This document shows positions 1 through 64,000 of a stretch of 64,000 nucleotides of DNA, piece by piece. Positions within the stretch are counted from its first letter, which is position 1; every line of letters begins with the position of its first letter. This stretch comes from a virus, in the IMG/VR virus record IMGVR_UViG_3300017917_001940, positions 1 through 64,000 of that record, one strand, 5' to 3'. The notes below the pieces were generated by a model. It saw only the letters and a list, made by a program, of their open reading frames with translations, made no database searches and was not told the DNA's origin. The position numbers were made by a program, and so were the translations under genes.

Positions 1-45
1 AAGTAAAAGTTAGCTCCTGGACTGTGGCAACACAGTTCATTTTAC

Positions 46-76
46 CAGGTACCCCTAAAAAGGTACCTGTTTTTTT
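46..76 (+). terminator. Rho-independent terminator
   Basis: Stem CAGGTACC(46-53)/GGTACCTG(62-69), 8-nt loop, followed by T7. Confidence 0.8.
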
Positions 77-103
77 GACTTTTGTTGTTGTTATAGTTAC
101 AAT
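75..103 (+). promoter_or_regulatory. sigma70-type early promoter
   Basis: TTGACT-17nt-TACAAT; ATG at 110 lies 6 nt after the -10 box. Confidence 0.7.
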
Positions 104-109
104 AATAAA

Positions 110-889
110 ATGACAAAGATTTTAGTAGTTGGTGACAGTATAACATTTGGCGCCGGGCTGGCCTTGGAAAATAACGATCCAAGACTTTGGGTTAATCAGC
201 TAGTCGCTCAAACTTTTACTCAGTACAAATTAACAAATCTCGCCGAGATTGGTCGCAACAATCAGTGGATTTTTAATGAATCTGCTAGTGAGTTGCTAAC
301 CAACGATTATGATATAGCTATCATTGGATGGAGTGAAATTTCTAGATTTAATTTTGATATAGGTTTAGAATTATATAAAACTACGTCAATGTTAAATGAC
401 ATGGATATTAATATTAATAACGGAGTTTGTGTGTCAGGTAAATGGTTGGAAGAAACCGGCAATCGATTGAGACGCTACTATAATGACCATTGGGCAATTC
501 TTGACTTGATTAAATATGTAAATATACTATATAATATACAAGTAGGTTGTAAAAATAAAAAAATATTTTTTGTAAATACCCTGGCTCTCTGGACACAGAA
601 CTATTTTGAGTATACCAATTTTTCTTTTCCTAACGAACTTTCGGAATTTCAACAGCAAATGTTAAATGTCGACACCAGAGATGATCTAGAGATTAAAAAG
701 TTATATAATATGACTCATCAACATTACAAAAAATATGGCGGAATACGAAATGAATGTTGGTTAAATTTATATCATCCTCTACATACGTTAAAAGTTGACC
801 AAGTATCATCAACTGATGCACACCCAGGATATGCCAGTCAAGATATCTTTGTAAAACATTTATTACCGGAGCTCCATGCGAGAATGTAA
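110..889 (+). CDS. SGNH/GDSL-like hydrolase
   Basis: N-terminal VVGDSITFG block I; C-terminal DAHP (D-x-H-like). Confidence 0.6.
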   Translation: MTKILVVGDSITFGAGLALENNDPRLWVNQLVAQTFTQYKLTNLAEIGRNNQWIFNESASELLTNDYDIAIIGWSEISRFNFDIGLELYKTTSMLNDMDININNGVCVSGKWLEETGNRLRRYYNDHWAILDLIKYVNILYNIQVGCKNKKIFFVNTLALWTQNYFEYTNFSFPNELSEFQQQMLNVDTRDDLEIKKLYNMTHQHYKKYGGIRNECWLNLYHPLHTLKVDQVSSTDAHPGYASQDIFVKHLLPELHARM

Positions 890-2348
890 AATAATAATCA
901 AGGACGAAGTAAACATTAAGTTGGAAGGACTAGAACTTGATGCTCGTAAAGCCCTGGTAAACCGATTCAAATACGACGTGCCGTATGCTAGGTATTTGCC
1001 GGCGGTGCGACTCGGACGTTGGGATGGTAAGGTCAGTTACTTTCAACTGGGCGGTAGCACATACACTAACCTGTTGCCAGAAATCGTGCCTATCTTAGAA
1101 GAATACAACTACGATATTGACTTAGAAGATCAGCGCGACTATCGGACAGTGTTTGAGTTTGAACCTGTGCGTGAGGATAGCTTTAGTCATATCATGTGGC
1201 CCAAAGGGCATCCGCAGGCCGGCGAACCAATGGCCTTGCGTGACTATCAAGTTGAGATCGTCAACAACTTCTTAGCTAACCCACAGTGTATTCAAGAGAT
1301 TGCCACTGGTGCAGGTAAAACAGTAATGACCGCGGCATTGTCAAATGCAGTTACACCATATGGACGTAGTATTGTTATTGTGCCTAACAAAAGCCTTGTG
1401 ACCCAAACATATAAAGATTATGTTAATATGGGTCTGGATGTGGGTGTGTACTTTGGCGACGACAAAGAGTGGGGTCGCCAACATACTATTTGCACTTGGC
1501 AAAGTTTAAACGTGTTACTTAAGAATACCAAAGCAGGTACCACCGATGATGACTGTACTATCATGGAGTTCTTGGAAGATGTAGTGTGCGTGATAGTTGA
1601 TGAAGTACACATGGCCAAAGCAGATGCACTAAAAACCTTGCTCACCGGAGTAATGTCGCGGGTGCCCATTCGTTGGGGACTAACAGGAACAATACCAAAA
1701 GAAGATTTTGAATTCCAAGCTCTGCGTGTTAGTCTAGGACCAGTTATCGGACACTTAAAAGCCAGCACACTACAAGACCAAGGTGTGCTAGCACAGTGTC
1801 ATGTAAACATCGTACAGTTACAAGATCACGTAGAATATTCTAACTATCAAAGCGAATTAAAATACTTGTTAGAAGAGTCTGGGCGCCTGGATACCATGGC
1901 TGAACTCATACAACGAGTGAATGAAACAGGCAACACCCTGGTATTGGTAGACCGTGTGGCAGCCGGAACAGAGCTTGTGAACAGACTTAAGAATGCTGTG
2001 TTTGTTTCGGGTGCAACTAAATCAAAAGAAAGGCAAAACGAGTATGATGAAGTGGCTGATGTCGATGACAAAATCATTGTGGCTACCTATGGAGTGGCTG
2101 CCGTTGGTATTAATATTCCTCGCATATTCAACCTTGTGCTTGTGGAACCTGGCAAGAGCTTTGTTCGGGTAATACAATCAATAGGACGAGGTATTCGCAA
2201 AGCTGAGGACAAAGACTTTGTGCAAATCTGGGACGTTACTAGCACATGTAAGTTTGCCAAACGTCATTTAACCAAACGCAAACAGTACTACAAAGAAGCC
2301 CGGTATCCGTTTACTCAAGAAAAACTTGAGTGGATGAAAATAAAATAA
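876..2348 (+). CDS. uvsW: UvsW-like superfamily 2 DNA helicase
   Basis: LRDYQ Q-motif, ATGAGKT Walker A, DEVH, GLTGT, QSIGRGIR motif VI; T4-like context. Confidence 0.85.
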   Translation: MRECKIIIKDEVNIKLEGLELDARKALVNRFKYDVPYARYLPAVRLGRWDGKVSYFQLGGSTYTNLLPEIVPILEEYNYDIDLEDQRDYRTVFEFEPVREDSFSHIMWPKGHPQAGEPMALRDYQVEIVNNFLANPQCIQEIATGAGKTVMTAALSNAVTPYGRSIVIVPNKSLVTQTYKDYVNMGLDVGVYFGDDKEWGRQHTICTWQSLNVLLKNTKAGTTDDDCTIMEFLEDVVCVIVDEVHMAKADALKTLLTGVMSRVPIRWGLTGTIPKEDFEFQALRVSLGPVIGHLKASTLQDQGVLAQCHVNIVQLQDHVEYSNYQSELKYLLEESGRLDTMAELIQRVNETGNTLVLVDRVAAGTELVNRLKNAVFVSGATKSKERQNEYDEVADVDDKIIVATYGVAAVGINIPRIFNLVLVEPGKSFVRVIQSIGRGIRKAEDKDFVQIWDVTSTCKFAKRHLTKRKQYYKEARYPFTQEKLEWMKIK

Positions 2349-2941
2349 TGGGTAATTTATTTCGTTCTGTTGAAAAACATCTGGTAGTTAATGATAGAGA
2401 AGTATTTGTAGAAATTGGCACAGCTCGAGGCAGTGGAGGATCCACACAGTATTTTGATCAGTTAGCTAGACAACACAATACAAAACTACATACGGTTGAT
2501 ATTGATTCACGTGAGTATATTTTACAGTATACTCCAAACACTATTGGTTATCAAATGTCCGGTAGTATGTGGGCACAAGATGTCTTTCCTTTACTTGACA
2601 AACATATAGCATGTCTTTATTTGGACAATTATGATTACAATTATTGGATCGGCGATAATTGCGAAATGATTCAGAGTCAAAAAACTGAATACCAGGAGAA
2701 ATATAACATTGTATTAAGCAACAACGATTGCCAAGTTGAACACTTAAAACAAATGATTTCATTATTACCGTTTATAAGTGATACTGGTATAATTGTTTGC
2801 GATGACACTTATTTGTACAATGATTGTTGGATTGGCAAGTGTGGTGCTGTTGTTGTTTATCTATTGGCAAACAATTATAAAATTGTCGAGATTGACGATG
2901 TTCAGGGTCAAAGTTATGGAGTTATCCTCAAACGAGGTTGA
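2330..2941 (+). CDS. Putative class I SAM-dependent methyltransferase (likely start 2348)
   Basis: VFVEIGTARGSGG motif I-like, LHTVDID, LYLDN, IIVCDDT. Confidence 0.5.
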   Translation: MDENKIMGNLFRSVEKHLVVNDREVFVEIGTARGSGGSTQYFDQLARQHNTKLHTVDIDSREYILQYTPNTIGYQMSGSMWAQDVFPLLDKHIACLYLDNYDYNYWIGDNCEMIQSQKTEYQEKYNIVLSNNDCQVEHLKQMISLLPFISDTGIIVCDDTYLYNDCWIGKCGAVVVYLLANNYKIVEIDDVQGQSYGVILKRG

Positions 2942-2967
2942 CTTTTTGTTTATCAATCTGTTATATT
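2938..2967 (+). promoter_or_regulatory. sigma70-type promoter
   Basis: TTGACT-18nt-TATATT, 7 nt before ATG 2975. Confidence 0.5.
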
Positions 2968-2974
2968 ACACAAT

Positions 2975-3475
2975 ATGAGAATACTCACCTTAGATAATAA
3001 ATCATTTGAACTAGATCATTTACCAGAAGAGGTTGATGATATGCGTTTTGCTATTTTAGACAATAGCAATCCACAAGACCCAGATTATCATTACATTCCG
3101 TTAATCTTCTTGGAAAGTTTTAACAGCCCGGCACTGGTGCTACGTATTGGTGAACACCGTGTTAAAATGCCTGTAGATTGGCAAATACTCATTGGCGAAC
3201 CTGACTTAGGTGATTTAGAAATTATTCCGCTAACATCAATTAATGATCGTGGATTTAAAGCATTTCAGTTTAACCCATTGGGTAGTTTCCGTCCTAGTTT
3301 CCCTAACATTGAAATTATTGACGTTTATCACGAAGTTAATTGGTATGCACCTAAACTAAAAAATGGACAGATGTTGTGTGTGCCATTAGGCGATAGTACT
3401 GACCCAGAATGTGTTTACTTTGTTAAAGACATCAGTCGTAATTGCGAAATAGTAGACTACAACAAGGCATGGTAG
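2975..3475 (+). CDS. Hypothetical phage protein
   Basis: Clean ORF, own promoter, operon context; no motif recognised. Confidence 0.6.
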   Translation: MRILTLDNKSFELDHLPEEVDDMRFAILDNSNPQDPDYHYIPLIFLESFNSPALVLRIGEHRVKMPVDWQILIGEPDLGDLEIIPLTSINDRGFKAFQFNPLGSFRPSFPNIEIIDVYHEVNWYAPKLKNGQMLCVPLGDSTDPECVYFVKDISRNCEIVDYNKAW

Positions 3476-3732
3476 ACTTGGGTAAACTCAAACCCGGTGC
3501 AACATACATATATGAACGAGCTGATGGTATTATCTATGCTCGTGAATTTGGTGGAAATCCTAACGAACGACTTGTTGTAGGATACGAAAGCCCTCAGGAC
3601 TACGAACGCCTTTCGGGTATTAAAGAAGATCAACTATGGACAAAAATTAGACAAGCCGCTAACACTAATCCTGCTTTACAAGAAGCATTAGATCGTGTTA
3701 AAGTATTATATGAACTGACTAAAGATGAGTGA
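3442..3732 (+). CDS. Hypothetical protein (probable start 3469)
   Basis: ORF overlaps both neighbours in the operon. Confidence 0.55.
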   Translation: MRNSRLQQGMVDLGKLKPGATYIYERADGIIYAREFGGNPNERLVVGYESPQDYERLSGIKEDQLWTKIRQAANTNPALQEALDRVKVLYELTKDE

Positions 3733-4174
3733 TAAACTAAGCATTAACAACGAGATGGCTGTGTTTGATCGTAAGGAACGTGATTTCTACGATAATCTAA
3801 CCGATGAAGAGCGCAAGAAGTTTAGTACGTTTCTAATGATTCGCTATGGATCAAGTGTACTCGGATCTCGTGACCTACAAGAGTTTTATGTAATCAGTTG
3901 CAATGAGCGACTAAACAAACACTTCTTTGCTCTACACAAGCATCCTAAACTACAGTGGCTCATGGCCACAACTGTTAGTCCTGGTTTGGGCACATTTAGA
4001 CACCAGTGGATTGCTCCTAAGAAGAAAGAAGCTGGCCCTGCAGGCAGTGTTAAAAAACAACTAGCTGAACTATTTCCTACTATGAAGTCAGATGAAATAG
4101 ACTTGCTAGCAGAAATAACTACCAAAAAAGAGTTAGATCAATATCTCAAGGATCATGGACAAGACAAGAAGTAA
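3725..4174 (+). CDS. Putative clamp-loader small subunit (gp62-like)
   Basis: KKFSTFLMIRY...NERLN...KHPKLQW...HQWIAPKKK resembles T4-like clamp loader A subunits; replication context. Confidence 0.45.
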   Translation: MSDKLSINNEMAVFDRKERDFYDNLTDEERKKFSTFLMIRYGSSVLGSRDLQEFYVISCNERLNKHFFALHKHPKLQWLMATTVSPGLGTFRHQWIAPKKKEAGPAGSVKKQLAELFPTMKSDEIDLLAEITTKKELDQYLKDHGQDKK

Positions 4175-4845
4175 TGTTTACTTGCAATTATTGTAAAAAA
4201 GAGTTTGCTAAAGAAACTTCAATTGCGGTTCATATGTGTGAGCCAAAACGTCGTCGCATGGAAAAAGACGAGCGCGGAGTACAGTTAGGATTCCAGGCAT
4301 ACATTAAGTTTTACGAAACAATGCAAGGATCAGCACGTTTAAAAACATTTGAAGACTTTGCTGAAAGTGCATACTATAAAGCATTTGTTAAATTTGGTCG
4401 CTATTGTTTGGTCATACGTGCCGTTAACCCTGCACGTTTTATGGACTGGCTGTTAAAGAACAACAAGAAACTAGATCGGTGGTGCAGTGATCAACTGTAC
4501 ACAGAATACCTGGTGCACTATGTAAGAGTTGAGCATGTGGATGACGCACTGGCTCGTAGCATCGAGTGGAGTATAGCCTGGAGCGAGGAACATCAGGCAC
4601 CTGCACATGATTGCCTACGTTATGGCAATACTAATACCATATGCTATGCACTGACAACAGGACGCATAAGTCCTTGGTGCATTTATAATAGTGATTCGGG
4701 TGTAGAGTTTCTGGGCAGTTTAACAGAAGATCAAATTGCCATGATTTGGCCGTATATTGAAAGTGACGTTTGGCAGAAGAAGTTTAGAGACTATCCGGCT
4801 GACGTGGAGTACGTTAAAGACATATTGAAGAAAGCAGGTTGGTAA
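4174..4845 (+). CDS. Hypothetical protein with N-terminal zinc-finger-like motif
   Basis: FTCNYCKKEFAKETSIAVHMC (C2-H-C pattern). Confidence 0.55.
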   Translation: MFTCNYCKKEFAKETSIAVHMCEPKRRRMEKDERGVQLGFQAYIKFYETMQGSARLKTFEDFAESAYYKAFVKFGRYCLVIRAVNPARFMDWLLKNNKKLDRWCSDQLYTEYLVHYVRVEHVDDALARSIEWSIAWSEEHQAPAHDCLRYGNTNTICYALTTGRISPWCIYNSDSGVEFLGSLTEDQIAMIWPYIESDVWQKKFRDYPADVEYVKDILKKAGW

Positions 4846-5207
4846 TGGACTTACTATTACTTGTAGGATTATTTGTAATAAAACATTTTATTGTGGACTT
4901 TGTGCTACAGACCCAAGAGGAAATTGAGCACAAAGGCACATACTTAGACTGGCGCGGTGTCAAGCACAGCGTAAAACATGGTATTGGCACACTGCTCATA
5001 CTCTGGGGCATCGGTGCTAGTTTTGAACTTTCTTGGATGTATGGTGGGCTAGACTTACTCATACACTATCACATTGATTGGGCCAAACAAAATATCACAC
5101 GTAATCTCACCGCTAACAATCGTTCATTCTGGATTTGGTTAGGTTTCGACCAAACTCTGCACTATTTGACTTACATCATATTCATTGCTATAATGATTAC
5201 AACATGA
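4839..5207 (+). CDS. DUF3307-like membrane protein (probable start 4845)
   Basis: KHFIVDFVLQT, HYHIDWAK, GFDQTLH His/Asp motifs between hydrophobic helices. Confidence 0.7.
   Translation: MVMDLLLLVGLFVIKHFIVDFVLQTQEEIEHKGTYLDWRGVKHSVKHGIGTLLILWGIGASFELSWMYGGLDLLIHYHIDWAKQNITRNLTANNRSFWIWLGFDQTLHYLTYIIFIAIMITT
5166..5194 (+). promoter_or_regulatory. sigma70-type promoter inside the DUF3307 3' end
   Basis: TTGACT-17nt-TATAAT; ATG 5204 lies 9 nt downstream. Confidence 0.7.
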
Positions 5208-5938
5208 CACATCCATTGATTTATGTAAATGGATGCAGTTACAGTGATCAACACTATCATCCAAAGATGTTAGATAATACCTATGCTGAACATTATGGAC
5301 GTATGGTCAACGGTTATGTAATAAACCGAGCTCGAACCGGTAGTTGTAATCGACGCATTATTCGAACCACAGCACATGATGTTATTGAACAAAGAAAATT
5401 AAACCCTAGCCAGCATATTATCGCACTAATTCAATTAACATTCGAAATAAGAAATGAACTGTGGATCGATCATATTCAACCACCAGAGCCTGTAGAGTCA
5501 CACTTTCAAACACATCAATTTAGCAAGTTAATCAACTGGCGAGATCGATTATTAAAAAATGAATCCATATCCAATGATCAGGGTTTCTTAAAAAAGTGGA
5601 GCGAGGGGCGAGCGTTTTTCTACAATGCTTATGCTGAGCGCATAAACCTATTGCTCGATGTGTTAATGTTAACCAAACTATTCGATTCTCTTGATATAAA
5701 ATACTTAATTTTTCAAGGTCCAATTGCAGAAAAATTAGAAGATGAATATCTTAAAGATTTTTTCTTGGAGCAACTAGATAACACTAGAATACTTGATTTT
5801 GAAACGTTTGGTTTTTGTGACTGGGCCGACAAGCAAGGTTTTGATCCATTGGATCTAAGCGACCCTAGAGAAATTGGACATTACGGCCCAGATGCTCATA
5901 TTGCTTTTGCAAAAAAATTCTTGTATAATAAGTTATGA
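5204..5938 (+). CDS. SGNH-like hydrolase (start re-called from 5135 to ATG 5204)
   Basis: IYVNGCSYS block I-like; C-terminal IGHYG; ATGA overlap with upstream stop. Confidence 0.5.
   Translation: MTHPLIYVNGCSYSDQHYHPKMLDNTYAEHYGRMVNGYVINRARTGSCNRRIIRTTAHDVIEQRKLNPSQHIIALIQLTFEIRNELWIDHIQPPEPVESHFQTHQFSKLINWRDRLLKNESISNDQGFLKKWSEGRAFFYNAYAERINLLLDVLMLTKLFDSLDIKYLIFQGPIAEKLEDEYLKDFFLEQLDNTRILDFETFGFCDWADKQGFDPLDLSDPREIGHYGPDAHIAFAKKFLYNKL
5901..5929 (+). promoter_or_regulatory. sigma70-type promoter
   Basis: TTGCTT-17nt-TATAAT, 5 nt before ATG 5935. Confidence 0.65.
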
Positions 5939-6504
5939 GCGCAGATATTGACATTGACTTGGCAGATAGAGAACAGTTACTCAAACTGATCAACGCTATT
6001 CCGGCACGTCAATCAAACGGACGTAAGCATAACTCAGGTGTTTACATAACAGACATACCTTATGATCCTATCAACCAGTGTGCCGCAATAGACTACGAAA
6101 CTGCTGAACAACTGGGTTACTTTAAAATTGACTTGCTAAACATGAGTGTTTATGAGTTGGTTACTAGCCCTGAGCACTATGAAGAAATGCTCAACAAGGA
6201 GCCACCATGGTCACGCTTGTGGACAGATCCTGAGTGGGCCAGCAAACTAGCACACGTGGGTAACTACACTGATTTACTTGCTTCAATGAAACCAGACAGC
6301 ATACCACGCATGGCCGCATTTATTTCAATCATACGTCCAGGTAAAGCACACTTACAAAATAAACCGTGGAAGGAAGTATTCGACACAGTTTGGGATGGTG
6401 ATGCTAGTAGAGGATTTGTGTTTAAGAAAGCCCACGCTATAAGTTACGCGGCACTGGTAGCACTACATATGAATTTACTCAACACGCCTAACGAGGGTAA
6501 TTGA
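5935..6504 (+). CDS. Miniature DNA polymerase III alpha (DnaE)-like protein
   Basis: ADIDIDL, KHNSGVYI, GYFKIDLL, IIRPG, FVFKKAHAISY match C-family polymerase motifs in correct order. Confidence 0.7.
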   Translation: MSADIDIDLADREQLLKLINAIPARQSNGRKHNSGVYITDIPYDPINQCAAIDYETAEQLGYFKIDLLNMSVYELVTSPEHYEEMLNKEPPWSRLWTDPEWASKLAHVGNYTDLLASMKPDSIPRMAAFISIIRPGKAHLQNKPWKEVFDTVWDGDASRGFVFKKAHAISYAALVALHMNLLNTPNEGN

Positions 6505-6852
6505 TTTACGCTTGGATTTTTTGCGAGCCATTTCTGCTAGACTGCACACAGGGCCGTGAAGTATTTCTAAATCTTTATTGATAAAAGTACGCAGGTAAGT
6601 TTTAAACGGATCCCATTCTTGCTTTAAGAAGATATTAATGGGTATGCTACGATTGCTTTCCCACCACCAAATGTTGGCTAATTCTACAAATTTACGCTTG
6701 AGATCAACGTCTTGTATGGCGCCAAAGTCGTAAATGGTAGTAATTAAATCGTCTTGATTTTGAATGATTCCTACATATTCATTAGTGGCGTAGACGCACA
6801 ACGTAATAAACGGATACTGATCAGTTAATTTTGCGAATAAGTCATTGCCCAT
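6475..6852 (-). CDS. Hypothetical phage protein
   Basis: 125-aa ORF with TAAATA box 9 nt upstream on the minus strand. Confidence 0.6.
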   Translation of the reverse strand: MGNDLFAKLTDQYPFITLCVYATNEYVGIIQNQDDLITTIYDFGAIQDVDLKRKFVELANIWWWESNRSIPINIFLKQEWDPFKTYLRTFINKDLEILHGPVCSLAEMARKKSKRKSITLVRRVE

Positions 6853-6861
6853 AATCAGAGA

Positions 6862-6889
6862 TATTTACCAATTTGTTTTACGATAAATA
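6862..6889. promoter_or_regulatory. Divergent pair of T4-like late promoter boxes (TAAATA)
   Basis: TATTTA at 6862-6867 (minus) and TAAATA at 6884-6889 (plus), each 7-9 nt from an ATG. Confidence 0.6.
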
Positions 6890-6896
6890 ATAAACT

Positions 6897-8015
6897 ATGT
6901 ATTCAACCGCTGTTTATCTTTACCAACAAAAAACTCGAGTACTAATGATGGACACCGGTGCCGGCACTACATTCACATATAGGTATGATCCCGTGTACGC
7001 TAAAAAACTAACAATTAATAAAGGTGTTGACAACGTGATTTTGTTTGAATTTATCAACCAAGATCAAAAGCCTGTTAACATTACTGGTAGCACTCTTGTA
7101 TTCCGTTTGATCAGTCAAGACGGACTAGAGTTATTAAACGAAACTCCAATGGTTATATTAAACGCACAGTATGGACGTGCCAAAGTAACCATTCCAGCCA
7201 GCGATTTAAACACCATTGAGGCTCAACGTGCTAGTTACTCGATCAGCCGAGCAAGTGGTAACTTATACGAAGCAGTATTCACTGATGCACAAGCCGGCGC
7301 ACGTGCTGACGTGGACATTGTAGACAGCGTTTACCCAGAATTTGTACAAAGTGCGTTTTTAACCATACCTACCACCCAACTTGGAGCACAGGGACAAGCA
7401 GGTGGCAGTTCTAGTATGTTTTATCCAGACTGGGCACTGCAATCAAGCAACCCAATGCCTAACAGTTATGCACCTGTGCAATCAACCGAATACTTTTCCA
7501 GCTATATTGAGCCAACTAGTGCTGTGACCACTATCCAAATGGATCTAGTTGGATATACAGGATCGATCAAAGTACAAGCGGCAGAGAACTATCAAAGCAT
7601 TTGGTACAATGTTACAGAAAGTTTCCAATATCTAAACAAAACCGGTACAATTCATATTAATGTGCTAGGTTGGCATCCATTGTTACGTGTGGGCTTTAAT
7701 AACTCGGTTTATACCACTGGATTGGGCGGAAACCAACGCATGGGTTGGCCTGCACAAGCAAACGTCACTGTGGAAAACGGTGTGGTTACCAATGTAGGAG
7801 TTGTCATCGGCGGTTATGGATACCTAGCACCTCCACTATGTGAAATTGTGGGCGACGGTGCAGGTGCTGTACTCGAAGCCGAAGTTAATAACGGATCTGT
7901 ATCAGCCATTAATGTCGTTAGTGGTGGTGCAGGTTATCGTCCAAACCCTCCAACTAACATCGGCGCAAGTGTGGTAATTAGTTGTGGTCGTGCTGAGAAT
8001 TTACGCTATCGTTAA
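6897..8015 (+). CDS. Putative virion structural protein (baseplate/tail-associated, beta-rich)
   Basis: Late promoter; N-terminal GVDNVILFEFINQDQKPVNITG Ig-like domain; C-terminal GGYGY/SGGAGY repeats. Confidence 0.45.
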   Translation: MYSTAVYLYQQKTRVLMMDTGAGTTFTYRYDPVYAKKLTINKGVDNVILFEFINQDQKPVNITGSTLVFRLISQDGLELLNETPMVILNAQYGRAKVTIPASDLNTIEAQRASYSISRASGNLYEAVFTDAQAGARADVDIVDSVYPEFVQSAFLTIPTTQLGAQGQAGGSSSMFYPDWALQSSNPMPNSYAPVQSTEYFSSYIEPTSAVTTIQMDLVGYTGSIKVQAAENYQSIWYNVTESFQYLNKTGTIHINVLGWHPLLRVGFNNSVYTTGLGGNQRMGWPAQANVTVENGVVTNVGVVIGGYGYLAPPLCEIVGDGAGAVLEAEVNNGSVSAINVVSGGAGYRPNPPTNIGASVVISCGRAENLRYR

Positions 8016-8035
8016 CAACTGCTATAAATTATAGC

Positions 8036-8773
8036 ATGAAGTTTAAAAAGATAGTAGGCTTTGGCGACAGTTGGACCTACGGTGACGAACTATTAGATCC
8101 CAACTTACTTAAAGAACATCCAGACGCACATTTCTGTTGGGATCAAAATACTGACTATAGAGAACGCAACTGTTTTCTTGGCCAATTAGCTGATCATTAT
8201 AATATTCCATACGAAAACTTTGGTATCCCCGGCGGTAGTTTAACATCAACTGAGTGGACATTTCAATGGTGGTTAGATCACGAAACATTCGATCTTAGTG
8301 ATTGTTTGGTATTAATTGGACTTACCAATGCCGACCGCATTACACACTATAACCCTAATCACGTACATTATTCAAACGATCCACCGTGGAACAAGTTTAT
8401 TCATAGTAGCTGGGTAGAGTTTGGTTCCAGCGTTATTCCAGAAGAATGGCGCACCATGGTCAAACAAGAGATTGTATTAACCACTTGCCCAGAATTAGAA
8501 ATGATTAACTTCCACAATGCTGTGTTGTTCTTTGATGGTATTGCCGCTAGGAACAACATTAATCTATTACAATTTAACATCATGCCCGCACCACGTCCGA
8601 TTGAACATGCACCCACGTATATTTGGCCGGACTTTTCCTGGACCATGTATTTCAGAGATCATCCTGGAAACCAAAAAAGAGAATTAGTCAAACCAGATGG
8701 ACATCCAAATGAAATTGGACATGGTTTGATAAAAGACCGCTTGATCGCACACATAGAATCCTGTACAATGTAA
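8036..8773 (+). CDS. SGNH-like hydrolase
   Basis: IVGFGDSWTYG block I; C-terminal PDGHPN. Confidence 0.6.
   Translation: MKFKKIVGFGDSWTYGDELLDPNLLKEHPDAHFCWDQNTDYRERNCFLGQLADHYNIPYENFGIPGGSLTSTEWTFQWWLDHETFDLSDCLVLIGLTNADRITHYNPNHVHYSNDPPWNKFIHSSWVEFGSSVIPEEWRTMVKQEIVLTTCPELEMINFHNAVLFFDGIAARNNINLLQFNIMPAPRPIEHAPTYIWPDFSWTMYFRDHPGNQKRELVKPDGHPNEIGHGLIKDRLIAHIESCTM
8741..8769 (+). promoter_or_regulatory. sigma70-type promoter for primase
   Basis: TTGATC-17nt-TACAAT, 6 nt before ATG 8776. Confidence 0.6.
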
Positions 8774-8775
8774 GG

Positions 8776-9747
8776 ATGCTTGACATCCTTGCTTATCTAC
8801 CTGCTAAACGTAAAAAGTCTTCTGGCGGGTGGATTTCATTTAACGCACCATGTTGTGTACACAATGGCGAAAGCCAAGATCGGCGTCAACGTGGCGGACT
8901 AATGTTAAATGATCAAGGTTGGAGTTATCACTGCTTTAATTGTGGATTTAAAACCAGCTTTGTATTAGGGCGCCATTTGTCGTTTAAGGCTCGTAGTTTG
9001 CTACGTTGGCTCAATGTGCCGCAAGAAGAAATTGAGCGAGTGAACTTAGAAAGTCTCAAACACAAAAGCATCATAGGCATATTAGATGATCGCCAGCGTG
9101 TGGCCAATGAGTTACAAAGCATACACTTTGACAATCGAGAAATAGTTAATGCTGACTTGATAGGTCCAGGTGATGAGCATTATTGGGAATATTTAAGTCG
9201 GCGTCGTGTGCCCATGGATTATCCATTTATGAGATCCTTGGATAATCTTGGACGTGATCGCATTATTATTCCATTTACATACGATAATCGCATTGTAGGA
9301 ACTGCTGTGCGTTTTTTAGACAATCACACACCCAAGTATATTAACGACATACAGCATGGATATGTGTTTGGCACAGACTTACAACGTGAATCATGGCAGT
9401 ACGCACTGGTAATGGAAGGTGTGTTTGATGCACTAAGCATAGGTGGTCTGGCTGTGTTACACGCTGACGTCAATGACGCACAGGTCAAGCTCATACGTAG
9501 TTTAGGCAAAGAAGTTATTGTCGTGCCCGATCAAGACGAAGCTGGTATGAAGCTAGTAGATCGCGCAGTGGAATTAAACTGGGCAGTATCAATGCCTGAA
9601 TGGCCCGGCTGTAAAGATGTAAATGATGCTGTGATAAAATATGGTCGAATGGCCACACTAATATCCATACTAGCGGCCAAGGAAACTAGCAAGATAAAGA
9701 TTGAATTAAGGAAGAAGCAAATTGCCAAACACTTGCGTAGTGAATAA
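8776..9747 (+). CDS. DNA primase (Zn finger + TOPRIM)
   Basis: CCVH...HCFNC zinc domain; VMEGVFDAL, PDQDEAG, KDVND TOPRIM motifs. Confidence 0.85.
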   Translation: MLDILAYLPAKRKKSSGGWISFNAPCCVHNGESQDRRQRGGLMLNDQGWSYHCFNCGFKTSFVLGRHLSFKARSLLRWLNVPQEEIERVNLESLKHKSIIGILDDRQRVANELQSIHFDNREIVNADLIGPGDEHYWEYLSRRRVPMDYPFMRSLDNLGRDRIIIPFTYDNRIVGTAVRFLDNHTPKYINDIQHGYVFGTDLQRESWQYALVMEGVFDALSIGGLAVLHADVNDAQVKLIRSLGKEVIVVPDQDEAGMKLVDRAVELNWAVSMPEWPGCKDVNDAVIKYGRMATLISILAAKETSKIKIELRKKQIAKHLRSE

Positions 9748-11077
9748 ACCACGTGTGGTTATTGCTACTGTTCCATTTGTTGATGAGAATACTCCATTGG
9801 CGGCGCCCGCTGTGTTAAAAGCCGCGCTAACTGCCGCTGGTATCGAATGTGTGGGTTTGGATCTTAACATAGAGATTTATAATAAAATACAACACAATCC
9901 AAACAGACATTTGTTTCTTGACTTTTTCTATAGACAAATAATACATGAAGAAATAGTAGAAGATCTGACTAAAATGTTAGACTTTTATGCTCAAGAACTA
10001 CTAGCACACAGACCCACTATCATTGGATTAAGTTTATTTTCTAGTAATTCCCAAACTTTTACTGCATGGCTGAGTGCGGTTTTACGCAATCAAGAACCCA
10101 CAGTTAAAATAGTCATCGGCGGCCCTGGATTAGAAACCCTGGAAAATTCTTTATTTAAATTTCCTGATCGAATAAAACAGCTAGGGCTAATTGATGATTA
10201 CATTACCGGCGACGCAGAAACGTCTTTTGTAGAATATGTTCGTGGCAATTACAATTACCCTGGAATTAATTCTACTAATTGGCAAGCTAATGCTAACTTT
10301 GATCAATTGCCCATGCCAGATTATTCAGATTATAGGTTCTTTAGATATGGTTATCCATTATTGCCTATTATAGACAGCAGAGGTTGTGTACAAAATTGTG
10401 AGTTTTGTGATGTTATTGCATTTTGGAAAAAGTTTCAATATCGTACAGCTGACAACATTTTTAATCAAATGTTCGCGCTAATTGAAAAATATCGTGTGTA
10501 CCGGTTTCAATTTTCCAGTAGCATTTGTAATGGCAATTTAAGAGAATTTAAAAAACTTGTCAAGCTCATAGCAGATTATAATGACAGTGTAAATGACAGT
10601 GAGCAAATACACTGGGTTGGATCTTTTATAGTGCGTCCATCTAATCAACATCGAGAAGAGTTGTGGCAACTAATAAAGAAAAGCAACGGATTCTTATTAA
10701 CTGGTGTTGAAAGCATTGTAGAGCATGTGCGTATTAACCTAGGCAAGAATTTCACTAATGCAGATTTAGATTACCATTTGGCTATGGCTAAAAAGTACCA
10801 AGTGCCCACAAACTTATTAATGATAGCGGCTTACCCAACCGAAACTGATGAAGATTATCAAACAACAATTCAGTGGTTTAAAGATCATCAAGAATATGCT
10901 AATAATACCATAATGAAAGTACAGTGTACTTTACCGGCAATATTGCCCGGAACAAAATTAGAAGCAAACATCAACCCGGAGCAATTTAACAACAACCATA
11001 GCCGACGTCGTCAGCATGCCCAACATCTTGAAGAAGTAATAAAACAATGTGGATTCGAAATACAAACATTCTTTTAA
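9722..11077 (+). CDS. B12-binding domain radical SAM protein (probable GTG start 9740)
   Basis: PLAAPAVLKA, VIGGPG cobalamin-binding features; SRGCVQNCEFC CxxxCxxC motif; GVES. Confidence 0.8.
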   Translation: MPNTCVVNKPRVVIATVPFVDENTPLAAPAVLKAALTAAGIECVGLDLNIEIYNKIQHNPNRHLFLDFFYRQIIHEEIVEDLTKMLDFYAQELLAHRPTIIGLSLFSSNSQTFTAWLSAVLRNQEPTVKIVIGGPGLETLENSLFKFPDRIKQLGLIDDYITGDAETSFVEYVRGNYNYPGINSTNWQANANFDQLPMPDYSDYRFFRYGYPLLPIIDSRGCVQNCEFCDVIAFWKKFQYRTADNIFNQMFALIEKYRVYRFQFSSSICNGNLREFKKLVKLIADYNDSVNDSEQIHWVGSFIVRPSNQHREELWQLIKKSNGFLLTGVESIVEHVRINLGKNFTNADLDYHLAMAKKYQVPTNLLMIAAYPTETDEDYQTTIQWFKDHQEYANNTIMKVQCTLPAILPGTKLEANINPEQFNNNHSRRRQHAQHLEEVIKQCGFEIQTFF

Positions 11078-11463
11078 CTCTTGCTATACAGGCCAGTGAT
11101 CAAACAAAAATTTCTGTATTTGATCAGGAATTTAATCCCCTGCCCACAACTAGCACATGTCAAAATAATATTATTAATGTTGAAATTTTAACTTATATGC
11201 CCAATCAAGTGCTATTGGTCCTATCCGGTCCGGCTCGTTTATCTAACATGTGGTTAGCTGGTATAAAAGTTAAAAATGATAAACTGTTAAATGTCCTGGA
11301 ATATAAACCGTCCGCACAGTCATTTAACTCACCGGGTGATTATATCAATAACGTATCAACCAAGACCCTGGATTGGACCCAACCTGGTTGCGTGTTAATT
11401 AATCTTTTTAACCCAAATCCATTTGCCTATCATATGTATATTGGCAATAAAATATCGTTCTGA
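11047..11463 (+). CDS. Hypothetical protein
   Basis: ORF overlapping the radical SAM gene. Confidence 0.45.
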   Translation: MWIRNTNILLTLAIQASDQTKISVFDQEFNPLPTTSTCQNNIINVEILTYMPNQVLLVLSGPARLSNMWLAGIKVKNDKLLNVLEYKPSAQSFNSPGDYINNVSTKTLDWTQPGCVLINLFNPNPFAYHMYIGNKISF

Positions 11464-11485
11464 CTTGTGTTAGACTAAATGTATA

Positions 11486-11494
11486 TGTTATAAT
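11486..11494 (+). promoter_or_regulatory. Extended -10 promoter for helicase
   Basis: TGT-TATAAT, 5 nt before ATG 11500. Confidence 0.55.
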
Positions 11495-11499
11495 ATCTT

Positions 11500-12900
11500 A
11501 TGCTTAAAGAATACGGACTAGAAGTACAACGCTTGTTTTTAGAAATGATGCTCCAAGATGCTGAGAGCTATGTGCGTGTACAAAACATTTATAATCCAGA
11601 GAACTTTGATAGAAGTTTGCGACCAGCCGCGGAATTTATTCGCAAGCATTGTGCTGATCACAAGACCATGCCTGCCCTGGAACAATTAAATGCTGTGACA
11701 GGATTAAAACTACAGCACGTTCCAGACTTAAACGAAGATCACTTTTCGTGGTTCATGCAGGAGTTTGAAGGTTTTACCAAGCGACAAGAACTAGAACGTG
11801 CTATTTTAAAATCAGCTGACTTGCTGGAAAAAGGCGAGTTTGATCCTGTAGAAAAACTTATTAAAGATGCTGTACAAATAAGTCTAACTAAAGACATGGG
11901 TACAGATTACTTTGCCAGTCCTAAGTCCAGACTGGAAAAGTATTTTAATTCAGGTGGACAAGTTTCAACAGGTTGGCCTAGCTTAGACAAATTGCTATAT
12001 GGTGGATTCAGCCGCGGAGAATTAAACATTTTTGCTGGTGGATCAGGTTCAGGTAAATCGCTTGTGATGATGAACATCGCACTGAGCTGGTTAAATCAAG
12101 GACTCAGCGGTGTGTATATTTCGCTTGAATTGTCAGAAGAACTGGTGAGTTTGCGTACAGATGCCATGTTGTCAGGAATGTCAACAAAAGATATTAGACG
12201 TGACATGGACACCGCAGAATTAAAAGTTAAATTATATTCCAAGAAGTCCGGACAGTATAGAATTAAAGCCCTACCAGCACAAAGCAACATCAATGATATT
12301 CGTGCGTATATTAAAGAAGTACAAGTACAAACTGGATTACGAGTAGACTTTGTCATGGTAGACTACTTGGACTTGTTAATGCCAATCAGTGCTAAGGTTA
12401 GCCCAAATGATTTGTTTGTCAAAGACAAGTATGTTTCTGAAGAACTGCGTAACTTGGCCAAAGAGCTGGGTGTATTAATGGTCACAGCAAGTCAGTTAAA
12501 TCGTAGTGCTGTGGAAGAAATTGAATTTGACCACAGTCATATTTCGGGTGGTATATCTAAGATTAATACTGCGGATAACGTGTTTGGTATCTTTACCAGT
12601 AGAGCCATGCGTGAACGTGGACGCTATCAAATACAGTGTATGAAGTCTCGTTCTAGTACAGGTGTAGGACAAAAGGTAGACTTGGAATACAATATTGAAA
12701 CCATGCGTATTACAGACTTGGGCGAGGAAGAACAACAGTCTAGCGGATTTGTTAAAAAGAATAATGTGCTAGATTCAATTAAAGCACAAAGCACGTTTAA
12801 ACCTGCTCATTCGGATGAAGAAGACAGCCCCAAGGTACAAGCAGACGTTAATAGTGCAAAATTAAAGCAATTATTAAACAATTTAAAACCAAATTTATAA
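11500..12900 (+). CDS. Replicative DNA helicase (DnaB/gp41 family)
   Basis: GGSGSGKS Walker A, ISLEL, VMVDYLDL Walker B, TASQLNR, KSR. Confidence 0.9.
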   Translation: MLKEYGLEVQRLFLEMMLQDAESYVRVQNIYNPENFDRSLRPAAEFIRKHCADHKTMPALEQLNAVTGLKLQHVPDLNEDHFSWFMQEFEGFTKRQELERAILKSADLLEKGEFDPVEKLIKDAVQISLTKDMGTDYFASPKSRLEKYFNSGGQVSTGWPSLDKLLYGGFSRGELNIFAGGSGSGKSLVMMNIALSWLNQGLSGVYISLELSEELVSLRTDAMLSGMSTKDIRRDMDTAELKVKLYSKKSGQYRIKALPAQSNINDIRAYIKEVQVQTGLRVDFVMVDYLDLLMPISAKVSPNDLFVKDKYVSEELRNLAKELGVLMVTASQLNRSAVEEIEFDHSHISGGISKINTADNVFGIFTSRAMRERGRYQIQCMKSRSSTGVGQKVDLEYNIETMRITDLGEEEQQSSGFVKKNNVLDSIKAQSTFKPAHSDEEDSPKVQADVNSAKLKQLLNNLKPNL

Positions 12901-12949
12901 TCACCAAACCTTTAAAAGATCAATAAATAATAAAAAGGTTCTGGCCATT

Positions 12950-13198
12950 ATGCAAAAGAAAACTCGTAGTTTATTAGAAGAACTAGACTCAATGTATATT
13001 GAGCGTGAAAAACGCCATATCATTGAAACTCGTGCTAGTAATATCATTGCTGGGGCTATACGTTTGCTTGAAGAAATCGAATCGAGCTATACTCCTGAGC
13101 AAGCTGAGAACCTTACACGTAAATTGCTCAATGCTATTAAATTAAAAGATCCGGGTAAATTTACACGCACCGTAAGGAAAACAGATGCAAATTCATGA
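12950..13198 (+). CDS. Hypothetical protein
   Basis: ORF downstream of ATAAATA box near 12923. Confidence 0.6.
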   Translation: MQKKTRSLLEELDSMYIEREKRHIIETRASNIIAGAIRLLEEIESSYTPEQAENLTRKLLNAIKLKDPGKFTRTVRKTDANS

Positions 13199-13841
13199 AA
13201 TAACTATTAATGCTAAAACTAAATTAGATGAAGCACTGCCAAATTGGATGGACCCTGCGGCTATTGCACAAAAAGCTAAATCAGTTGGACAAGGCATTAA
13301 ATCAGTTGGACAAAATATTAAACAAACAGTAGCTCCAGCACAACAGGCATATAAATCCTATAGTCAAAATAAAAAAATAGCTGGTGTATCTGATACTGCC
13401 TTAAAGGCATGGAGTACCTATGCTACTAATTTAGCCAAAGCCAATCCAGATCCTGCACGTTTTGAACAATTATACAAACAAGCTCTAACATCTTTTGTGC
13501 AAAAAAATCTATTAAAAAATCAATCAATTAATTCAGCTATTAATTCTCAGGAAATTAATACATTGATTAATAATATTACTGCACAACGCAACAATGCACA
13601 AGCATTACCATTGTTATTTAATAAATTAATTCAACAAGCATCATTGAGCACACAAGATCCTAGTAGAGGAGCTGGATTGTTGGTTAAAGTTATCAGTGCT
13701 AATCCAGCTGTATTACAGTTTAGAAACAAAACCTATGTCATTGGCAACCAAGGTGAGTGGGTAGATAAAGATTCTGGACAAGTAGCGGATCCAACATTTC
13801 AGGCATTTTTAGATCAAGAATTATCCAAGGCAACTCCATGA
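13185..13841 (+). CDS. Hypothetical, probable head-internal protein
   Basis: MQIHEI...LDEA N-terminus; A/Q/N/K-rich helical composition. Confidence 0.5.
   Translation: MQIHEITINAKTKLDEALPNWMDPAAIAQKAKSVGQGIKSVGQNIKQTVAPAQQAYKSYSQNKKIAGVSDTALKAWSTYATNLAKANPDPARFEQLYKQALTSFVQKNLLKNQSINSAINSQEINTLINNITAQRNNAQALPLLFNKLIQQASLSTQDPSRGAGLLVKVISANPAVLQFRNKTYVIGNQGEWVDKDSGQVADPTFQAFLDQELSKATP
13277..13313 (+). repeat. 21-nt-period tandem duplication (KSVGQ x2)
   Basis: TAAATCAGTTGGACAA at 13277 and 13298. Confidence 0.8.
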
Positions 13842-15715
13842 ACTTAATCGAAGGCGGCAATGTATTCAAGGATGCCGACGGACATCCTGCAACACAACGT
13901 ATTAATCAAACCGATGTAAAACCTACATTAGCTTGGTTGGACATGATGTTGCCTGATTTAGATTTACAAAATAACACCCTAGGATCAACAGGAATCAAGC
14001 CAACAAGCGGTGATTTAGATTTAGCCATTGATGCTAATAAAATTTCTAAAGAACAATTAACCGACCTATTAGTCAAATGGGTAAAAAGCCAAGGTATTCC
14101 GGAGCAGGAAATTAGAAATTGGGTACAAAAGTCTGGGTCAGCTGTGCATTTTAAAACACCAATAACTGGACGTCCGGCCAATGGCTTTGTACAAACAGAT
14201 TTTATGTTTCTTAAAAAACCAAATTGGTCAAAGTTTGTGCTAGGCGCCATGCCGGTGGACAGTGAATATAAAGGTCGTGAGCGTAATGTATTAATGAACA
14301 GCATAGCCAAGAGTATGGGTTATAAATTAAATCAAGTCGACGGTATTGCTGACCGTGCTAGTAATCAAGTGATTACTGACGATCCAGATCAAGTGGCTAA
14401 ATTATTATTGAATAAACAAGCCACACGAGAAGATTTAGCCAGTGTGGAAAACATATATCAGGCCCTAGCACGTGACCCTCGACGTGATATTAAACTATCT
14501 GACTTTAGAGATCATTTAGCTCGTGAAAACTTACCCGAGCCAGGACAAATTGCCGAGACACATTTTTTAGCTCGATTGCGTGATCGTATAGTAAATCAGG
14601 GCATGTATGCATTAATTGAAAGTGAACAATTAACAGAAGGCGAAGTGCGTATTCCACACATTGAAGATTTAGTGTTTAAAAAAGGCACACGTGGAGTAGA
14701 AGAAGCACTGGCAATTATTAGTCATGCCGCAGAAGACACTGCCGGCACAACCACAGTTAAATGGGATGGCAAGCCAGCAATTATTTGGGGACGTAAAGCC
14801 ACTGGTGAATTTGTTCTAACTGATAAATCAGGATTTGGCGCCAAAGGATATGATGGTTTGGCCACTAGCCCGGACATGCTGGCTCAAATAATGAACATGC
14901 GTGGTGGTGAGCGTGGAGAATTAATTGACATTTATCGTAAATTATGGCCCATGCTAGAAGCCGCTACTCCTAAATCGTTCACTGGCTATATGCAAGGTGA
15001 TTTATTATATACAAATACCCCACCCGAAGTGCGTGGAGCATATCAATTTAAACCTAATTTTATTGAATATAATATTCCTGTAGAAAGTAAATTGGGCCAA
15101 GCCATTGGTGCTAGTGAAGTGGGCATTGCCGCACACACTTATTACAAGGATCCAGGCAGTAATCCAGAACCAATTAAACATATTACCTTAAAGAAAGTTC
15201 CAGGATTATTGGTAATTGAGCCCACAGTAAAAGATATTTCCAATGTTCGCCCAGACGCTAAAAAAGTAAAAGAACTGCGTCAATTAATGCGAACCAATGG
15301 TGCCGCTATTGATCAATTGTTTAATCCTGCTGATTTAAGAGCCATGCAAATTAGTGATTTACCTGCGCTGTGCGAACGTTATATTAATTCACGTATACAC
15401 GATGATTATTCTAACTTATTAAGCGACTTTGGCCCATGGTTACAAAAGGCAGTTAGCCCACGCAAATATAACAATATTGTAGAATACTTACAAAGTCCAC
15501 GGTCAAACATGGCGGGCATGACAGCGGCATTTCAAGCGTTTATGTTGCTACATGAAATTAAAACACACATGCTAGAACAACTAGATCGCCAACAGCCCGG
15601 ACAAGAAGGCTGGGTTATAGCCAGTCCAGCTGGACGTGCTAAACTTGTAAACCGCTTTGGTTTTTCCGCTGGAAATCGAATCCTCAACAACCCTAATTTG
15701 GCGTCTCCGGTATAA
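13838..15715 (+). CDS. Pol-beta-type nucleotidyltransferase fused to ligase-like (KxDG) domain
   Basis: LGSTG..SGDLDLAI and VQTDF in the N-half; TVKWDG, QGDLL, EGWVI, AKLV in the C-half. Confidence 0.55.
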   Translation: MNLIEGGNVFKDADGHPATQRINQTDVKPTLAWLDMMLPDLDLQNNTLGSTGIKPTSGDLDLAIDANKISKEQLTDLLVKWVKSQGIPEQEIRNWVQKSGSAVHFKTPITGRPANGFVQTDFMFLKKPNWSKFVLGAMPVDSEYKGRERNVLMNSIAKSMGYKLNQVDGIADRASNQVITDDPDQVAKLLLNKQATREDLASVENIYQALARDPRRDIKLSDFRDHLARENLPEPGQIAETHFLARLRDRIVNQGMYALIESEQLTEGEVRIPHIEDLVFKKGTRGVEEALAIISHAAEDTAGTTTVKWDGKPAIIWGRKATGEFVLTDKSGFGAKGYDGLATSPDMLAQIMNMRGGERGELIDIYRKLWPMLEAATPKSFTGYMQGDLLYTNTPPEVRGAYQFKPNFIEYNIPVESKLGQAIGASEVGIAAHTYYKDPGSNPEPIKHITLKKVPGLLVIEPTVKDISNVRPDAKKVKELRQLMRTNGAAIDQLFNPADLRAMQISDLPALCERYINSRIHDDYSNLLSDFGPWLQKAVSPRKYNNIVEYLQSPRSNMAGMTAAFQAFMLLHEIKTHMLEQLDRQQPGQEGWVIASPAGRAKLVNRFGFSAGNRILNNPNLASPV

Positions 15716-15740
15716 ATAAAAGTAGGACGGCCACGTCCAC
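15711..15740 (+). promoter_or_regulatory. Late promoter with 5' hairpin
   Basis: TATAAATA 15711-15718; GGACG/CGTCC stem 15725-15738; AAGGAG SD downstream. Confidence 0.65.
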
Positions 15741-15760
15741 TTAATTAAGGAGATTTAAAA

Positions 15761-16156
15761 ATGGCATATATTACACCCGTACACGGTACAGCACAACCAG
15801 TATTCCACCAAGACGTTGCTAACGGTGCAGTTGCTGGTTCAGCAAACGTAGCCGCTCAATCGGTTACTAACCCAGCTGGTCCTAAGTTAGACTTCTTTGC
15901 TTTGACAGCTAACGCCGCTTTGACAAGCACAGGTAACACATGGCAATATTTGGGTAACGTTTTGAACGCTATCCAGCAAATCGGTACAGTTGCTTTCTAT
16001 CAAGTTAGCCCAACTGATGCTACAGTATTGAATATCGCTTTGTATCCAACTGGTATTCCAGCTGCCAACGTTGTTGCTGCCGCTCAGTCTGCTAACGCTA
16101 CTATCGGTATCCCAACAGCTAACATCAGCACAACAGCTAGTTTCACAACTCAGTAA
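15761..16156 (+). CDS. Small, probably abundant virion protein
   Basis: Own late promoter, strong SD, GCT/AAC/GGT-biased codons, own terminator. Confidence 0.55.
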   Translation: MAYITPVHGTAQPVFHQDVANGAVAGSANVAAQSVTNPAGPKLDFFALTANAALTSTGNTWQYLGNVLNAIQQIGTVAFYQVSPTDATVLNIALYPTGIPAANVVAAAQSANATIGIPTANISTTASFTTQ

Positions 16157-16178
16157 TCTGAGCTGTACTCAGCACAAG

Positions 16179-16206
16179 AAACCCTGGTTTAATTCCAGGG
16201 TTTTTT
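16179..16206 (+). terminator. Rho-independent terminator
   Basis: AAACCCTGG/CCAGGGTTT stem plus T-run. Confidence 0.85.
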
Positions 16207-16227
16207 ATTGACCTTAAATATCTACAG

Positions 16228-16629
16228 ATGAAGATTCAATGTAGAACAACTTTTGATATCACTGCTACAGGTGTGACTGGGCATTTTAGAAGTAGCCGCT
16301 TGCCCTTTACTGATCTTGCGGGTAAAGCCATTGCCAATGAACGCGACTGGAATCGTTCTAGAAATCAACAGCGTAACTGGGAAACACTACAGCAATTAAT
16401 TAGTTTAAGAACACAGGTCAACATACAACAACCAATTAAAACAGCTGATTGTTGGGAGTTTGAATTTGACTTTGAAACTCACAGCGTATTTGATGACGGT
16501 ACTGATCTATTAGGTACATTAAAAGCTGATTGTTTTGGAGTACCTATGTTAACTCGACTAGAAGAATCGCAAGATCCTGGATCAACATTATGCTCTGATC
16601 AAAACATTTGGTTTACTGTATTAGAATAA
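16228..16629 (+). CDS. Hypothetical protein
   Basis: TAAATA 16215-16220 lies 7 nt upstream. Confidence 0.6.
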   Translation: MKIQCRTTFDITATGVTGHFRSSRLPFTDLAGKAIANERDWNRSRNQQRNWETLQQLISLRTQVNIQQPIKTADCWEFEFDFETHSVFDDGTDLLGTLKADCFGVPMLTRLEESQDPGSTLCSDQNIWFTVLE

Positions 16630-16639
16630 ATATAATGTT

Positions 16640-16903
16640 ATGACTGAAACCACTGAAATCGAAAAGAAAAGTCTAGAAGCACACGTTGAATTGTGTGCTG
16701 AACGCTATCGCAGTTTAGACGAGCGTTTGGATAACCTTGGAGAGAAAATCTCCAAGGTTGAAACAGTTACCAATGATATTAAATCGGCTGTGAGTAAAAT
16801 GGCCGAGAAGAACAACGATCGATTAATTAATTGGGGAATAGGTATAATTGTGTTTCTACTGGGCATTGTTGGCTGGATGACAACACATTTTTTAGTTAAA
16901 TGA
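16640..16903 (+). CDS. Coiled-coil protein with C-terminal transmembrane helix (XhlA/holin-like architecture)
   Basis: Heptad-like N-part, then LINWGIGIIVFLLGIVGW. Confidence 0.45.
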   Translation: MTETTEIEKKSLEAHVELCAERYRSLDERLDNLGEKISKVETVTNDIKSAVSKMAEKNNDRLINWGIGIIVFLLGIVGWMTTHFLVK

Positions 16904-17394
16904 AAAATCAAGAATTAGAACAACTAATTCGTAATGAATTACGTACAATCATGCCCAATATGATTTGGCGCAATGATAATGGTGATTACGAATTGTTTGG
17001 AAGATATTTAATATGCCCCGAAGCTAATGGATTTAGGGTTTATTGTAGTGCAACTGAAATAGGATTATTTGGTAGTACAAAATCAGCTCTGAGCTGGTGC
17101 ATAGCAGACAAATATCAAAAATTCAATTTAGCACGTGATATATTACGTACTGACAATAGATTAAATGCCGTTAGTAACGATATATTTGTGCGTGTGGGCA
17201 TTAGCAATCGGAGTAAACGAGCTGAATTTAAAGAAAGTATTGATATTAAATTAGAAAATAAAATAATACGTAAAAAAGAGCTGGAACAACAATTAGACAA
17301 ATTGATTAATTCGGCTAAATATTTACAACAAAGAGGATTTGATAATGAAACTGCACGATCTGGCCGCGCCACAACAAACAAAACAAGTCGCTAA
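16900..17394 (+). CDS. Hypothetical protein
   Basis: ATGA-coupled to upstream gene. Confidence 0.55.
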   Translation: MKNQELEQLIRNELRTIMPNMIWRNDNGDYELFGRYLICPEANGFRVYCSATEIGLFGSTKSALSWCIADKYQKFNLARDILRTDNRLNAVSNDIFVRVGISNRSKRAEFKESIDIKLENKIIRKKELEQQLDKLINSAKYLQQRGFDNETARSGRATTNKTSR

Positions 17395-18184
17395 AGTAAT
17401 GGAAAGTTACTTTGGACAATCAGTAGCTTTTGACAAGCTCACACCAACACAAGCACGTACAATGCTTAAAAAAGTGCGTGGTTTAATTGCTGAACAACGA
17501 CGTCAACCTGACTTCCATTTTAGTGAGCAAAATCCTGCTTACTTAAAGTTAATGATGATGGAACAAGGTTTACAAGCCGCTAGTGTTCAAGCTGACCCTG
17601 CTAAATCAGCCGCACTGCAAACTGCACAAGCTCAACAGGCTAAACGTCAAATACAAGATCAGATTAAAGACAAAACAGCACAGTTGACTCAACTTCAACA
17701 AGAAATTCAACAATTACGTCAGCAGGCAAATAACCCAACAATGCCAGTTCAGGAAACTCGCCTGGCACGTCGTTTGCGTGAAGCCAGTGAAGTTCAACAA
17801 GCTCAAGTTGTATTGGCCAGCCAGGACATGGTAGACCAAGTGCAAAAGATGATTGAACAAACTACATCAGTTCAGTTCAAAGACTTGCCAGCACTGGTAG
17901 ATCAAATCCGCAACGAAGTTGGTTACGATCAAGCAACTCAATTCAATGGTGATGCCACAGCCGCATTAAGTGGGTTGGTACAAAACTTGCAACAGGCCAA
18001 AGGTCAATTAGAGCAAGCTCTTGGTGTTGTCACAGGTCAAGCTCCACAAATTCCCGGTGAAGAACTAGGTGCAGAAGTTCCTGAGGTTCCTGAATTACCA
18101 GCTGGTGAAGAAGCGGAATTAGACATCGATACCGAAGAAGAGCCAAGCTCACTAGAGACAACATTAGGACGTGGTAAGCGTTAA
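17339..18184 (+). CDS. Hypothetical Q/E-rich coiled-coil protein, possible head scaffold/core (start 17345)
   Basis: Gln-rich coiled coil, LRE-A motif, acidic tail. Confidence 0.5.
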   Translation: MIMKLHDLAAPQQTKQVAKVMESYFGQSVAFDKLTPTQARTMLKKVRGLIAEQRRQPDFHFSEQNPAYLKLMMMEQGLQAASVQADPAKSAALQTAQAQQAKRQIQDQIKDKTAQLTQLQQEIQQLRQQANNPTMPVQETRLARRLREASEVQQAQVVLASQDMVDQVQKMIEQTTSVQFKDLPALVDQIRNEVGYDQATQFNGDATAALSGLVQNLQQAKGQLEQALGVVTGQAPQIPGEELGAEVPEVPELPAGEEAELDIDTEEEPSSLETTLGRGKR

Positions 18185-18522
18185 TGTTAATTTTTGAAGT
18201 AGAAGATCAGAACACAAGTAAACTGGCCGCTTTGAGCCAGTTTCTTGTTGGACGTAGCGATGATACTACTGCTAAAAAAGAAATCTCCTCTGATGCTTTT
18301 ATTGATCTCGCCAACCAACTTGGTGTAGTAGTAAGTCAAGGTAATCTTGGCGAAATGATTGCCAAACCACCACTAAGCAATATCCTTGAACCATATGAAC
18401 CTAATTCTGGCGTGGTTCGATTCAAAGGCAATTATGAAAAGTCTGCCAAAATGGATACTGACAAAGCCCAGGATATTGTAGACAAGAATGCCAAAGCCGC
18501 TATGAAGCGCGGCATGAAATAA
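18184..18522 (+). CDS. Hypothetical protein
   Basis: TAATG-coupled; MLIFE N-terminus. Confidence 0.55.
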   Translation: MLIFEVEDQNTSKLAALSQFLVGRSDDTTAKKEISSDAFIDLANQLGVVVSQGNLGEMIAKPPLSNILEPYEPNSGVVRFKGNYEKSAKMDTDKAQDIVDKNAKAAMKRGMK

Positions 18523-18577
18523 CCAAATCTATTGTAAATTTAGTGCCACGTGCTGGTGCGCCAAGATAAATAACTAT

Positions 18578-19333
18578 ATGAAATATAATATAGAAAAATC
18601 TTGCCCTTATTGTAACAAGACATTTATCACCCGTCCTCGATATGTAACATATTGCTCCTCGTATTGTAAAAACCCCAACAATAGACCCGGTCATACTCCA
18701 TGGAACAAAGGTATAAAGTTATCTGAAGAACAAAAGGCTAAACAAAATACTAGCGGGCTCAAAAAGGGGCATGGATGGAATAAAGGACTTCCAAATCCAG
18801 CCGCACGTGAAAGAATGACAGGAGAAAAAAATCCAAACTGGAATGGCGGGGTTAACAAACAACGACAGAAAGATGGATCTTTGTCTCGCCCAGGTGAATT
18901 AAACGGTATGTACGGACGCAATCATTCCGAAGAATCTAAAGAAAAAATAAGGTTAGCAAAATTAAAGAATTATGAAGATGGTATCTACAAATCAAAATCA
19001 GCCGGAGAATGTGAACTGGCAGAACACCTCATGAGGCAGTTTCCAGATTTAGTTTGGCAATATATTATACCAAATTACTATAGGGTTTATGATTTTTATA
19101 TCCCGTCTTTGAATTTAATAATTGAATACGATGGCGACTATTGGCATCGAGAGGAAAAGTACCATAATAAGGATTACAAAGACACAACTTACGCAATTAA
19201 AGAAGGTTATCAAATATTTCGGTATTGGGAATCGACAATTAAAGAAATAGGAGTTGACAATATCCTAGAGGATATTGTAAAATTAGAAGGTAAGCATCAA
19301 CGAATAATAAAGGAGGATGTTTATGTCATATAG
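18578..19333 (+). mobile_element. Free-standing homing-endonuclease-like gene (NUMOD3 repeats + PD-(D/E)XK/Vsr-like domain)
   Basis: CPYC..CSSYC finger, TPWNKG/GWNKG, GRNHSEESKEKI NUMOD3-like, YDFY..IIEYDGDYWH, FRYWE. Confidence 0.7.
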
Positions 19334-19706
19334 TGAAAAAGTACTAGAACATTATGAAAATCCCAGAAATGTTGGATCGTTTGATAAAAACGACGCTGGG
19401 GTGGGCGTAGGATTAGTCGGGGCCCCTTCGTGCGGAGATGTTCTTAAGTTAAGTATTAAAGTTGAAGATGGAGTAATCACAGATGCGAAATTTAAAACCT
19501 ACGGCTGCGGATCGGCTATTGCGAGCTCGTCACTCGTTACCGAATGGGTCAAGGGCAAGACGCTTGACCAGGCAAGCACAATTAAGAACAGCGATATTGC
19601 TCAAGAACTGGCGCTCCCCCCTGTTAAAATCCACTGTAGCATCCTCGCTGAGTCAGCAATATCGGCGGCAATCGAAGATTACAAAAAGAAACAAAACCTA
19701 ACATAG
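19323..19706 (+). CDS. iscU: Fe-S cluster scaffold IscU (start re-called to MSYSEKV)
   Basis: HYENPRNVG, GAPSCGD, YGCGSA, LPPVKIHC with all three Cys. Confidence 0.95.
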   Translation: MSYSEKVLEHYENPRNVGSFDKNDAGVGVGLVGAPSCGDVLKLSIKVEDGVITDAKFKTYGCGSAIASSSLVTEWVKGKTLDQASTIKNSDIAQELALPPVKIHCSILAESAISAAIEDYKKKQNLT

Positions 19707-19802
19707 AACAAATAAGAGCGTGTTGATTATTTGACTAGTCTGGGGTATACTGTTACAATAGTATGGGAAGATAATCTTAAGGAATTTATAAAGACATTAT
19801 GA
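19707..19802 (+). pseudogene. Remnant C-terminus of a Vsr-like endonuclease
   Basis: Frame of iscU continues past TAG and TAA as ERVDYLTSLGYTVTIVWEDNLKEFIKTL*; no start codon. Confidence 0.5.
19731..19759 (+). promoter_or_regulatory. sigma70 promoter for iscA
   Basis: TTGACT-17nt-TACAAT with extended TG. Confidence 0.65.
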
Positions 19803-20119
19803 TACAAGTAACTGAAGCCGCCGCTAAAAAGATCAAGCAACAACTAACCAAGCGTGGCTCGGGTATAGGTATTCGTGTGGGTGTTCGAACCACAGGTTGC
19901 TCTGGCTTGGCTTATGTGCTAGAATATGTTGACGAACTAGATGTCGGCGACGATGCTGAATTGTTCGATGGATTTAGTGTGGTCGTTAACAAGAAGGATC
20001 AACCTTATCTTGCAGGCATGGAAGTAGACTATGTACGTCAAGGTCTAAACGAAGGCTTTGAATTTAATAATCCCAACTCTAAAGATCAATGTGGTTGCGG
20101 AGAAAGTTTTAGAATTTGA
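19799..20119 (+). CDS. iscA: A-type Fe-S carrier IscA
   Basis: TTGCSG and CGCGESF motifs. Confidence 0.95.
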   Translation: MIQVTEAAAKKIKQQLTKRGSGIGIRVGVRTTGCSGLAYVLEYVDELDVGDDAELFDGFSVVVNKKDQPYLAGMEVDYVRQGLNEGFEFNNPNSKDQCGCGESFRI

Positions 20120-20550
20120 AAGAAAAACTAAAACAAGCGTACATGGACACAGCGAAGATATTTGCTGAACTAAGTCATGCTCGTCGCTTACACGTTGGTG
20201 CTATAGTAGTTAAAGATGATCGCATTATCAGCATTGGTTACAATGGCATGCCCGCAGGTTGGGACAACAACTGCGAAGATGAATTACACCAACCCATTGG
20301 ACGTGTAGACTTAAAAACAAAACCAGAGGTACTCCATGCAGAATCGAACGCAATTTCTAAACTTGCCCGTAGTCAAGAAAGCGGGCTTGGTGCTGATATC
20401 TTTATCACTCATGCTCCTTGTTTGGATTGTGCCAAGCTCATATATCAAAGTGGTATTAAGCGTGTTTATTTTGGCATGGCTTATCGAGATGATGCGGGCA
20501 TAAACTTTCTAACAAAGTCTGGACTAGAAGTAGAACATGTACAATCCTAA
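20116..20550 (+). CDS. dCMP deaminase
   Basis: SIGYNG, HAESNAI, PCLDC zinc motifs. Confidence 0.9.
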   Translation: MKEKLKQAYMDTAKIFAELSHARRLHVGAIVVKDDRIISIGYNGMPAGWDNNCEDELHQPIGRVDLKTKPEVLHAESNAISKLARSQESGLGADIFITHAPCLDCAKLIYQSGIKRVYFGMAYRDDAGINFLTKSGLEVEHVQS

Positions 20551-21253
20551 ATTTAACTATCAACCCATTCCCCGCGAGCAAGTCAACGGGCAAAGACTTT
20601 ATGCCACCCCTAGCGGACGTGTGCCCAGTGTGACTACCATACTAGACAAAACTAAACCCGAAGAGAAAAAGAAGGCCTTACAAGAGTGGCGTAATCGTGT
20701 GGGTGTAGAACGTGCTCAACAGATTACCACAGAAGCAGCTAATCGTGGCACTCGTATGCACAACTATCTAGAACACTATGTAAAAACAGGTGAGCGTAAA
20801 GAGCGTGGGACAAACCCTATGAGTTGGCCTAGTCATGTCATGGCCGATTGTGTTATTGAACAAGGGCTTGCTGACAAAGTTAATGAGTTTTGGGGAGTAG
20901 AAGTTCCGCTATATTTCCCTAGCATTTATGCCGGAACCACAGACGGATGTGGCATACACTTAAATGAAGAAGCCATACTAGACTACAAACAAACTAACAA
21001 GCCTAAAAAGCGTGAGTGGATTGAAGACTATTTCCTACAGCTTTGTGCGTATGCTGAAGCACACAATGAGCTACATGGTACAAACATTAAAAAAGGTGTG
21101 ATTTTAATGTGTGTTAAACCCGAAGTAGATGAAAACTTTAACATTGTTGTGCCACCTGAATATCAAGAATTTGTATTAGAAGGCGCACAGTTTGAGCTAT
21201 ATCGACAGTTGTGGTGGCAACGTGTAGAGCAGTATTATCTGCTAAATACGTAA
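20537..21253 (+). CDS. PD-(D/E)XK exonuclease
   Basis: PSVTTIL, GTRMH, AGTTDG, LDYKQT, QLCAYA. Confidence 0.8.
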   Translation: MYNPKFNYQPIPREQVNGQRLYATPSGRVPSVTTILDKTKPEEKKKALQEWRNRVGVERAQQITTEAANRGTRMHNYLEHYVKTGERKERGTNPMSWPSHVMADCVIEQGLADKVNEFWGVEVPLYFPSIYAGTTDGCGIHLNEEAILDYKQTNKPKKREWIEDYFLQLCAYAEAHNELHGTNIKKGVILMCVKPEVDENFNIVVPPEYQEFVLEGAQFELYRQLWWQRVEQYYLLNT

Positions 21254-21267
21254 TCGGAGAATAACAG

Positions 21268-22875
21268 ATGGCTATCGTACAAATATCAAGAATTACCCAC
21301 CGTAAAGGGTTACAAGAGAACTTACCACAACTAGCTGGTGCTGAATTAGGCTGGAGTATAGATGAACGACGTTTGTTTATTGGTAATGGTACACTTGAAG
21401 AAGGTGCTCCTGTAATTGGTAATACCGAAATTCTTACAGAATTTAGTGATATATTAGCGTTTCAAACCAATTATACCTACAAAGGACAAGCCGCTGGATA
21501 TACCGTGCAAACTGGAGTTACACCCGGAACTCCTATAACACAAAGTTTACAATCATGGTTAGATCAGTTTGCCACAGTTAAAGACTTTGGCGCAACCGGT
21601 GATGGTGTAACTGATGACACCGCGGCAATTAATCGTGCATTGTATCAATTGTATTGTCGAGAAGTAAATCCTCAAATCCGTCGTGGATTATTTTTCCCAG
21701 CTGGTGTTTATCGAGTTACTGAAACAATATTAATACCACCATATGCTTATTTGTATGGTGAAGGAACCGACAGTTCAATTATTCGTTTAGAAGATGGCAG
21801 TGCTGTTGATTATGTTGCACAAACTTGCGACAGCCAAGCTCAAACTGGTGTGAATATAGGTAACGGTGGTGCAATAACACCAACACAAGTGACCATTGCT
21901 AATATGGCATTTGAAACAATGGATAATAATGCCGATGTCTTTTTAGTTGAAGATGCGACTGATTTTATTTTTACTAATGTGAGTTTTATTGGACCTCGCA
22001 CCACAGCCAATTTAACAACAGATTCAAATCCTATCACAGGTGTAGCATTTGCCAGTACGGTCAGCTTGGTTACCACAAACATTGTATTTGACGAATGTTT
22101 ATTTTCTGGATTGACTTATGGTATCGCAACCAACGTCAACTCAAGAGCCGTTACAGTTTCTAGCAGTAAGTTTGACACACTATATCAGGGCGTGTTGCTC
22201 AATGGTACCAATCCAAACAGTTTGGCATATTCTGGCCCGAGCGGTTATAAATTTGTGCAAAATATATTTGACAATATCTATGCTGAAGGTATTAGTTTTT
22301 TAAATGTTAACCTCAATGCTACCGGATATAATATTTTTTATGATGTAGGCAACCACTTTGGTGGTATTACCAATCCATATACAGCATGTCTTAATTTTGA
22401 TAATAACAATAACGTTAGTATCGGAGATATGTATCAAAGACCCGATGATTATTCCGACGGTGAAGTTCTTGGTTCTAAGTGGCCGCGTGTTAATCTTAAT
22501 AACACAACTTCAATTGCTACAACCAATGGTTCTGAAATCAGAATGGGTAACTACGTTCGTAAATCTGGCTTAATCGCAACATTGATTAATAATGAAGCCA
22601 GTCCTATTACAGCGTTTACAGTTACAGACACAGCATTTTCTATTAACTACAAAATTACTCGAGACGTTACTATGCGAACTGGGGTGATCACTGTGGCTAA
22701 TGTTAATGGTACTGGTTCGTTGACCTGGACGGATGATTATGTAGAAAATGCTAGTACTGGTATTGTGTTATCTTTAACACAAAGCAGTGGCGTGGTAAGT
22801 ATAAAATATACCTCAACTAACACAGGCGTTGATGCTGAACTTACCTATTCTGTTACTTCTCTTAGTCTTACCTAA
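21268..22875 (+). CDS. Tail spike/fibre-like protein with pectate-lyase-type beta-helix
   Basis: N-terminal GAELGWSIDERRLFIGNG; VKDFGATGDGVTDDTAAINRA, FFPAGVY beta-helix start. Confidence 0.7.
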   Translation: MAIVQISRITHRKGLQENLPQLAGAELGWSIDERRLFIGNGTLEEGAPVIGNTEILTEFSDILAFQTNYTYKGQAAGYTVQTGVTPGTPITQSLQSWLDQFATVKDFGATGDGVTDDTAAINRALYQLYCREVNPQIRRGLFFPAGVYRVTETILIPPYAYLYGEGTDSSIIRLEDGSAVDYVAQTCDSQAQTGVNIGNGGAITPTQVTIANMAFETMDNNADVFLVEDATDFIFTNVSFIGPRTTANLTTDSNPITGVAFASTVSLVTTNIVFDECLFSGLTYGIATNVNSRAVTVSSSKFDTLYQGVLLNGTNPNSLAYSGPSGYKFVQNIFDNIYAEGISFLNVNLNATGYNIFYDVGNHFGGITNPYTACLNFDNNNNVSIGDMYQRPDDYSDGEVLGSKWPRVNLNNTTSIATTNGSEIRMGNYVRKSGLIATLINNEASPITAFTVTDTAFSINYKITRDVTMRTGVITVANVNGTGSLTWTDDYVENASTGIVLSLTQSSGVVSIKYTSTNTGVDAELTYSVTSLSLT

Positions 22876-23300
22876 TGTGGATTAATATTTTTGAAGACAG
22901 GCTTAAAGCCTGGAATGATCTACGTTCAAAAATTTTGGATGCAGATACCGAAACTGCTCTGCAAAACATCAATGAGTGGTGGTTTGATGCCCCATGGAAA
23001 CCATATTACTTACATTGGGATGATATTCGAGAATGGCCAGATCCCTGGCAACTTTTGAGCGATAACTGGTATTGTGATCTTGCTCGCGCACTAGGAATAC
23101 TGTATACTATCAGTTTGTTAGATCGTGCAGATTTAGGCGATGCAAGGCTGGTTTTGACGGAAGATGGCAGTAATTTAGTCCTAGTTGCAAAAGAAAAATA
23201 TATACTTAATTGGGACAGAGATTCAATCGTAAATACCAACCAAGCAGTAAAAATCAAACGGCAGTACACACAAGAAGAAGTAAAAAAGCAATATCTATAA
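22875..23300 (+). CDS. Hypothetical protein
   Basis: TAATG-coupled ORF. Confidence 0.6.
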   Translation: MWINIFEDRLKAWNDLRSKILDADTETALQNINEWWFDAPWKPYYLHWDDIREWPDPWQLLSDNWYCDLARALGILYTISLLDRADLGDARLVLTEDGSNLVLVAKEKYILNWDRDSIVNTNQAVKIKRQYTQEEVKKQYL

Positions 23301-23316
23301 CTTAAACGAGTAACGA

Positions 23317-24792
23317 ATGACGCAGATAACAGTAGTTAAACGAAGCGGAGCCCGTGAGCCTCTGCACATTGAGAAATGGCAAGCGCAAGTAGCCAAGGTT
23401 TGCCAGGGCATCGCAGACGTAAGTCAGTCGATGATCGAAATCAAAGCACAGCTACATTTTTACGATGGAATTACCACTCAAGAAATTGATGGTATTACCC
23501 TACGTGCTATCGTAGATCTCATTGACGTAGAACAAAATCCTGACGTAGGACATACCAACTATCAATACGTAGCAGGCAAACAACGCTTGAGCATGTTACG
23601 CAAAGACGTTTATGGTGATTACACTCCTCCACCATTGTACGAAATTATCAAGAAGAATGTAGGCGTGGGTCTTTATTCCTCTGAACTCCTCGAGTGGTAC
23701 ACTGAAGAAGAGTGGAACAAGATGGACGAGATTATTGATCATGAAAAAGATGAGCAATATTCATATGCGGCCATTGAGCAGTTGATTGAAAAGTATTTGG
23801 TACGCAATCGTGCTACAAAGGAAATTTATGAAACTCCACAAGTGCGTTACATGGTGGCAGCCGCTACTGTGTTTCACAAAGAAGAACCTGCATCCGCTCG
23901 TTTACGTTATATTAAAGAATATTACAACTGTGCTAGTGATGGCTTGTTTACTTTGGCTACTCCTGTCCTGGCCGGACTTGGAACTCCAACTAAGCAATTT
24001 AGTAGTTGCGTTCTTATACGTAGTGATGATGATTTGGATAGCATTTTTGCCAGTGGAGAAATGATGGCCAAGTATGCCAGCAAACGTGCAGGCATTGGTT
24101 TGGAAATTGGTCGCTTACGTCCACTAGGATCACCTATTCGTGGTGGCGAGATCATGCACACAGGTATGATCCCATTCCTTAAGAAGTGGTTTGGTGACTT
24201 GCGCTCTTGTTCACAAGGAGGTATTCGTAATGCTAGTGCTACTGTGTTTTATCCTATTTGGCATCATCAGTTTGACGATCTTATCGTGCTCAAGAACAAC
24301 CAAGGAACAGAAGAGACACGAGTACGTCACATGGACTACGGCGTGGTCTTATCCGCATTGTTTTGGCGCAGATTTAAGAACAAAGAAAACATAACATTCT
24401 TTGATCCAAACGAAGTACCAGATTTGTTTGAAGCGTTCTATAGCAATACAGAACTGTTTGAAGACTTGTATAAGAAATATGAAAAGCGCAGTGACTTGCG
24501 TAAGAAAGTAATGACTGCTGAAGAAGTATTCAAAGGTGGCATACTTAAAGAGCGTACAGACACAGGACGCATTTATCTTGTGTATATCGATAATGTGATG
24601 AATCAAGGACCGTTTGATCCAGAGTACCACACAATCTATCAGTCAAATTTGTGCCTGGAGATTTTGCTTCCGACCAAGCCGTTTAAGAAACTTGACCCTG
24701 AAAGAAAACTAATCAGAGTTAAGAAAACAGATGTTGAGAAGTTTATGGCGAATAAATCAAACGACATTGTATCAATAAGGAAGATAAAATAG
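23317..24792 (+). CDS. nrdA: Ribonucleotide reductase class Ia alpha subunit, N-terminal piece
   Basis: ATP cone VVKRSG, QFSSC, QSNLCLEI catalytic motif, then a 31-aa non-RNR tail and TAG. Confidence 0.95.
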   Translation: MTQITVVKRSGAREPLHIEKWQAQVAKVCQGIADVSQSMIEIKAQLHFYDGITTQEIDGITLRAIVDLIDVEQNPDVGHTNYQYVAGKQRLSMLRKDVYGDYTPPPLYEIIKKNVGVGLYSSELLEWYTEEEWNKMDEIIDHEKDEQYSYAAIEQLIEKYLVRNRATKEIYETPQVRYMVAAATVFHKEEPASARLRYIKEYYNCASDGLFTLATPVLAGLGTPTKQFSSCVLIRSDDDLDSIFASGEMMAKYASKRAGIGLEIGRLRPLGSPIRGGEIMHTGMIPFLKKWFGDLRSCSQGGIRNASATVFYPIWHHQFDDLIVLKNNQGTEETRVRHMDYGVVLSALFWRRFKNKENITFFDPNEVPDLFEAFYSNTELFEDLYKKYEKRSDLRKKVMTAEEVFKGGILKERTDTGRIYLVYIDNVMNQGPFDPEYHTIYQSNLCLEILLPTKPFKKLDPERKLIRVKKTDVEKFMANKSNDIVSIRKIK

Positions 24793-24813
24793 TAGGTAAT
24801 AGTATTTCAGTCA

Positions 24814-24829
24814 TAAATAAGTGTAGGAG
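24814..24829 (+). promoter_or_regulatory. Late promoter box and SD for the GIY-YIG gene
   Basis: ATAAATA followed by AGGAG in the 43-nt gap after nrdA-N. Confidence 0.55.
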
Positions 24830-24835
24830 AATAAT

Positions 24836-25600
24836 ATGAAATACATTGTTTATTGTCATACACTTAATGGTAAGAAGTATGTAGGCTACACTAAGAAGAC
24901 TATGGTAGAACGGTTAGAAGAACATATCAAAGGAGCATTAGAAGGGTCAGAAAGACACTTCCATCGTGCTATTCGTAAATATGGTGTAGAGAACATAGTA
25001 TCTGAACAGTTATGCGAAACTACTACTAAACAAGCGGCTAAGCGTAAAGAGCGTTATTATGTTAAGCAGTTCGATACATTTAAAAACGGCTACAATATGA
25101 CGCACGGTGGAGATGGTGGTAATACTACTGAGAAGTATTCGGACGAAGAAATGAAAGATTTAAGTAATCGTAGGTCAATGCTACAATCGGGTATGAAAAA
25201 TAGTCGTGCTAAACCCGATATTACTAAACAGATGATAGTAGATGCTGTAGTAAAGTATGCAATTGAGAATAACAAGAGCGGCAACTACATTCTGCGTAAA
25301 GAGATGGACGATGCTCTCAAGCAGGAGTTAGATGTTAGTGTTATGATTATGAAGCAGAGATTTACTAACGGCAGAACAGAACTGTTAGAAGAAGTAAATG
25401 CTAAACTGAGTAAGGCGGGATTAGCGGAAGTAAAGTATGACCCTTACTACAGAAGTGAAGAACAGCGTAAGCAACTATCCTCTGCGACTTCGAGTCATAG
25501 ATGGGTGACAAACGGTGTTAAGAATGTTAAACTTAACGCTGAAGATTTAGAAAAGTTCCTACAAGAGAACAAGACATACAAACAAGGTAGAACATTATGA
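24836..25600 (+). mobile_element. GIY-YIG homing endonuclease inserted in nrdA
   Basis: YIVYCH..YVGYT, FHRAIRKYG, E...GYNMTHGG; C-terminal RWVTNG. Confidence 0.85.
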
Positions 25601-25893
25601 AAACATTAAGAGAGATGATTGATATCGTAGAAGGCCAAAAAGAGCCGTTAGCACAAGTCGGCGACACAGTGGTCTATCACGACTTTACCGGATTTAAGCA
25701 AAAGAAATCAGTTGTTGTATCTATTCACAAAAGAGATTGGGGTTATCAATATCATCTGAAAAATGATGATATCTTAGATGATCTTAGCTTCGAAGAACCC
25801 GGCGGAGCAGAAGTGATCCACAATGAACTCGAAGAAGAAATAACTCCTGAAGCAATAGAAAAAGTAGAATCACTCTACAAGGACAATAAATGA
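25597..25893 (+). CDS. Small acidic protein with capsid-targeting-like N-terminus (passenger in nrdA insertion)
   Basis: MKTLREMIDIVE; ATGA overlaps on both sides. Confidence 0.55.
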   Translation: MKTLREMIDIVEGQKEPLAQVGDTVVYHDFTGFKQKKSVVVSIHKRDWGYQYHLKNDDILDDLSFEEPGGAEVIHNELEEEITPEAIEKVESLYKDNK

Positions 25894-26921
25894 ATCAGCA
25901 AGTGACCTACTATGAAGTAATCGACCAGTTACCCGAAGAGTTAGACGACGAATACGAATACTACGAAATCGATGAAGCCGAAGGTCGTATTGCACTTTGC
26001 ACATTAGGATCGATCAACTGGGGTGCATTCCGTAACCCAGAAGACATGCGTCGTGCTTGCCGCATACTACAGCGTAGTCTATGTAATATATTAGATTACC
26101 AAGATTTCTTAAGTATTCAATCAAAATTATCAAACGAAGAAATTCAACCACTAGGTATTGGTGTGACTAACTTGGCTTATTGGCATGCTAAACGAGGCAT
26201 GAAGTATGGTGAAGCAGATGCACTAGCAGAAGTAAAGAGCTGGATGGAACACCAGGCTTATTATCTTACTGAAGCAACTGTGGAATTGGCCAAAGAACGT
26301 GGCCCATGTAAAGACAGTGCCAAGACCTGGTATGGTAAAGGAATATTTCCTTGGGAGCGACGTGCTCCGGGTGTAAATGAACTAGCAGATTTTACCCCTG
26401 AGCTAGATTGGAACAGCTTGCGAGAATCCATGCAAACGTACGGTGTAAGGAACGCAACGCTGATGGCCATCGCCCCAGTGGAAAGCTCTAGCGTGGTAAT
26501 CAACTCAACTAATGGTATTGAAATGCCTATGAGTTTGATTACAGTTAAAGAATCTAAAGCAGGTTCATTAACACAAGTAGTTCCTGAGTATCACAAGCTC
26601 AAGAACAAATATCAACTCATGTGGGACCAACCTAACTGTGAAGGATACATTAAAACTGCCGCAGTGTTAGCCGCTTATGTTGACCAAAGCATAAGTACTA
26701 ATACATTCTATTCGCCAAAGCATTTTAAGGACAGAAAAGTGCCTACTACTTTAATTGCTAAGAATTTAATGTTAGCCCACTATTGGGGTCTAAAAACCTT
26801 TTATTACAGTCTAATGGATAAGCAAGGTAGTAAAGGGTTTGACGAAACACCAAAGGTCATTACAACTCATGAAGAAGATAGTGATTTGTTAGAAGAAGAT
26901 TGTATCGCTTGTAAGCTATAA
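25890..26921 (+). CDS. nrdA: Ribonucleotide reductase class Ia alpha subunit, C-terminal piece
   Basis: IALCTLG, IGVTNLA, AIAPVESS, KTFYY, terminal CIAC. Confidence 0.95.
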   Translation: MNQQVTYYEVIDQLPEELDDEYEYYEIDEAEGRIALCTLGSINWGAFRNPEDMRRACRILQRSLCNILDYQDFLSIQSKLSNEEIQPLGIGVTNLAYWHAKRGMKYGEADALAEVKSWMEHQAYYLTEATVELAKERGPCKDSAKTWYGKGIFPWERRAPGVNELADFTPELDWNSLRESMQTYGVRNATLMAIAPVESSSVVINSTNGIEMPMSLITVKESKAGSLTQVVPEYHKLKNKYQLMWDQPNCEGYIKTAAVLAAYVDQSISTNTFYSPKHFKDRKVPTTLIAKNLMLAHYWGLKTFYYSLMDKQGSKGFDETPKVITTHEEDSDLLEEDCIACKL

Positions 26922-27610
26922 TGGATTATCAAAAAATATACAACAATTTAATAGATCGTGCTAGAAGCAGGATTGGCGTAGGATATGTTGAAAAACATCA
27001 TATCCTACCTCGTTGCCTTGGCGGTACTGATGCTAAAGAAAATATTGTAAGTCTGTATCCCGAAGAACACTATCTTTCTCATTTGTTGTTATGTAAAATC
27101 TATACAGGAAATCAAAAGTTATTATATGCCACAATGAATATGACTACTGGGTCGATGAGTAATAACGGTAAAAGAAACAATAAAGCATACGGCTGGCTTC
27201 GAAGACAATACGCAGAATCAATGTCAGGCGATAAAAATCCTGCTCGGCAAAATCCTAACTTACAAAAAGAAGCCTCTAAGAAAAGAGTAGGACAAAAGCG
27301 CACAGAAGAAACAAAGGCACGAATGTCAGCGGCACAAAAAGGTCGAACATTTACAGAAGAAACAAAAAAGAAAATGTCACTGGCTGCAAAAAATAAACCT
27401 CCGGTTAGTGAAGAAACAAGAGCAAAATTATCTGAAAAATCTAAAGGTCGAGTTGGCCCGTGGACAGGTAAAACAATGACATTAGAAACCAAAGCAAAAA
27501 TGTCAGCATCTCACAAAGGTAAAAAGATGTCAGACGAGTCAAAGGCAAAAATGAGAATCGCGGCAAAGATTAGAGAAGAAAATAAACGTAAACAAAGAGA
27601 ATTAATATAA
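26921..27610 (+). mobile_element. MobE-like HNH homing endonuclease with NUMOD3 repeats
   Basis: MDYQKIYNNLI..EKHHILPRCLGG..EEHYLSHLLL resembles T4 MobE; RTEETKARMS repeats; sits between nrdA and nrdB. Confidence 0.85.
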
Positions 27611-28710
27611 TGTCAAAAGCCCAATATAATTTAAACACAAAAACTAACTACTTACAACGTAAGATGTTCTTAGATCCTGCCGGTCCTGTAACAATACAAA
27701 GATTCGAGGAGGTAAAATATCAGAAGATTGCCAAGTATGAGCAAGAGGCACGTGGATTCTTCTGGGTGCCCGAAGAGATCTCATTGACCAAGGATGCCGC
27801 GGACTTTAAAGATGCCTCGGACACAGTGCGTCACATTTTCACCAGTAACTTGTTACGCCAAACAGCACTAGATAGTTTACAAGGTCGCGGCCCTAGTCAA
27901 ATCTTCACACCAGTAGTGGGGTTGCCTGAGTTAGAAGCGTTAGTGTATTGTTGGACATTCTTCGAAACCAATATTCACTCACGTAGTTACAGCCACATCA
28001 TTCGTAACATTTACAATGTGCCTAAGGATGTGTTTAACACTATCCATGACACAAAAGAGATTGTTGATATGGCCAGCAGTATTGGCAAGTATTATGATCA
28101 GTTACACGTAATTAACTGTCGTAAAGAAGCCGGTGAACAAGTTGACGAGCGTGAACACGTCAAAGCCATCTGGTTAGCACTCAACGCTAGTTATGGCTTA
28201 GAAGCATTCCGCTTTATGGTTAGCTTTGCCACAAGCCTTGCCATGGTTGAGAATCGTATCTTTATTGGCAACGGTAACATTATCAGCTTGATTTTACAAG
28301 ATGAGATTTTACACAAAGATTGGACAGCCTATTTGATTAACCAAGTGGTCAAAGAAGATCCACGATTCAAAGCCGCCCAGGTAGAGTGTGAAGAAGAAGT
28401 GTATGCCATGTACATGGATGTAATCCGCGAGGAAAAACTTTGGGCAGATTATTTGTTTAAGAAAGGTCCTGTGATTGGTTTGAACGCCGGCATTCTTAAA
28501 GAGTTTGTTGACTACACAGCCGTTGGTGCTCTAAAGGAGATTGGTATTAAATATCAACATCCTGCGCCAAAGACCACACCTATTCCTTGGTTCAACAAAC
28601 ACGTGAACACAAGCAATAAACAAACAGCACTACAAGAAAACGAATCAACCAATTACGTTATCGGAGTTATGAGTGATACTCTTGACTATGATGCGTTACC
28701 ACAATTATAA
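27610..28710 (+). CDS. nrdB: Ribonucleotide reductase class Ia beta subunit
   Basis: FFWVPEEI, ETNIHSRSY, EAFRF, QDEILH, PQL tail. Confidence 0.95.
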   Translation: MSKAQYNLNTKTNYLQRKMFLDPAGPVTIQRFEEVKYQKIAKYEQEARGFFWVPEEISLTKDAADFKDASDTVRHIFTSNLLRQTALDSLQGRGPSQIFTPVVGLPELEALVYCWTFFETNIHSRSYSHIIRNIYNVPKDVFNTIHDTKEIVDMASSIGKYYDQLHVINCRKEAGEQVDEREHVKAIWLALNASYGLEAFRFMVSFATSLAMVENRIFIGNGNIISLILQDEILHKDWTAYLINQVVKEDPRFKAAQVECEEEVYAMYMDVIREEKLWADYLFKKGPVIGLNAGILKEFVDYTAVGALKEIGIKYQHPAPKTTPIPWFNKHVNTSNKQTALQENESTNYVIGVMSDTLDYDALPQL

Positions 28711-28723
28711 TAAGGAGATGAAC

Positions 28724-28945
28724 ATGCGAGCTATTGTATGGAGTAAAGATAATTGCCCCTTCTGTGAACAGGCCAAAGGTTTGTTAAAAATGAAAGGCAT
28801 TGAGTTTGAAGAAAAACGTATCGGACACGGTTACACACGTGAACAATTATTAGAAGCAGTTCCAACTGCCCGAACAGTACCACAGATCTTCTTAGATGAT
28901 CAACTGATCGGTGGTTTTACAGAACTTAAAAAACACTTAGGATAA
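28724..28945 (+). CDS. Glutaredoxin (start re-called to 28724)
   Basis: CPFC, TVPQIF, IGGF; AAGGAG SD. Confidence 0.9.
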   Translation: MRAIVWSKDNCPFCEQAKGLLKMKGIEFEEKRIGHGYTREQLLEAVPTARTVPQIFLDDQLIGGFTELKKHLG

Positions 28946-28946
28946 T

Positions 28947-29252
28947 ATGAATCAAATTGAAAAAGACTTAGTATACACAATCAAGATCGCTAACGGTGAT
29001 GAAGTTATTACAAAAGTAGTAGATATTGATGCCGAAGGCAATTATATCATTCAAAAACCACTAACTATTGTACCCACACGAGAAGGCATTCAAATGATTG
29101 CCAGTTTGTTTACTGCAAATCCTGACAAAAATGCCACACTAAATAAAAGTCAGTGCTCATTAATTGCACTAGCACGTGATGAAGTTCGCGATAGTTATAT
29201 TGAAGCGACCACAGGAATTAAACCTGTAAGCAGTAAAATTTTAATGGGATAA
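28947..29252 (+). CDS. Hypothetical (Sm-like fold possible)
   Basis: VYTIKIANGDEVITKV beta-rich pattern. Confidence 0.5.
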   Translation: MNQIEKDLVYTIKIANGDEVITKVVDIDAEGNYIIQKPLTIVPTREGIQMIASLFTANPDKNATLNKSQCSLIALARDEVRDSYIEATTGIKPVSSKILMG

Positions 29253-29255
29253 ACA

Positions 29256-29543
29256 ATGCCAGCAGTACAGAGACAAGGTGATGCTAATGGAGCAGGTGGA
29301 GTCATCACAGGCGGGGTTGGATCTGTACGAGTAAATGGTCGTCCTATCGCTGTAGCTGGGTTAGGTGTAACGCCACACCCATGTTGTGGTCAGCAAGGTT
29401 GTCCCTCAGTACACTGTTTTGCCAGCACAACAGGCGGAGCCAGAACTGTAAGAGCCGGCGGAGTTCCTGTTAGTCTTACTGGAGCACCTGATACCTGCGG
29501 TGATAGTCGTGCCGGCGGTAGCCCGAATGTAAGGGCTATATAA
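29256..29543 (+). CDS. PAAR-domain spike tip protein (gp5.4-like)
   Basis: MPAVQRQGD, VRVNGRPIAVAG, PHPCC, TCG. Confidence 0.85.
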   Translation: MPAVQRQGDANGAGGVITGGVGSVRVNGRPIAVAGLGVTPHPCCGQQGCPSVHCFASTTGGARTVRAGGVPVSLTGAPDTCGDSRAGGSPNVRAI

Positions 29544-31480
29544 TGGCTGTTAATGGAATACTAAGTTCGGTTAATCTCATTGCGGGCGCCGGCATCCTAG
29601 GCAACGTCAATGGCCCTACATTTGGAGCTAATACTGGATTAACATCAAACATTAGTTCTTACACTAGTGTAGCAGTAGTAAGTCAATTTGCCAATGTTGC
29701 TACCTCTGGATTTGTTACTGCAAATGTTGTATCAAATACCTTTCCTGCATTAACTAATGGTATTCCGACAAGCTATCAAAGTTCCCTAGGCAACGGTACT
29801 ATGACCGGAGCCATCCAGTATCAATCCAATCGAATTCTAGGCGGGGGAGATAACGGCAAGTTTAGCCAAATACTTTCTTCTGCCAGTGGGTACATGGTCA
29901 CAATAAATCAGTTGATCAAAAGCATGCTCAATGCTAATAGTCCTGAAAATAAAACTAATTTTGTCAGTCAAGACAATGTTATCAGCGGAAGTCTTAGTGG
30001 TTGGACACTGGCATTTTCTGCAACTGGCCAAGATCTTGTTCAACTAGGAAACTTAATTGATTTTGCAAATCTTGGACAACTTGGTAGCCCGTATGCTTTA
30101 TTAAAACAGATTTTTGCACAGACAGCATCAACACCTTCGTTAAACAATGCATTGATATTGGCAGGCATTAGTGAAGAAACATTAACTACATTTGGTAGCA
30201 CAACGTTAAGTGATGCAGAACAAAAGTTAATTTATCAAGCAATGACTAATATCAAAGGGTCTGATCTTACACAAATTTTGAGATTGTTAAAGGTAACAAC
30301 TTCAGGATTGGAAACAATGGCCGATTTGCTAAATCCTATAAAGATTTTTCCAAGAAGTTTTACTACTTTTACAACTACAACTAAAAATGGGCTTCGTGCT
30401 ATCTATCTTGATAATATTGGCACTATTAATTCGTTGCTCTTAACCGAACTTCCTCAAGAGGTTCTTAGACCATTACAAGGTATACCTCAGGCAAGTACTA
30501 CCACTTACGAACAACTTAAAAAGATCATTCCACCCGACCAGGCTTTGGCCAACAAAGCATTACAGGTAGCACTTGAACAAGTTAAAACTATTTTTAACAC
30601 AACGGCGGTGAAACTCGGTCGCTCCATGATAAATTTAGAAACCGACATTGGTCTTGGATTGATTAATGCCCTCACTCAACCATTACCAGCTAACGTTGCG
30701 GCATTTTATCAAAATAATCTCACATTGGGCACAGGCCCAGATGGTTTGTTATTATTAACAGATATTATCGGAACTCCATCCGGTTGGGTACACAATGATA
30801 ACCTCACTAATACTGTAGTTGAATTAAACTACATGACATCGGTAAATGCCTTTGCTAATTTAACCAATGGTTCCAATGGTGTGTACACAACTATGGCTAA
30901 CACAGCCAATGGTGATTATACAACAAGTTCTGGGTTTCCGTTAGTGACATGGTCTACAGTAATTCCTGCTGGTCAACCCGGGTCTGGTACTTACACAGGA
31001 AATACAGCATCAGAATCAATACAACTGGCATTTAATAATGGATTAATTCCAAACATGATTGCTAATGTTAATTCTATCGTTATCAGCTATTCGGGTAACG
31101 TAACACAATTGAATAATAACTGGTCCAATATTGCAACTCAAATCAATCGTGAAAATTACATACTCGCAAATGCTCAAGTTGATTTTGCTAATTTAGCACC
31201 AAATGTTACTCCTACTTCCATGGTAAGCAGTTTATCTTATTATGGTTTAGACACAGCTGAGGGCGGTGCGGCTTACATATTACAGAGTGTTGCTGATATA
31301 TCAACACTAAGTGGTCAAGCGGTAATCTCAACCATGAGAGAAGCTCGTAATCAAGTATTGTTAAGTAATGCTGGAATCGAAACTAACATTGTAATAAGTG
31401 ATCAATATCCAGAGACTCAAGCCAATTTGGGCACAACGCAGTATACCGTTTCACAAGCTTCAAGTCAAAAAATCATTTGA
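29543..31480 (+). CDS. Large hypothetical virion-associated protein
   Basis: 645 aa, N/T/S-rich, coupled to PAAR. Confidence 0.5.
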   Translation: MAVNGILSSVNLIAGAGILGNVNGPTFGANTGLTSNISSYTSVAVVSQFANVATSGFVTANVVSNTFPALTNGIPTSYQSSLGNGTMTGAIQYQSNRILGGGDNGKFSQILSSASGYMVTINQLIKSMLNANSPENKTNFVSQDNVISGSLSGWTLAFSATGQDLVQLGNLIDFANLGQLGSPYALLKQIFAQTASTPSLNNALILAGISEETLTTFGSTTLSDAEQKLIYQAMTNIKGSDLTQILRLLKVTTSGLETMADLLNPIKIFPRSFTTFTTTTKNGLRAIYLDNIGTINSLLLTELPQEVLRPLQGIPQASTTTYEQLKKIIPPDQALANKALQVALEQVKTIFNTTAVKLGRSMINLETDIGLGLINALTQPLPANVAAFYQNNLTLGTGPDGLLLLTDIIGTPSGWVHNDNLTNTVVELNYMTSVNAFANLTNGSNGVYTTMANTANGDYTTSSGFPLVTWSTVIPAGQPGSGTYTGNTASESIQLAFNNGLIPNMIANVNSIVISYSGNVTQLNNNWSNIATQINRENYILANAQVDFANLAPNVTPTSMVSSLSYYGLDTAEGGAAYILQSVADISTLSGQAVISTMREARNQVLLSNAGIETNIVISDQYPETQANLGTTQYTVSQASSQKII

Positions 31481-31505
31481 CATTTTAAGTAAATTCTCTT
31501 ATACT
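31477..31505 (+). promoter_or_regulatory. sigma70 promoter
   Basis: TTGACA-17nt-TATACT. Confidence 0.75.
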
Positions 31506-31529
31506 ATCTTCATTGTTAAGGAGAATATT

Positions 31530-31799
31530 ATGACTGACGAAAACGGTATCAACCCAGAAAATCTACAACCAGAAGACACTGTAAAACCCAAACGAGTTCG
31601 CAAACCAAAAGTTGAGAAAACGGAAGAGCCAGCAGTAGAAGCCAAAGAAGAAACTATCGAAGCTGGGTGGCAATACACATATAATCATCCAGAATATGAT
31701 ATGTACAAAGCATATCAAAAATATTTTGAAGAGCAGTCTAAAACGGTTTTGGATTATTGGACAGCGGTTATGAAGAACTTGTGGAACCCGTGGAAATGA
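31530..31799 (+). CDS. Hypothetical protein (start re-called to 31530)
   Basis: AAGGAG SD before MTDENG. Confidence 0.6.
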   Translation: MTDENGINPENLQPEDTVKPKRVRKPKVEKTEEPAVEAKEETIEAGWQYTYNHPEYDMYKAYQKYFEEQSKTVLDYWTAVMKNLWNPWK

Positions 31800-32014
31800 T
31801 CCCAGATCGAGACGTAAACGAACCATACGAAATACTAGGCAGAGTAACCCACACTCTTTGTGAAGATTATGAACCTCTAGCAGTAGCCGCAGTGCTTATG
31901 GTCATGGGCATGAGAATTTATAAGACCATTCTCGAAGATGGTGAGTACGAACAAATCATTCGAGATGTACTAGCACGTCAGGACAAAGTTTTTCCTTTTA
32001 AATTTGGGAGGTAG
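31796..32014 (+). CDS. Hypothetical protein (start re-called to 31796)
   Basis: ATGA overlap. Confidence 0.55.
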   Translation: MIPDRDVNEPYEILGRVTHTLCEDYEPLAVAAVLMVMGMRIYKTILEDGEYEQIIRDVLARQDKVFPFKFGR

Positions 32015-32015
32015 C

Positions 32016-32177
32016 ATGAGCGAGTTTAGAGCGTGGGTTTACCAAGTGTGGCAAGACAACTGTAGCGAGCACGATGCATATAACGAGCTACCTTTTACCC
32101 AACAAGAGTATTTTAATCGTTACAAATACTGGCTCAAGCGAGAATTCCGCTATAAAAAATCCCTTATAAATCAATGA
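32016..32177 (+). CDS. Small hypothetical protein (53 aa, not in ORF track)
   Basis: GGAGG SD; MSEFRAWVYQVWQDNC...KREF. Confidence 0.55.
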   Translation: MSEFRAWVYQVWQDNCSEHDAYNELPFTQQEYFNRYKYWLKREFRYKKSLINQ

Positions 32178-32182
32178 CTTAC

Positions 32183-32208
32183 AACCCCTAGAAATAGGGG
32201 TTTCTTTT
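32183..32208 (+). terminator. Rho-independent terminator
   Basis: AACCCCTA-GAAA-TAGGGGTT plus T-rich tail. Confidence 0.8.
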
Positions 32209-32276
32209 GGTCGACCACTAATGCCAAAAGTGCTACAATTATACTATAAATTAATACTTCGGAAAGGAAATTGTAA

Positions 32277-32495
32277 ATGGACAAATATACAGTTAAAGCA
32301 ACAGCTCAACTCGCAGGTTATGCCCTAGCGGTAGCCACAGTAGGTTTTATCACAGCCGCGGTGCTTGATTACTTCAAACCCACCCCAGAACAAGGTATTT
32401 TTGCTATTGCAATGGCGGTTTTAGCATATACAGCATATAATCTTGTTAAAATTCAAGCAGATATACTTAGATTCCGCGATAAAAATCGCAAGTAA
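32277..32495 (+). CDS. Small two-helix membrane protein
   Basis: Two hydrophobic segments; promoter TCGACC-17-TACAAT upstream. Confidence 0.6.
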   Translation: MDKYTVKATAQLAGYALAVATVGFITAAVLDYFKPTPEQGIFAIAMAVLAYTAYNLVKIQADILRFRDKNRK

Positions 32496-32565
32496 AACGG
32501 TTGACCAGAATTACCCATTTTGTTAAAATATTACTATACAGTTAAGAAATAGGAGCTAAAAATGG
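32495..32565 (+). repeat. Promoter-RBS cassette copy 1
   Basis: AAACGGTTGACC-17-TAAAAT-ATTACTATA..GTTAAGAAATAGGAGCTAAAAATGG. Confidence 0.85.
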
Positions 32566-32765
32566 AATTCGAAAAAGCAGTGTTAGGCACAGTAGCAGTA
32601 ACTTTGGGCAACTGGATTCCTGCCAGTTTCACTTGCGGTAGTTTGTTCGTTGAGTGTGACCAAGCAGATTCAGACGCATTGTTTGAAGTGTTGCGAAAAA
32701 ACTACACCGGTCGCTTGATCAAAAGCGGTCCTATCCAAGGCGAATACGCCTACGACTTTGTATAA
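32562..32765 (+). CDS. Small hypothetical early protein
   Basis: Driven by cassette copy 1. Confidence 0.65.
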   Translation: MEFEKAVLGTVAVTLGNWIPASFTCGSLFVECDQADSDALFEVLRKNYTGRLIKSGPIQGEYAYDFV

Positions 32766-32770
32766 AAACC

Positions 32771-32839
32771 AAACGGTTGACCAAAATCAACCGTTTTGTT
32801 ATAATATTACTATAGTTAAGAAATAGGAGCTAAAAATGG
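32771..32839 (+). repeat. Promoter-RBS cassette copy 2
   Basis: Near-identical to 32495-32565; TTGACC-17-TATAAT; contains a perfect 10-bp inverted repeat. Confidence 0.85.
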
Positions 32840-33189
32840 CAACATTAGATTATACAGCAGAACAAATCAAAGACATCGTGGCAGAAGCCAAGGCTGAAGC
32901 CAGCAAGGCCGCAGAGGCTTATTTCCAAAAAGAACTAGGTGGTGTTGATCAATACGCCTGTGGTTTTGGTTGGTTAGAAATTTACGGCATTCGAGGCAAC
33001 ACCAAACTAGGCAAAGCATTCAAGGCCGCTGGTGTTGAGAAAAACTACAATGGTGCGTTTAGCATTTGGAATCCATCAGGACACGGTGCCCAAAACATTG
33101 ATGTCAAATACGAAGGTGCCCGTGCCGCTCAAAAGGTATTCGAGAAATATGGTTTCACTCGTGCCTTTGCTTGCTCGAGGTTAGATTAA
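32836..33189 (+). CDS. Hypothetical early protein
   Basis: Driven by cassette copy 2. Confidence 0.65.
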   Translation: MATLDYTAEQIKDIVAEAKAEASKAAEAYFQKELGGVDQYACGFGWLEIYGIRGNTKLGKAFKAAGVEKNYNGAFSIWNPSGHGAQNIDVKYEGARAAQKVFEKYGFTRAFACSRLD

Positions 33190-33551
33190 TGCGTAACAGC
33201 AAACTACCTGGATTCATGGATCGTCATGGCGGTCCATCAACAGAGTATAATGTTCCAGTACATACTCAAGAAGCACTGGAACATTATTTGATCTCAGGAT
33301 TTCAGCCAGGCGGATTCTTATCATCTATGTTGGCAATGAATATGGAACGAGCAGTATATAACGCAGACGTGGCAAATAAACAAGCGTTCGTTAGTATTGC
33401 TCGTTGGATTATAGAATATGCTCCTAAAGCCAGCTGGGGCAGTTATCAAGCAATCGACGATTGGTGTGCTGATAAAGATGGTCGTAGAACCAAGTACGGC
33501 ACAAACATTGAAAAAGAATACGTTGCACGAGTATTGAAAGAAGGTGTGTAG
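33189..33551 (+). CDS. Hypothetical protein (start re-called to 33189)
   Basis: TAATG coupling. Confidence 0.55.
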   Translation: MRNSKLPGFMDRHGGPSTEYNVPVHTQEALEHYLISGFQPGGFLSSMLAMNMERAVYNADVANKQAFVSIARWIIEYAPKASWGSYQAIDDWCADKDGRRTKYGTNIEKEYVARVLKEGV

Positions 33552-33919
33552 TGCTAAAGATTGATAAAACTGATCGCCGTATGAATGGTCACCGTGACTT
33601 CAAATATCGCATTAAGTTTGACCTACACAGTTTCCTCAACAATGATTATAGCATAGAAGCAACAATGGCGGCCTGGAATAATGCCAACCGTGCGTTTTTG
33701 ATGTGTTCCAAATACATGACTGAGACACACGGATACGGCCCAGAACTGAAGTTAGTTAATTACATGAAAGAAAATGGCGAGGGTGTTCCGTTGTGGGCCA
33801 CCCGTCATGCTTATAGTGTATTACATACCAAGCAACCAGATACCATCTATCTACGCGATGATGATGCACGTGAGAAGATTGAAAAGGTATTTGTGTTTTT
33901 ACAATTAAAATATAATTGA
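33551..33919 (+). CDS. Hypothetical protein
   Basis: GTG start coupled to upstream stop. Confidence 0.5.
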   Translation: MLKIDKTDRRMNGHRDFKYRIKFDLHSFLNNDYSIEATMAAWNNANRAFLMCSKYMTETHGYGPELKLVNYMKENGEGVPLWATRHAYSVLHTKQPDTIYLRDDDAREKIEKVFVFLQLKYN

Positions 33920-33926
33920 GGTTACA

Positions 33927-34109
33927 ATGAATCCAGAAAAGAAACAGCACTTGTTTAACAGCATTAAAATGACGTTGAGTAAAGATCAGATCGCTTCGTT
34001 TGTAGCTGGCTTGCATGAAGTTCAAGAAGAAATGTTGGAAGAACTTGTACGCAGAGCCGAAGCAAAAGGCTTTCCTGAAGCCAACGAACTAATCAAGCGA
34101 GTTAAATAA
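33927..34109 (+). CDS. Small hypothetical protein
   Basis: GAGG SD. Confidence 0.55.
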   Translation: MNPEKKQHLFNSIKMTLSKDQIASFVAGLHEVQEEMLEELVRRAEAKGFPEANELIKRVK

Positions 34110-34110
34110 T

Positions 34111-35523
34111 ATGTCAGCAGTATACAACACATACATTGACAAACCACATGAAATCATCTATGAAAGATTAGATGAACACGAAGGATTAAAGTTGGCCGCA
34201 GATTGGATTAGAGATTTAGAATCAAGCGACAGCAGAATTCACAAGGAAAAAGTTATTGAGAAAGCCTTGATGGCATCCAAACTTGGTAGTCTTAATGCTC
34301 AATGTTTCTTGTTTAACTGCTACCTAGCCTACAATCCATTTTTCATTTACAATATTAAACAAGTTCCGGAGACCGAGGGGCTTGTTGGCCAGGAAAATCC
34401 ATGGCCACGTTTCTGGGCACTAGCTGAATCATTACGCACTCGTAGCGTGACAGGTGGTATGGCAAGAAACGCTATTCACACAATCAGTCAACAATTTGAC
34501 AGCGAAGAATGGAATGGCCTAGCTCGTCGTGTGCTGATCAAGGACTTGCGTTGTGGCATCAGTGAAAAGACTTTAAACAAAGTACTAGGCAAGACTGAAT
34601 GGAAGATTCCTGTGTTTGCTTGTCAGTTAGCCACAGACTCTAACGATCATCCAAACAAAATGAAAGGTCGTAAGCGTTTAGAGTGTAAACTAGATGGTGT
34701 GCGTGTGTTGGCAGTGGTCACAGGCCCAGCAGTCAACTTGTACAGTCGTAATGGTAAAGCATTTGACAACTTTCCACAGGTTGCCGAAGCGATCAATCGC
34801 ATTAGACACAGACTAGAAACAGGTTATGGTGCCAGTGGTCGTTTTGTATTAGATGGCGAAATCGTTGGAGAAAGTTTCCAACAGTTAATGCGTCAAGCAC
34901 ATCGTAAGAGTGATGCTCAAACGGATGGTATGGTGTATAATATATTTGACGTTATTCCATTGGAAGACTTTGAGCGTGGTTGGTGGAATGCCCAACAATT
35001 CAAACGCACCAAGTGGTTAGAAAAAGTCAAAGAAGTTATTGAAAGCGAAGATTGCTTACAAGTCATGCCTGGATTAGATGTGGATTTGGACACCGCCGAA
35101 GGACAAGACATCATGCGTCGTTATGCTAACGAAGCAGTTAACCAAGGCTACGAAGGCATTATGATTAAAAACCTCGAAGCACCATATGAGTGCAAGCGTA
35201 GCAGTTTTTGGATGAAATGGAAACCGGTTATGAGTGTGGACCTGACTGTAATCGGTGTTGAAGAAGGTACAGGTCGTAATGCGGGCCGTTTAGGTGCCCT
35301 AATTTGTGAAGGAGTAGACAATGAGCGACATATTCGCGTTAATGTTGGTAGTGGTCTGTCTGACAGCGATCGTGACGTTTTCTGGACCGACCGCGATTCA
35401 ATTCTTGGTCACTTGGTTGAAGTCCAAGCTGATGCGGTAACCCAAAACCAAGACGGAACTTACAGTTTACGCTTTCCCCGATTCATGAGATTTAGAGATT
35501 TCGATGCGGGCGATAAACTGTAA
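34111..35523 (+). CDS. ATP-dependent DNA ligase
   Basis: CKLDGVR motif I, LDGEI, FDVI, EGIMIK, WMKWK, LRFPRF. Confidence 0.95.
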   Translation: MSAVYNTYIDKPHEIIYERLDEHEGLKLAADWIRDLESSDSRIHKEKVIEKALMASKLGSLNAQCFLFNCYLAYNPFFIYNIKQVPETEGLVGQENPWPRFWALAESLRTRSVTGGMARNAIHTISQQFDSEEWNGLARRVLIKDLRCGISEKTLNKVLGKTEWKIPVFACQLATDSNDHPNKMKGRKRLECKLDGVRVLAVVTGPAVNLYSRNGKAFDNFPQVAEAINRIRHRLETGYGASGRFVLDGEIVGESFQQLMRQAHRKSDAQTDGMVYNIFDVIPLEDFERGWWNAQQFKRTKWLEKVKEVIESEDCLQVMPGLDVDLDTAEGQDIMRRYANEAVNQGYEGIMIKNLEAPYECKRSSFWMKWKPVMSVDLTVIGVEEGTGRNAGRLGALICEGVDNERHIRVNVGSGLSDSDRDVFWTDRDSILGHLVEVQADAVTQNQDGTYSLRFPRFMRFRDFDAGDKL

Positions 35524-35703
35524 GTTGACAGGAAAATAAACTTATGTTAATCTATACTATATCAGTAGTGTTAGCTATTGTAGCAGTTATTGGTATTGCT
35601 AAAATTTGTGATTGTTTAGGAGATTGGCGATGATTCAACGTAAAGAATGGCTACACTATATCAAGTGGCGTATTAAAAAGTTTTTTAAAAGAAAGAACAT
35701 CAA

Positions 35704-35952
35704 GTGGCAACAATGATCACTGTGCCTAATGGTGCTACTGTTCACAGTCGTGTAGAATATGAGTTTGCTGATGCTAACACACAGCCAAACACTATTACAT
35801 GTCTCGCGGGTGGTAAGGAAATGTTAAGAGTTGGCCCAGATGGATTTTGGGTTCGTGGTGTAAAAGTCGAGCAAGATGATCAAGAAGCACAGGCAGTATA
35901 TAACGCATTTAAACAATGGATGGCTTGGATGAGCCTACAAGGACAATACTGA
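35704..35952 (+). CDS. Hypothetical protein
   Basis: ORF in operon. Confidence 0.5.
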   Translation: MATMITVPNGATVHSRVEYEFADANTQPNTITCLAGGKEMLRVGPDGFWVRGVKVEQDDQEAQAVYNAFKQWMAWMSLQGQY

Positions 35953-36176
35953 TGTCAAAAAAAGATAAAAAAGTAAAGATTGAATTTGCACCCGGTTGCT
36001 TTGACAATGTAGATCTTACACAAGAAGAATTAGATGGTATTGTTGCCATGCTTGAAAACATGACTGAGGAAGAATTCCTAGCCAATAGTACCGAATTAAC
36101 TGATGAGGATATCAATGATATTCCTGATGAAGTCGTTGAACAACTGTTTAATCAATCTAAAAGGACATTACAGTAA
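35951..36176 (+). CDS. Small acidic hypothetical protein (start re-called to 35951)
   Basis: TGATG coupling; MSKKDKKVKIEFAPGCFD. Confidence 0.55.
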
Positions 36177-37333
36177 TGGCTACTAAAAAAGAGCAAGAAC
36201 AATTAATGGAAACATTAAAGTTCACACCTCGCACTTATAAGATCAGCTTGTGGGGCTACGGTGGTGAAAAGGTTATGGGCACAGTAAACCAAGAAGTCTG
36301 GGATTACTGTATGGACAATCAAGTTAACCTACAAGATATTGCTTGGAACTACGATGTTGAAGAAGAAATGGGCCTTGATCCAGATATGTTACCATTTCCA
36401 CCAGGATCCTGGTATGAATGTGACGACATGGCACACGTTAATGGTGTAAGTCGTAGCGCCGGTACTATTCAAATTGAAGACGAAAACGGCAATGAAATTA
36501 TTCAAAAGTCGTTAGATGATTGTGACGGTTGCGAAGACAGCCCTACTTGGTGTTGCAATGATGAAGTTTGGGTTGGCATGAAGAAAAAGGGTGAGATTGT
36601 TTTTATTGGATCGAGCAACGAAAAAGGCACATTCTTTGAAGGAGATATTAATCTCAGGTCTCCATTTAATATTGAGTTGTTAGAACTACACTATGATGAA
36701 ATAGATGGTGAAGAAATTGTCAATGCTGTTTATTATGACGGCGAAGAAATTGATAACTATGGCGGTAGCACCGATGGTAAGAGCTCAGACTTTAACATGG
36801 TACGTCTAACTAGCGACGATGGTGAATGGGAACGATATGAACCTGGTGAAAAAGATTGGGGTCATCCTGAATTTGGTCCTAGTCCTAGTGACTGGGAAAG
36901 CTCTCCTAAGTTTAAGTTTAAACAACATAAACCGGTGTATCCAGGTTACTATAGTTTAAACTATGGTTATGGATCTAGTTACAGTAGTATGTATTGGGAC
37001 GGTAAAGAGTTTGGCGATTGGGAGTTTGGTAAATTTCATCCTATTGACCAAAAAGGTATTGTTACTTGGCAAGGGTATAATTGGGACACTAGTTCATGGG
37101 TTAACCAACCACCAGCGCCACCGGGATTTGAATGTAAGTGTGGTTGGGTAGGTAACCGTGATCAACTAGTCGAAGACGAAGAATATAACGATCATTGTCC
37201 TGCATGTAATAGTACTGATGTTTATTGGATTGATTACGATCCTGAAACTGCTAAAGGTCGTAAGAATCGAACAAAGTATTGTAAACCATGGGATCCAGCT
37301 CTAGCACTAGAACGTATTGCTGTACCAGAATGA
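36176..37333 (+). CDS. Acidic, aromatic-rich hypothetical protein with C-terminal Zn-ribbon-like motif
   Basis: ECKCG...HCPAC. Confidence 0.55.
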   Translation: MATKKEQEQLMETLKFTPRTYKISLWGYGGEKVMGTVNQEVWDYCMDNQVNLQDIAWNYDVEEEMGLDPDMLPFPPGSWYECDDMAHVNGVSRSAGTIQIEDENGNEIIQKSLDDCDGCEDSPTWCCNDEVWVGMKKKGEIVFIGSSNEKGTFFEGDINLRSPFNIELLELHYDEIDGEEIVNAVYYDGEEIDNYGGSTDGKSSDFNMVRLTSDDGEWERYEPGEKDWGHPEFGPSPSDWESSPKFKFKQHKPVYPGYYSLNYGYGSSYSSMYWDGKEFGDWEFGKFHPIDQKGIVTWQGYNWDTSSWVNQPPAPPGFECKCGWVGNRDQLVEDEEYNDHCPACNSTDVYWIDYDPETAKGRKNRTKYCKPWDPALALERIAVPE

Positions 37334-37497
37334 GCGAACAAGTAACCGATTGGTTTGACAAAAGATACAAGCCACGTTATACTGGATTGTATCAAGTTAT
37401 GCTTGCACATTGGCCCTGGCCTACATTGTTAATGTGGAATAACAAAACGGGTTGGGCAAATAACGATTTTGTAAAATGGAGGGGTATTAGTAAATGA
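37330..37497 (+). CDS. Small hypothetical protein
   Basis: ATGA coupling; MSEQVTDWF. Confidence 0.45.
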   Translation: MSEQVTDWFDKRYKPRYTGLYQVMLAHWPWPTLLMWNNKTGWANNDFVKWRGISK

Positions 37498-37820
37498 TTG
37501 GAACAATTAAGAAGTATGGTGACTTGGCTCGCTCGGCCAGTCGTAGCGAATATTGGGGAGTTGTACTCAGTGTATTTGCTTTGAGCTTTTTGCTTGGCAT
37601 TGTATCGTTAATCATGATGTTCGGCGGAGTGTTTGGAATGATGGTTGCTATTCCTGTATTGCTCGCTGGTACATTGATCCTTACCTGGGTAAGTATCGCA
37701 ACTATTGTGGCACGTTGTCGTGATGCTGGTATCAACCCTTGGTTTACTGCCGCATGCTTTATACCTTATATCGGTACAATCGTTATGATTGTCATTGGAT
37801 GTATTGGAACTAAGAAATGA
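37494..37820 (+). CDS. DUF805 family membrane protein
   Basis: RSASRSEYW, VARCRDAG, IPYIG. Confidence 0.8.
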   Translation: MIGTIKKYGDLARSASRSEYWGVVLSVFALSFLLGIVSLIMMFGGVFGMMVAIPVLLAGTLILTWVSIATIVARCRDAGINPWFTAACFIPYIGTIVMIVIGCIGTKK

Positions 37821-37954
37821 ATGGATTTGTTGTTTTTGGAGTTATTGTATTAGTTGTTCTTGGTGCATTATACGCACTGAGAAATATTCCTGGCTGTACA
37901 GGCGACTGTGAGCAAGGACGTAAGCCTTGTAACTGTGAAAAAGGAAAACGATAA
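37817..37954 (+). CDS. Small membrane protein with Cys-rich tail (45 aa)
   Basis: TM helix + CTGDCEQGRKPCNC; coupled on both sides. Confidence 0.5.
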   Translation: MNGFVVFGVIVLVVLGALYALRNIPGCTGDCEQGRKPCNCEKGKR

Positions 37955-38502
37955 TGGCCTGGCCCTTTGGACCTGATGAAGTAACACAAACTGAAGTTGA
38001 GAAAAATTTAACTACTTGGACAGTACAACCGCGTTATAAGAAATCTATTGAAGAGCGTGAGTTATGGTCTAAAGATGGCGAACAAATTGTTCGTGTAACC
38101 GGTTGGCGTGGCGGTTCTTGGACTGTAACTACTAACGACGGTAATCCACCAGAGTTCGAATTTACCTATGTTCCTGGCGGCGATGGCAACTGTGACAGTA
38201 TTGATATGAACTTTTGCTGTTCTAATAACATCGAAGAATGTGAAATGAATGAAACATGGGACGGCTGGTACGGTGATGTACAGTATCCTGATGACATGGA
38301 TGATGATGAACAAGAGCGTCTCAATGAACTCTGGGAAGAGGAATTCTACGACGGTTGGGAAAGTGACGGTTGGAGCAACGATGACACAGAAATGTGGATT
38401 TGGGGCGATATCGAAATTTTAAACGAAGCCGGTGATCTTGTTAAAGTTATTCGTGCTGATGAAGATGGTAATGTTGTCGATGTAACTGATGACGCTGAGT
38501 AA
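37954..38502 (+). CDS. Acidic hypothetical protein
   Basis: D/E/W-rich ORF. Confidence 0.6.
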   Translation: MAWPFGPDEVTQTEVEKNLTTWTVQPRYKKSIEERELWSKDGEQIVRVTGWRGGSWTVTTNDGNPPEFEFTYVPGGDGNCDSIDMNFCCSNNIEECEMNETWDGWYGDVQYPDDMDDDEQERLNELWEEEFYDGWESDGWSNDDTEMWIWGDIEILNEAGDLVKVIRADEDGNVVDVTDDAE

Positions 38503-38614
38503 GTTATTAGATGTTGCATTAGGCTTAGTTGAGGCAGGATTTTTCTTTGCTTTGATTATAATGTATGCTATAATATTAGGTAAGTTAATCCAACCAACTA
38601 AGAAGATCAAATGA
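38489..38614 (+). CDS. Small membrane peptide (41 aa)
   Basis: Hydrophobic ORF, ATGA-coupled to next gene. Confidence 0.4.
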   Translation: MTLSKLLDVALGLVEAGFFFALIIMYAIILGKLIQPTKKIK

Positions 38615-38826
38615 ATGTAGTAGCAGAAAGTTTAGAATATCTTTGGTATAGCTTTTATGGCTTGATTGCAGGTTGGGGATTAACCACAACCTTTTTTGCT
38701 ATTGTGGCCATAACATTATTTGTTAAAGTTGTTCGCCTTGACAAGAAAGTTGAACGACTTGAAAATCGTTTGGTACATGCCGAACGTGATTATAACATTA
38801 CCTTGGCAAAATGGCAGAAGAAATAA
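38611..38826 (+). CDS. Small membrane + coiled-coil protein
   Basis: TM helix then heptads. Confidence 0.55.
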   Translation: MNVVAESLEYLWYSFYGLIAGWGLTTTFFAIVAITLFVKVVRLDKKVERLENRLVHAERDYNITLAKWQKK

Positions 38827-39251
38827 ATCGTTGCGTGTGTTGCGGCCACGAGATCACTAAAGAGCAACACACATTCCAAAAGTTAAAGGGCATTCGAGAA
38901 GTTGTAGTAAATGCTCGGCATGGTGGATTTAGTTTGAGTCACGAGGCAGAACTGGAGTACCTACGTCGTGCCGGCATCGATTATACTTTAGAGTCTCGGG
39001 GTAGTAGAGACGATGATAATAGATATGGTTTAACTATTCGTGTTGATGGCAATCATTGGTCTGGTAGACATGATATTGCTCGCGACGATCCTATATTAGT
39101 TCGTTTGATTAAAGACTGGGGTGATGATGTAGATGGCGAGTATGCTGATCTTGCCATAGTACAGATTCCTGGCAATGTTGATTGGATTATAGAAGAATAT
39201 GATGGATTAGAATGGGTAGCAGAGGACCATAGAACCTGGCACGCCCGCTAA
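38811..39251 (+). CDS. Hypothetical phage protein
   Basis: EVVVNARHGGFSLS, RDDPILV, IEEYDGLE. Confidence 0.6.
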   Translation: MAEEINRCVCCGHEITKEQHTFQKLKGIREVVVNARHGGFSLSHEAELEYLRRAGIDYTLESRGSRDDDNRYGLTIRVDGNHWSGRHDIARDDPILVRLIKDWGDDVDGEYADLAIVQIPGNVDWIIEEYDGLEWVAEDHRTWHAR

Positions 39252-39261
39252 ATATTTAGAT

Positions 39262-40869
39262 ATGATTTTAAGTTATTGGACATTATTTGTAGCACTATCA
39301 CTGAGCCTTATTGCCGCTTGGTATAGTATCGCCGGCCTAACAGCCATCTTTGCCGCGGCCGCAGTGCCTATTATGATCATGGGCGGCATCATGGAAGTGG
39401 CCAAGATCACTGTTACTGTATGGTTACATGAATACTGGCAATACTGTAAACGCAGTCTTAAGGCGCAGTTGACTGTTAGTGTGGTCCTACTCATGTTTAT
39501 TACCAGCATGGGTATCTTTGGATTCCTATCAAAAGCACACAGCGATCAAGCACTGGTATCAGGCGATGTACAGGCTAAGATTAGCATATACGATGAAAAG
39601 ATTCGTATTGCCCGCGAGAACATTGAGGCAAGCCGTAAGGCATTGACACAAATGGATGCCGCAGTTGATCAAACCATGGGTCGTTCGACGGATGAAAAAG
39701 GTGCTGATCGAGCAGTGGCCATACGACGTAGTCAAAGTGCTGAACGCTCACGTTTATTAAAAGAAATTGATCAAGAACAAAAGAAGATTCAAAAACTTAA
39801 CGAAGAAGCCGCCCCTATTCGTGCAGAAGTGCGTAAGGTAGAAGCCGAAGTTGGTCCTATCAAATATATTGCCGCACTGATCTATGGCGACAATCCTGAT
39901 GCTAACTTGTTAGAACGTGCTGTTCGTTGGGTTATTATTATACTGGTTATTGTATTTGATCCGTTGGCTATTGCCATGGTATTAAGTTCTACAGAAAGTA
40001 TCAAATGGGAAAAACAATGGAAGGGTCGCAAACCTGATCCTGTTGATGACTCTGAAGATCATGAAGTTGAATCTTGGTTTGATCGTGCTAAAGAACGTGC
40101 CCGCTTTTGGGACAAACAACCCAAGGTAGGTGACCTTGTTGAACAAATAACTCCAGAGAATGTTCACAAGGAACAGTTAACTGATTTGGTTATAGATGAA
40201 CCACAAACTGAAGATCAACATACACACATTCCTGTATCAACATACTACTCAAGTATCAGACCAAGTAGTCAGTTTGAACCTAAGCCAGAAGAAGATCAAG
40301 AGCTTGCTCAAGATCCAATGATCAATAAAGAAGCCAATGCAGATCTATCAATGTATAACGATGAAAGGTTAGTTTCAAAGTTTGACAAAGAGTCAGGATT
40401 TGTGAGTCCTAATGCACCAGAATTAGATGCTAGTGATGAACGCCCAGGCGACTATCTAAATGATAATGACAAAGCTCTACGCACCGCATGGAAAGAAGCT
40501 AATCCAAAAGATACACTCAAGCATCAACGTGACTTGTATGATAAAGGACTAATTGATCAATTGCCTTGGCTAGGTCTAGATGCTGACAACGAGCCACACA
40601 CTGGAGAGGTAAAAGGATTTGGTACAGCTTTCCCAAATGATCCTGCTAAAGGCGACATGTTCTTACGTGTAGATCAAATACCAAGTATCTTGTTTAAGTT
40701 TAATGGATCACATTGGATTGAGGTTGACAAAAACCGAACAGACCAGTATGCTTATGATGAAGCATACATTGATCATCTTATTGCCAAAATTGATTCTGGG
40801 GAATATGATCCAGACCTGCTTAGTGATGCCGAACGCGATCAAATTGAACATAGACTAAAGAATGCCTGA
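39262..40869 (+). CDS. Membrane-anchored coiled-coil protein
   Basis: N-terminal TM helices, long coiled coil, further TM helix, acidic tail; TAAATA at 39249-39254. Confidence 0.6.
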   Translation: MILSYWTLFVALSLSLIAAWYSIAGLTAIFAAAAVPIMIMGGIMEVAKITVTVWLHEYWQYCKRSLKAQLTVSVVLLMFITSMGIFGFLSKAHSDQALVSGDVQAKISIYDEKIRIARENIEASRKALTQMDAAVDQTMGRSTDEKGADRAVAIRRSQSAERSRLLKEIDQEQKKIQKLNEEAAPIRAEVRKVEAEVGPIKYIAALIYGDNPDANLLERAVRWVIIILVIVFDPLAIAMVLSSTESIKWEKQWKGRKPDPVDDSEDHEVESWFDRAKERARFWDKQPKVGDLVEQITPENVHKEQLTDLVIDEPQTEDQHTHIPVSTYYSSIRPSSQFEPKPEEDQELAQDPMINKEANADLSMYNDERLVSKFDKESGFVSPNAPELDASDERPGDYLNDNDKALRTAWKEANPKDTLKHQRDLYDKGLIDQLPWLGLDADNEPHTGEVKGFGTAFPNDPAKGDMFLRVDQIPSILFKFNGSHWIEVDKNRTDQYAYDEAYIDHLIAKIDSGEYDPDLLSDAERDQIEHRLKNA

Positions 40870-42061
40870 TACTAATTCAGTAGATAATTGCAGTTTTTGT
40901 AACAAACATAAAGATCAAGTTGATAAACTTATTGTTGGTCATTCAGTGGCCATTTGTAATGAGTGCGTTGATCTGTGTGGGTCCTTATTAAAGGATTCTA
41001 AAAAACTTAAAATCAAAAGTCAAGACGTTAAACTCGATCCTCGACAAATTAAATCATATCTCGATGAACATGTAATTGGTCAAGATACCGCAAAGATTGT
41101 TCTAAGTGTGGCAATTGTCAATCATTACAAGAGAATTCAAAACAAAGATAATCAGATACAAAAAGCCAACATACTAATGGTTGGTCCAACGGGTACTGGT
41201 AAAACACTAATGGCTCGAACAGTGGCCAAGTATCTTAATGTTCCATTTGTAGTTGCTGACGCAACAACATTAACCGAGGCGGGTTATGTAGGAGATGATG
41301 TTGAAACATTAATATCTCGATTGTATGCTAATGCCAATGGAGATATTGAACAAACTCAAAAAGGCATTGTCTTTTTAGATGAAGTTGATAAAATCGCTCG
41401 AAAGAGTGAAAGTGCCAGTGTATCAAGAGATGTGTCGGGCGAGGGTGTGCAACAGGCTCTACTAAAATTAGTAGAAGGAACAAAATGTCGCATTCCAACG
41501 CTAAACTCGAGAAAAATGAGCGGTGCCGAAACCGTCGAAATTGACACAACTAACATTTTGTTTGTTGCCGGCGGTGCATTCGTTGGATTAGAAGACGTAA
41601 TTAAAAAACGATTGCAAGGTACATCCATTGGGTTTGGTGCTAGTTTAAACACCCAGGAAAAAATCAGTACAGAAGATTTAATACCAGAAGACCTAGTAGG
41701 ATTTGGAATGATCCCAGAATTTGTTGGACGTTTCCCTACTTGTGTAAGTTTAAAACCATTAGATAAATCACAGTTAATAAACATACTCACAGAGGTAAAA
41801 AATAACTTTGTAGAGCAATACCAATGGTTATTTGACCAAGATGGTGTAAAGTTAGAATTTGATACCGAAAGTTTGGATCTCATTGCCGAAAGAACACTTA
41901 AAACTAACACCGGAGCTCGTGGGTTACACAGTGAATTAGAACGTGTATTACTACCGCATATGTTTAACTTAGGGCAATACAAGGAACAGAATGTATTGCG
42001 TGTGGTCATAGATAAAACCCAGGTAAATACTCCTACAAAATTAGAACAGGGAAATAAGTGA
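40862..42061 (+). CDS. clpX: ClpX AAA+ unfoldase
   Basis: C4 zinc domain, [30 protein letters not shown] loop, GARGL. Confidence 0.95.
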
Positions 42062-42282
42062 AACCAATTTACGGAAACAGCGTACTTGTTAAGGACGGAA
42101 ACGTAGAAAAAGCTCTACGCAAGTTCAAGAAGAAAGTGCAGGAATCTGGCTTACTTCAAGAGTTACGTGATCGTGAAACTTATGAAAAACCCACAACCGT
42201 GCGTAAGCGTAAAAAAGCCGCGGCAAAGAACCGTTTACGCAAACAACTAGCATCACAAAGTTTGCCAAAAAAATTGTATTAA
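42058..42282 (+). CDS. rpsU: Ribosomal protein bS21
   Basis: [36 protein letters not shown]. Confidence 0.9.
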
Positions 42283-42296
42283 TTTGAAATTTGTTG

Positions 42297-42356
42297 TATA
42301 AATAATTTTTGTAGCGCCTAATGGGCTACAGTAACTTTTAACTTGCTTTTAGGAGG
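42297..42356 (+). promoter_or_regulatory. Late promoter plus ROSE-like RNA thermometer (no large ORF directly downstream)
   Basis: TATAAATA; hairpin 42310-42330; CUUGCU can pair with AGGAG leaving a bulged G. Confidence 0.55.
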
Positions 42357-42363
42357 AGATAAA

Positions 42364-42390
42364 ATGATCAAAACAATCTTATCAAGCTGA
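42364..42390 (+). CDS. 8-codon mini-ORF (MIKTILSS)
   Basis: Strong AGGAGG SD 7 nt upstream. Confidence 0.35.
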   Translation: MIKTILSS

Positions 42391-42415
42391 CCACAGCAAT
42401 TCCTGATTATAAAGT

Positions 42416-42444
42416 TTGACACGTACTTGTGCGTGTGTTATACT
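42416..42444 (+). promoter_or_regulatory. sigma70 promoter for groES-groEL
   Basis: TTGACA-17nt-TATACT. Confidence 0.75.
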
Positions 42445-42470
42445 ATTCTATTGTTACATAAGGAGAAATT

Positions 42471-44395
<1,925 letters not shown>

Positions 44396-44424
44396 TTGAC
44401 AGGTATTTGATATTCTGTCATAAT
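44396..44424 (+). promoter_or_regulatory. sigma70 promoter, followed by an overlapping TAAATA late box
   Basis: TTGACA-17nt-CATAAT then AAATA. Confidence 0.65.
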
Positions 44425-44432
44425 AAATACAT

Positions 44433-44489
44433 GTGTGGATGCCCAATGGTGGGGTCCACACTGTATAGTCAACTTGCTTAATAAAGGAG
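44433..44489 (+). promoter_or_regulatory. ROSE-like RNA thermometer of hsp20
   Basis: Hairpin 44433-44461; CUUGCUU pairs with AAGGAG SD leaving a bulged G. Confidence 0.65.
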
Positions 44490-44496
44490 AAAACAA

Positions 44497-44934
44497 ATGA
44501 CTAAAATCACATCTTTTGATCTAACCCCATTCTATCGTAATACCATTGGTGTAGATAGACTCTTTGATCGCATCACACAACAGATCGATCATGCCGCAGG
44601 TAATAACTACCCTCCATATAACATTGTAGAAACAGGCGAGAATCTTTATGAGATTCAAGTGGCTGTTGCTGGCTTCACACAAGGTGAAGTTACAATCAAT
44701 GTTAAAGACGGTGAGTTAATTATCACTGGAGAAAAAACAGAAGCTATTCCAGAAGGACATGTATATCGTCACCAAGGTATTAGTGCTCGTAAGTTTATTC
44801 GTACATTTAGTCTTGCTGATCATGTAGAAGTGCGTGAGGCTGTAAGTAAGGATGGTATCCTAACTGTTAAGTTAGAGCGTATTATTCCTGAGTCAGCCAA
44901 GCCAAAAACTATTGCGATCACATACGCAAATTAA
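44497..44934 (+). CDS. Small heat-shock protein Hsp20 (IbpA-like)
   Basis: NYPPYNI, VAVAGF, HQGISARKF, GILTV, PKTIAI. Confidence 0.95.
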   Translation: MTKITSFDLTPFYRNTIGVDRLFDRITQQIDHAAGNNYPPYNIVETGENLYEIQVAVAGFTQGEVTINVKDGELIITGEKTEAIPEGHVYRHQGISARKFIRTFSLADHVEVREAVSKDGILTVKLERIIPESAKPKTIAITYAN

Positions 44935-44944
44935 TATAATGTAG

Positions 44945-44976
44945 TAAATACAGTGGAGGGCGTGGTGCTCTCCACT
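44945..44976 (+). promoter_or_regulatory. Late box and 5' hairpin before clpS
   Basis: TAAATA then AGTGGAG/CTCCACT stem. Confidence 0.5.
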
Positions 44977-44995
44977 AACTGATAAAGGACTAAGG

Positions 44996-45298
44996 ATGTC
45001 ACAAGCAGAAGTAAAAACAAGAACAAGCCTAGAGATTAAAGAACCTCCTATGTTCAAGGTCATTTATCTCAATGATAACCAAACTACTATGGAATTTGTT
45101 ATTGAGACTTTAGTTGACTTTTTTGATTACAATACAGAAACAGCACTAAAAATTACTGAAGATATTCACCACGAAGGTTCAGCAGTAGTGGCTGTTTTAC
45201 CTTATGAGGTAGCTGAACAAAAAGGCATTGAAGTTACTGTTTGTGCTAGATCCAACAACTATCCTCTTCAAATTAAACTTGAACCTGAGTCTGATTAA
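44996..45298 (+). CDS. clpS: ClpS N-degron adaptor
   Basis: PPMFKVIYLND..TTMEFV, IHHEG, EVAEQK, YPL. Confidence 0.9.
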   Translation: MSQAEVKTRTSLEIKEPPMFKVIYLNDNQTTMEFVIETLVDFFDYNTETALKITEDIHHEGSAVVAVLPYEVAEQKGIEVTVCARSNNYPLQIKLEPESD

Positions 45299-46077
45299 AA
45301 ATCTATTTCAATACGTTTAGGATAATATACTGATTGTTTCCAGGGGGTGTCACCTCGCCCCCGACAATTATTAACAAATCTAATTCCATCTATGTAGCGA
45401 TCAACACCTTTATGGTAGTGACCAAAACACCATGCTTTAATTTTATCTTCAGTATCTTCGTTGATAGCTAATCTCATGTGTTTATTGCCTAGAGTGTTAA
45501 ATCTGTAGGTATCGACTAAATCAATGTCATGATTAACTAATGCAGGGTCTGGTACAGTATGAGTTACAATCACAACAGCCTTAACATCTTTATGAGTTTG
45601 AAGTTTTTCTAGGCTGTTAATAAGGTAAGCCGCATCATTAAATGAAATTCCGGTTATTGAATCAGCTGCCGAGTCTATTTTATCTTGATACCATAAGACA
45701 CTTTCTTCGTAACTTATTGATGAGTCAAAATCATAACCCCACCAACCATTTGTAGCAATGATAGCAACACCATTAATAATTACCACATTGTTTTGCAAAT
45801 ATACTACATTGTCGATATTTTTAAGCACATGATTGAGTTCTCGATAACTTCTTCCTAAATCATTTAGATAATATGCATGTTCATCATTACCGTCGATATA
45901 AAAAACACCCCCGGGATAACAACGACCCAAGTGGCCAAGTGTTTCAACTAATACTCCTCGATCTCTTGCGATGTCTCCTGCTACTACACAATACGGACTC
46001 GTGGCTTGTCCAGTCCAGTTGAACTCATTCCAAGTTTCAATATGTAGGTCAGAAATTAAATCAAATGCAAAAGTCAT
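45295..46077 (-). CDS. Calcineurin-like metallophosphoesterase
   Basis: SDLHIE, AGDI, DGNDEH, THTVP, FGHYH. Confidence 0.85.
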   Translation of the reverse strand: MTFAFDLISDLHIETWNEFNWTGQATSPYCVVAGDIARDRGVLVETLGHLGRCYPGGVFYIDGNDEHAYYLNDLGRSYRELNHVLKNIDNVVYLQNNVVIINGVAIIATNGWWGYDFDSSISYEESVLWYQDKIDSAADSITGISFNDAAYLINSLEKLQTHKDVKAVVIVTHTVPDPALVNHDIDLVDTYRFNTLGNKHMRLAINEDTEDKIKAWCFGHYHKGVDRYIDGIRFVNNCRGRGDTPWKQSVYYPKRIEIDF

Positions 46078-46103
46078 GATACATATTTAAAAGGATTAAA
46101 CAT

Positions 46104-46469
46104 ATGAACATAATAATGGGAACCGAGAACGCACAATCATTTGCTGAGAAATATACAGTATTAGAACTTGATATTATTAAGATCATGCCCGAAGGACATT
46201 GTATACCAGCTTATTGTGTAGTTGAAAACATTCCAATACTAGATCTCAATCGAGTTGATAATATGCGCCGATTGCATCGCGGATTGTTGGAAAACTATCG
46301 CCAAAAAAATTGGAACTATTGTATTCAGGCAATTGAGAATCTAACAGGCTTTTGGGGAGGAGAGTTAGACTCGTTCTACGCTGATTTACAGCAACGTATC
46401 AATAAATACTCAGAACAAGATCCAGGGGAGGATTGGGATGGTACAATTGAAAAACATCCTGTTGGTTAG
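46104..46469 (+). CDS. Stand-alone homolog of the adenylate cyclase C-terminal domain
   Basis: YTVLELD..NYRQKNWN..FYADL..DWDG aligns by eye with the tail of the 52388-54439 protein. Confidence 0.55.
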   Translation: MNIIMGTENAQSFAEKYTVLELDIIKIMPEGHCIPAYCVVENIPILDLNRVDNMRRLHRGLLENYRQKNWNYCIQAIENLTGFWGGELDSFYADLQQRINKYSEQDPGEDWDGTIEKHPVG

Positions 46470-46836
46470 TGCCTTAGCATTTCTAACAGCATGTGCCGCT
46501 AAATTTGATCCGTTGGAATACGGACGTGTAGTTGACATTAGACATACTGTCAGCGTAGCACAACAAGAAAACACCTGTGCCAAACCAGCTCAAGCACGTA
46601 CAGTAGCCGATAGCATTTATAGTGATGTTCGTTGGTTAATGATGTACGCTCAATATCTTCCTGATAACAGCCCAGGCGAACAAATGGCAGTGGCACTGTT
46701 TAACACAGCGGCAGAATTTAGCAAACGATACGAAGCTCCGGAACCTGTAAGCAAAGTCTACTGTGATCTTAAACTTAAAACACTTGCGGTACAAGTAGAA
46801 ACAATACAAAAATCACATGGCGGGAGACCTAGATGA
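46438..46836 (+). CDS. Putative lipoprotein
   Basis: Signal with lipobox FLTA-C. Confidence 0.6.
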   Translation: MVQLKNILLVSALAFLTACAAKFDPLEYGRVVDIRHTVSVAQQENTCAKPAQARTVADSIYSDVRWLMMYAQYLPDNSPGEQMAVALFNTAAEFSKRYEAPEPVSKVYCDLKLKTLAVQVETIQKSHGGRPR

Positions 46837-47075
46837 GCATAGCACAACAAATTAATGAAATTTTAGGTCATATTGACCTATCTAACTTTTTAGCCGAACA
46901 AACAGATGCTATTAACAATGCCTATGCCACACAGCAAATATCTGCTGAAGAACGTGATGCATTATTGACTGATCTTGTTAATACAAATGTAGTATTTCAG
47001 GGTGCTAGTGATCAGGATATTCGAGTTTTTCTAGATCGTGTGCTCACAGTAATTAAATCCGCACCACTTCCGTAA
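46833..47075 (+). CDS. Hypothetical protein
   Basis: ATGA-coupled. Confidence 0.55.
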   Translation: MSIAQQINEILGHIDLSNFLAEQTDAINNAYATQQISAEERDALLTDLVNTNVVFQGASDQDIRVFLDRVLTVIKSAPLP

Positions 47076-47128
47076 AAACCCAGCACTAAATTTGTTCTAG
47101 ATCCTGTTAAATACTAATAGGAGCTAGA

Positions 47129-47575
47129 ATGAGAAAAATAATAATAACAATTCTCGCTGGTTTTACTGTTAATGTGTGGGCCGACACCTTAGTTCACCAA
47201 TTTCAATCGCCAGCTTTTATACCGGGTAATGGGTATTCCACTCATGTGCTAACCATTGAACAGCTCGAAGCAAACCGTAAAAAAGCTATACAGGATGCTA
47301 AAAAAGCCGAAGCTGATGCTGCCGCAAGAGCCGCCGCAAATACTAATCTACAAAAATTCCTAAACAACTTTGAAAGTCGTGTTTATGCTCAATTGTCCAA
47401 ACAATTAGCAGACGCTATGTTTTCCTCCACCTCCGGAACCACAGGTACTATAGAATTCCAAGGCACTACTATTACTTGGGACAAGGACACGGTTACCAAT
47501 CAGGTCACGCTAACTATTGTTAGTCCTACAGGAACCACTACGGTTACTGTACCAATAGCGAGCTTTGCATTTTAA
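47129..47575 (+). CDS. csgF: Curli assembly protein CsgF-like
   Basis: Signal peptide; mature start DTLVHQFQSPAF; LQKFLNNFESRVYAQL; adjacent to csgG. Confidence 0.75.
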   Translation: MRKIIITILAGFTVNVWADTLVHQFQSPAFIPGNGYSTHVLTIEQLEANRKKAIQDAKKAEADAAARAAANTNLQKFLNNFESRVYAQLSKQLADAMFSSTSGTTGTIEFQGTTITWDKDTVTNQVTLTIVSPTGTTTVTVPIASFAF

Positions 47576-48354
47576 TGCGAGGCTTAATGACTCTTCTACT
47601 AGCTTTAACCTTAACCGGTTGTGCTGGTCTGCAACTTGATCTTCTCAAAGAAGAACCTGTAGCACTAAAACCCAAAGAAAACTTAATTGCTAAACTGCCC
47701 AAGTTAGATGGTCCACCTATGACCATTGCTGTATACGGATTTATAGATAAAACAGGTCAAAAGAAACCTAGCCAAAACTTAGCGTTGTTTAGTTCAGCAG
47801 TGACACAAGGTGCCGAAGTATTTTTAATTAAAGCACTACAAGATTCACCAGGTTGGTTTAGAGTTGTAGAACGTGTAGGACTAGACAATTTGGTTAAAGA
47901 ACGTCAACTTATTCGAAATCAACGAGAAGTTTACGAAGGTAAGGATGCCAAACCATTAAAGCCATTAACTGTGGCTGGCATTATGATTGAAGGTGGTATT
48001 ATTGGCTATGACAGTAATATCCGTTCAGGTGGTAACGGTGCTCGATTCTTGGGTATCGGAGCCAGCCAACAATATCGAGTCGACGAAGTAGTTATTAGTC
48101 TTAGAATAGTAAGTATTTCGTCAGGTGAGGTATTGTTGACAAACGCTGTGAGCAAAACAATATACAGCACACAGCACGATGTCGCAGTGTTAAAATTCGT
48201 TGATGGTGGCACCAAAGCACTTGAAATGGAAAACGGCTCGGCATTGAATGAACCCACTACCTACGCAGTTCGTGTGGCAATTGAACAAGCGGTATACGAA
48301 TTAATTGTAGAAGGGGAAAAGAAAGGGCTCTGGAGATTTCAGGGCAAACAATAA
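47575..48354 (+). CDS. csgG: Curli secretion channel CsgG-like lipoprotein
   Basis: Lipobox LTG-C; IAVYGFIDKTGQ, SAVTQGA, WFRVVER.GLDNL.KERQLIR, EGGIIGYD. Confidence 0.9.
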   Translation: MRGLMTLLLALTLTGCAGLQLDLLKEEPVALKPKENLIAKLPKLDGPPMTIAVYGFIDKTGQKKPSQNLALFSSAVTQGAEVFLIKALQDSPGWFRVVERVGLDNLVKERQLIRNQREVYEGKDAKPLKPLTVAGIMIEGGIIGYDSNIRSGGNGARFLGIGASQQYRVDEVVISLRIVSISSGEVLLTNAVSKTIYSTQHDVAVLKFVDGGTKALEMENGSALNEPTTYAVRVAIEQAVYELIVEGEKKGLWRFQGKQ

Positions 48355-48965
48355 TGATAAGAAGTATTTTAATACTCACAATGATGATGTTAGCTGGCGT
48401 TGGAGTCGTTAGTGCCAATGAGGTGTATATTGAACAAATTGGTGATGGTACAAGCATCTCAGTTACTCAAGAAGGATCTAACAACAACATGGGTAGTGCC
48501 AATGCATCGGCATATATCGGTGGTGATGCGAATGATGTAACTGTTAGCCAAGTTGGTTCAAATAATAGTTTGACAATGACCATTGGTGGTAACACTAATA
48601 CTGTTAACGTGAATACTACTGGTAGTAATAATACGCAAGAAATTACCTGCGGTACCAGTGCAAGCCAAACTTGTAGTAGTTCGACTATTACCCAAACAGT
48701 CACTGGTGACTCAAACACTGTGACACAAACTTTAGGTAGTGGTGCAACACGTACAAGTAATATAAACATTACAGGTGATTACAACACTGTAACACATACT
48801 GCTAGTGGTGTTGGCTCTCATAGTGCTGACATTACAGTTAGCGGCAGTGGTACATCGTTGCTTAATAACCATGTTAGCGTAACACAAGAAGGTGCAAATG
48901 CTAAGACAGCAGTGGTTAACGCCACGGGTAATAATATCAATATTGGTATTACTCAGCGCGATTGA
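48354..48965 (+). CDS. Curlin-like secreted repeat protein
   Basis: Signal peptide; EQIG, TQEGSNN, SQVGSNN, TTGSNN, VTGDSN, ITGDYN repeats. Confidence 0.7.
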   Translation: MIRSILILTMMMLAGVGVVSANEVYIEQIGDGTSISVTQEGSNNNMGSANASAYIGGDANDVTVSQVGSNNSLTMTIGGNTNTVNVNTTGSNNTQEITCGTSASQTCSSSTITQTVTGDSNTVTQTLGSGATRTSNINITGDYNTVTHTASGVGSHSADITVSGSGTSLLNNHVSVTQEGANAKTAVVNATGNNINIGITQRD

Positions 48966-49995
48966 TAGTTGGGCCGGTGTTGGAAAAGTGACAGAACAAA
49001 CAGGCCCAACTGAAATCGTTAGATCAAAAAAGTCACTGCCGTCGGCGGTGAATACCCCTGTGGAGATGAACGATACCATCATCACTGCCAAGGCTCGGGC
49101 ACAGTTGACCTTTGAGGATAATACCACTGTAAAGATTACTGAACAAAGCAAATTAGTCATAGACGACTTTGTCTATGATCCTAAAAAAGGCACAGGCAAA
49201 GTTGCTATGAAAGTTGTTCTGGGCACAGCTCGCTATTCTTCAGGACAAATAGCCAAGACAAATCCACAAGCAGTGGATGTTAAAACTCCTACTGCTACCG
49301 TGGCTGTTCGCGGCACAGATTTTTCTATGACTGTAGACGAACTAGGGCGCAGTCTTGTTATGTTATTGCCCAGTTGCGATGACAAAGGTTGTGTAACTGG
49401 TGCGATTTTAGTTAAAAATGACGCAGGTGAAGTTTTTATGGATCAGCCATATCAAGCCACACTAGTTGCTACGCTAACCACACCGCCTACAGCTCCTGTA
49501 TTTGTAACCTTAGATCAGGCTAATATTAACAACATGTTAATTGTCAGTCCACCTAAACAGTTTAAAGATGAAGAGCTACAAAAAGAATCAAAGTCAGCAC
49601 TAGATATAAACTTTCTTAATCAAGACTTTTTAAAGTATAGTAAACTTGACGAAGATGAACTTAAAAAGTTTAGAGAATTAGACATGAATTATCTTGACAC
49701 AGATTTTTTGGCCAACATGCTAGATTTAGCCAACGCACAGTTGTCTGCTAGCCAAGAGCAAATGCTCAGTCAAAATACCATGTTGCCTGGCTATAATGCC
49801 GCTACAGGTTTAACGTATGGTATTGATGCAGATGACGACAGTAAACTTGTGCTACGCAGAGGCAACGATCATATTGCTCAAGTTACCGTAAATCGCGAAG
49901 CAAATTTAGTATTAAATATTACACAATCAGGCAACCCATTAACACAGCAGGTTAATCGCGGAGGAACGACGGTAATTACTATTAATCAACGATGA
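48898..49995 (+). CDS. FecR-domain periplasmic protein (start re-called to ATG 48898)
   Basis: Signal ending SWA; FEDNTTVKITEQSKL, TPTATVAVRGTDF FecR motifs. Confidence 0.8.
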   Translation: MLRQQWLTPRVIISILVLLSAIDSWAGVGKVTEQTGPTEIVRSKKSLPSAVNTPVEMNDTIITAKARAQLTFEDNTTVKITEQSKLVIDDFVYDPKKGTGKVAMKVVLGTARYSSGQIAKTNPQAVDVKTPTATVAVRGTDFSMTVDELGRSLVMLLPSCDDKGCVTGAILVKNDAGEVFMDQPYQATLVATLTTPPTAPVFVTLDQANINNMLIVSPPKQFKDEELQKESKSALDINFLNQDFLKYSKLDEDELKKFRELDMNYLDTDFLANMLDLANAQLSASQEQMLSQNTMLPGYNAATGLTYGIDADDDSKLVLRRGNDHIAQVTVNREANLVLNITQSGNPLTQQVNRGGTTVITINQR

Positions 49996-50005
49996 GGAGA
50001 TTAGT

Positions 50006-50152
50006 ATGAACGGCAAGACCATGAAACTATTAGTTGAGTATATTGCAGATCAACATAGAAAAGAGCGTGAACGTTATGCTCAAACCTATCGAACAATATA
50101 TCAAAAACCCAGTGATACTAAAGAAGTTAATCAAACTAAGGATAATAAATGA
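50006..50152 (+). CDS. Small hypothetical protein (48 aa)
   Basis: GAGGAG SD. Confidence 0.45.
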   Translation: MNGKTMKLLVEYIADQHRKERERYAQTYRTIYQKPSDTKEVNQTKDNK

Positions 50153-50241
50153 GCTGGTTTAGACACAGGCCGCCAAGGTACCCACCAGAACCACAACAAG
50201 ACCCGGTACCTGACACGTTTTGGCCACCCGAAAACGAATAA
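50149..50241 (+). CDS. Pro-rich peptide (30 aa)
   Basis: ATGA-coupled; MSWFRHRPP. Confidence 0.35.
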   Translation: MSWFRHRPPRYPPEPQQDPVPDTFWPPENE

Positions 50242-50271
50242 ATACCTACATAATAACAATAAGGGGCTATC

Positions 50272-50553
50272 ATGGGTGACATTTTTAAACTCATAGGTGA
50301 TCTTGGTTTTCCAATTGCTGTAGCACTAGCAGGCGGATACTTTGTTTATCTAACAATCAAACTATTATTGCAGGGTGTATTAGGCAGTATTCGCGGCATG
50401 GCGGGTATTATTACTGCACTAGATAACCGTGTAAAGACAATGAATCATGATGTTATACGTATTGATACTGTGGTATCAAATGCACTAGGTCTGCGTCCAG
50501 ACGTAGATCGTATTAGTCGAGCTGATGGCAAAAACGACGCACGGAGAGATTAG
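50272..50553 (+). CDS. Small membrane protein (GFPI family, paralog A)
   Basis: GFPI-TM helix + coiled coil; ATAAATA upstream. Confidence 0.65.
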   Translation: MGDIFKLIGDLGFPIAVALAGGYFVYLTIKLLLQGVLGSIRGMAGIITALDNRVKTMNHDVIRIDTVVSNALGLRPDVDRISRADGKNDARRD

Positions 50554-50554
50554 T

Positions 50555-50692
50555 ATGTTAATGTTTACAATTATTGCTGTAATTGCTGTACTTTTGTACA
50601 TCAACGAACGAGAAGAATCTCCTAATCAACACCAAGAAGATTTAAAATTAGCCAAAGAATTTTATCTTAAACAACGCTACTATCGTGGATAA
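50555..50692 (+). CDS. Small membrane peptide (45 aa)
   Basis: GGAGA SD; hydrophobic N-terminus. Confidence 0.4.
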   Translation: MLMFTIIAVIAVLLYINEREESPNQHQEDLKLAKEFYLKQRYYRG

Positions 50693-50833
50693 CAATAACC
50701 AACGATTAGTTTTGGTAGAAAATAAAGAGGACGACACCCTCGAGTTTAAATATGTAACGGATCAAGAGTATGCTTGGATGCTATTACAAGAGCAAACTAA
50801 ACAGCCGAAGGATTTAACTTAAGGAGACGTAGT

Positions 50834-50995
50834 ATGAAATTTGTAGATTATACTTTTACAAGGACTTTTGATGATAACATCTTATTTGATCCAGAACTAA
50901 CACCCGAGCAGTTAGGAGTTAAGACTGGTGATTGTTTTGAAGTTAAAATAAGAGACAACGTCATTATTTTAGAAAAGAAACAATACAATGAATAA
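50834..50995 (+). CDS. Small protein, AbrB-like swapped-hairpin pattern possible (53 aa)
   Basis: AAGGAG SD; QLGVKTGDCFEVKIRDNVIILEK. Confidence 0.4.
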   Translation: MKFVDYTFTRTFDDNILFDPELTPEQLGVKTGDCFEVKIRDNVIILEKKQYNE

Positions 50996-51353
50996 ATTAT
51001 TAGCCCTGGTCTTGTTGCTTGTCAGTACCTTGACTTGGGCTGATAATCGTTCCTGGACTCCTGAAGAGCAAGCACGGTTGGCTACAGCTGCCGCGGTTAC
51101 AGTAGCCGACTGGTCAACTACAAGAGATTTATCTCGACGATACAACGAGGGATATCACGAGAATAATCCTATTCTTGTCAAGCACCCAAGTACAGGTCGT
51201 GTGGATTTGTATTTTGTCTCAGCTGGACTGTTAGGCTATGCAATCGCCGACAATTTAGATCAATATAGAAAACCATTTCTACAAACATGGACTGCTGTGG
51301 AAATATATTATACAAACAGAAACCTTAACATAGGTTTAAGAATGAAATTTTAG
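50988..51353 (+). CDS. Secreted hypothetical protein
   Basis: Signal ending TWA; C-terminal IGLRMKF. Confidence 0.6.
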   Translation: MNKLLALVLLLVSTLTWADNRSWTPEEQARLATAAAVTVADWSTTRDLSRRYNEGYHENNPILVKHPSTGRVDLYFVSAGLLGYAIADNLDQYRKPFLQTWTAVEIYYTNRNLNIGLRMKF

Positions 51354-51361
51354 GAGTTAAC

Positions 51362-51688
51362 ATGGATGTAGTAGGATTGATAAACAAGTATGGATTTCCA
51401 ATTGTCATGGCAGTTGGAATGGGATATATTATAAAATATGTGTGGGAATGGTCAACTAAAGAAGTTAAGCCAGTTATCTCTGAAGCAAACACAGTGCTTA
51501 TCGCTCTTATTGATCGTATCCGCATGTTGGATAATGATCTCATCCGCTTAAATCAAAAAGTAAACACCGTATTACATCTTCGTGGTAAGACTATTGAATA
51601 TGAGCGTGTGGAAGCTGAGATGGAAATTAATAAAACTGTACACAAAAAATCTGAAGATGATCAAACTGCAAGTGCAGGTGAAGGTTGA
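51362..51688 (+). CDS. Small membrane protein (GFPI family, paralog B)
   Basis: YGFPI-TM helix + coiled coil; similar to 50272-50553. Confidence 0.65.
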   Translation: MDVVGLINKYGFPIVMAVGMGYIIKYVWEWSTKEVKPVISEANTVLIALIDRIRMLDNDLIRLNQKVNTVLHLRGKTIEYERVEAEMEINKTVHKKSEDDQTASAGEG

Positions 51689-51705
51689 TTTAACTAAATA
51701 TTATT

Positions 51706-52221
51706 ATGAGATTAAAAGAGATTACTAACGAAGGAAAAGTCGGCGGATTCCCATCATCATTGCAAAGAATCACCGCACCGTATACAGGTGGAGGTCCTCG
51801 AGTAAATGAACCAGCATTTGTAAAAGCCGGCAAGCAAAAAAAATATCAACGAACTGTTGATTTTAATGATTTAAAAACCGACAAAGAAAAATTTGAATTC
51901 ATATACAACTTAAAAGTTGGTAAAACTACAAATAAAGCGGTGTTCGAAATTCCAGGGACCAACGGAAGTAAAGTTATCAGTTATGATCCACAAACTGGCA
52001 ACATTGAACTTGAAGTTGCTAGAGGAAAGAATGTTGATTTGTACTCTGGTAATGCTAATAATTTTAAATTTTTGGGTAGAGAAAAATCTCCTAGCACTCC
52101 GTTAATAAAGTATAAGTTTAGTCCTGGGGCTCTTGAAGATCTGGGTCCGGCTGTCCGTAAAACAAAAACTCAAGCAAACCCTTTTAGCAAACCATCGACT
52201 CTTACTAAGTTACCTTGGTAA
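51706..52221 (+). CDS. Basic hypothetical, probable head-internal protein
   Basis: TAAATA 5 nt upstream; MRLKEITNE N-terminus. Confidence 0.5.
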   Translation: MRLKEITNEGKVGGFPSSLQRITAPYTGGGPRVNEPAFVKAGKQKKYQRTVDFNDLKTDKEKFEFIYNLKVGKTTNKAVFEIPGTNGSKVISYDPQTGNIELEVARGKNVDLYSGNANNFKFLGREKSPSTPLIKYKFSPGALEDLGPAVRKTKTQANPFSKPSTLTKLPW

Positions 52222-52440
52222 ACAAATACCTGAACCAATCCACGGGCCCAAACTGGCTCTAGTAGGTTCAAACAATAAATTCCATTGCGGTTGTGTGCCT
52301 GTTAGTATATTACCTGGCAAGTAATGCCAGAATAAAAAACTACTAATCATACTATCAACAATCCAGTCGCTAATCTTACCGACAGGACTATTTGCTAGTT
52401 GCTCGGTATACTGAGTCCCAATCTGATGGTAGTTCAACAT
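52210..52440 (-). CDS. Hypothetical protein
   Basis: Follows cyclase on the same strand. Confidence 0.4.
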   Translation of the reverse strand: MLNYHQIGTQYTEQLANSPVGKISDWIVDSMISSFLFWHYLPGNILTGTQPQWNLLFEPTRASLGPWIGSGICLPR

Positions 52441-54439
52441 TTTTCATCTCCTCGCATCTTTCAATCCATATATCATAGTAGTGATCCATTGCACCTTCAA
52501 ATCGACCTTTAAGTTCACGACATTGTTTAATCGCTTGGTCAAACTTCTGTTTGCGGTACAGTGCCAACATAGCATCGTGTAACTGATGGTCGCCTGTGTC
52601 AGCGTTTATTTCATCCTTACGTCCTAGTACAGTATAGATATGTACTCCTTCTGTTTTGCCTTTAACAGCAATACAATCTAGTTCGAGTACATAGTATTCG
52701 TCTGCTACATATTCTGCCGTCTTCGGGCCCAATACGATTTTGACACCATACGGTTTACTTTGCCCTTCAAGACGCGATGCGAGATTGACGCTATCTCCAA
52801 GGCAAGTATAATCGAAACGCTGATCACTGCCCATATTCCCAACAACAACAATCCCGGTATTAATACCAAGACCCATTCCAAAAGGTGGAACACCTTCAGC
52901 AGTAATTTCTTTATTAAATTCATCTAAACTCCCTAACATTTCTAATCCTGTGCGTACAGCATGTTTGGCGTGGTCTGCATCTTTAATCGGTGCGTTCCAA
53001 AATGCCATTTGAGCATCACCAATATATTTGTCCAGTGTGCCGCGATTCTCTAAAATCTTTTTAGTCATGGCAGTCATGTAACGATTCATGATCTTGGTCA
53101 AGCCTTGTACATCTCTACCATAGTGTTCACTGATGCTGGTAAAGCCACGCACATCTGTAAACATAATAGTCAACTCTTGTTCCTCACCACCTAGGCGTAG
53201 TAAGTCTGGACTGCGCTGTAGTTGTGCTACTAGGTCTGGACTCAAGTATGTGCCAAATTGTTTCTTTATTTGTTGCTTTTGCAAGAACTCGCTGACGAAC
53301 TTGACACCGTATGCGTGGAGGGACACAATAAGAATTGCGCCAACAAAGGCAGTGACATCATATAGATACAAACCGTAGCGGTAAGCAAGATGACTACCAA
53401 CCACGGCAATAAGTGTTGTTCCCACAACTGTCGCCAATCCAACATAAACATACCTCGTTAAAAATAATAAACCTACACCTGCTAATAATATAGCAAGTAA
53501 CTCTACACCATCTGCGTAATCAGGACGTTTGATAGTTACACCATTAATCATTGTGCTGATAGCACTAGCTTGAAACTCTTGTGGCCACATAGCACCTTGA
53601 GCAGTTGGCACAGGATTACCCAACCCTGCGGCAGCCGGCCCTACAATAACAATAGCATTACCAAAGTCTTTGGGCAAGTTAGTTAAACTTACGCTCTTTG
53701 ATTTTTGACTTAGGTCAACCCACACACGACCTAGGTTATCTGTTGTGATAGGACCAAATGCTGGCACACGCATCTTCTCTACACCAAGTTCATTTAACTT
53801 AACTTGGAATGTATTGTCACCTGCGGCCACCCGCAAAGTTTCCATCGACAAACTTGGGTATAGTTTATCACCCACTGCTACGACCATTGGCAAGCGACGA
53901 TTAACACCATCTACTTCTGGTAGTGTGCCGACAATTCCCACGCCCACTGCACTTGCTTCTAGAGGGCGAATGTTGGCAATTAATCCTGGATATTGTACAA
54001 CTTGTCCTAAGTATTCTGCACCAATAACAGCCGACCCTGGTTGCTTAGGTGGGTTCTTAGTTTTCTCACTTGGAACACTTGGTAGAATGACTGGATATTG
54101 TTTAAGTGCGTTGGCTAATACAGCATCGCCGCCTGTGCGATCTGGCTCAGCCATAAGGACATTAAACACAACAAGACCAGCATTACGACGATACAAATCT
54201 TTAATGATTTCAGCATATTGATCCCTTGGTAAAGGCCATTGGCCATATCGGTCTAATGTTGCTTCATCTATATTAACTGTGTATATATTGTTTTCTGTAG
54301 GAGCCTTGCTGGTAATCAGTGTGTCAAAATATTTTAAACGAACTGATTCTACAAATGCGGGATCTGCTACTCGCACACATAACACCAGGGCTAATGTAAC
54401 CAACGCAGTCCATGGGTTAATTAGAAGTTTTTTAAGCAT
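52388..54439 (-). CDS. CHASE2-domain class III adenylate cyclase
   Basis: TM-CHASE2 (VNIDE..GQWPLPR)-3TM; FTDVRGFT, DKYIGDA, GINTG, YTCLGDSVNLASRLE. Confidence 0.92.
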   Translation of the reverse strand: MLKKLLINPWTALVTLALVLCVRVADPAFVESVRLKYFDTLITSKAPTENNIYTVNIDEATLDRYGQWPLPRDQYAEIIKDLYRRNAGLVVFNVLMAEPDRTGGDAVLANALKQYPVILPSVPSEKTKNPPKQPGSAVIGAEYLGQVVQYPGLIANIRPLEASAVGVGIVGTLPEVDGVNRRLPMVVAVGDKLYPSLSMETLRVAAGDNTFQVKLNELGVEKMRVPAFGPITTDNLGRVWVDLSQKSKSVSLTNLPKDFGNAIVIVGPAAAGLGNPVPTAQGAMWPQEFQASAISTMINGVTIKRPDYADGVELLAILLAGVGLLFLTRYVYVGLATVVGTTLIAVVGSHLAYRYGLYLYDVTAFVGAILIVSLHAYGVKFVSEFLQKQQIKKQFGTYLSPDLVAQLQRSPDLLRLGGEEQELTIMFTDVRGFTSISEHYGRDVQGLTKIMNRYMTAMTKKILENRGTLDKYIGDAQMAFWNAPIKDADHAKHAVRTGLEMLGSLDEFNKEITAEGVPPFGMGLGINTGIVVVGNMGSDQRFDYTCLGDSVNLASRLEGQSKPYGVKIVLGPKTAEYVADEYYVLELDCIAVKGKTEGVHIYTVLGRKDEINADTGDHQLHDAMLALYRKQKFDQAIKQCRELKGRFEGAMDHYYDIWIERCEEMKNVELPSDWDSVYRATSK

Positions 54440-54446
54440 CTAATAT

Positions 54447-55760
54447 TTATTTACGGCTAGCTAGGTATCTGTTGTAGTATTTTCTGGCTTTGGATAGAAT
54501 GGCTATATTCTGCTCGAGTGTTAGTGGAGTAATACCTCGGGGAAAAAATTGATTATATAATTTTGGTATACCTGCTAATTTTTTTCTAATTGTTAGATAG
54601 ATTTCGCTTGTATTTGTATTTTCAAGAGTATTGAGCCCAGTTTTAAGATTCTCTCTTAATTCACCAGATACTAAGTTAAAGAATGCATCACTGAAAAAAT
54701 GTTGTTGATTATAGATAGCAATGGTTTTGAGTTGTTGCATCTTATACTGTCGTTCTTCTGATGTCCAATTTTTAATGGTTTTCATAACTTCAATTATTGC
54801 TTCTAATCGAGTGTAATGATCTTCAATTTTATCATAACTTTCATCAATGATACCATCAAATGTTTTAAACCCGTAGCTGTGCAAATATTCTAGAGACCTT
54901 GGAGTACCAGCAAGTATAAACGGTTGTTGGCAAGCAATTGGACGCAATACCTTCTCTGTTAAGTGATTTCTTGGATCTTGAAATAATGTTTCAAGTACAA
55001 TTTCAAAGTTAGTCGACTTATAATCCTCTACATCAAAATCAGCACTATAACAACTAGTGGTGAGGTTTTCTTGAAAATGTTTCTCGAGTTGATTATTTGG
55101 TTTCCATTGTTTATTGATGAATTTGTAATTTGTGTAATGGGTATTGTTATCTGTAAACCCAATGGACGTTTGACATTCGTTAATTAGGTTGTGTTCTATT
55201 AGTAAGTCGGCAAACTTTAATCGATATTCTCTTGTTCCACTCCAAGCCCGGTTGTAAACTAAAAACAGTTTGGTATTATCGTGCTTTCTAAAGTCAACAT
55301 GTTGAGCATATCTAAACCAGTCTCGAGAAATTAATGCATGACTCCAATAATATATCGGAATAAAATTCATTCTTTTATATACGTCAACTTGTGGGGAATT
55401 TCTTTCGCTATGTAACAATAAACATAAATCGTAAATATTTCCAGGGAAGTACCGAAGATTTCTCATCAATGTTGGAGCATTGTTTTCGGTAAAAATTTTA
55501 CACACAAACTCGTTTTCTCCTAACTTTGGATTTAATGTTGGTTTTTGATCTTGATAAAGTTGATAATTTAACGGTTCTTGGTCGTTACAGTATAATTCAG
55601 CAGTTGTCAATTGAGTTACCTCATCGACAATTTTTAATAATGTTAAATCTTCTATTTTTTTACTCCCATGGGGCAAAAAACGATAAATTAGTACATCGCC
55701 GTAAACATCTTGGGCGACACTTTCAATATAGTGATACAATCTATCTAAAGGAATACTCAT
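54447..55760 (-). CDS. Glycosyltransferase-like hypothetical protein (start re-called to 55760)
   Basis: LVYNR, IVLET, HLTEKVLRPIACQQPFILAG..GFKTF pattern. Confidence 0.45.
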   Translation of the reverse strand: MSIPLDRLYHYIESVAQDVYGDVLIYRFLPHGSKKIEDLTLLKIVDEVTQLTTAELYCNDQEPLNYQLYQDQKPTLNPKLGENEFVCKIFTENNAPTLMRNLRYFPGNIYDLCLLLHSERNSPQVDVYKRMNFIPIYYWSHALISRDWFRYAQHVDFRKHDNTKLFLVYNRAWSGTREYRLKFADLLIEHNLINECQTSIGFTDNNTHYTNYKFINKQWKPNNQLEKHFQENLTTSCYSADFDVEDYKSTNFEIVLETLFQDPRNHLTEKVLRPIACQQPFILAGTPRSLEYLHSYGFKTFDGIIDESYDKIEDHYTRLEAIIEVMKTIKNWTSEERQYKMQQLKTIAIYNQQHFFSDAFFNLVSGELRENLKTGLNTLENTNTSEIYLTIRKKLAGIPKLYNQFFPRGITPLTLEQNIAILSKARKYYNRYLASRK

Positions 55761-57006
55761 GAAAAATATTGGTTTTATTGGATTAGGAAAATTAGGCCTT
55801 GACTGCGCCGAAGTTATGGCTGAAAAACACACAGTACGGGGTTATGATATTTACCCACGTACAAGTGATGCGGTAAAAGTTTGCTCCATTGAAGAAACAG
55901 TGAACGAAAGCGAATGGATCTTTATCGCAGTTCCTACTCCACACGAAGAAGGTTATGATGGTAGTGTGCCTAGCTCACACATGACTCCAAAGGACTTTGG
56001 GCATGATGCTGTTAAGGATGCTATCCAGAAGGTAAACCAATATGCTACAAGTCCTAAAAAAGTTGTGTTAATTAGTACAGTACTACCGGGCACAACTCGC
56101 AGGCACTTTATTACGTTACTAGACAAAAAGCATCAGTTCTTATACAACCCATATTTGATTGCCATGGGCAGTGTTAAGTGGGACATGGTTAATCCAGAAA
56201 TGATCATGATTGGTACAGAAGATGGTAACCCAAACACCTTAGCTGGTGAGTTGATTGACATTTACAAAACAATCATGCAAAACAATCCACGCTATGAAAT
56301 TGGCACATGGGATGAATGTGAAGCAATCAAGATTTTCTATAACACATTTATTTCGGCTAAAGTTGGCTTGGCCAACATGATCCAAGACTTTGCTCTTAAA
56401 ATTGGCAACATCAACGTTGACGTAGTTACCAATGCATTGGCCCGTAGTACCATGCGTATTATGGGTCCTAAGTATATGACAGCAGGTATGGGAGATGCAG
56501 GTGCTTGCCACCCACGTGATAATATTGCCTTGCGTTGGTTAGCACAAGAATACGAAGTAGGCTACGACTTGTTCGACACTATCATGCATGCTCGCGAAAT
56601 CCAAGCAAAGAACTTGGCACTATTCTTAGTTGATCAAGCCAAGAAATCTAACTTGCCTATTGCTATTCACGGTAAAGCATACAAGCCCGACGTTCCGTAC
56701 TGTATTGGAAGTTATTCAACATTAGTTGGTTATTATGTTGAAGAGGCAGGATTGCCTGTTGTTTACGTAGATCCATTAGCTGACGATGCTACTAAAGTTG
56801 TTGCTAGTGTGGATACACCAGCAGTTTATTTGTGGGCACACAATCGTAAAGTAACCTACGAATACACAGGTGATCAAGAAGCAACTAAACCATATTGTGA
56901 AATCAAGCCAGGTTCAGTTATCGTAGATCCATGGCGTCAATTGCCATTAGACATGGCAGATATTAAGGTTGTACACTATGGTAACACACGCAATAGCCAA
57001 GTATAA
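55759..57006 (+). CDS. UDP-glucose/GDP-mannose dehydrogenase family protein
   Basis: GFIGLGKLG, IAVPTP, ISTVLPG, YNP, KIFYN, GACHPRD, GKAYKP. Confidence 0.85.
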   Translation: MKNIGFIGLGKLGLDCAEVMAEKHTVRGYDIYPRTSDAVKVCSIEETVNESEWIFIAVPTPHEEGYDGSVPSSHMTPKDFGHDAVKDAIQKVNQYATSPKKVVLISTVLPGTTRRHFITLLDKKHQFLYNPYLIAMGSVKWDMVNPEMIMIGTEDGNPNTLAGELIDIYKTIMQNNPRYEIGTWDECEAIKIFYNTFISAKVGLANMIQDFALKIGNINVDVVTNALARSTMRIMGPKYMTAGMGDAGACHPRDNIALRWLAQEYEVGYDLFDTIMHAREIQAKNLALFLVDQAKKSNLPIAIHGKAYKPDVPYCIGSYSTLVGYYVEEAGLPVVYVDPLADDATKVVASVDTPAVYLWAHNRKVTYEYTGDQEATKPYCEIKPGSVIVDPWRQLPLDMADIKVVHYGNTRNSQV

Positions 57007-57496
57007 TCTTGACGTCTTTTGGGACGACGAATACAAACATTTAGACTATATTCAAGAACCATTCAACGATCCTGATGATGTAGCTCGATGGATCGAACAA
57101 GGTTACCACACTAAGATATGTGGTGATCTTGCTGACATGCGTGGACGTCAACCCAGTTGGAATCACAAGTTTGTTGAACATTTTGAACGCATGGGTTGGA
57201 AAAACATTGGTACAGCATACTATCGCATGACATCAGGTACAGTCATGCCGGTACACAGTGATCGTTATGTAAAGTATATTGACTTGTTTAATCTTCAAGG
57301 GCGCGAGAATCGTATTCGCCGAGCTTTAGTTTTACTAGAAGATTGGCGTTCGGGTCACTATCTTGAAGTGATGGACATTCCATTTGTCAAATGGTCGGCT
57401 GGACAAGTAGTTGAATGGAATTACGATACTCCACACATGGCCGCCAACATTGGACTAGAAGATCGATATACACTACAAATAACAGGGTGGGCATGA
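56969..57496 (+). CDS. Cupin / 2OG-Fe(II) oxygenase-like protein
   Basis: MPVHSD (HxD), distal PHMAAN, R-YTLQITG. Confidence 0.6.
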   Translation: MYTMVTHAIAKYNLDVFWDDEYKHLDYIQEPFNDPDDVARWIEQGYHTKICGDLADMRGRQPSWNHKFVEHFERMGWKNIGTAYYRMTSGTVMPVHSDRYVKYIDLFNLQGRENRIRRALVLLEDWRSGHYLEVMDIPFVKWSAGQVVEWNYDTPHMAANIGLEDRYTLQITGWA

Positions 57497-58407
57497 TAGA
57501 TAGTCGTAACGAATGGGATCCATTAGAAGAAATTATTATTGGTCGTGCTGACTATGCTAACTGGCCCAGTGACGATCCTGTGTTTGCACAAGAAGCAGAA
57601 AAAACAGCCTGGAAAGATTCTCCCGTTCCTGGTGGTCCTGTGCCACAGTGGATTATAGATGAAGCCAACGAAGATTTAGATGCACTAGCCGATGTATGTC
57701 GCAAGTATGGTGCTGTAGTTTATCGTCCACAGCCCTACAATTATGTTGAACGTCAAGGTATGTATGGTTATTGCCCACGTGATCGTGTGTTAGTTGCTGG
57801 CAAACAAATAGTTGATGTTTCAATGATGTATCCCTGTCGTAATCAAGAGATTGGAGCACTGGAACATGCCTGGGTAGGACATCAAACACTGCGCATGCCT
57901 AAAACTTCTGAGTTTGTTTGTGATGCCGCAAACATCGCTCGCCTGGGCGACACATGGTTATTCCTTGAAAGTTGGTCTGGTAACCGCAGAGCATACGAGT
58001 GGTTGTGTGAACAGTTTCCTAACATAAACATCGAATTGGTAAATTTCTATGCTGGTGTACACATAGATAGCACAGTAATACCCTTGCGTGAGGGTTTGGT
58101 CCTGCTCAATGGTGCTAGAGTCAACGATGATACTTGCCCAAAAGCATTCAAAGATTGGGAAAAGATATACGCACATGATGTAGTGCCTCAGGGCTTTTAC
58201 AATTATCCCTATGCCAGTAAATGGATTGCCTTAAATATGCTAGTATTAGATCCACACACGGTTATTGTTGATCGGCATCAAAAAACGCTAATTAATATAC
58301 TGGAGAAATATAAGTTTACAGTTATACCTTTGGAACTGCGCCACAGCCGTACATTAGGGGGTGGATTCCATTGTGTTACATTAGATACACGGAGACGTCA
58401 TGCTTGA
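57493..58407 (+). CDS. Amidinotransferase (glycine/inosamine-phosphate amidinotransferase family; start 57493)
   Basis: NEWDPLEEIIIG, CPRD, DAAN, HIDST, GGGFHCVT catalytic D/H/C. Confidence 0.85.
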   Translation: MIDSRNEWDPLEEIIIGRADYANWPSDDPVFAQEAEKTAWKDSPVPGGPVPQWIIDEANEDLDALADVCRKYGAVVYRPQPYNYVERQGMYGYCPRDRVLVAGKQIVDVSMMYPCRNQEIGALEHAWVGHQTLRMPKTSEFVCDAANIARLGDTWLFLESWSGNRRAYEWLCEQFPNINIELVNFYAGVHIDSTVIPLREGLVLLNGARVNDDTCPKAFKDWEKIYAHDVVPQGFYNYPYASKWIALNMLVLDPHTVIVDRHQKTLINILEKYKFTVIPLELRHSRTLGGGFHCVTLDTRRRHA

Positions 58408-59677
58408 TCCACAAGTAGTAACAAAATTAGTTGAACAACATATTGCTGACTCAGTTGATGGTCAAGTGACTGACCTCTTTTCCAAAGAAGAATGGTTAAA
58501 CCCAATTGAGGACAAGATTGTTCGATTTACACAAGATACTATCTTAAGAAAATTTGCTAATTCTAGCTCAATGCCTGAAATTATTGAAGCAGTTAAAAAG
58601 AGTGTTGAGAAGATGTTTGCAGATGGATACATTCCTGGAATTGAAAATTTTGTAGATTCTCAAATTATCAAAAAAGCCACCGATGAATCTATCAGTGAAA
58701 TTGTAAAAAAATCAATATCTAGACTAGAAAAAGATCCACAATGGATTAAAAACGTCGAAGGAATGATTAACCAGGTTGTAGTTAATCGTGTGTTAAGTGC
58801 AATGAGCACTGTCGATGTTAGTGCAGTAATCAATCGTCGTGTCGACGAAAGACTTAATAAACTTAAAGATGAGATTGTCGAAAGGACCACACTTAAGGGC
58901 ATTCAAAATGCCGCTGGACAAGTAGAGCTCACAGTGTTGGATCAACACGTTGTTGTGGAAAATCAGTTCACCACTAAAAATCTTGAAGTGGTTGACACCG
59001 CAGTAGTTAACAATCTTAACATCACCGGAGATGTGAATATTTCTGGCCCTAGTTGGAAAAATGTTAGAATAGAAGTGGCAAAAGACGCAGTTAATTTATT
59101 AACTGATGCTTGGAAGGATCAACTGATAAAGGACTTATCTGCAGAAATTAAAACTAACGGCATTAACTTTGAAAGTGTGATGATAGATAATATTCCATTG
59201 GTTGCCGACGGCAAATTGTCAGATGCGATTGTGTCTAGTAGTATTCAAGAACTTGGAACCCTGAAAAAATTAAAAGTCAGCGGAGAATCTCACATCTATG
59301 ATACATTTAGTGTGGTAAACAAACGTGTAGGTATTAACACTCCTGAGCCCGAAATGGCACTGGGATTATGGGACGAAGAAGTTAGTGTTGTAATTGGTAA
59401 ACTTAAAAACAAGACCGGTTATATTGGCACCGGTCGAGCACAAAATTTGGCTATTGGTGTTAACAAAGATGCCGCAATAGAGATTGATTCTACAGGATTA
59501 ACTGTAGTTAAAAAGTTACAAGTGGGTGTAAATCGAATTGGTTACGACAAACAAGTTCCCGGTTGGTCTGGATCAAAAGGAGACATTGTTTTTAATAATA
59601 ATATAAACAATGAAAATAATGTATTTGCTTGGATATGCCTCGGCGAATACAAATGGAAATCGCTTAGAAGTATATGA
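58400..59677 (+). CDS. Hypothetical virion/tail-fibre-like protein
   Basis: Helical N-part, beta-rich C-part with RVGINTPEP and GDIVFN..WICLG. Confidence 0.45.
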   Translation: MLDPQVVTKLVEQHIADSVDGQVTDLFSKEEWLNPIEDKIVRFTQDTILRKFANSSSMPEIIEAVKKSVEKMFADGYIPGIENFVDSQIIKKATDESISEIVKKSISRLEKDPQWIKNVEGMINQVVVNRVLSAMSTVDVSAVINRRVDERLNKLKDEIVERTTLKGIQNAAGQVELTVLDQHVVVENQFTTKNLEVVDTAVVNNLNITGDVNISGPSWKNVRIEVAKDAVNLLTDAWKDQLIKDLSAEIKTNGINFESVMIDNIPLVADGKLSDAIVSSSIQELGTLKKLKVSGESHIYDTFSVVNKRVGINTPEPEMALGLWDEEVSVVIGKLKNKTGYIGTGRAQNLAIGVNKDAAIEIDSTGLTVVKKLQVGVNRIGYDKQVPGWSGSKGDIVFNNNINNENNVFAWICLGEYKWKSLRSI

Positions 59678-60219
59678 GAATAAGTTGGGTTTTAGCCAAT
59701 CAAACACATCTCGATCCCACCGTTGATATCAGTCAACTTAAAGATATTGGTAGTATCTGGGGAGGTTGGCAAACCTGGAGATCATATCAAACCGATAATG
59801 TAATTTGTTATGATCCGACGAAAGCAGCCGAACTCTTAAAAAGAAACTTTCAACAGAAATGTAATTTCTACCTACCTAATAATCAGTATCAATTTTTGGG
59901 CCGCCCGGAAGGTGTGCGATTGTTTGAAGGAGAAATTAAACACGAAGTAGATAATGTTGATGATTTAGTTAGCTTAAATTTAGCCAGTACTGTAAGCGAT
60001 GTTATTGCTATATTAGGGTTTAACTTAGAGGAATTAGAGGAAACACCCGACAGATTGGCACACCATAAGAAATTTAATTACCAAAACCTTATCTATCGCA
60101 CTATTGAAGATAATCCAGAAGTACAGTGGGTTATTGTGGATCATCCGGGACCACTGGCTAAAATTTTTGGTAAACTTACCAATTTAACCCAAGATACTTT
60201 AGATAACATATTGGGTTGA
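59674..60219 (+). CDS. Hypothetical protein
   Basis: ATGA-coupled. Confidence 0.55.
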   Translation: MRISWVLANQTHLDPTVDISQLKDIGSIWGGWQTWRSYQTDNVICYDPTKAAELLKRNFQQKCNFYLPNNQYQFLGRPEGVRLFEGEIKHEVDNVDDLVSLNLASTVSDVIAILGFNLEELEETPDRLAHHKKFNYQNLIYRTIEDNPEVQWVIVDHPGPLAKIFGKLTNLTQDTLDNILG

Positions 60220-60244
60220 CGCATAAGTCAACTAGCTATATAAT
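60216..60244 (+). promoter_or_regulatory. sigma70 promoter for uvdE
   Basis: TTGACG-17nt-TATAAT, 6 nt before ATG. Confidence 0.75.
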
Positions 60245-60250
60245 GCTAAC

Positions 60251-61312
60251 ATGACTACTTCTATTACACCTCGTATTGGCTTTTGTTGCAAATGGATCGA
60301 TCGTCCAGATCAAGTTGATGGCATCAAGCCTCTTGACGAAGCCAAACAATACAACACCGGTACCACTACTGTGGCCTGGCTCAAACGACAAACTAAAGAA
60401 GTAGCTGAACAGCGACTATGGGACCTAATGGTACAGAACATTGAGTCCACACGCAAATTAGTAGAAAGAGTAGGTACCTTAGATGAACGTTTACGAATGG
60501 TTCGTATCAGCAGTGACATTCTCCCCGTTTACACCCAGCCTGATTTTAGTTATTTTTGGCGCCTTCCTGATGTTCGTGCCTATTCCGAAAAGCATTTCGG
60601 AGACGTTGGTGTTTTGGCTCGTAATGGGGGCGTTCGCCTTAGCTATCATCCTGGCCAGTTCTGTGTTCTTGCATCCGCTGATGACGGCATCGTCGAACGC
60701 AGTATAGAAGAATTTGAGTATCATGCTGATATGGCTCGTTGGATGGGCTATGGAAAATCATGGCATGATCATGGATTTAAGATAAATGTACATTTAAGTG
60801 GTCGCGGTGGTGCCACTAAGTTCCTAGAGACATTGGGTCGCCTCAGTCCAGAGGCTAGGAATCTAATTACCGTCGAGAATGATGAGATGGCAAATGGTTT
60901 GGACGTTACTTTGGCTGTGGCTGAGCATGTGGCTCTGGTATTGGATATACATCACCACTGGGTCAACTCAGGTGAATACATTTCTCCGCAAGACAGTCGT
61001 ACGCGGCGGGTTATTGACAGCTGGCGCGGTACCCGTCCTGTACTTCACTATTCAGTTAGCCGTGAAGATATTCTTGTGGACCATTGCACCCGAACTAGAC
61101 CAGATCATGCCCAGCTCTTGGCAAGTGGTTACACTAAACAGAAACTTAGAGCCCATAGTGACTTTATGTGGAATGACGCAGTTAATGACTGGGCTTTAGA
61201 ATTTTTGCCAAACTTTGACATTCAGGTTGAGTGTAAATCAAAAAATCTAGGAGCTCAAAAGTTGTTTGAGTTCTGGAAAGATCGACAAAATTCTATGCTT
61301 GCCGGTTTTTAA
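60251..61312 (+). CDS. uvdE: UV-damage endonuclease UvdE
   Basis: RIGFCC, RISSD, SYHPGQF, ENDE, LDIHHH, HYS, RAHSD, ECKSK. Confidence 0.9.
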   Translation: MTTSITPRIGFCCKWIDRPDQVDGIKPLDEAKQYNTGTTTVAWLKRQTKEVAEQRLWDLMVQNIESTRKLVERVGTLDERLRMVRISSDILPVYTQPDFSYFWRLPDVRAYSEKHFGDVGVLARNGGVRLSYHPGQFCVLASADDGIVERSIEEFEYHADMARWMGYGKSWHDHGFKINVHLSGRGGATKFLETLGRLSPEARNLITVENDEMANGLDVTLAVAEHVALVLDIHHHWVNSGEYISPQDSRTRRVIDSWRGTRPVLHYSVSREDILVDHCTRTRPDHAQLLASGYTKQKLRAHSDFMWNDAVNDWALEFLPNFDIQVECKSKNLGAQKLFEFWKDRQNSMLAGF

Positions 61313-61951
61313 TTTTTTAATAGTAGCATAATCGGCTTTGATGTCTTTTTGAATTTCGGTAATAGTAAGATTGCGGTTTAATAATTCGAGTATAGTTTTA
61401 TATTTGTTATAGTTTGCAGTATATCTAATCTTCCATGTCTTTTCCGCTCGACTTTTGAGAATTTCAGGATTGTCTATGCACCACTGCTTGGTTGATTGTC
61501 TTTGCTTTTCTATCACTTCAAGTGGTCGAGTTCGACCCGACAACGCCAGAGAAACTTTAGGATTTGGTCTGCCTCTTGTTGTAGAAGCCTGATTCTCAGT
61601 ATGTTCGGGCGTTCTTGAAGGTTTCTTTTTACCTAATTGTTGTTTTCGAAATAGTTCTTTTCTTTCTGGAGTATGATTACCACCTCCGCCGGTTTCTGGA
61701 ATACGATTTGCCCATCCACAATCTTCAACAACATTCCATAATTTACTATAATATCTCCCCCAGTGAGATAGTTCTTCGTTTGAATGGCATTCTCTTAAAA
61801 TCTCAGTATCATAATATGGACCGTGTTCAGCCAGGTGTTGCCTCCATAATAACCCAGAACCTTTGTATTTGTGAGGATCGGTAGATGATGTTTTACCTAG
61901 ATATTTGAATCCAGTTTTTTTGTGTGTTTTAATATACAAGTAAATAAGCAT
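61247..61951 (-). mobile_element. Free-standing GIY-YIG endonuclease (Seg-like) with NUMOD3-like repeats
   Basis: IYLYIKTHKKTGFKYLGKT, YKGSG, WAN..PETGGG; HTPERKE/RTPEHTE repeats. Confidence 0.8.
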
Positions 61952-61952
61952 G

Positions 61953-62017
61953 CTGACATGGTCCTTTCATGTTAGAGTAGTTGGGAGTTCCTGCTCCGCG
62001 AACTACACTTTTATTTA
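61953..62017 (-). promoter_or_regulatory. Late promoter with two-hairpin structured leader of the GIY-YIG gene
   Basis: Minus strand: TAAATA; GTAGTT..AACTAC hairpin; CTAACATG-AAAGGAC-CATGTCAG hairpin with the SD in its loop. Confidence 0.6.
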
Positions 62018-62025
62018 GTTAAAAA

Positions 62026-62307
62026 ATGATTGAAAATATTTTTGGGTGGATTGCACGAGATTATCGTGAACATCCTGTTCGTTGTGTAGCAGAAATATTA
62101 GGTTGGGCAATGAGTGTGGGTGCCAACATTATGTTTATGTTGACTGTGCCAGCTGTGCCCTTCGTTTGGTTTTTAACATTAACTGTATCAAGCAGTGCCA
62201 TCTTTGCCTGGGCACTGTGGACTAGAAATAGTCTAGGTGGTTTGGCCAACTATGCCTTCCTGGTTACAGTAGACACAGTGGCCTTGATCAAACTATTGTT
62301 ATTTTGA
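62026..62307 (+). CDS. Small membrane protein
   Basis: Three hydrophobic segments. Confidence 0.55.
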   Translation: MIENIFGWIARDYREHPVRCVAEILGWAMSVGANIMFMLTVPAVPFVWFLTLTVSSSAIFAWALWTRNSLGGLANYAFLVTVDTVALIKLLLF

Positions 62308-62580
62308 TTTTTTTGGTGCTGACTTCTTAGCAGGTGCCTTTTTAGCAGTGGCTTTGGCTGGTGCTTTTTTACCCTTGTTAGACTTGGCTTTGACTGCTGG
62401 TTTCATTTCTTTAACAGGAAATGATTTTTCAGCTTCTACTTGAGCACGCATTTCTTCGTGGAACTCTAACCCTTTTTTAGGTTGTTCTAATGCTGTAACA
62501 TAATCTGTGTTAAAAGCAGGTTTGCCCACTGGTGCTTGAGCTTCGGTTTTACCAAAAAGTTTCTTAATAAAGTTTAACAT
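62299..62580 (-). CDS. Small protein with Lys/Ala-rich histone-H1-like tail
   Basis: GAGGAG SD, TAAATA upstream; PAKATAKKAPAKKSAPKKSK. Confidence 0.6.
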   Translation of the reverse strand: MLNFIKKLFGKTEAQAPVGKPAFNTDYVTALEQPKKGLEFHEEMRAQVEAEKSFPVKEMKPAVKAKSNKGKKAPAKATAKKAPAKKSAPKKSK

Positions 62581-62633
62581 ATAAATCTCCTCGCATTTAT
62601 TTAACCCAATATAATAGATACTGGCAAAAATAC

Positions 62634-62662
62634 TTGACTTTTGTGCGGTTGCAACATAAACT
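62634..62662 (+). promoter_or_regulatory. sigma70-type promoter
   Basis: TTGACT-17nt-TAAACT. Confidence 0.55.
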
Positions 62663-62698
62663 GTATAAGTATATTAGTAGAAACCATGAGAGGCTTGT

Positions 62699-62797
62699 AT
62701 GTTTAAAACAATTTGTAAGGCAATCAAGATAACTATAACTAGTATTTGCGATAGAATCGAATATCATAAGAAGTCCAAACAATCAGACTGGGAATAA
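62699..62797 (+). CDS. Small hypothetical peptide (32 aa)
   Basis: GAGAGG SD; ends 1 nt before the GNAT ATG. Confidence 0.35.
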   Translation: MFKTICKAIKITITSICDRIEYHKKSKQSDWE

Positions 62798-62798
62798 T

Positions 62799-63341
62799 AT
62801 GTTATCCACAATGTTTTTACCACGCAGCGAGTATGACTTGTATAAGTTATGGCTCAAGCAACAAGATCCGGAAACACTTCGTATGTATTTTGGAGTGAGT
62901 GTAACCAGTGGATATATTGATCAGGTAATGGCACGCATTGATGCTGATAGATCAAAACACCACTTTTTAGTGGCATTTGACCACGACCAATGGATCGGCA
63001 TAGTACACATAGCCGACATACCCAATGGTGGCGCCGAGTTTGGATTTATAGTAGATACTGATCATAGACAACAAGGTGTTGCTGATAGACTAATGGACGA
63101 AGCAACCACCTGGTGTAGAAATCGAGGTTATACCAAGTTATTTCTACACTGCTTGAGTCGTAACGAACCTATTAAAAAGTTGTGTTTGAGACACGGTCTT
63201 GAAATACACAATGTAGATGGAGATGCAGAAGTTGCAGTTGAACTTCCTCCTCCTAGCTTTTTTACCTTGGGTAAAGAAGTATCAGCATGCCAGCGTAACT
63301 TGTTTACCATGATGTTAAACAAGACTCTGCATATAACCTAA
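62799..63341 (+). CDS. GNAT family acetyltransferase
   Basis: AEFGFIVDTDHRQQGVADRLM acetyl-CoA motif; NEPIKKLC. Confidence 0.8.
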   Translation: MLSTMFLPRSEYDLYKLWLKQQDPETLRMYFGVSVTSGYIDQVMARIDADRSKHHFLVAFDHDQWIGIVHIADIPNGGAEFGFIVDTDHRQQGVADRLMDEATTWCRNRGYTKLFLHCLSRNEPIKKLCLRHGLEIHNVDGDAEVAVELPPPSFFTLGKEVSACQRNLFTMMLNKTLHIT

Positions 63342-63349
63342 GGAAAAAT

Positions 63350-64000
63350 ATGTCAACAATCATAGCCGCACTGGTGATGGTACAAATCACCATAGCCTGT
63401 GTTACACTCTACTTACATAGAAGTCAGGCACATAGAGCAGTTGAGTTTCATCCTGTAGTCGCCCATTTCATGCGTTTTTGGTTGTGGTTAACCACAGGCA
63501 TGGTCACCCGGGAATGGGTAGCCATACACAGGAAACATCATCAAAAATCGGATACACCCGAAGATCCACATAGTCCAGCAGTGTATGGTATTTGGAGAGT
63601 ATTATTTGGAGGAGCACTATTATATGTTAAAGCTAAACAAGACAAAGGTATGGTTGATAAACTTGGGATTGGCTGTCCTAATGATTGGGTTGAGCGCAAT
63701 GTTTATAGTCGCTACCCTAGCACAGGAATCGCCCTCTTACTCATTATTGATACGCTAGTATTTGGCTGGACAGGCTTGCTAGTGTGGGGAATTCAAGTGC
63801 TTTGGATTCCATTTTGGGCCGCTGGTGTTATCAACGGGCTAGCACATTGGGTTGGTTATCGTAATGTAGATACTAAAGATACATCAAGAAACCTTTGGCC
63901 GTTGGCTGTATGGATCGGCGGCGAAGAATTACATAACGGGCATCACGCTAACGGCACCAGTCCAAAATTCAGCCAAAAGTGGTGGGAGTTTGATATCGGT
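63350..64000 (+). CDS. Membrane fatty-acid (delta-9-type) desaturase, truncated by window end (not in ORF track)
   Basis: His boxes HRSQAH, HRKHH, HNGHH; GVINGLAH, GGEELH. Confidence 0.9.
   Translation, partial: MSTIIAALVMVQITIACVTLYLHRSQAHRAVEFHPVVAHFMRFWLWLTTGMVTREWVAIHRKHHQKSDTPEDPHSPAVYGIWRVLFGGALLYVKAKQDKGMVDKLGIGCPNDWVERNVYSRYPSTGIALLLIIDTLVFGWTGLLVWGIQVLWIPFWAAGVINGLAHWVGYRNVDTKDTSRNLWPLAVWIGGEELHNGHHANGTSPKFSQKWWEFDIG

Follow-up and report, generated by a model that had tools for sequence, protein, structure and literature searches.

The closest described system, a split minimal Pol III alpha, was reported from group 2.2 jumbo phages by Iyer, Anantharaman, Krishnan, Burroughs and Aravind (2021, Viruses 13:63; PMC7824862). 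The enzyme consists of a C unit of ~190 aa (Mg2+ and template binding) and an N unit of ~170 aa (NTP binding), whose genes lie far apart (Iyer et al., 2021). The two halves belong to PHROGs 11778 and 11127, respectively, and in many GenBank records the annotation of one or both of them already reads DNA polymerase III alpha or DnaE-like. The polymerase system considered here is therefore already known.

The cellular enzymes DnaE and PolC (E. coli 2HNH/5FKW, Thermus 3E0D and Geobacillus 3F2B) have the same Pol-beta-type palm, with the GS motif, the DxD pair, the third Asp and, in identical order, the fingers motifs RPG and F(N/K)K(S/A)H; taken together, the two phage halves match this core with Z ~20. 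In DnaE and PolC, the palm is formed by one polypeptide and accompanied by a PHP domain and a thumb, whereas the phage palm is distributed over two polypeptides, with the GS motif on the other ORF. The phage enzyme lacks PHP, thumb, an equivalent of E. coli residues ~641-739, and anything past residue ~784, i.e. the clamp-binding motif, HhH, OB and tau-binding part.

Division of a C-family polymerase gene is also found in cyanobacteria, in which dnaE is split across the genome and its product is joined by protein trans-splicing. This intein-split DnaE likewise originates from two distant genes (dnaE-n and dnaE-c), but its split site is different and its product is full-length, whereas the phage halves have neither intein fragments nor room for them. 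B. subtilis DnaE, a primer-extending second polymerase acting beside PolC, is full-length and clamp-binding; it provides a functional analogy only, as a C-family enzyme beside a different main replicase, and may serve as a model of a possible hand-off.

The analyzed window (64,000 nucleotides of phage DNA, G+C content ~40%) forms the initial 64 kb of a viral contig that is 129.8 kb long and whose completeness was estimated at 38%. It encodes the C-terminal half (C-half) of a polymerase of the group 2.2 type: the C unit is the same, the N unit is distant and no other Pol III domains were found, and here too the catalytic DxD and the third Asp (D4, D6 and D66) are located on the C unit. Orthologues occur in phages PA5oct, RaK2, 121Q, GAP32, Atu_ph07 and others. 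The phage carrying the present copy is uncultured, and the nearest orthologue from a cultured phage (PA5oct group) shares only 47% identity with this copy; a megablast comparison of 20 kb of the window with cultured phages gave no match. The window thus adds a very well conserved member and no new kind of system. The following features were distinguished:

5935..6504, + strand: C-half of a split minimal Pol III alpha-like polymerase (Mg2+/template-binding), 189 aa (ORF, phrog_11778, PDB profile and fold)
5944..5958, + strand: DIDID, aa 4-8 (D4, D6, D8), corresponding to PDFDxD of DnaE; D4 and D6 form the DxD pair that binds metal
6025..6048, + strand: KHNSGVYI, aa 31-38, corresponding to the THAGGIVI strand of DnaE (H32/G35 conservation, comparison with P0404, superposition)
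6118..6138, + strand: YFKIDLL, aa 62-68 (K64, D66), corresponding to KFDFLG of E. coli (~553-558; HMMER alignment to 2HNH)
6331..6342, + strand: IRPG, aa 133-136, corresponding to the FRPG fingers motif of E. coli (~638-641; alignment to 2HNH)
6421..6447, + strand: FKKAHAISY, aa 163-171, corresponding to FNKSHSAAY of E. coli (~754-762; second aligned stretch, 2HNH)
6475..6852, - strand: convergent 125-aa ORF of phrog_11637 (unknown function); 30-nt overlap with the 3' end of the C-half gene
G000:C1:106886-107416 (L003:1189-1719), + strand: N-terminal half (N-half) of the split polymerase, NTP-binding, with the GS motif; outside the window, ~101 kb from the C-half

Pol III alpha motifs, fold and conservation of the C-half

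The C-half ORF comprises 189 codons between an ATG start codon at 5935 and a TGA stop codon ending at 6504. The first-pass annotation of this DNA had ascribed to it a clean start and stop and five Pol III alpha motifs (DIDID, KHNSGVYI, YFKIDLL, IRPG and FKKAHAISY), all of which are present and in the order given. In an alignment of 83 diverse full-length C-half homologues, sharing 27-63% identity with the query, residues K64, D66 and P135 are invariant, while D4, D6, D8, H32, G35, R134, K164 and H167 are each at least 90% conserved; D66 is the third catalytic Asp, equivalent to D555 of E. coli. Since the motif residues are those conserved in the 83 homologues, chance matches are excluded for all five motifs.

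Profile searches led to the same assignment. The C-half matches phrog_11778 ('DNA polymerase') with E 3.1e-52, residues 3-183 being aligned with positions 7-192 of 197, and weakly a DnaE-like PHROG of 1190 positions. The single sequence gave no match in Pfam, NCBIfam or PDB. A family profile was matched in PDB only by Pol III alpha chains (best E. coli 2HNH, E 2e-6, with further matches to the Thermus and M. tuberculosis proteins). The exhaustive HMMER search yielded 352 representative C-half relatives at 50% clustering.

The AlphaFold model of the C-half (pLDDT 95.7) superposes end to end on bacterial Pol III alpha chains. All 14 best Foldseek matches are Pol III alpha or PolC-type chains, with marginal E-values of 1e-3. 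In VIA-align comparisons, Z reached 9.5 with Thermus alpha 460-841 (184 residues), 9.1 with M. tuberculosis DnaE1 418-811 and 7.7 with E. coli alpha 399-784 (182 residues); 182-185 of the 189 residues were superposed on these three chains, and the best unrelated fold gave Z 3.8. Profile, fold and residue conservation identify the C-half motifs as genuine motifs of Pol III alpha (DnaE).

The C-half is nevertheless considerably shortened in comparison with DnaE, its 189 residues being equivalent to ~386 residues of E. coli alpha and its end corresponding to about residue 784. Comparison with P0404, a fragment of a genuine PHP-bearing DnaE, pairs DIDID, via a natural fused form (see below), with PDFDID, and KHNSGVYI with THAGGIVI. 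Only 22 residues separate DIDIDL from KHNSGVYI, versus ~105 between PDFDIDF and THAGGIVI in P0404, which indicates that the thumb has been excised between the DxD and HxxG strands. In the same way, the distance from RPG to F(N/K)K(S/A)H is ~25 residues versus ~110 in E. coli alpha, so part of the fingers has been removed as well; the fingers segment ~641-739 of E. coli is without a counterpart. The description of the protein as a skeletonised C-family palm with three catalytic aspartates, devoid of PHP, thumb, clamp-binding and OB parts, therefore holds.

The C-half gene is under strong purifying selection. The median dN/dS was 0.089 (pairwise Nei-Gojobori, 116 C-half pairs with unsaturated dS), and the overall pN was 0.155 against a pS of 0.774, with synonymous sites near saturation. 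In all 80 related IMG/VR loci the ORF is intact (185-197 aa) and translation starts exactly three residues ahead of the first Asp (M-x-x-D-x-D-x-D). Clustering at 90% identity divides the family into 5,934 clusters, of which the best 120 have lengths of 186-199 aa, and orthologues each covering at least 95% of the query were found in 96 jumbo-phage records. Neutrally evolving fragments of variable length, which had been considered earlier, were not seen: length is uniform, and the proposal of a functional gene rather than a decayed fragment is borne out.

A polymerase split over two distant genes

Scanning of the whole contig with Pfam DNA_pol3_alpha (PF07733) revealed a single match exceeding the cut-off. 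It is located beyond the window, at 107198-107413, in the N-half ORF, which encodes 176 aa from the first TTG or 170 aa from the likely ATG (L003:1207). The N-half matches PF07733 with 29.2 bits (profile positions 22-94) and, over its full length, phrog_11127 ('DNA polymerase', E 8e-39). Scores are far below every NCBIfam DnaE cut-off, the N-half reaching 15-25 bits against cut-offs of 434-1806. At 90% identity, the N-half family contains no fewer than 7,989 clusters, mostly of 170-173 aa.

The C-terminus of the N-half (...GVGRGSSVASYVLYKIGVHRIDSMFYDLNVEEFLR, followed by the stop codon) corresponds to the stretch immediately ahead of PDxDxD in DnaE, which comprises the nucleotide-binding hG[GS] motif and a helix. 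The GRGS sequence is invariant across the family, and 119 of 120 homologues end in [FL][LI][RNK]. Both halves are collinear with DnaE, as seen from GVGRGSS...IKEFIK-DNKEGIYNIA-DFDID of a fused relative and GPGRGSG...FERFL-NPERISLP-DFDID of a genuine DnaE, and the split point falls in the ~9-residue DnaE linker that connects the GS-motif helix to the DxD strand. Because the break within this linker separates the GS motif from the carboxylates, neither half alone has a complete Pol-beta-type active site. The C-half had originally been taken for a self-contained miniature enzyme, which it is not, since the GS-motif palm subdomain is encoded by a separate ORF at 106886-107416 of the contig. The possibility, raised at the same time, of a split gene with the rest of dnaE encoded at another place proved correct for this essential subdomain; no other DnaE piece was found in the relatives.

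The two halves also accompany each other in cultured phages: 96 records contain the C-half and 93 the N-half, and the tallies by genus agree. The one Klebsiella record counted for the C-half only is probably phiKp_21, a partial record of 85.7 kb. Their genes are always far apart (31-224 kb). Other parts of DnaE were searched for on the contig and in two complete relatives, PAC2 (286 kb) and Phosso (469 kb). No PHP, fingers or HhH Pfam match was obtained on the 38% complete contig, the C-terminal HhH being represented by PF14579, and PHP (PF02811) was matched neither in the C-half ORF, nor on the contig, nor in PAC2 and Phosso. Each of these complete genomes has one DNA_pol3_alpha match, corresponding to the N-half and stopping at about position 96 of the profile, and the only trace of fingers in them is a sub-threshold match inside the C-half gene of Phosso. 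Group 2.2 relatives carry a family B polymerase, which is present in both PAC2 and Phosso, whereas none (PF00136) was detected on the 129.8-kb, 38% complete contig.

Natural fused forms of the two halves were also identified. Protein P0300 (375 aa), a single representative recovered by the exhaustive search, contains the N-half at residues 79-180 (E 5e-20) and the C-half at residues 190-372 (E 5e-37), and Pfam DNA_pol3_alpha runs unbroken across its residues 97-207. Two more fused clusters, P0391 and P0392 (376 aa, 78-81% identical), are located on separate ENA and Logan contigs. All of these forms are known from short metagenomic scaffolds (2.4-5.9 kb), and a viral-contig scan with the N-part of the fused form gave no match. 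The three clusters (P0300, P0391 and P0392) are independent and provide Rosetta-stone support for the pairing of the N- and C-halves. No mention of fused single-chain forms was seen in the consulted passages of Iyer et al. (PMC7824862).

The AlphaFold model of the fused form (pTM 0.79) was built on an alignment holding both halves (A4), which is shallow (34 rows) and leaves the N-half tails slightly misplaced. As a single rigid body it superposes on M. tuberculosis DnaE1 (5LEW), Thermus alpha 291-830 (3E0D) and Geobacillus PolC (3F2B) with Z 20.0-20.7 and rmsd 3.1-3.5 A over 286-290 residues, a fit that signifies compatibility and not proof, as AlphaFold has learned solved DnaE structures. The Z of ~20 is double the 9.5 of the C-half alone. 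The next-nearest folds are generic Pol-beta-type nucleotidyltransferases, such as MenT toxins and Cid1, with Z of at most 3.5.

Gene neighborhood and expression of the C-half

The C-half gene is situated within a replication/recombination module. Upstream lies a gene for a C2H2 zinc-finger protein (phrog_11058) and downstream are genes for a structural protein and a Toprim primase, joined in relatives by a DnaB-type helicase; in PAC2, UvsW and UvsY are encoded upstream. Compared with related loci, two extra genes are inserted here between the usual C2H2 gene and the C-half gene, encoding a DUF3307 membrane protein and a 245-aa protein with a weak, unconfirmed SGNH-like hint. No paralogy was detectable between the two 245-aa ORFs flanking the locus.

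The convergent 125-aa ORF is tightly linked to the C-half. Of the 80 related loci, 79 have a phrog_11637 homologue on the opposite strand, which in most cases overlaps the C-half gene; it adjoins the C-half gene in PAC2, Phosso and PA5oct, and a weak match is placed beside the fused form too. Searches of Pfam, PDB and the ESM Atlas with the 125-aa protein returned nothing usable. The ORF may be a member of the polymerase system.

The promoter that the first-pass annotation had assigned to the C-half gene could not be upheld. Promoter-like sites occur in the region at chance frequency (12 found versus 10.1 expected), a perfect TATAAT (5924-5929) leaves just 5 nt to the ATG, and this start codon and the stop codon of the preceding ORF share the sequence ATGA (5935-5938). 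For these reasons an independent promoter is unsupported, and we infer that the C-half is more likely co-transcribed and translationally coupled with the upstream ORF.

Proposed activity and alternative explanations

We consider it very likely that a group 2.2 jumbo phage here encodes a minimal nucleotidyltransferase of the C family (Pol III alpha/DnaE-like) made up of two subunits, of which the C-half is the C-terminal one. In the proposed mechanism, the C-half would supply the metal-binding D4, D6 and D66 and the fingers remnants RPG and FKKAH, contacting the template and the nucleotide, while the N-half would contribute the helical N-terminal palm subdomain, whose GRGS (hG[GS]) motif would hold the triphosphate of the incoming nucleotide. 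The two proteins would associate non-covalently to rebuild one composite active site, which is predicted to catalyze two-metal-ion nucleotidyl transfer onto a 3'-OH. In the absence of a thumb, a PHP/proofreading-partner site, a clamp-binding motif and OB, the enzyme should be distributive and non-proofreading.

Several other explanations of the C-half were weighed against this one. That it is a decaying remnant of a formerly full-length dnaE would agree with its shortness and with the lack of a Pfam or NCBIfam match of its own, but the dN/dS of ~0.09 at near-saturated synonymous sites, the intact ORF of 185-197 aa in 80 of 80 loci, and the thousands of clusters with invariant or almost invariant catalytic residues reduce the probability of this to practically nil. 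It is also highly improbable that the 189-aa protein acts alone, whether as a self-sufficient miniature enzyme (polymerase or nucleotidyltransferase) or as a host-replisome decoy. It does have its own start and stop and the three catalytic Asp, is strongly conserved and folds confidently by itself; against this, the hG[GS] motif that defines Pol-beta-type sites is carried by the partner ORF, and the halves co-occur almost perfectly and are fused in three natural clusters. A decoy role has no basis, as none of the clamp-, tau- and epsilon-binding surfaces of DnaE is present in the C-half, and the roles of stand-alone nucleotidyltransferase and decoy suggested by the first-pass annotation find no support. 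Covalent joining of the halves after expression, by a split intein or RNA trans-splicing, has the cyanobacterial dnaE as a precedent, with genes lying apart and protein trans-splicing. Both ends, however, fall inside the 9-residue DnaE linker and leave no space for intein fragments; neither half has a Pfam intein/Hint match, and neither the window nor the N-half locus contains an Rfam intron or ribozyme. The conserved start of the C-half (M-x-x-D-x-D-x-D, 80 of 80) and end of the N-half ([FL][LI][RNK], 119 of 120) further argue against such joining, which appears extremely improbable. With intein fragments absent and no room for them, any association of the halves must be non-covalent.

Concerning the role of the two-piece enzyme, we give roughly even chances to a DNA polymerase with an accessory function in replication or repair, e.g. 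short primer extension or gap filling. This reading is based on the family B replicase carried by the relatives and on the location of the C-half gene in a module with primase, helicase, UvsW and UvsY. Templated polymerization is not assured, since no counterpart of E. coli ~641-739 is present; in E. coli alpha this segment contains the LRRAMGKK arginines, which contact the nucleotide. A real two-piece enzyme might instead be a template-independent nucleotidyltransferase, active e.g. in nucleic-acid tailing or capping or in the synthesis of a nucleotide signal or counter-defence product. The absent thumb, the truncated fingers, the lack of clamp and OB parts, the family B replicase already possessed by phage relatives, and the position of generic Pol-beta-type enzymes (MenT toxins, Cid1; Z of at most 3.5) as the nearest folds after DnaE/PolC are all consistent with such an activity. 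It seems unlikely, though, because the conserved RPG, FKKAH and K64 are DnaE-specific DNA- and nucleotide-contacting motifs outside the metal site, the gene neighbors are primase, helicase and UvsW/UvsY, and the similarity to DnaE/PolC (Z ~20) is far above that to any other nucleotidyltransferase. More speculative, and somewhat less probable still, is that the mini Pol III does not serve as a back-up DNA polymerase but forms the catalytic core of a specialised phage machine with an activity new for the C-family, perhaps including the phrog_11637 and C2H2 proteins; equally speculative examples are primase-coupled primer extension with hand-off to the family B replicase, or anti-defence template-independent transfer. 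If so, the fused form would be a 375-aa single-chain minimal C-family polymerase available for direct study.

We found no biochemical study of the split enzyme (binding of the halves or polymerization) in the literature. As the smallest known catalytic core of a bacterial replicase, the two-piece polymerase is a model of the minimal needs of the C-family, and it may show such a polymerase before the gain of PHP, thumb, clamp and OB parts. Iyer et al. (PMC7824862) were the first to put forward this argument. Features that may be of use for biochemistry are the break in the active-site linker, the natural single-chain forms, which are ready-made constructs for assays, and the small convergent gene nearly always attached to the C-half.

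Genes around the polymerase half

The metal-binding half of the split minimal Pol III alpha (the polymerase half, or C-half; 189 aa) lies within a replication module that contains the following genes in addition to the usual upstream C2H2 zinc-finger gene:

window 4839-5207, + strand: DUF3307 membrane protein
window 5201-5938, + strand: 245-aa ORF of unknown function
window 6475-6852, - strand: 125-aa ORF, phrog_11637 (unknown function), convergent with the polymerase half
window 6897-8015, + strand: 372-aa protein with a BppU_N-like N-terminus
window 8036-8773, + strand: second 245-aa ORF, weak match to GDSL lipases (E 0.01)
window 8776-9747: Toprim primase gene
window 9722-11077, + strand: radical SAM protein with a B12-binding domain, 451 aa

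The 125-aa ORF overlaps the 3' end of the polymerase-half gene by 30 nt. Of the 80 related IMG/VR loci, 79 encode a homologue on the strand opposite to the C-half gene, with an overlap in most of them. A homologue also adjoins the C-half gene in the jumbo phages PAC2, Phosso and PA5oct, and was detected, weakly, beside the fused form described below. Searches of Pfam, PDB and the ESM Atlas with this ORF gave no usable match. The phrog_11637 protein is possibly an accessory partner.

The DUF3307 gene and the adjacent 245-aa ORF, which separate the C2H2 gene from the polymerase half, were found in only 12-15 of the 80 related loci and are therefore a variable insertion inside the conserved replication module. 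The 245-aa ORF had no Pfam match, and an SGNH-type hydrolase is hinted at solely by a brief match (P.EIGH, near the C-terminus) to the second 245-aa ORF, the two proteins having no other detectable similarity. The second ORF, placed between the structural gene and the primase gene, is present in only 10 of the 80 loci.

The replication module also includes the gene of the 372-aa protein, whose C-terminal domain is common to baseplate-wedge and virion proteins; according to its annotation, the counterpart in PA5oct is a structural protein that mass spectrometry has confirmed. The radical SAM gene, an unusual neighbour for replication genes, directly follows and overlaps the primase gene.

Surroundings of the N-half and natural fusions

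The partner ORF carrying the GS motif (N-half) and natural single-chain forms were located as follows:

L003:612-2597 (contig 106309-108294): N-half neighbourhood
L084:1066-2193 (ENA scaffold), and proteins P0300, P0391 and P0392: fused versions of the split mini Pol III, single chain

At this locus an ORF of ~200 aa is followed by the N-half, an ORF of ~115-160 aa and a GroES-like co-chaperonin gene, in that order, and the order from gp197 to gp194 of PA5oct is identical. The surroundings of the N-half are conserved, as are those of the C-half.

The fused proteins (375-376 aa) form three clusters, each from independent short metagenomic contigs. The fusion of the two halves may be a secondary event, because the closest C-half relatives of the fused proteins are split forms (51-59% identity).

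Family B polymerase of phage PAC2

PP408249.1 (phage PAC2), 202949-206726: family B polymerase signal

This signal is split across two open frames (825 and 379 aa) ~2.5 kb apart, which suggests that an intervening element (e.g., a homing endonuclease or an intron) interrupts the polymerase gene.

Follow-up and report, generated by a model that had tools for sequence, protein, structure and literature searches.

Related genes in pieces

The nrdA gene of Aeromonas phage Aeh1 is split by the HNH gene mobE (Friedrich et al. 2007, as cited in PMC3045599). The two products carry tails, and these tails have been shown to be essential for activity and for the assembly of a dimer of heterodimers (Crona et al. 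2011, PMC3045599). Deletion of the tails lowers activity about 2000-fold and blocks both dimerisation of the heterodimer and formation of the holoenzyme; the halves still bind each other after the deletion (PMC3045599). The split enzyme is fully active, and mass spectrometry found that the mature proteins retain their tails (PMC3045599). When they were studied in 2011, the tails of Aeh1 matched nothing in the databases.

The same split is found in T4-type coliphages, including e11/2 (KJ668714) and HY01 (KF925357), which have MobE in the gap and enterobacterial hosts. The arrangement nrdA, MobE, nrdA is present in 35 of 764 matching GenBank records.

A comparable case in another host gene is the MobA split of T4 topoisomerase II (gp39/gp60). 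Here an endonuclease cassette adds a CTE and an NTE, which outlast the loss of the endonuclease or its replacement by GIY-YIG or VSR-like genes (bioRxiv 10.1101/2022.08.31.505936; PMC11461880). The tails of this system are unrelated to those described below, and its translational bypass element is absent from the locus studied here.

Fractured nrdA genes with split inteins form a further group. As in the present locus, a free-standing endonuclease lies between the nrdA pieces near the active site, and it has been suggested that opposite charges on the ends that interact guide their association (Dassa et al. 2009, PMC2677866). Trans-splicing at the catalytic Cys joins the fractured pieces covalently (PMC2677866), whereas the present locus is without a HINT domain and its break lies about 20 residues further downstream.

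Anatomy of the split nrdA

The stretch of DNA analysed here (the window) comes from an uncultured phage, is 64,000 nt long and contains nrdA in two pieces. The features of the locus are as follows.

23317..24792, + strand: nrdA N-piece (alpha-a, 491 aa), from the ORF map; Pfam PF03477, PF00317 and PF02867 (positions 1-222)
24697..24789, + strand: 31-codon basic tail at the C-terminus of the N-piece (net +6), without counterpart in unsplit relatives
24836..25600, + strand: gene for a predicted free-standing GIY-YIG homing endonuclease (254 aa), preceded by a Shine-Dalgarno sequence of its own; PF01541, PHROG 314
25597..25893, + strand: ORF98, an orphan cargo gene (98 aa), from the ORF map
25890..26921, + strand: nrdA C-piece (alpha-b, 343 aa), from the ORF map; PF02867 (positions 222-522)
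25890..25982, + strand: 31-codon acidic tail at the N-terminus of the C-piece (net -12), motif found in 41 IMG/VR contigs
26921..27610, + strand: MobE-like HNH/NUMOD3 homing endonuclease between nrdA-C and nrdB; PF07460, PHROG 655
27610..28710, + strand: nrdB (class Ia small subunit) in the same operon; PF00268, 8.2e-41
28724..28945, + strand: glutaredoxin; PF00462, 3.4e-13

The N-piece comprises the ATP-cone, the all-alpha domain and the first half of the barrel; the second half of the barrel is in the C-piece. The Pfam match to PF02867 on the N-piece covers profile positions 1-222 and ends at residue 456, and on the C-piece it begins at profile position 222, at residue 31. Alignment with E. 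coli NrdA structures pairs residues 4-463 of the N-piece with E. coli residues 5-456, and residues 26-309 of the C-piece with 451-734. These alignments, together with the break in the Pfam profile, place the break in nrdA in the loop that separates the C439 and C462 equivalents. The N-piece contributes the equivalents of C225 and of C439/E441, and the C-piece contributes that of C462 together with the YY pair and the C-terminal CxxC; all of the catalytic residues are intact in the alignment to E. coli NrdA. An AAGGA Shine-Dalgarno sequence is present 6 nt upstream of the ATG of the C-piece. The ORFs of the split locus are tightly coupled, with no terminators between them.

The GIY-YIG gene matches PF01541 with 28.6 bits (cut-off 22.6) and PHROG 314 'homing endonuclease' with 1.8e-25. 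The catalytic domain is N-terminal and the gene is free-standing inside a conserved host gene region, so that its product is predicted to be a free-standing homing endonuclease. ORF98 overlaps the stop of the GIY-YIG gene by 4 nt and the start of the C-piece by a further 4 nt; it has no match in Pfam or PHROG and no homolog among the fetched loci. The initial annotation had described an nrdA split at the active site by a GIY-YIG gene plus a second gene, with the catalytic cysteines divided between the pieces. The ORF map reproduces this description, the E. coli NrdA alignments agree with the proposed partition of the cysteines, and the PF01541 and PHROG 314 matches confirm the nature of the splitter.

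Conservation of the charged tails

The tail of the N-piece has 31 residues, with 10 K/R and 4 D/E (pI 10.4). The tail of the C-piece also has 31 residues, with no K/R and 12 D/E (pI 4.1). The contrast between a basic and an acidic tail noted in the initial annotation is therefore correct.

Among the 80 closest IMG/VR relatives nrdA is unsplit in 76, and these lack both tails; three residues stand in place of the whole insert of the window. The tails were thus not seen as one contiguous insert in unsplit relatives. No fused full-length NrdA with the C-tail was found among proteins of 602-2000 aa, a result that weighs little. A scan with an exact degenerate DNA motif found the C-tail in the 41 IMG/VR contigs listed above, and a matching basic N-tail is present in every one of these contigs whose upstream piece is on the contig. 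Chance does not account for the split and its tails. Subtypes of the N-tail and the C-tail always co-occur.

The N-tail has a pN/pS ratio of 0.23 and the C-tail one of 0.054, compared with 0.16-0.17 for the flanking catalytic core and more than 1.2 for the off frames. By this measure the tails are translated and under purifying selection.

We examined an AlphaFold2 model of a natural in-frame read-through from a related locus (L173). The input was a partial N-piece, a 45-nt gap (with TAG as Q and TGA as W) and the C-piece, with a 109-row alignment. The core has pLDDT values above 90, and residues 147-228, which include both tails and the linker, have values of 25-48 and form no strands. Because of these low values the model gives no structural picture of how the tails act; it lends no support to a beta-strand clasp and passes no verdict on the structure of the tails.

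Comparison with Aeh1 and the T4-type coliphages

The window closely resembles Aeh1. The break is in the same loop (Pfam profile break 222/222 in the window, 221/222 in Aeh1), a basic tail ends the N-piece and an acidic tail begins the C-piece in both, and the order of the pieces is identical, in one operon with nrdB. The loci differ in the content of the gap, which is GIY-YIG plus ORF98 in the window and mobE in Aeh1; in the window a MobE homolog lies downstream of the C-piece, at 26921-27610. The tails of the window are longer by a few residues.

Against an HMM built from the IMG/VR N-tails, the tail of Aeh1 reaches 16.1 bits and that of e11/2 reaches 17.8 bits; neither score is attained by any of 2000 composition-preserving shuffles. 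On this evidence the N-tail of the window is homologous to those of Aeh1 and e11/2. The tails are therefore not an innovation of this locus. The corresponding C-tail HMM scores Aeh1 and e11/2 no better than shuffles, and homology of the C-tails is not statistically demonstrable, because the acidic composition allows shuffled sequences to score equally. Only a DDEY register is shared with e11/2, in which this motif is equally far from the core. The core of the T4-type coliphages is only about 40% identical to that of the window in this region. Judged by the N-tails, Aeromonas phage Aeh1 belongs to one tail family with a minority of the T4-type coliphages and with many uncultured phages.

Opposite charges recur in other homologous lineages, with N-tail/C-tail net charges of +6/-14, +7/-14, +5/-9 and +4/-7. 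In two unrelated splits at the same nrdA loop the polarity is reversed (-10/+3 and -5/+3). In one related lineage, L220, both tails are at -3, which leaves no net complementarity. The charge complementarity proposed from the window therefore recurs across lineages, including both reversed-polarity splits; it is not universal, as L220 shows.

Persistence of the tails and probable mobility of the cassette

In the 41 IMG/VR contigs the tails are kept over at least 16 gap lengths (7, 45, 216, 597, 800-817, 987, 1066, 1073, 1097, 1204, 1298, 1322, 1372, 1418, 1466 and 1632 nt). Related GIY-YIG genes are found in the gap of 28 split loci, and the endonuclease gene is absent in the four shortest gap classes (7, 45, 216 and 597 nt).

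A tree of the C-core rejects a single clade of split forms (AU p 2.7e-5), with at least nine changes forced by well-supported branches. A tree of the N-core is compatible with one origin of the split forms (AU p 0.127).

Comparison of the window with contig G001 reveals a mosaic. Identity is 67-84% over the N-core, rises to 94-99% over 24601-25600, which spans the flank of the active site, the N-tail and the GIY-YIG gene (itself 94-99% identical at the nucleotide level to the G001 copy), and then falls to 89% over the C-tail and 67-78% over the C-core. The cassette thus appears, from this pattern, to have moved between diverged nrdA alleles, and it is from the identity mosaic that we infer homing by the GIY-YIG enzyme. 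The tail family survives swaps and losses of the endonuclease and appears to move between alleles.

Alternative explanations

An insert of this kind might be a group I intron bearing the GIY-YIG gene, in which the tails would be in-frame intron sequence and splicing would restore the nrdA mRNA. T-even phages do have group I introns with GIY-YIG genes in genes of nucleotide metabolism (PMC3653736), and the layout of about 140 nt, an ORF and about 380 nt is like that of an ORF-bearing intron. We nevertheless regard an intron as extremely unlikely. Rfam 15 gave no matches at E <=1 on either strand of 22500-29500, and of the three registers that the possible boundaries allow (ctt ga|c cct; atc ga|t gaa), none gives an exon-final U with an intron-final G. 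The presumed core is entirely coding, with coupled ORFs, the tails evolve as protein (pN/pS 0.05-0.23), some relatives have both tails with just 7 or 45 nt from stop to start, and the mature Aeh1 proteins contain the tails. Protein trans-splicing by a split intein would join the pieces at the protein level instead. Fractured nrdA genes with split inteins and free-standing endonucleases are known (PMC2677866), split-intein halves inserted at the catalytic Cys account for many of the C-pieces of about 350 aa in the protein library, and two relatives (L090 and L091) carry such a HINT domain further upstream in the gene, at another site in L091. In the window, however, Pfam detects a HINT or intein domain in neither piece, the first residue of the N-tail is Pro and not Cys or Ser, the C-tail lacks a final His-Asn and is followed by Gly, and each tail is just 31 aa long, which makes us give this explanation practically no weight. 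The claim of the initial annotation that this is a true two-ORF split, with no sign of splicing, is upheld by the lack of an Rfam intron and of a Pfam HINT/intein signature. Decay of nrdA to a pseudogene, or tails that are neutral leftovers of read-through, might be suggested by the fact that the pieces are unannotated in some GenBank records, such as that of HY01. Such decay is very unlikely given that the catalytic residues are all intact, purifying selection acts on the two cores as well as the two tails, the arrangement is found in 41 IMG/VR contigs and 35 GenBank T4-type records, the tails outlast loss of the endonuclease, and the Aeh1 enzyme is fully active.

The initial annotation proposed that the tails pair as a beta-strand electrostatic zipper which holds the N and C halves together, that is a heterodimerisation clasp. 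The net charges of the tails are strongly opposite and conserved, their subtypes always co-occur, and two independent splits have reversed yet complementary charge. Simple genetic linkage also predicts co-occurrence of subtypes, though, L220 is without net complementarity, and both tails have pLDDT values below 50 and no strands in the L173 model. In Aeh1 the defect caused by deletion of the tails is in the next assembly step and in activity (PMC3045599). Since the Aeh1 halves bind without tails, heterodimerisation is probably the wrong step, and we consider a clasp of this kind unlikely. The idea is also not new: this mechanism had already been published for Aeh1 (Crona et al. 2011, PMC3045599), a phage that the initial annotation cited only for its split.

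A model for the locus

We are confident, short of certainty, that the locus is an Aeh1-type genes-in-pieces class Ia ribonucleotide reductase with a mobile cassette, whose tails are needed for active enzyme. The cassette would combine two tail-coding stretches, one basic and one acidic, with a homing endonuclease gene and variable small cargo between them, and it would occupy the loop that runs from the thiyl-radical finger loop to the strand with the partner redox cysteine. The N-piece and the C-piece would be translated separately from one operon transcript and would assemble, with no covalent joining, into a composite alpha subunit. In the window phage, the oppositely charged tails would be required for an active (alpha-a/alpha-b)2-beta2 enzyme. 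By analogy with Aeh1, they may serve mainly in the assembly of the dimer of heterodimers and of the holoenzyme and in shaping the composite active site, and are probably not what keeps the halves together. The tails would render the insertion harmless to the phage, and this would allow the cassette to home into unsplit nrdA alleles and to persist after swap or loss of the endonuclease.

As the mechanism is established for Aeh1, the locus does not represent a new principle, and its value is comparative. These loci provide a natural series of tail variants, including two independent pairs with reversed polarity and one pair without net complementarity, in which to study the rescue of an active-site-split enzyme by short charged peptides. 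Such work bears on split-protein design and on the ways in which selfish elements neutralise their own damage.

An extension of this model, which we judge about evenly balanced between true and false, is that an old and widespread mobile element has the tail pair, rather than any given nuclease, as its heritable core. The pair would be a portable 'protein-level splice' module that renders a cut at the nrdA active site harmless; it would travel between alleles with the homing endonuclease that the tails enclose (MobE, GIY-YIG or none), with the break as a landing pad for cargo genes, and independent splits would have converged on complementary charge of either polarity. If this is true, electrostatic complementarity would be a general design rule for natural split enzymes.

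Neighbouring genes and regulatory sequences

The MobE-like protein is 54% identical to the MobE of e11/2 over 103 aa (E 7e-37). The interval between nrdA-C and nrdB is where mobE is annotated in T4-type phages. The glutaredoxin encoded downstream of nrdB is likely to be the reductant of the ribonucleotide reductase.

An RNA hairpin over the ribosome-binding site of the GIY-YIG gene, of the type described for Aeh1 mobE, is not significant (z -1.4). The exact T4 late-promoter box TATAAATA occurs twice in the window, with neither copy close to the cassette. A late-promoter box with one mismatch is present about 20 nt 5' of the start of the GIY-YIG gene.

Organisation of the nrdA locus

The source IMG/VR record is 129.8 kb long, with an estimated completeness of 38%. 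The ORF map of 23317-28945 shows tightly packed, co-oriented genes, among them an nrdA gene divided into two pieces whose broken ends carry charged extensions.

Features of the nrdA-nrdB locus (K/R and D/E are counts of basic and acidic residues)
23317-24792, + strand: nrdA N-piece, 491 aa
24697-24789, + strand: basic N-tail, 31 aa (10 K/R, 4 D/E)
24836-25600, + strand: GIY-YIG gene, 254 aa (Pfam and PHROG)
25597-25893, + strand: ORF98, 98 aa
25890-26921, + strand: nrdA C-piece, 343 aa
25890-25982, + strand: acidic C-tail, 31 aa (12 D/E, no K/R)
26921-27610, + strand: HNH/NUMOD3 gene (Pfam and PHROG)
27610-28710, + strand: nrdB (Pfam and PHROG)
28724-28945, + strand: glutaredoxin gene (Pfam and PHROG)

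The ribonucleotide reductase barrel domain (PF02867) is shared between the pieces: the N-piece covers profile positions 1-222, ending at residue 456, and the C-piece covers positions 222-522, beginning at residue 31. Aligned to E. coli NrdA structures, the N-piece corresponds to residues 5-456 and the C-piece to residues 451-734. These alignments place the break in the loop that runs from the thiyl-radical cysteine to the partner redox cysteine, and the full set of NrdA catalytic residues is present across the two pieces. The split and the two charged tails had been described in the initial annotation, and every detail is borne out by the ORF map, Pfam, the E. coli alignment and the tail counts.

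The HNH gene is a homolog of MobE (54% identity over 103 aa, E 7e-37) and sits between the nrdA C-piece and nrdB, which is the annotated place of mobE in T4-type phages. Together with the GIY-YIG gene this makes two different homing endonuclease genes in one nrdA-nrdB operon. The MobE-like gene overlaps each neighbour by a single base: it begins on the final base of the nrdA stop codon and ends on a base of the nrdB start. Directly 5' of nrdA, a 141-aa ORF (22875-23300) has no match in Pfam or PHROG; its position is kept in relatives, for example the related loci L001:2313-2738 and L086:697-1122.

Introns and inteins

Rejoining by an intron or a split intein was considered and rejected. A search of 22500-29500 against Rfam, at E-values up to 1, found no match of any kind, and candidate boundaries cannot combine an exon-final U with an insert-final G. 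The insert is coding throughout and its stops and starts overlap; a Shine-Dalgarno sequence of its own precedes the C-piece, and no terminator was found between the genes of the run. The HINT domain of inteins is absent from both window pieces in Pfam. Against both explanations, the two tails are kept in relatives whose pieces lie merely 7 or 45 nt apart.

Split inteins divide nrdA elsewhere. When the whole protein library was queried with the C-piece, the matches were mostly split-intein C-halves at the catalytic cysteine, along with other tail-type C-pieces. Many library nrdA C-pieces, about 350 aa long, are such C-halves, for example P0018, P0025, P0034, P0045, P0061, P0114 and P0124; the intein half is inserted directly before the catalytic cysteine, about 20 residues upstream of the tail-type break. 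This different, split-intein route is apparently commoner than the tail route for dividing NrdA. The two occur together in one gene in L091:2-2607 and L090:250-1236, where nrdA is in three pieces. The extra break lies upstream, after the conserved SC in the motif SCSQGG; a short intein-like start is followed there by a 369-aa ORF and then by a piece opening with a HINT/intein domain (PF07591, 3.5e-7). Downstream of this comes the tail-type split.

Split and unsplit relatives

The N-piece was used as a query on IMG/VR, and the 80 closest loci were taken. NrdA is unsplit in 76 of these, a contiguous protein of about 775 aa with 88-91% identity to the window N-piece, and just three residues stand in place of the window's tail, gap and tail. 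The tails are therefore not a divided older loop insertion, and the contiguous insertion that the initial annotation had asked about in unsplit relatives does not exist in these 76 loci. A search found no long proteins bearing the C-tail, which is weak evidence.

The core of the C-tail, written as an exact degenerate DNA motif, was found in 41 IMG/VR contigs, and a matching basic N-tail is present in every one that includes the upstream piece. There are two tail subtypes, and the N and C subtypes co-occur without exception. The distance from N-piece stop to C-piece start is 7, 45, 216, 597, about 800-817, 987, 1066, 1073, 1097 (window), 1204, 1298, 1322, 1372, 1418, 1466 or 1632 nt. Related GIY-YIG genes of 243-274 aa occupy the gap in 28 split loci, and the four shortest gap classes (7, 45, 216 and 597 nt) are without any endonuclease gene. 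Several small-ORF families are present or absent in the gap from locus to locus. ORF98 has no homolog among about 200 fetched related loci and no match in Pfam or PHROG; different small-ORF families take its position in other split loci, and in this way the gap serves as a cargo landing pad.

The ratio pN/pS, computed on 15-17 distinct sequences, stands at 0.23 in the N-tail, 0.054 in the C-tail and 0.16-0.17 in the adjacent catalytic core, and at 1.3-2.0 when the same DNA is read in the two off frames. By this codon-level measure the tails are translated and under selection.

Relationship to the Aeh1 system

In Aeromonas phage Aeh1, whose nrdA is split by mobE, the break falls at profile position 221/222, matching the site of the window split. 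Of the two Aeh1 products, NrdA-a ends in a basic tail (pI 10.4) and NrdA-b begins with an acidic one (pI 3.8); neither tail had a database match in 2011 (Crona et al. 2011, PMC3045599). An HMM built from IMG/VR N-tails only gives 16.1 bits to the Aeh1 tail and 17.8 bits to that of the T4-type coliphage e11/2, with none of 2000 shuffles as high, which argues that the GIY-YIG form shares an ancestor with Aeh1. The common core is a hydrophobic-x-V/I-K-K stretch, a turn and V-x-x-F. The C-tail HMM scores Aeh1 and e11/2 no better than shuffles, the acidic composition lifting shuffle scores; the e11/2 C-tail has a DDEY motif in common with the window family, at equal distance from the core.

Of 764 matching T4-type GenBank records, 35 combine a tail of the e11/2 type with a MobE gene between the pieces; nrdA is unsplit in T4, T2 and T6. 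In Escherichia phage HY01 (KF925357; L206/L209) both nrdA pieces lie, without annotation, beside a 'putative homing endonuclease'. Split nrdA of this tail family is probably under-annotated in public phage genomes. MobE in nrdA with conserved extensions is also reported, from unpublished data, in several other myoviruses (preprint 10.1101/2022.08.31.505936).

When the Aeh1 tails are deleted, activity falls about 2000-fold; the halves still pair as a heterodimer, but neither the dimer of heterodimers nor the holoenzyme forms (PMC3045599). In an AlphaFold2 model of the natural in-frame read-through of the relative L173, the barrel is confident and both tails have pLDDT 25-48, without strands. 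The Aeh1 biochemistry is the best guide, and by analogy it points to window tails that help higher-order assembly and complete the active site, not to tails that join the halves. The initial annotation had proposed that oppositely charged, strand-like tails clasp the halves together without splicing; a tail mechanism is probably right in essence, as in Aeh1, but there the halves bind without the tails. This mechanism is already published for the homologous Aeh1 system (PMC3045599), and the window locus is a GIY-YIG-bearing variant of Aeh1-type split nrdA. The comparison adds one conserved tail family common to distant phages and to different endonuclease types, tails that remain where no endonuclease is present, evidence of recent cassette transfer, and independent tail pairs of reversed polarity.

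Charge complementarity

The basic/acidic polarity is found in five homologous lineages, with net N-tail/C-tail charges of +6/-12 (window), +6/-14 (related locus L004), +7/-14 (L173), +5/-9 (Aeh1) and +4/-7 (e11/2). Three further tail-type splits came from the library search with the C-piece. In two of them, the metagenome contigs L214:49-2567 and L215:2-1361, nrdA is broken in the loop where the window gene is split, but the tails are unrelated and of opposite polarity (-10/+3 and -5/+3), acidic on the N-piece and basic on the C-piece; their pieces overlap or are separated by 1 nt, and no endonuclease gene lies between them. The exception is the third, L220:420-3762, a metagenome contig with a distant split nrdA and GIY-YIG/NUMOD3 cargo, in which both tails are net -3, although a weak form of the basic patch, V-x-V-K-K, remains in the N-tail. 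The charge co-variation that the initial annotation proposed to survey thus holds in the five lineages and, reversed, in L214 and L215, but not in L220; complementarity is frequent and convergent, not universal.

Probable cassette mobility

In a DNA tree of the C-piece core, from which 50 junction-proximal codons were left out, the split state must change 13 times, with nine or more of these changes forced by well-supported branches, and the AU test rejects a single clade of split forms (p 2.7e-5). The N-core tree needs 11 changes, and a single clade is compatible with its AU test (p 0.127).

A more direct comparison is that of the window with the related contig G001. The two are 67-84% identical in the N-core, and 94-99% identical over about 24601-25600, a stretch made up of the final 100 nt of core followed by the N-tail and the GIY-YIG gene. 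The cargo at 25601-25900 is unrelated, and identity is 89% in the C-tail, 67-78% in the C-core and 74% in nrdB. This mosaic is the pattern expected of recent homing with short co-conversion tracts, to which it points, and in which the tails would travel along with the endonuclease. The tails of the analogous MobA/topoisomerase element have been retained through endonuclease replacement and loss (10.1101/2022.08.31.505936).

Follow-up and report, generated by a model that had tools for sequence, protein, structure and literature searches.

Why would a phage carry curli secretion genes beside a gene for a FecR-domain protein and a CHASE2 adenylate cyclase? The question is raised by virus record IMGVR_UViG_3300017917_001940, of which a 64,000-nt stretch (the window) was analyzed. 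The initial annotation of the window proposed that the infected cell builds an outer-membrane amyloid channel whose state is relayed by the FecR protein to a cAMP output. The module coordinates given there were confirmed, and its calls of csgF, csgG, a curlin-like gene, FecR, small membrane proteins and a convergent CHASE2 cyclase all hold by Pfam/PHROG matches and translations. The genes are as follows.

46104..46469, + strand: stand-alone paralog of the cyclase C-terminus, 121 aa (BLASTP)
46438..46836, + strand: lipoprotein, 132 aa, lipobox LTAC; lineage-specific (translation)
46833..47075, + strand: ORF of 80 aa without export signal; lineage-specific (translation)
47129..47575, + strand: CsgF with signal peptide (Pfam CsgF E 2e-14; phrog_35372 E 2e-44)
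47575..48354, + strand: CsgG lipoprotein, outer-membrane pore, lipobox LTGC (Pfam CsgG E 2e-54)
48354..48965, + strand: curlin-type beta-solenoid subunit, secreted (Curlin_rpt 29.2 bits; AF2 model; CsgA fibril match)
48892..49995, + strand: FecR-fold protein, secreted (Pfam FecR E 8e-12; phrog_37870 E 1e-97; alignments; AF2 model)
50272..50553, + strand: small single-pass membrane protein A, GFPI motif and coiled coil (phrog_18771 E 5e-30)
51362..51688, + strand: small single-pass membrane protein B, paralog of A (phrog_18771 E 5e-29)
52388..54439, - strand: CHASE2 / 3-TM / class III adenylate cyclase, convergent with the csg genes (Pfam; phrog_35576 E 3e-230)

The reading of csgF, csgG, curlin and FecR as a coupled operon fits their gene ends, which touch or overlap (by 1 nt at csgF/csgG and at csgG/curlin, and by ~70 nt at curlin/FecR). 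The TAAATA boxes reported upstream of csgF (47108) and of the cyclase (54444-54453) are present. TAAATA occurs 44 times against 81 copies expected; 23 of the 44 copies lie in non-coding DNA, which makes up 5.5% of the sequence, and 21 lie within 40 nt upstream of a same-strand start. TAAATA is therefore a genome-wide upstream motif and not a feature of the module. The ORF at 46104-46469 matches cyclase residues 566-675 (26% identity, E 2e-12, BLASTP), a kinship overlooked in the initial annotation, and lacks the cyclase catalytic core. In at least 14 related loci this paralog of the cyclase tail (40-60% identity) is a separate gene between a phosphoesterase-like gene and csgF. The 132-aa lipoprotein has no match in Pfam, NCBIfam or PHROG, and its homologs are confined to 4-6 related loci; those of the 80-aa ORF are confined to 2-3.

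The window comes from a jumbo phage whose clade has genomes of 337-364 kb, and the module is a fixture of this clade. A T4-like carrier was rejected on the basis of this clade and of the exact T4 late box, TATAAATA, for which no enrichment was found. Co-occurrence and synteny had been suggested as a check on the module, and in phages the families co-occur far beyond chance in 160 IMG/VR loci, 80 found through FecR and 80 through the CsgG of HTVC008M. The FecR-found loci contain curlin (79/80), CsgG (78/80), CsgF (75/80), the cyclase (62/80) and each small membrane protein (61/80), and the absences fall at contig ends. The FecR gene directly follows curlin, all 80 loci being colinear, while the cyclase and small proteins are placed in three arrangements. 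In the 80 loci found through HTVC008M CsgG the gene order is invariant, and those with enough flank carry the cyclase (16/16) and FecR (19/19); every jumbo-type locus with enough flank likewise retains the cyclase. These results support the view that the genes form a conserved, co-inherited module in phages.

The initial annotation knew of no functional description of the complete module and thereby overlooked Wittmers et al. 2022 (PMC9599517). Those authors documented all of the genes in podo- and myophages of SAR11, together with their distribution and transcription, though without experiments. That study reports viral module transcripts in metatranscriptomes, estimates the module at ~0.1% of assembled viral proteins, and finds that podophage modules often lack the cyclase yet have FecR and that a second curlin is frequent, not universal. 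The module is also annotated in the isolates HTVC008M (SAR11; gp011-gp019) and Melnitz (OM43; genes 97-104). Given that the gene set is already published, what is new about this copy is the jumbo carrier and a rearranged copy with an inverted cyclase and no second curlin; the second curlin of the isolates (HTVC008M gp018, Melnitz gene 103) has no homolog in the window.

The pore and fiber components are recognizable individually. The window CsgF is 46-50% identical to the CsgF proteins of HTVC008M and Melnitz, and CsgG can be aligned to its E. coli counterpart over residues 4-258 (E 7e-48). Of the constriction-loop residues of the E. coli protein, F56 is kept, Y51 is replaced by Ser and N55 by Leu, and the loop has one residue extra. 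The translations of CsgF, curlin and the FecR protein each begin with a signal peptide. The curlin-like gene scores 29.2 bits against a Curlin_rpt cut-off of 20.7 bits, and its AF2 model (pLDDT 88, pTM 0.82) has 14 regular strands and matches the E. coli CsgA fibril 8enq (Z 14.0, 111/111 residues aligned, 20% identity, rmsd 8.5 A), a match that stands among beta-helices. The repeat match and the beta-solenoid model support a CsgA-type subunit, and it is credible that this protein is a CsgA-type beta-solenoid with a signal peptide, which may form amyloid. As had been noted, csgE and csgC are not recognizable: neither CsgE nor CsgC has a match in the 129.8-kb contig, and CsgE has none in five complete relatives.

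The FecR protein consists of a FecR-type beta domain (residues 30-205), a disordered linker of LDxNFL repeats (210-272), a helix, and a six-strand C-terminal beta domain (307-366). In its AF2 model (pLDDT 79.9), the FecR domain matches PupR 6ovm (Z 15.5, 137 residues aligned, rmsd 2.7 A) and 4m0h (Z 13.9), supporting the assignment of a predicted fold like that of the periplasmic signaling domain of PupR/FecR anti-sigma factors, in line with the signaling-type domain of the initial annotation. The signal peptide is followed directly by this domain, with no TM anchor and no N-terminal cytoplasmic anti-sigma domain. The protein thus does not have the make-up of a FecR-type anti-sigma factor in cell-surface signaling. 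The match of the FecR domain to the adhesin retention domain 5ix9 is weak (Z 7.3).

The cyclase contains a CHASE2 domain (E 1e-38 over residues 15-321) and a Guanylate_cyc domain (E 2e-20) by Pfam. CHASE2 lies between an N-terminal TM segment and a 3-TM block, a topology inferred from hydrophobic segments of the translation. Alignment to the solved cyclases 6fht and 2w01 bears out the catalytic set listed in the initial annotation: both metal Asp residues, the ATP-specifying Lys (DKYIGD) with its paired Thr (YTCLGD), and the Asn/Arg pair (VNLASRLE) are intact. In a FastTree phylogeny all 58 phage cyclases, including that of the window, form one clade (support 100) apart from 34 alphaproteobacterial CHASE2 cyclases. 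No cNMP-binding domain or cAMP receiver was found in the contig of the window or in five complete relatives.

The initial annotation overlooked that both small membrane proteins belong to the conserved module. Protein A is 54-55% identical to Melnitz gene 97 and HTVC008M gp011, and protein B is 47-51% identical to Melnitz gene 98 and HTVC008M gp012. In both isolates these genes precede csgF; in the window they are displaced to a position between FecR and the cyclase. In the protein atlas they match viral clusters only. The published label of histidine kinase is unsupported for proteins of 93-108 aa: HisKA/DHp and HATPase_c searches gave no kinase family match in 32 members of the family at E values up to 1.

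What, then, might join a FecR protein to a CHASE2 cyclase? Bacteria show a strong linkage between FecR-domain genes and CHASE2 sensors. Across five alphaproteobacterial genomes, a FecR-domain gene lies within ~7 kb of 14 of the 19 CHASE2 genes, as against ~1.6% expected by chance. At bacterial CHASE2 loci, a FecR-domain ORF lies within ~6 kb in 21/40 cases and is adjacent in 13/40, and no CsgG or CsgF was found at any bacterial CHASE2/FecR locus examined. The FecR partners are often giant adhesins of 1400-2100 aa with an N-terminal FecR domain and Ig, cadherin, VWA and RTX repeats. An operon of FecR and a CHASE2 kinase has been described in Burkholderia and P. aeruginosa (PMC5192318). In S. 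meliloti, the outer-membrane protein NsrA is required for activation of CHASE2 cyclases (PMC13001267). In this organism, the one bacterial case studied, smc02177, the FecR-domain gene neighboring cyaD1, is induced as a target of cAMP/Clr and is dispensable for signal perception (PMC5498481). Consequently, the FecR/CHASE2 pair may work in the reverse direction, or may not be a sensor and co-sensor.

Sequence and predicted fold establish that the infecting phage can provide a CsgG/CsgF pore and a secreted subunit of the curlin type, together with a secreted FecR-fold protein, two phage-specific single-pass proteins and an inner-membrane CHASE2 cyclase. Trans-envelope signaling by this module is plausible; its direction, from pore state through FecR to cAMP, is purely conjectural. 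The reading that we favor, and that stands about an even chance of being right, is that an envelope-sensor pair from bacteria has been joined in the jumbo phage to the curli machine, tying cAMP to a surface structure. The FecR-fold protein and the CHASE2 cyclase would be the acquired pair. In bacteria the FecR domain is often the N-terminal, presumably periplasm-side, end of giant surface adhesins encoded beside CHASE2 cyclases; in the phage this pair would instead be joined to a curli fiber machine. The FecR protein is always encoded immediately after curlin; it would connect the CHASE2 domain with the fiber or pore, and the infected cell would then make cAMP according to the state of the phage-built surface structure. 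Since the phage has no gene for a cNMP-binding domain, the reader of the cAMP would be a host protein. Host aggregation, superinfection sensing and lysis timing are candidate purposes. A more specific version, which we regard as unlikely, holds that the phage-made curli fiber ends in the FecR-fold protein, which would stay in the periplasm, held in or under CsgG like the N-terminal plug of an RTX adhesin. The CHASE2 cyclase would read its state, so that contact or load would be sensed from the outside in and surface events turned into cAMP; the events envisaged are cell-cell contact, a superinfecting phage and fiber growth. If true, this would hold equally for the many giant adhesins of bacteria that carry FecR at the N-terminus and are encoded beside CHASE2 cyclases.

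The same genes may instead serve two functions at one locus, with FecR as a curli accessory replacing CsgE, CsgC or CsgB (as chaperone, gate, nucleator or anchor) and the cyclase as a separate host-takeover enzyme answering another periplasmic cue. The constant, translationally coupled position of FecR after curlin fits this division, as do the shifting positions of the cyclase and small proteins and the missing CsgE and CsgC. Because podophage modules often keep FecR without the cyclase (PMC9599517), FecR may serve the curli machine first. The C-terminus of FecR also shows a weak C-terminus-to-C-terminus similarity to the last curlin repeat (hhalign probability 40%), but this likeness is not borne out by the predicted fold, and the C-terminal domain has no match to the CsgC, CsgE or curlin families. 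The strong linkage of FecR to CHASE2 in bacteria without curli genes and the retention of the cyclase in all 16 myophage-type and every jumbo-type locus with enough flank argue further against two functions, and we consider this reading possible but somewhat doubtful.

Control of lysis timing, put forward for Melnitz by Buchholz et al. 2022 (PMC9004378), appears improbable. According to this proposal, CsgG/CsgF would act as a gated pore or pinholin-like channel and the small proteins as holin/antiholin-like partners, with cAMP or periplasmic cues timing lysis. Two small single-pass paralogs are always in the module, and one of them faintly matches a holin PHROG (E 0.0019). However, holins work in the inner membrane and CsgG forms a pore in the outer one, the module contains no endolysin or spanin gene, and the proposal took fiber genes as absent although a conserved secreted curlin-type solenoid is present. 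Less probable still is uptake or iron regulation, one option suggested by Wittmers et al. 2022 (PMC9599517), in which an ungated CsgG imports cofactors or siderophores and FecR is an iron-citrate-type regulator. The FecR family name and the absence of CsgE are compatible with it, but a protein with a signal peptide as its only targeting element, lacking a TM segment and an anti-sigma domain, is not what such a regulator requires. The ORFs scanned within the module and on its flanks include no TonB-dependent transducer or ECF sigma gene, and in bacteria the relatives of the FecR protein are partnered with CHASE2 sensors and adhesins.

Few auxiliary gene blocks of ocean phages are as widespread as this module, and it gives the infected cell a surface structure that the host may lack together with a second-messenger enzyme. 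Once FecR is viewed as the partner of a CHASE2 sensor and not of iron regulation, a puzzling list of genes becomes a hypothesis that can be tested. The same view points to a general pairing in bacteria, as yet unstudied, between CHASE2 sensors and adhesins headed by FecR. Testing is feasible in the cultivable phage-host systems HTVC008M/SAR11 and Melnitz/OM43.

Among known systems, the viral T8SS (curli) region described in pelagiphages (Zaragoza-Solas et al. 2020, PMC7029224; PMC9599517) corresponds to the present one family by family, with CsgF, CsgG, curlin, the FecR protein, the cyclase and both small membrane proteins. The proteins of the window module are 37-55% identical to those of HTVC008M and Melnitz, their cyclases belong to the same phage clade, and neither has CsgE. 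The known carriers are T4-like myophages and HTVC023P-type podophages, whereas the window derives from a jumbo phage. The viral T8SS has all genes on one strand and a second curlin between FecR and the cyclase; in the window, the cyclase is on the opposite strand, that curlin is missing, and a lipoprotein, the cyclase-tail paralog and several small ORFs are lineage-specific additions. Compared with E. coli csgBAC-csgDEFG, the phage shares an end-to-end CsgG alignment, a CsgF family match and a CsgA-like beta-solenoid, but has no CsgE or CsgC match and has Y51 and N55 replaced; to this plan it adds the FecR protein, the cyclase and the small membrane proteins.

Like the phage, the Burkholderia BiofilmReg operon, its P. 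aeruginosa homologs and S. meliloti cyaD1-smc02177 encode a secreted FecR-domain protein beside a CHASE2 membrane sensor. Unlike the phage, the bacterial pairs examined have no CsgG/CsgF, their outputs vary (histidine kinase or cyclase), and their FecR partners are often LysM-FecR proteins or giant adhesins. The phage FecR protein shares its periplasmic domain fold with the FecR/PupR anti-sigma factors, but it is free in the periplasm or exported whereas these are TM-anchored. In the S. meliloti NsrA-CyaD1/CyaD2/CyaK-Clr cascade, an outer-membrane beta-barrel is needed for CHASE2 cyclases to raise cAMP on an external protein signal (PMC13001267). NsrA differs from CsgG, and the cascade has the CRP-type receiver Clr whereas the phage clade has no cNMP-binding protein, but it works in the way that the initial annotation proposed for the phage module.

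The window covers positions 1 to 64,000 of an IMG/VR viral contig of 129.8 kb (completeness 38%, CheckV) that also carries genes for GroEL, Hsp20, a ClpA-type ATPase, and radical-SAM enzymes; the carrier phage is not T4-like. IMG/VR contigs as long as 364 kb carry the nearest homologs of its FecR protein (44-74% identity), and five of these contigs are complete genomes of 337-364 kb, three of them with terminal repeats. The gene calls of the initial annotation were borne out by the ORF listing and Pfam, and the features of the module region are as follows.

46438-46836, plus strand: lipoprotein of 132 aa with the lipobox LTAC (ORF listing, translation)
Next after the 132-aa lipoprotein gene: ORF of 80 aa (ORF listing)
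47129-47575, plus strand: CsgF (Pfam)
47575-48354, plus strand: CsgG lipoprotein (Pfam)
48354-48965, plus strand: secreted curlin-repeat protein (Pfam)
48892-49995, plus strand: secreted FecR-domain protein (Pfam)
Between the FecR gene and the cyclase gene: run of small ORFs (ORF listing)
52388-54439, minus strand: CHASE2/class III cyclase of 683 aa, convergent with the csg genes (Pfam)

From csgF through the FecR gene, neighbouring gene ends abut or overlap, in agreement with the coupled operon described initially. Across the jumbo-phage clade (window 48892-48965 and the related loci L008-L087), the FecR gene starts ~55-75 nt inside the curlin 3' end, so that one stretch of DNA encodes, in overlapping frames, both the last curlin repeat and the signal peptide of FecR. 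This overlap is shorter or missing in the isolates HTVC008M and Melnitz. The TAAATA boxes reported before csgF and the cyclase gene are present, but they are not specific to the module, as the motif occurs genome-wide. The 64-kb window contains 44 copies against ~81 expected, a depletion; 23 of these fall in non-coding DNA (5.5% of the sequence), and 21 of the 44 lie no more than 40 nt upstream of a same-strand start. Copies are concentrated on the coding strand 3-30 nt upstream of start codons (e.g., 6884, 18567, 34103, 39249, 47108, 51695, and 54444), many too near the start codon for a normal leader. TAAATA probably serves the phage as a promoter or as a motif of the initiation region. T4-type late promoters were rejected (TATAAATA, 2 copies in 64 kb where 5.9 are expected), and scans for consensus promoters and terminators performed no better than shuffles.

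The distribution of the module has been probed in both isolates and metagenomic contigs. Full-length PHROGs families exist for CsgF, CsgG, FecR, the cyclase, and the small membrane proteins, and tblastn hits for CsgG and the cyclase coincide in Pelagibacter phage HTVC008M and in the Methylophilales Melnitz phages. In the annotation of HTVC008M and Melnitz, two small genes precede csgF, csgG, curlin, FecR, a second curlin-like gene, and cyclase, in this order and all on a single strand. In 80 IMG/VR loci found through FecR, curlin is present in 79, CsgG in 78, CsgF in 75, and cyclase in 62, and the small proteins occur in 61 loci each, the losses falling at contig ends. The csgF-csgG-curlin-FecR core is colinear in every one of these 80 loci. 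The small-protein pair and cyclase are placed in three ways: as in pelagiphages; core, cyclase, and inverted small pair; and, as in the window, core, small pair, and inverted cyclase. The last two are one inversion apart. Similarity comparison with the second curlins of the isolates (gp018 of HTVC008M, Melnitz gene 103) identified none in the window, and the window module has lineage-specific extra genes, including a 121-aa paralog of the cyclase tail. Eighty loci found via the HTVC008M CsgG are invariant in order, with FecR in 19/19 and cyclase in 16/16 where the flank suffices.

A CsgF/CsgG operon has been described in pelagimyophages (Zaragoza-Solas et al. 2020, PMC7029224). The initial annotation knew of no functional description of the complete module, a statement that must be withdrawn: the whole gene set ('HK', CsgF, CsgG, CsgA/B, FecR, second CsgA/B, and adenylate cyclase) is described, without experiments, in SAR11 podo- and myophages by Wittmers et al. 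2022 (PMC9599517), who also cover its ocean-wide distribution, transcripts, and monophyletic viral clade. No report of the module in jumbo phages was found in the literature. The window module is a jumbo-phage, rearranged addition to this published kind of module, and is a real, strongly conserved feature. The top 'bacterial' FecR matches (L088-L094) were rejected as bacterial loci: these short contigs carry the complete curli-FecR-cyclase phage module in taxonomically incoherent MAGs labelled Flavobacteriaceae, Rhodobacteraceae, Legionellales, Luteolibacter, and Pirellulales, and most likely represent phage sequence wrongly binned as bacterial.

The curli components are recognizable throughout. 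CsgG matches E. coli CsgG along its whole length (E 7e-48) and differs from it in the constriction loop, where Y51 is replaced by Ser and N55 by Leu, F56 is kept, and one residue is added. The confident AlphaFold model of the curlin (53 homologs) is a regular beta-solenoid (pLDDT 88, pTM 0.82) to which all 111 residues of the E. coli CsgA fibril align (Z 14.0, 20% identity, rmsd 8.5 A), with the CsgA fibril ranking among generic beta-helices in the structural matches. A near-invariant Cys pair surrounds a short mid-solenoid loop (residues 99-107, ...CGTSASQTC...) that E. coli CsgA lacks and that may be a disulfide-stapled insertion. As first read, no csgE or csgC is recognizable: neither CsgE nor CsgC has a match in the 129.8-kb contig, nor CsgE in the five complete relatives.

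Behind its signal peptide, the FecR protein has a confidently modelled beta domain (residues 30-205), a disordered tract of acidic LDxNFL repeats (210-272), a helix, and a C-terminal domain of six strands, again modelled with confidence. In fold, the beta domain corresponds to the periplasmic cell-surface-signalling domain of PupR (Z 15.5) and to that of a Bacteroidetes anti-sigma factor (Z 13.9). In contrast to FecR/PupR-type anti-sigma factors, the phage protein has neither a membrane anchor nor a cytoplasmic anti-sigma domain, indicating that it is not an anti-sigma factor. In sequence, the FecR C-terminus weakly but consistently resembles the last curlin repeat (hhalign E 2.9e-4, probability 40%), and the curlin HMM matches ~30 FecR C-termini at E 0.002-0.2. 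In the AF2 model, however, this domain is compact and six-stranded with only Ig-like structural matches (Z ~4), and it matches no Pfam family, including CsgC and Curlin_rpt. The similarity hints weakly at a curlin rung that is not seen in the predicted fold. A weak match links residues 27-121 to the Marinomonas ice adhesin, specifically to its N-terminal retention domain (5ix9, Z 7.3); assignment of this match to the C-terminal domain was rejected, as it maps to the FecR domain itself. Its Z also falls within the range of common arrangements.

In the small membrane proteins (93-108 aa), a coiled coil follows a conserved membrane helix of the GFPI type. All-against-all comparison identifies 50272-50553 and 51362-51688 as one-to-one homologs of the two genes before csgF in HTVC008M and Melnitz (47-55% identity). 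The published 'HK' label is unsupported, as no histidine-kinase domain was detected in 32 family members at E up to 1, a protein atlas search returned viral clusters only, and the bacterial FecR and CHASE2 loci examined contain no homologs. Between the two paralogs lies a gene for a secreted 121-aa protein (50988-51353, plus strand), carried only by this window among the loci compared, whose C-terminal Phe motif (...NIGLRMKF) resembles an outer-membrane beta-signal.

Alignment with solved cyclases verified the catalytic residues first noted, namely both metal Asp, the Lys and Thr characteristic of adenylate cyclases, and the Asn/Arg pair. In a FastTree phylogeny, all 58 phage cyclases form one clade (support 100), comprising a pelagimyophage branch and a large jumbo branch, separate from 34 alphaproteobacterial CHASE2 cyclases. 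The tail paralog (46104-46469, plus strand) matches the last ~110 cyclase residues (E 2e-12), spanning the end of the catalytic domain and the C-terminal helical tail without the catalytic core. At least 14 related jumbo-phage loci keep its homolog as a gene of its own, and it may serve as a cyclase-tail decoy or regulator. The cNMP_binding domain, the one receiver type searched for, is absent from the contig and the five complete relatives; consequently, any cAMP output would depend on the host. A 260-aa phosphoesterase-like protein (45295-46077, minus strand), divergent from the module and in the same position in 11 related loci, was rejected as a cAMP phosphodiesterase, having only a sub-threshold Metallophos_2 (calcineurin-like phosphoesterase) match and none among solved structures. 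A cytoplasmic-looking 461-aa ORF (54447-55832, minus strand) shares the strand of the cyclase gene, stopping 8 nt ahead of its start, and is divergent from a UDP-glucose/GDP-mannose dehydrogenase gene (window 54447-57006); this pair accompanies the module in ~12 loci and looks like a glycan-modification cassette. The 461-aa ORF was rejected as a counterpart of the second curlin, as it shows no similarity to gp018 or Melnitz gene 103.

Among genuinely bacterial FecR relatives, a CHASE2 protein adjoins 4 of 16 and CsgG/CsgF none. CHASE2 is present in 52/121 sampled alphaproteobacterial genomes, and around 40 such CHASE2 genes a FecR-domain ORF lies within ~6 kb in 21 and directly adjacent in 13, with CsgG/CsgF near none of the 40. 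In five genomes, a FecR gene lies within ~7 kb of 14/19 CHASE2 genes, and a CHASE2 gene beside 15/27 FecR genes; the chance expectation for such proximity is ~1.6% per 15-kb window. Published cases fit this linkage: the FecR/CHASE2-kinase operon in Burkholderia and P. aeruginosa (PMC5192318), and S. meliloti cyaD1-smc02177 (PMC5498481). Nine of the 21 FecR partners are at least 790 aa long, and several are adhesin-like proteins of 1400-2100 aa in which the FecR domain, at the N-terminus, precedes Ig, cadherin, LamG, Calx-beta, VWA, and RTX repeats. In three alphaproteobacterial loci (L154, L161, and L178; genomes G073, G102, and G038), the FecR-headed giant adhesin-like genes directly adjoin CHASE2 adenylate cyclase genes, a bacterial pairing that appears unstudied.

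The analysis establishes the gene set with its export signals, the folds, the intactness of the catalytic residues, the joint inheritance of the genes in phages, and the bacterial FecR-CHASE2 linkage. With moderate confidence, these suggest that a phage combined a bacterial envelope-sensor pair (FecR and CHASE2 cyclase) with curli fibre machinery, which would make cAMP production follow the state of the fibre or pore. Caution is warranted since the FecR-domain neighbour in S. meliloti (smc02177) is induced by cAMP and unneeded for perception (PMC5498481), and since the contig and five complete relatives encode no cNMP-binding domain. FecR could instead be a curli accessory factor, with the cyclase independent; the weak curlin similarity of the FecR C-terminus speaks for this and the bacterial FecR-CHASE2 linkage against it, and we regard it as unlikely. 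A lysis-timing pore, as proposed by Buchholz et al. 2022 (PMC9004378) with FecR and cyclase unmentioned, appears quite improbable for the module. Uptake or iron regulation is very improbable; Wittmers et al. 2022 (PMC9599517) took FecR as an iron regulator and nowhere mention CHASE2.

The trans-envelope signalling hypothesis put forward initially, from curli pore and curlin through FecR to cAMP, is now sharper and testable. S. meliloti offers a working analogue, in which the outer-membrane barrel NsrA lets CHASE2 cyclases respond to an external protein (PMC13001267).
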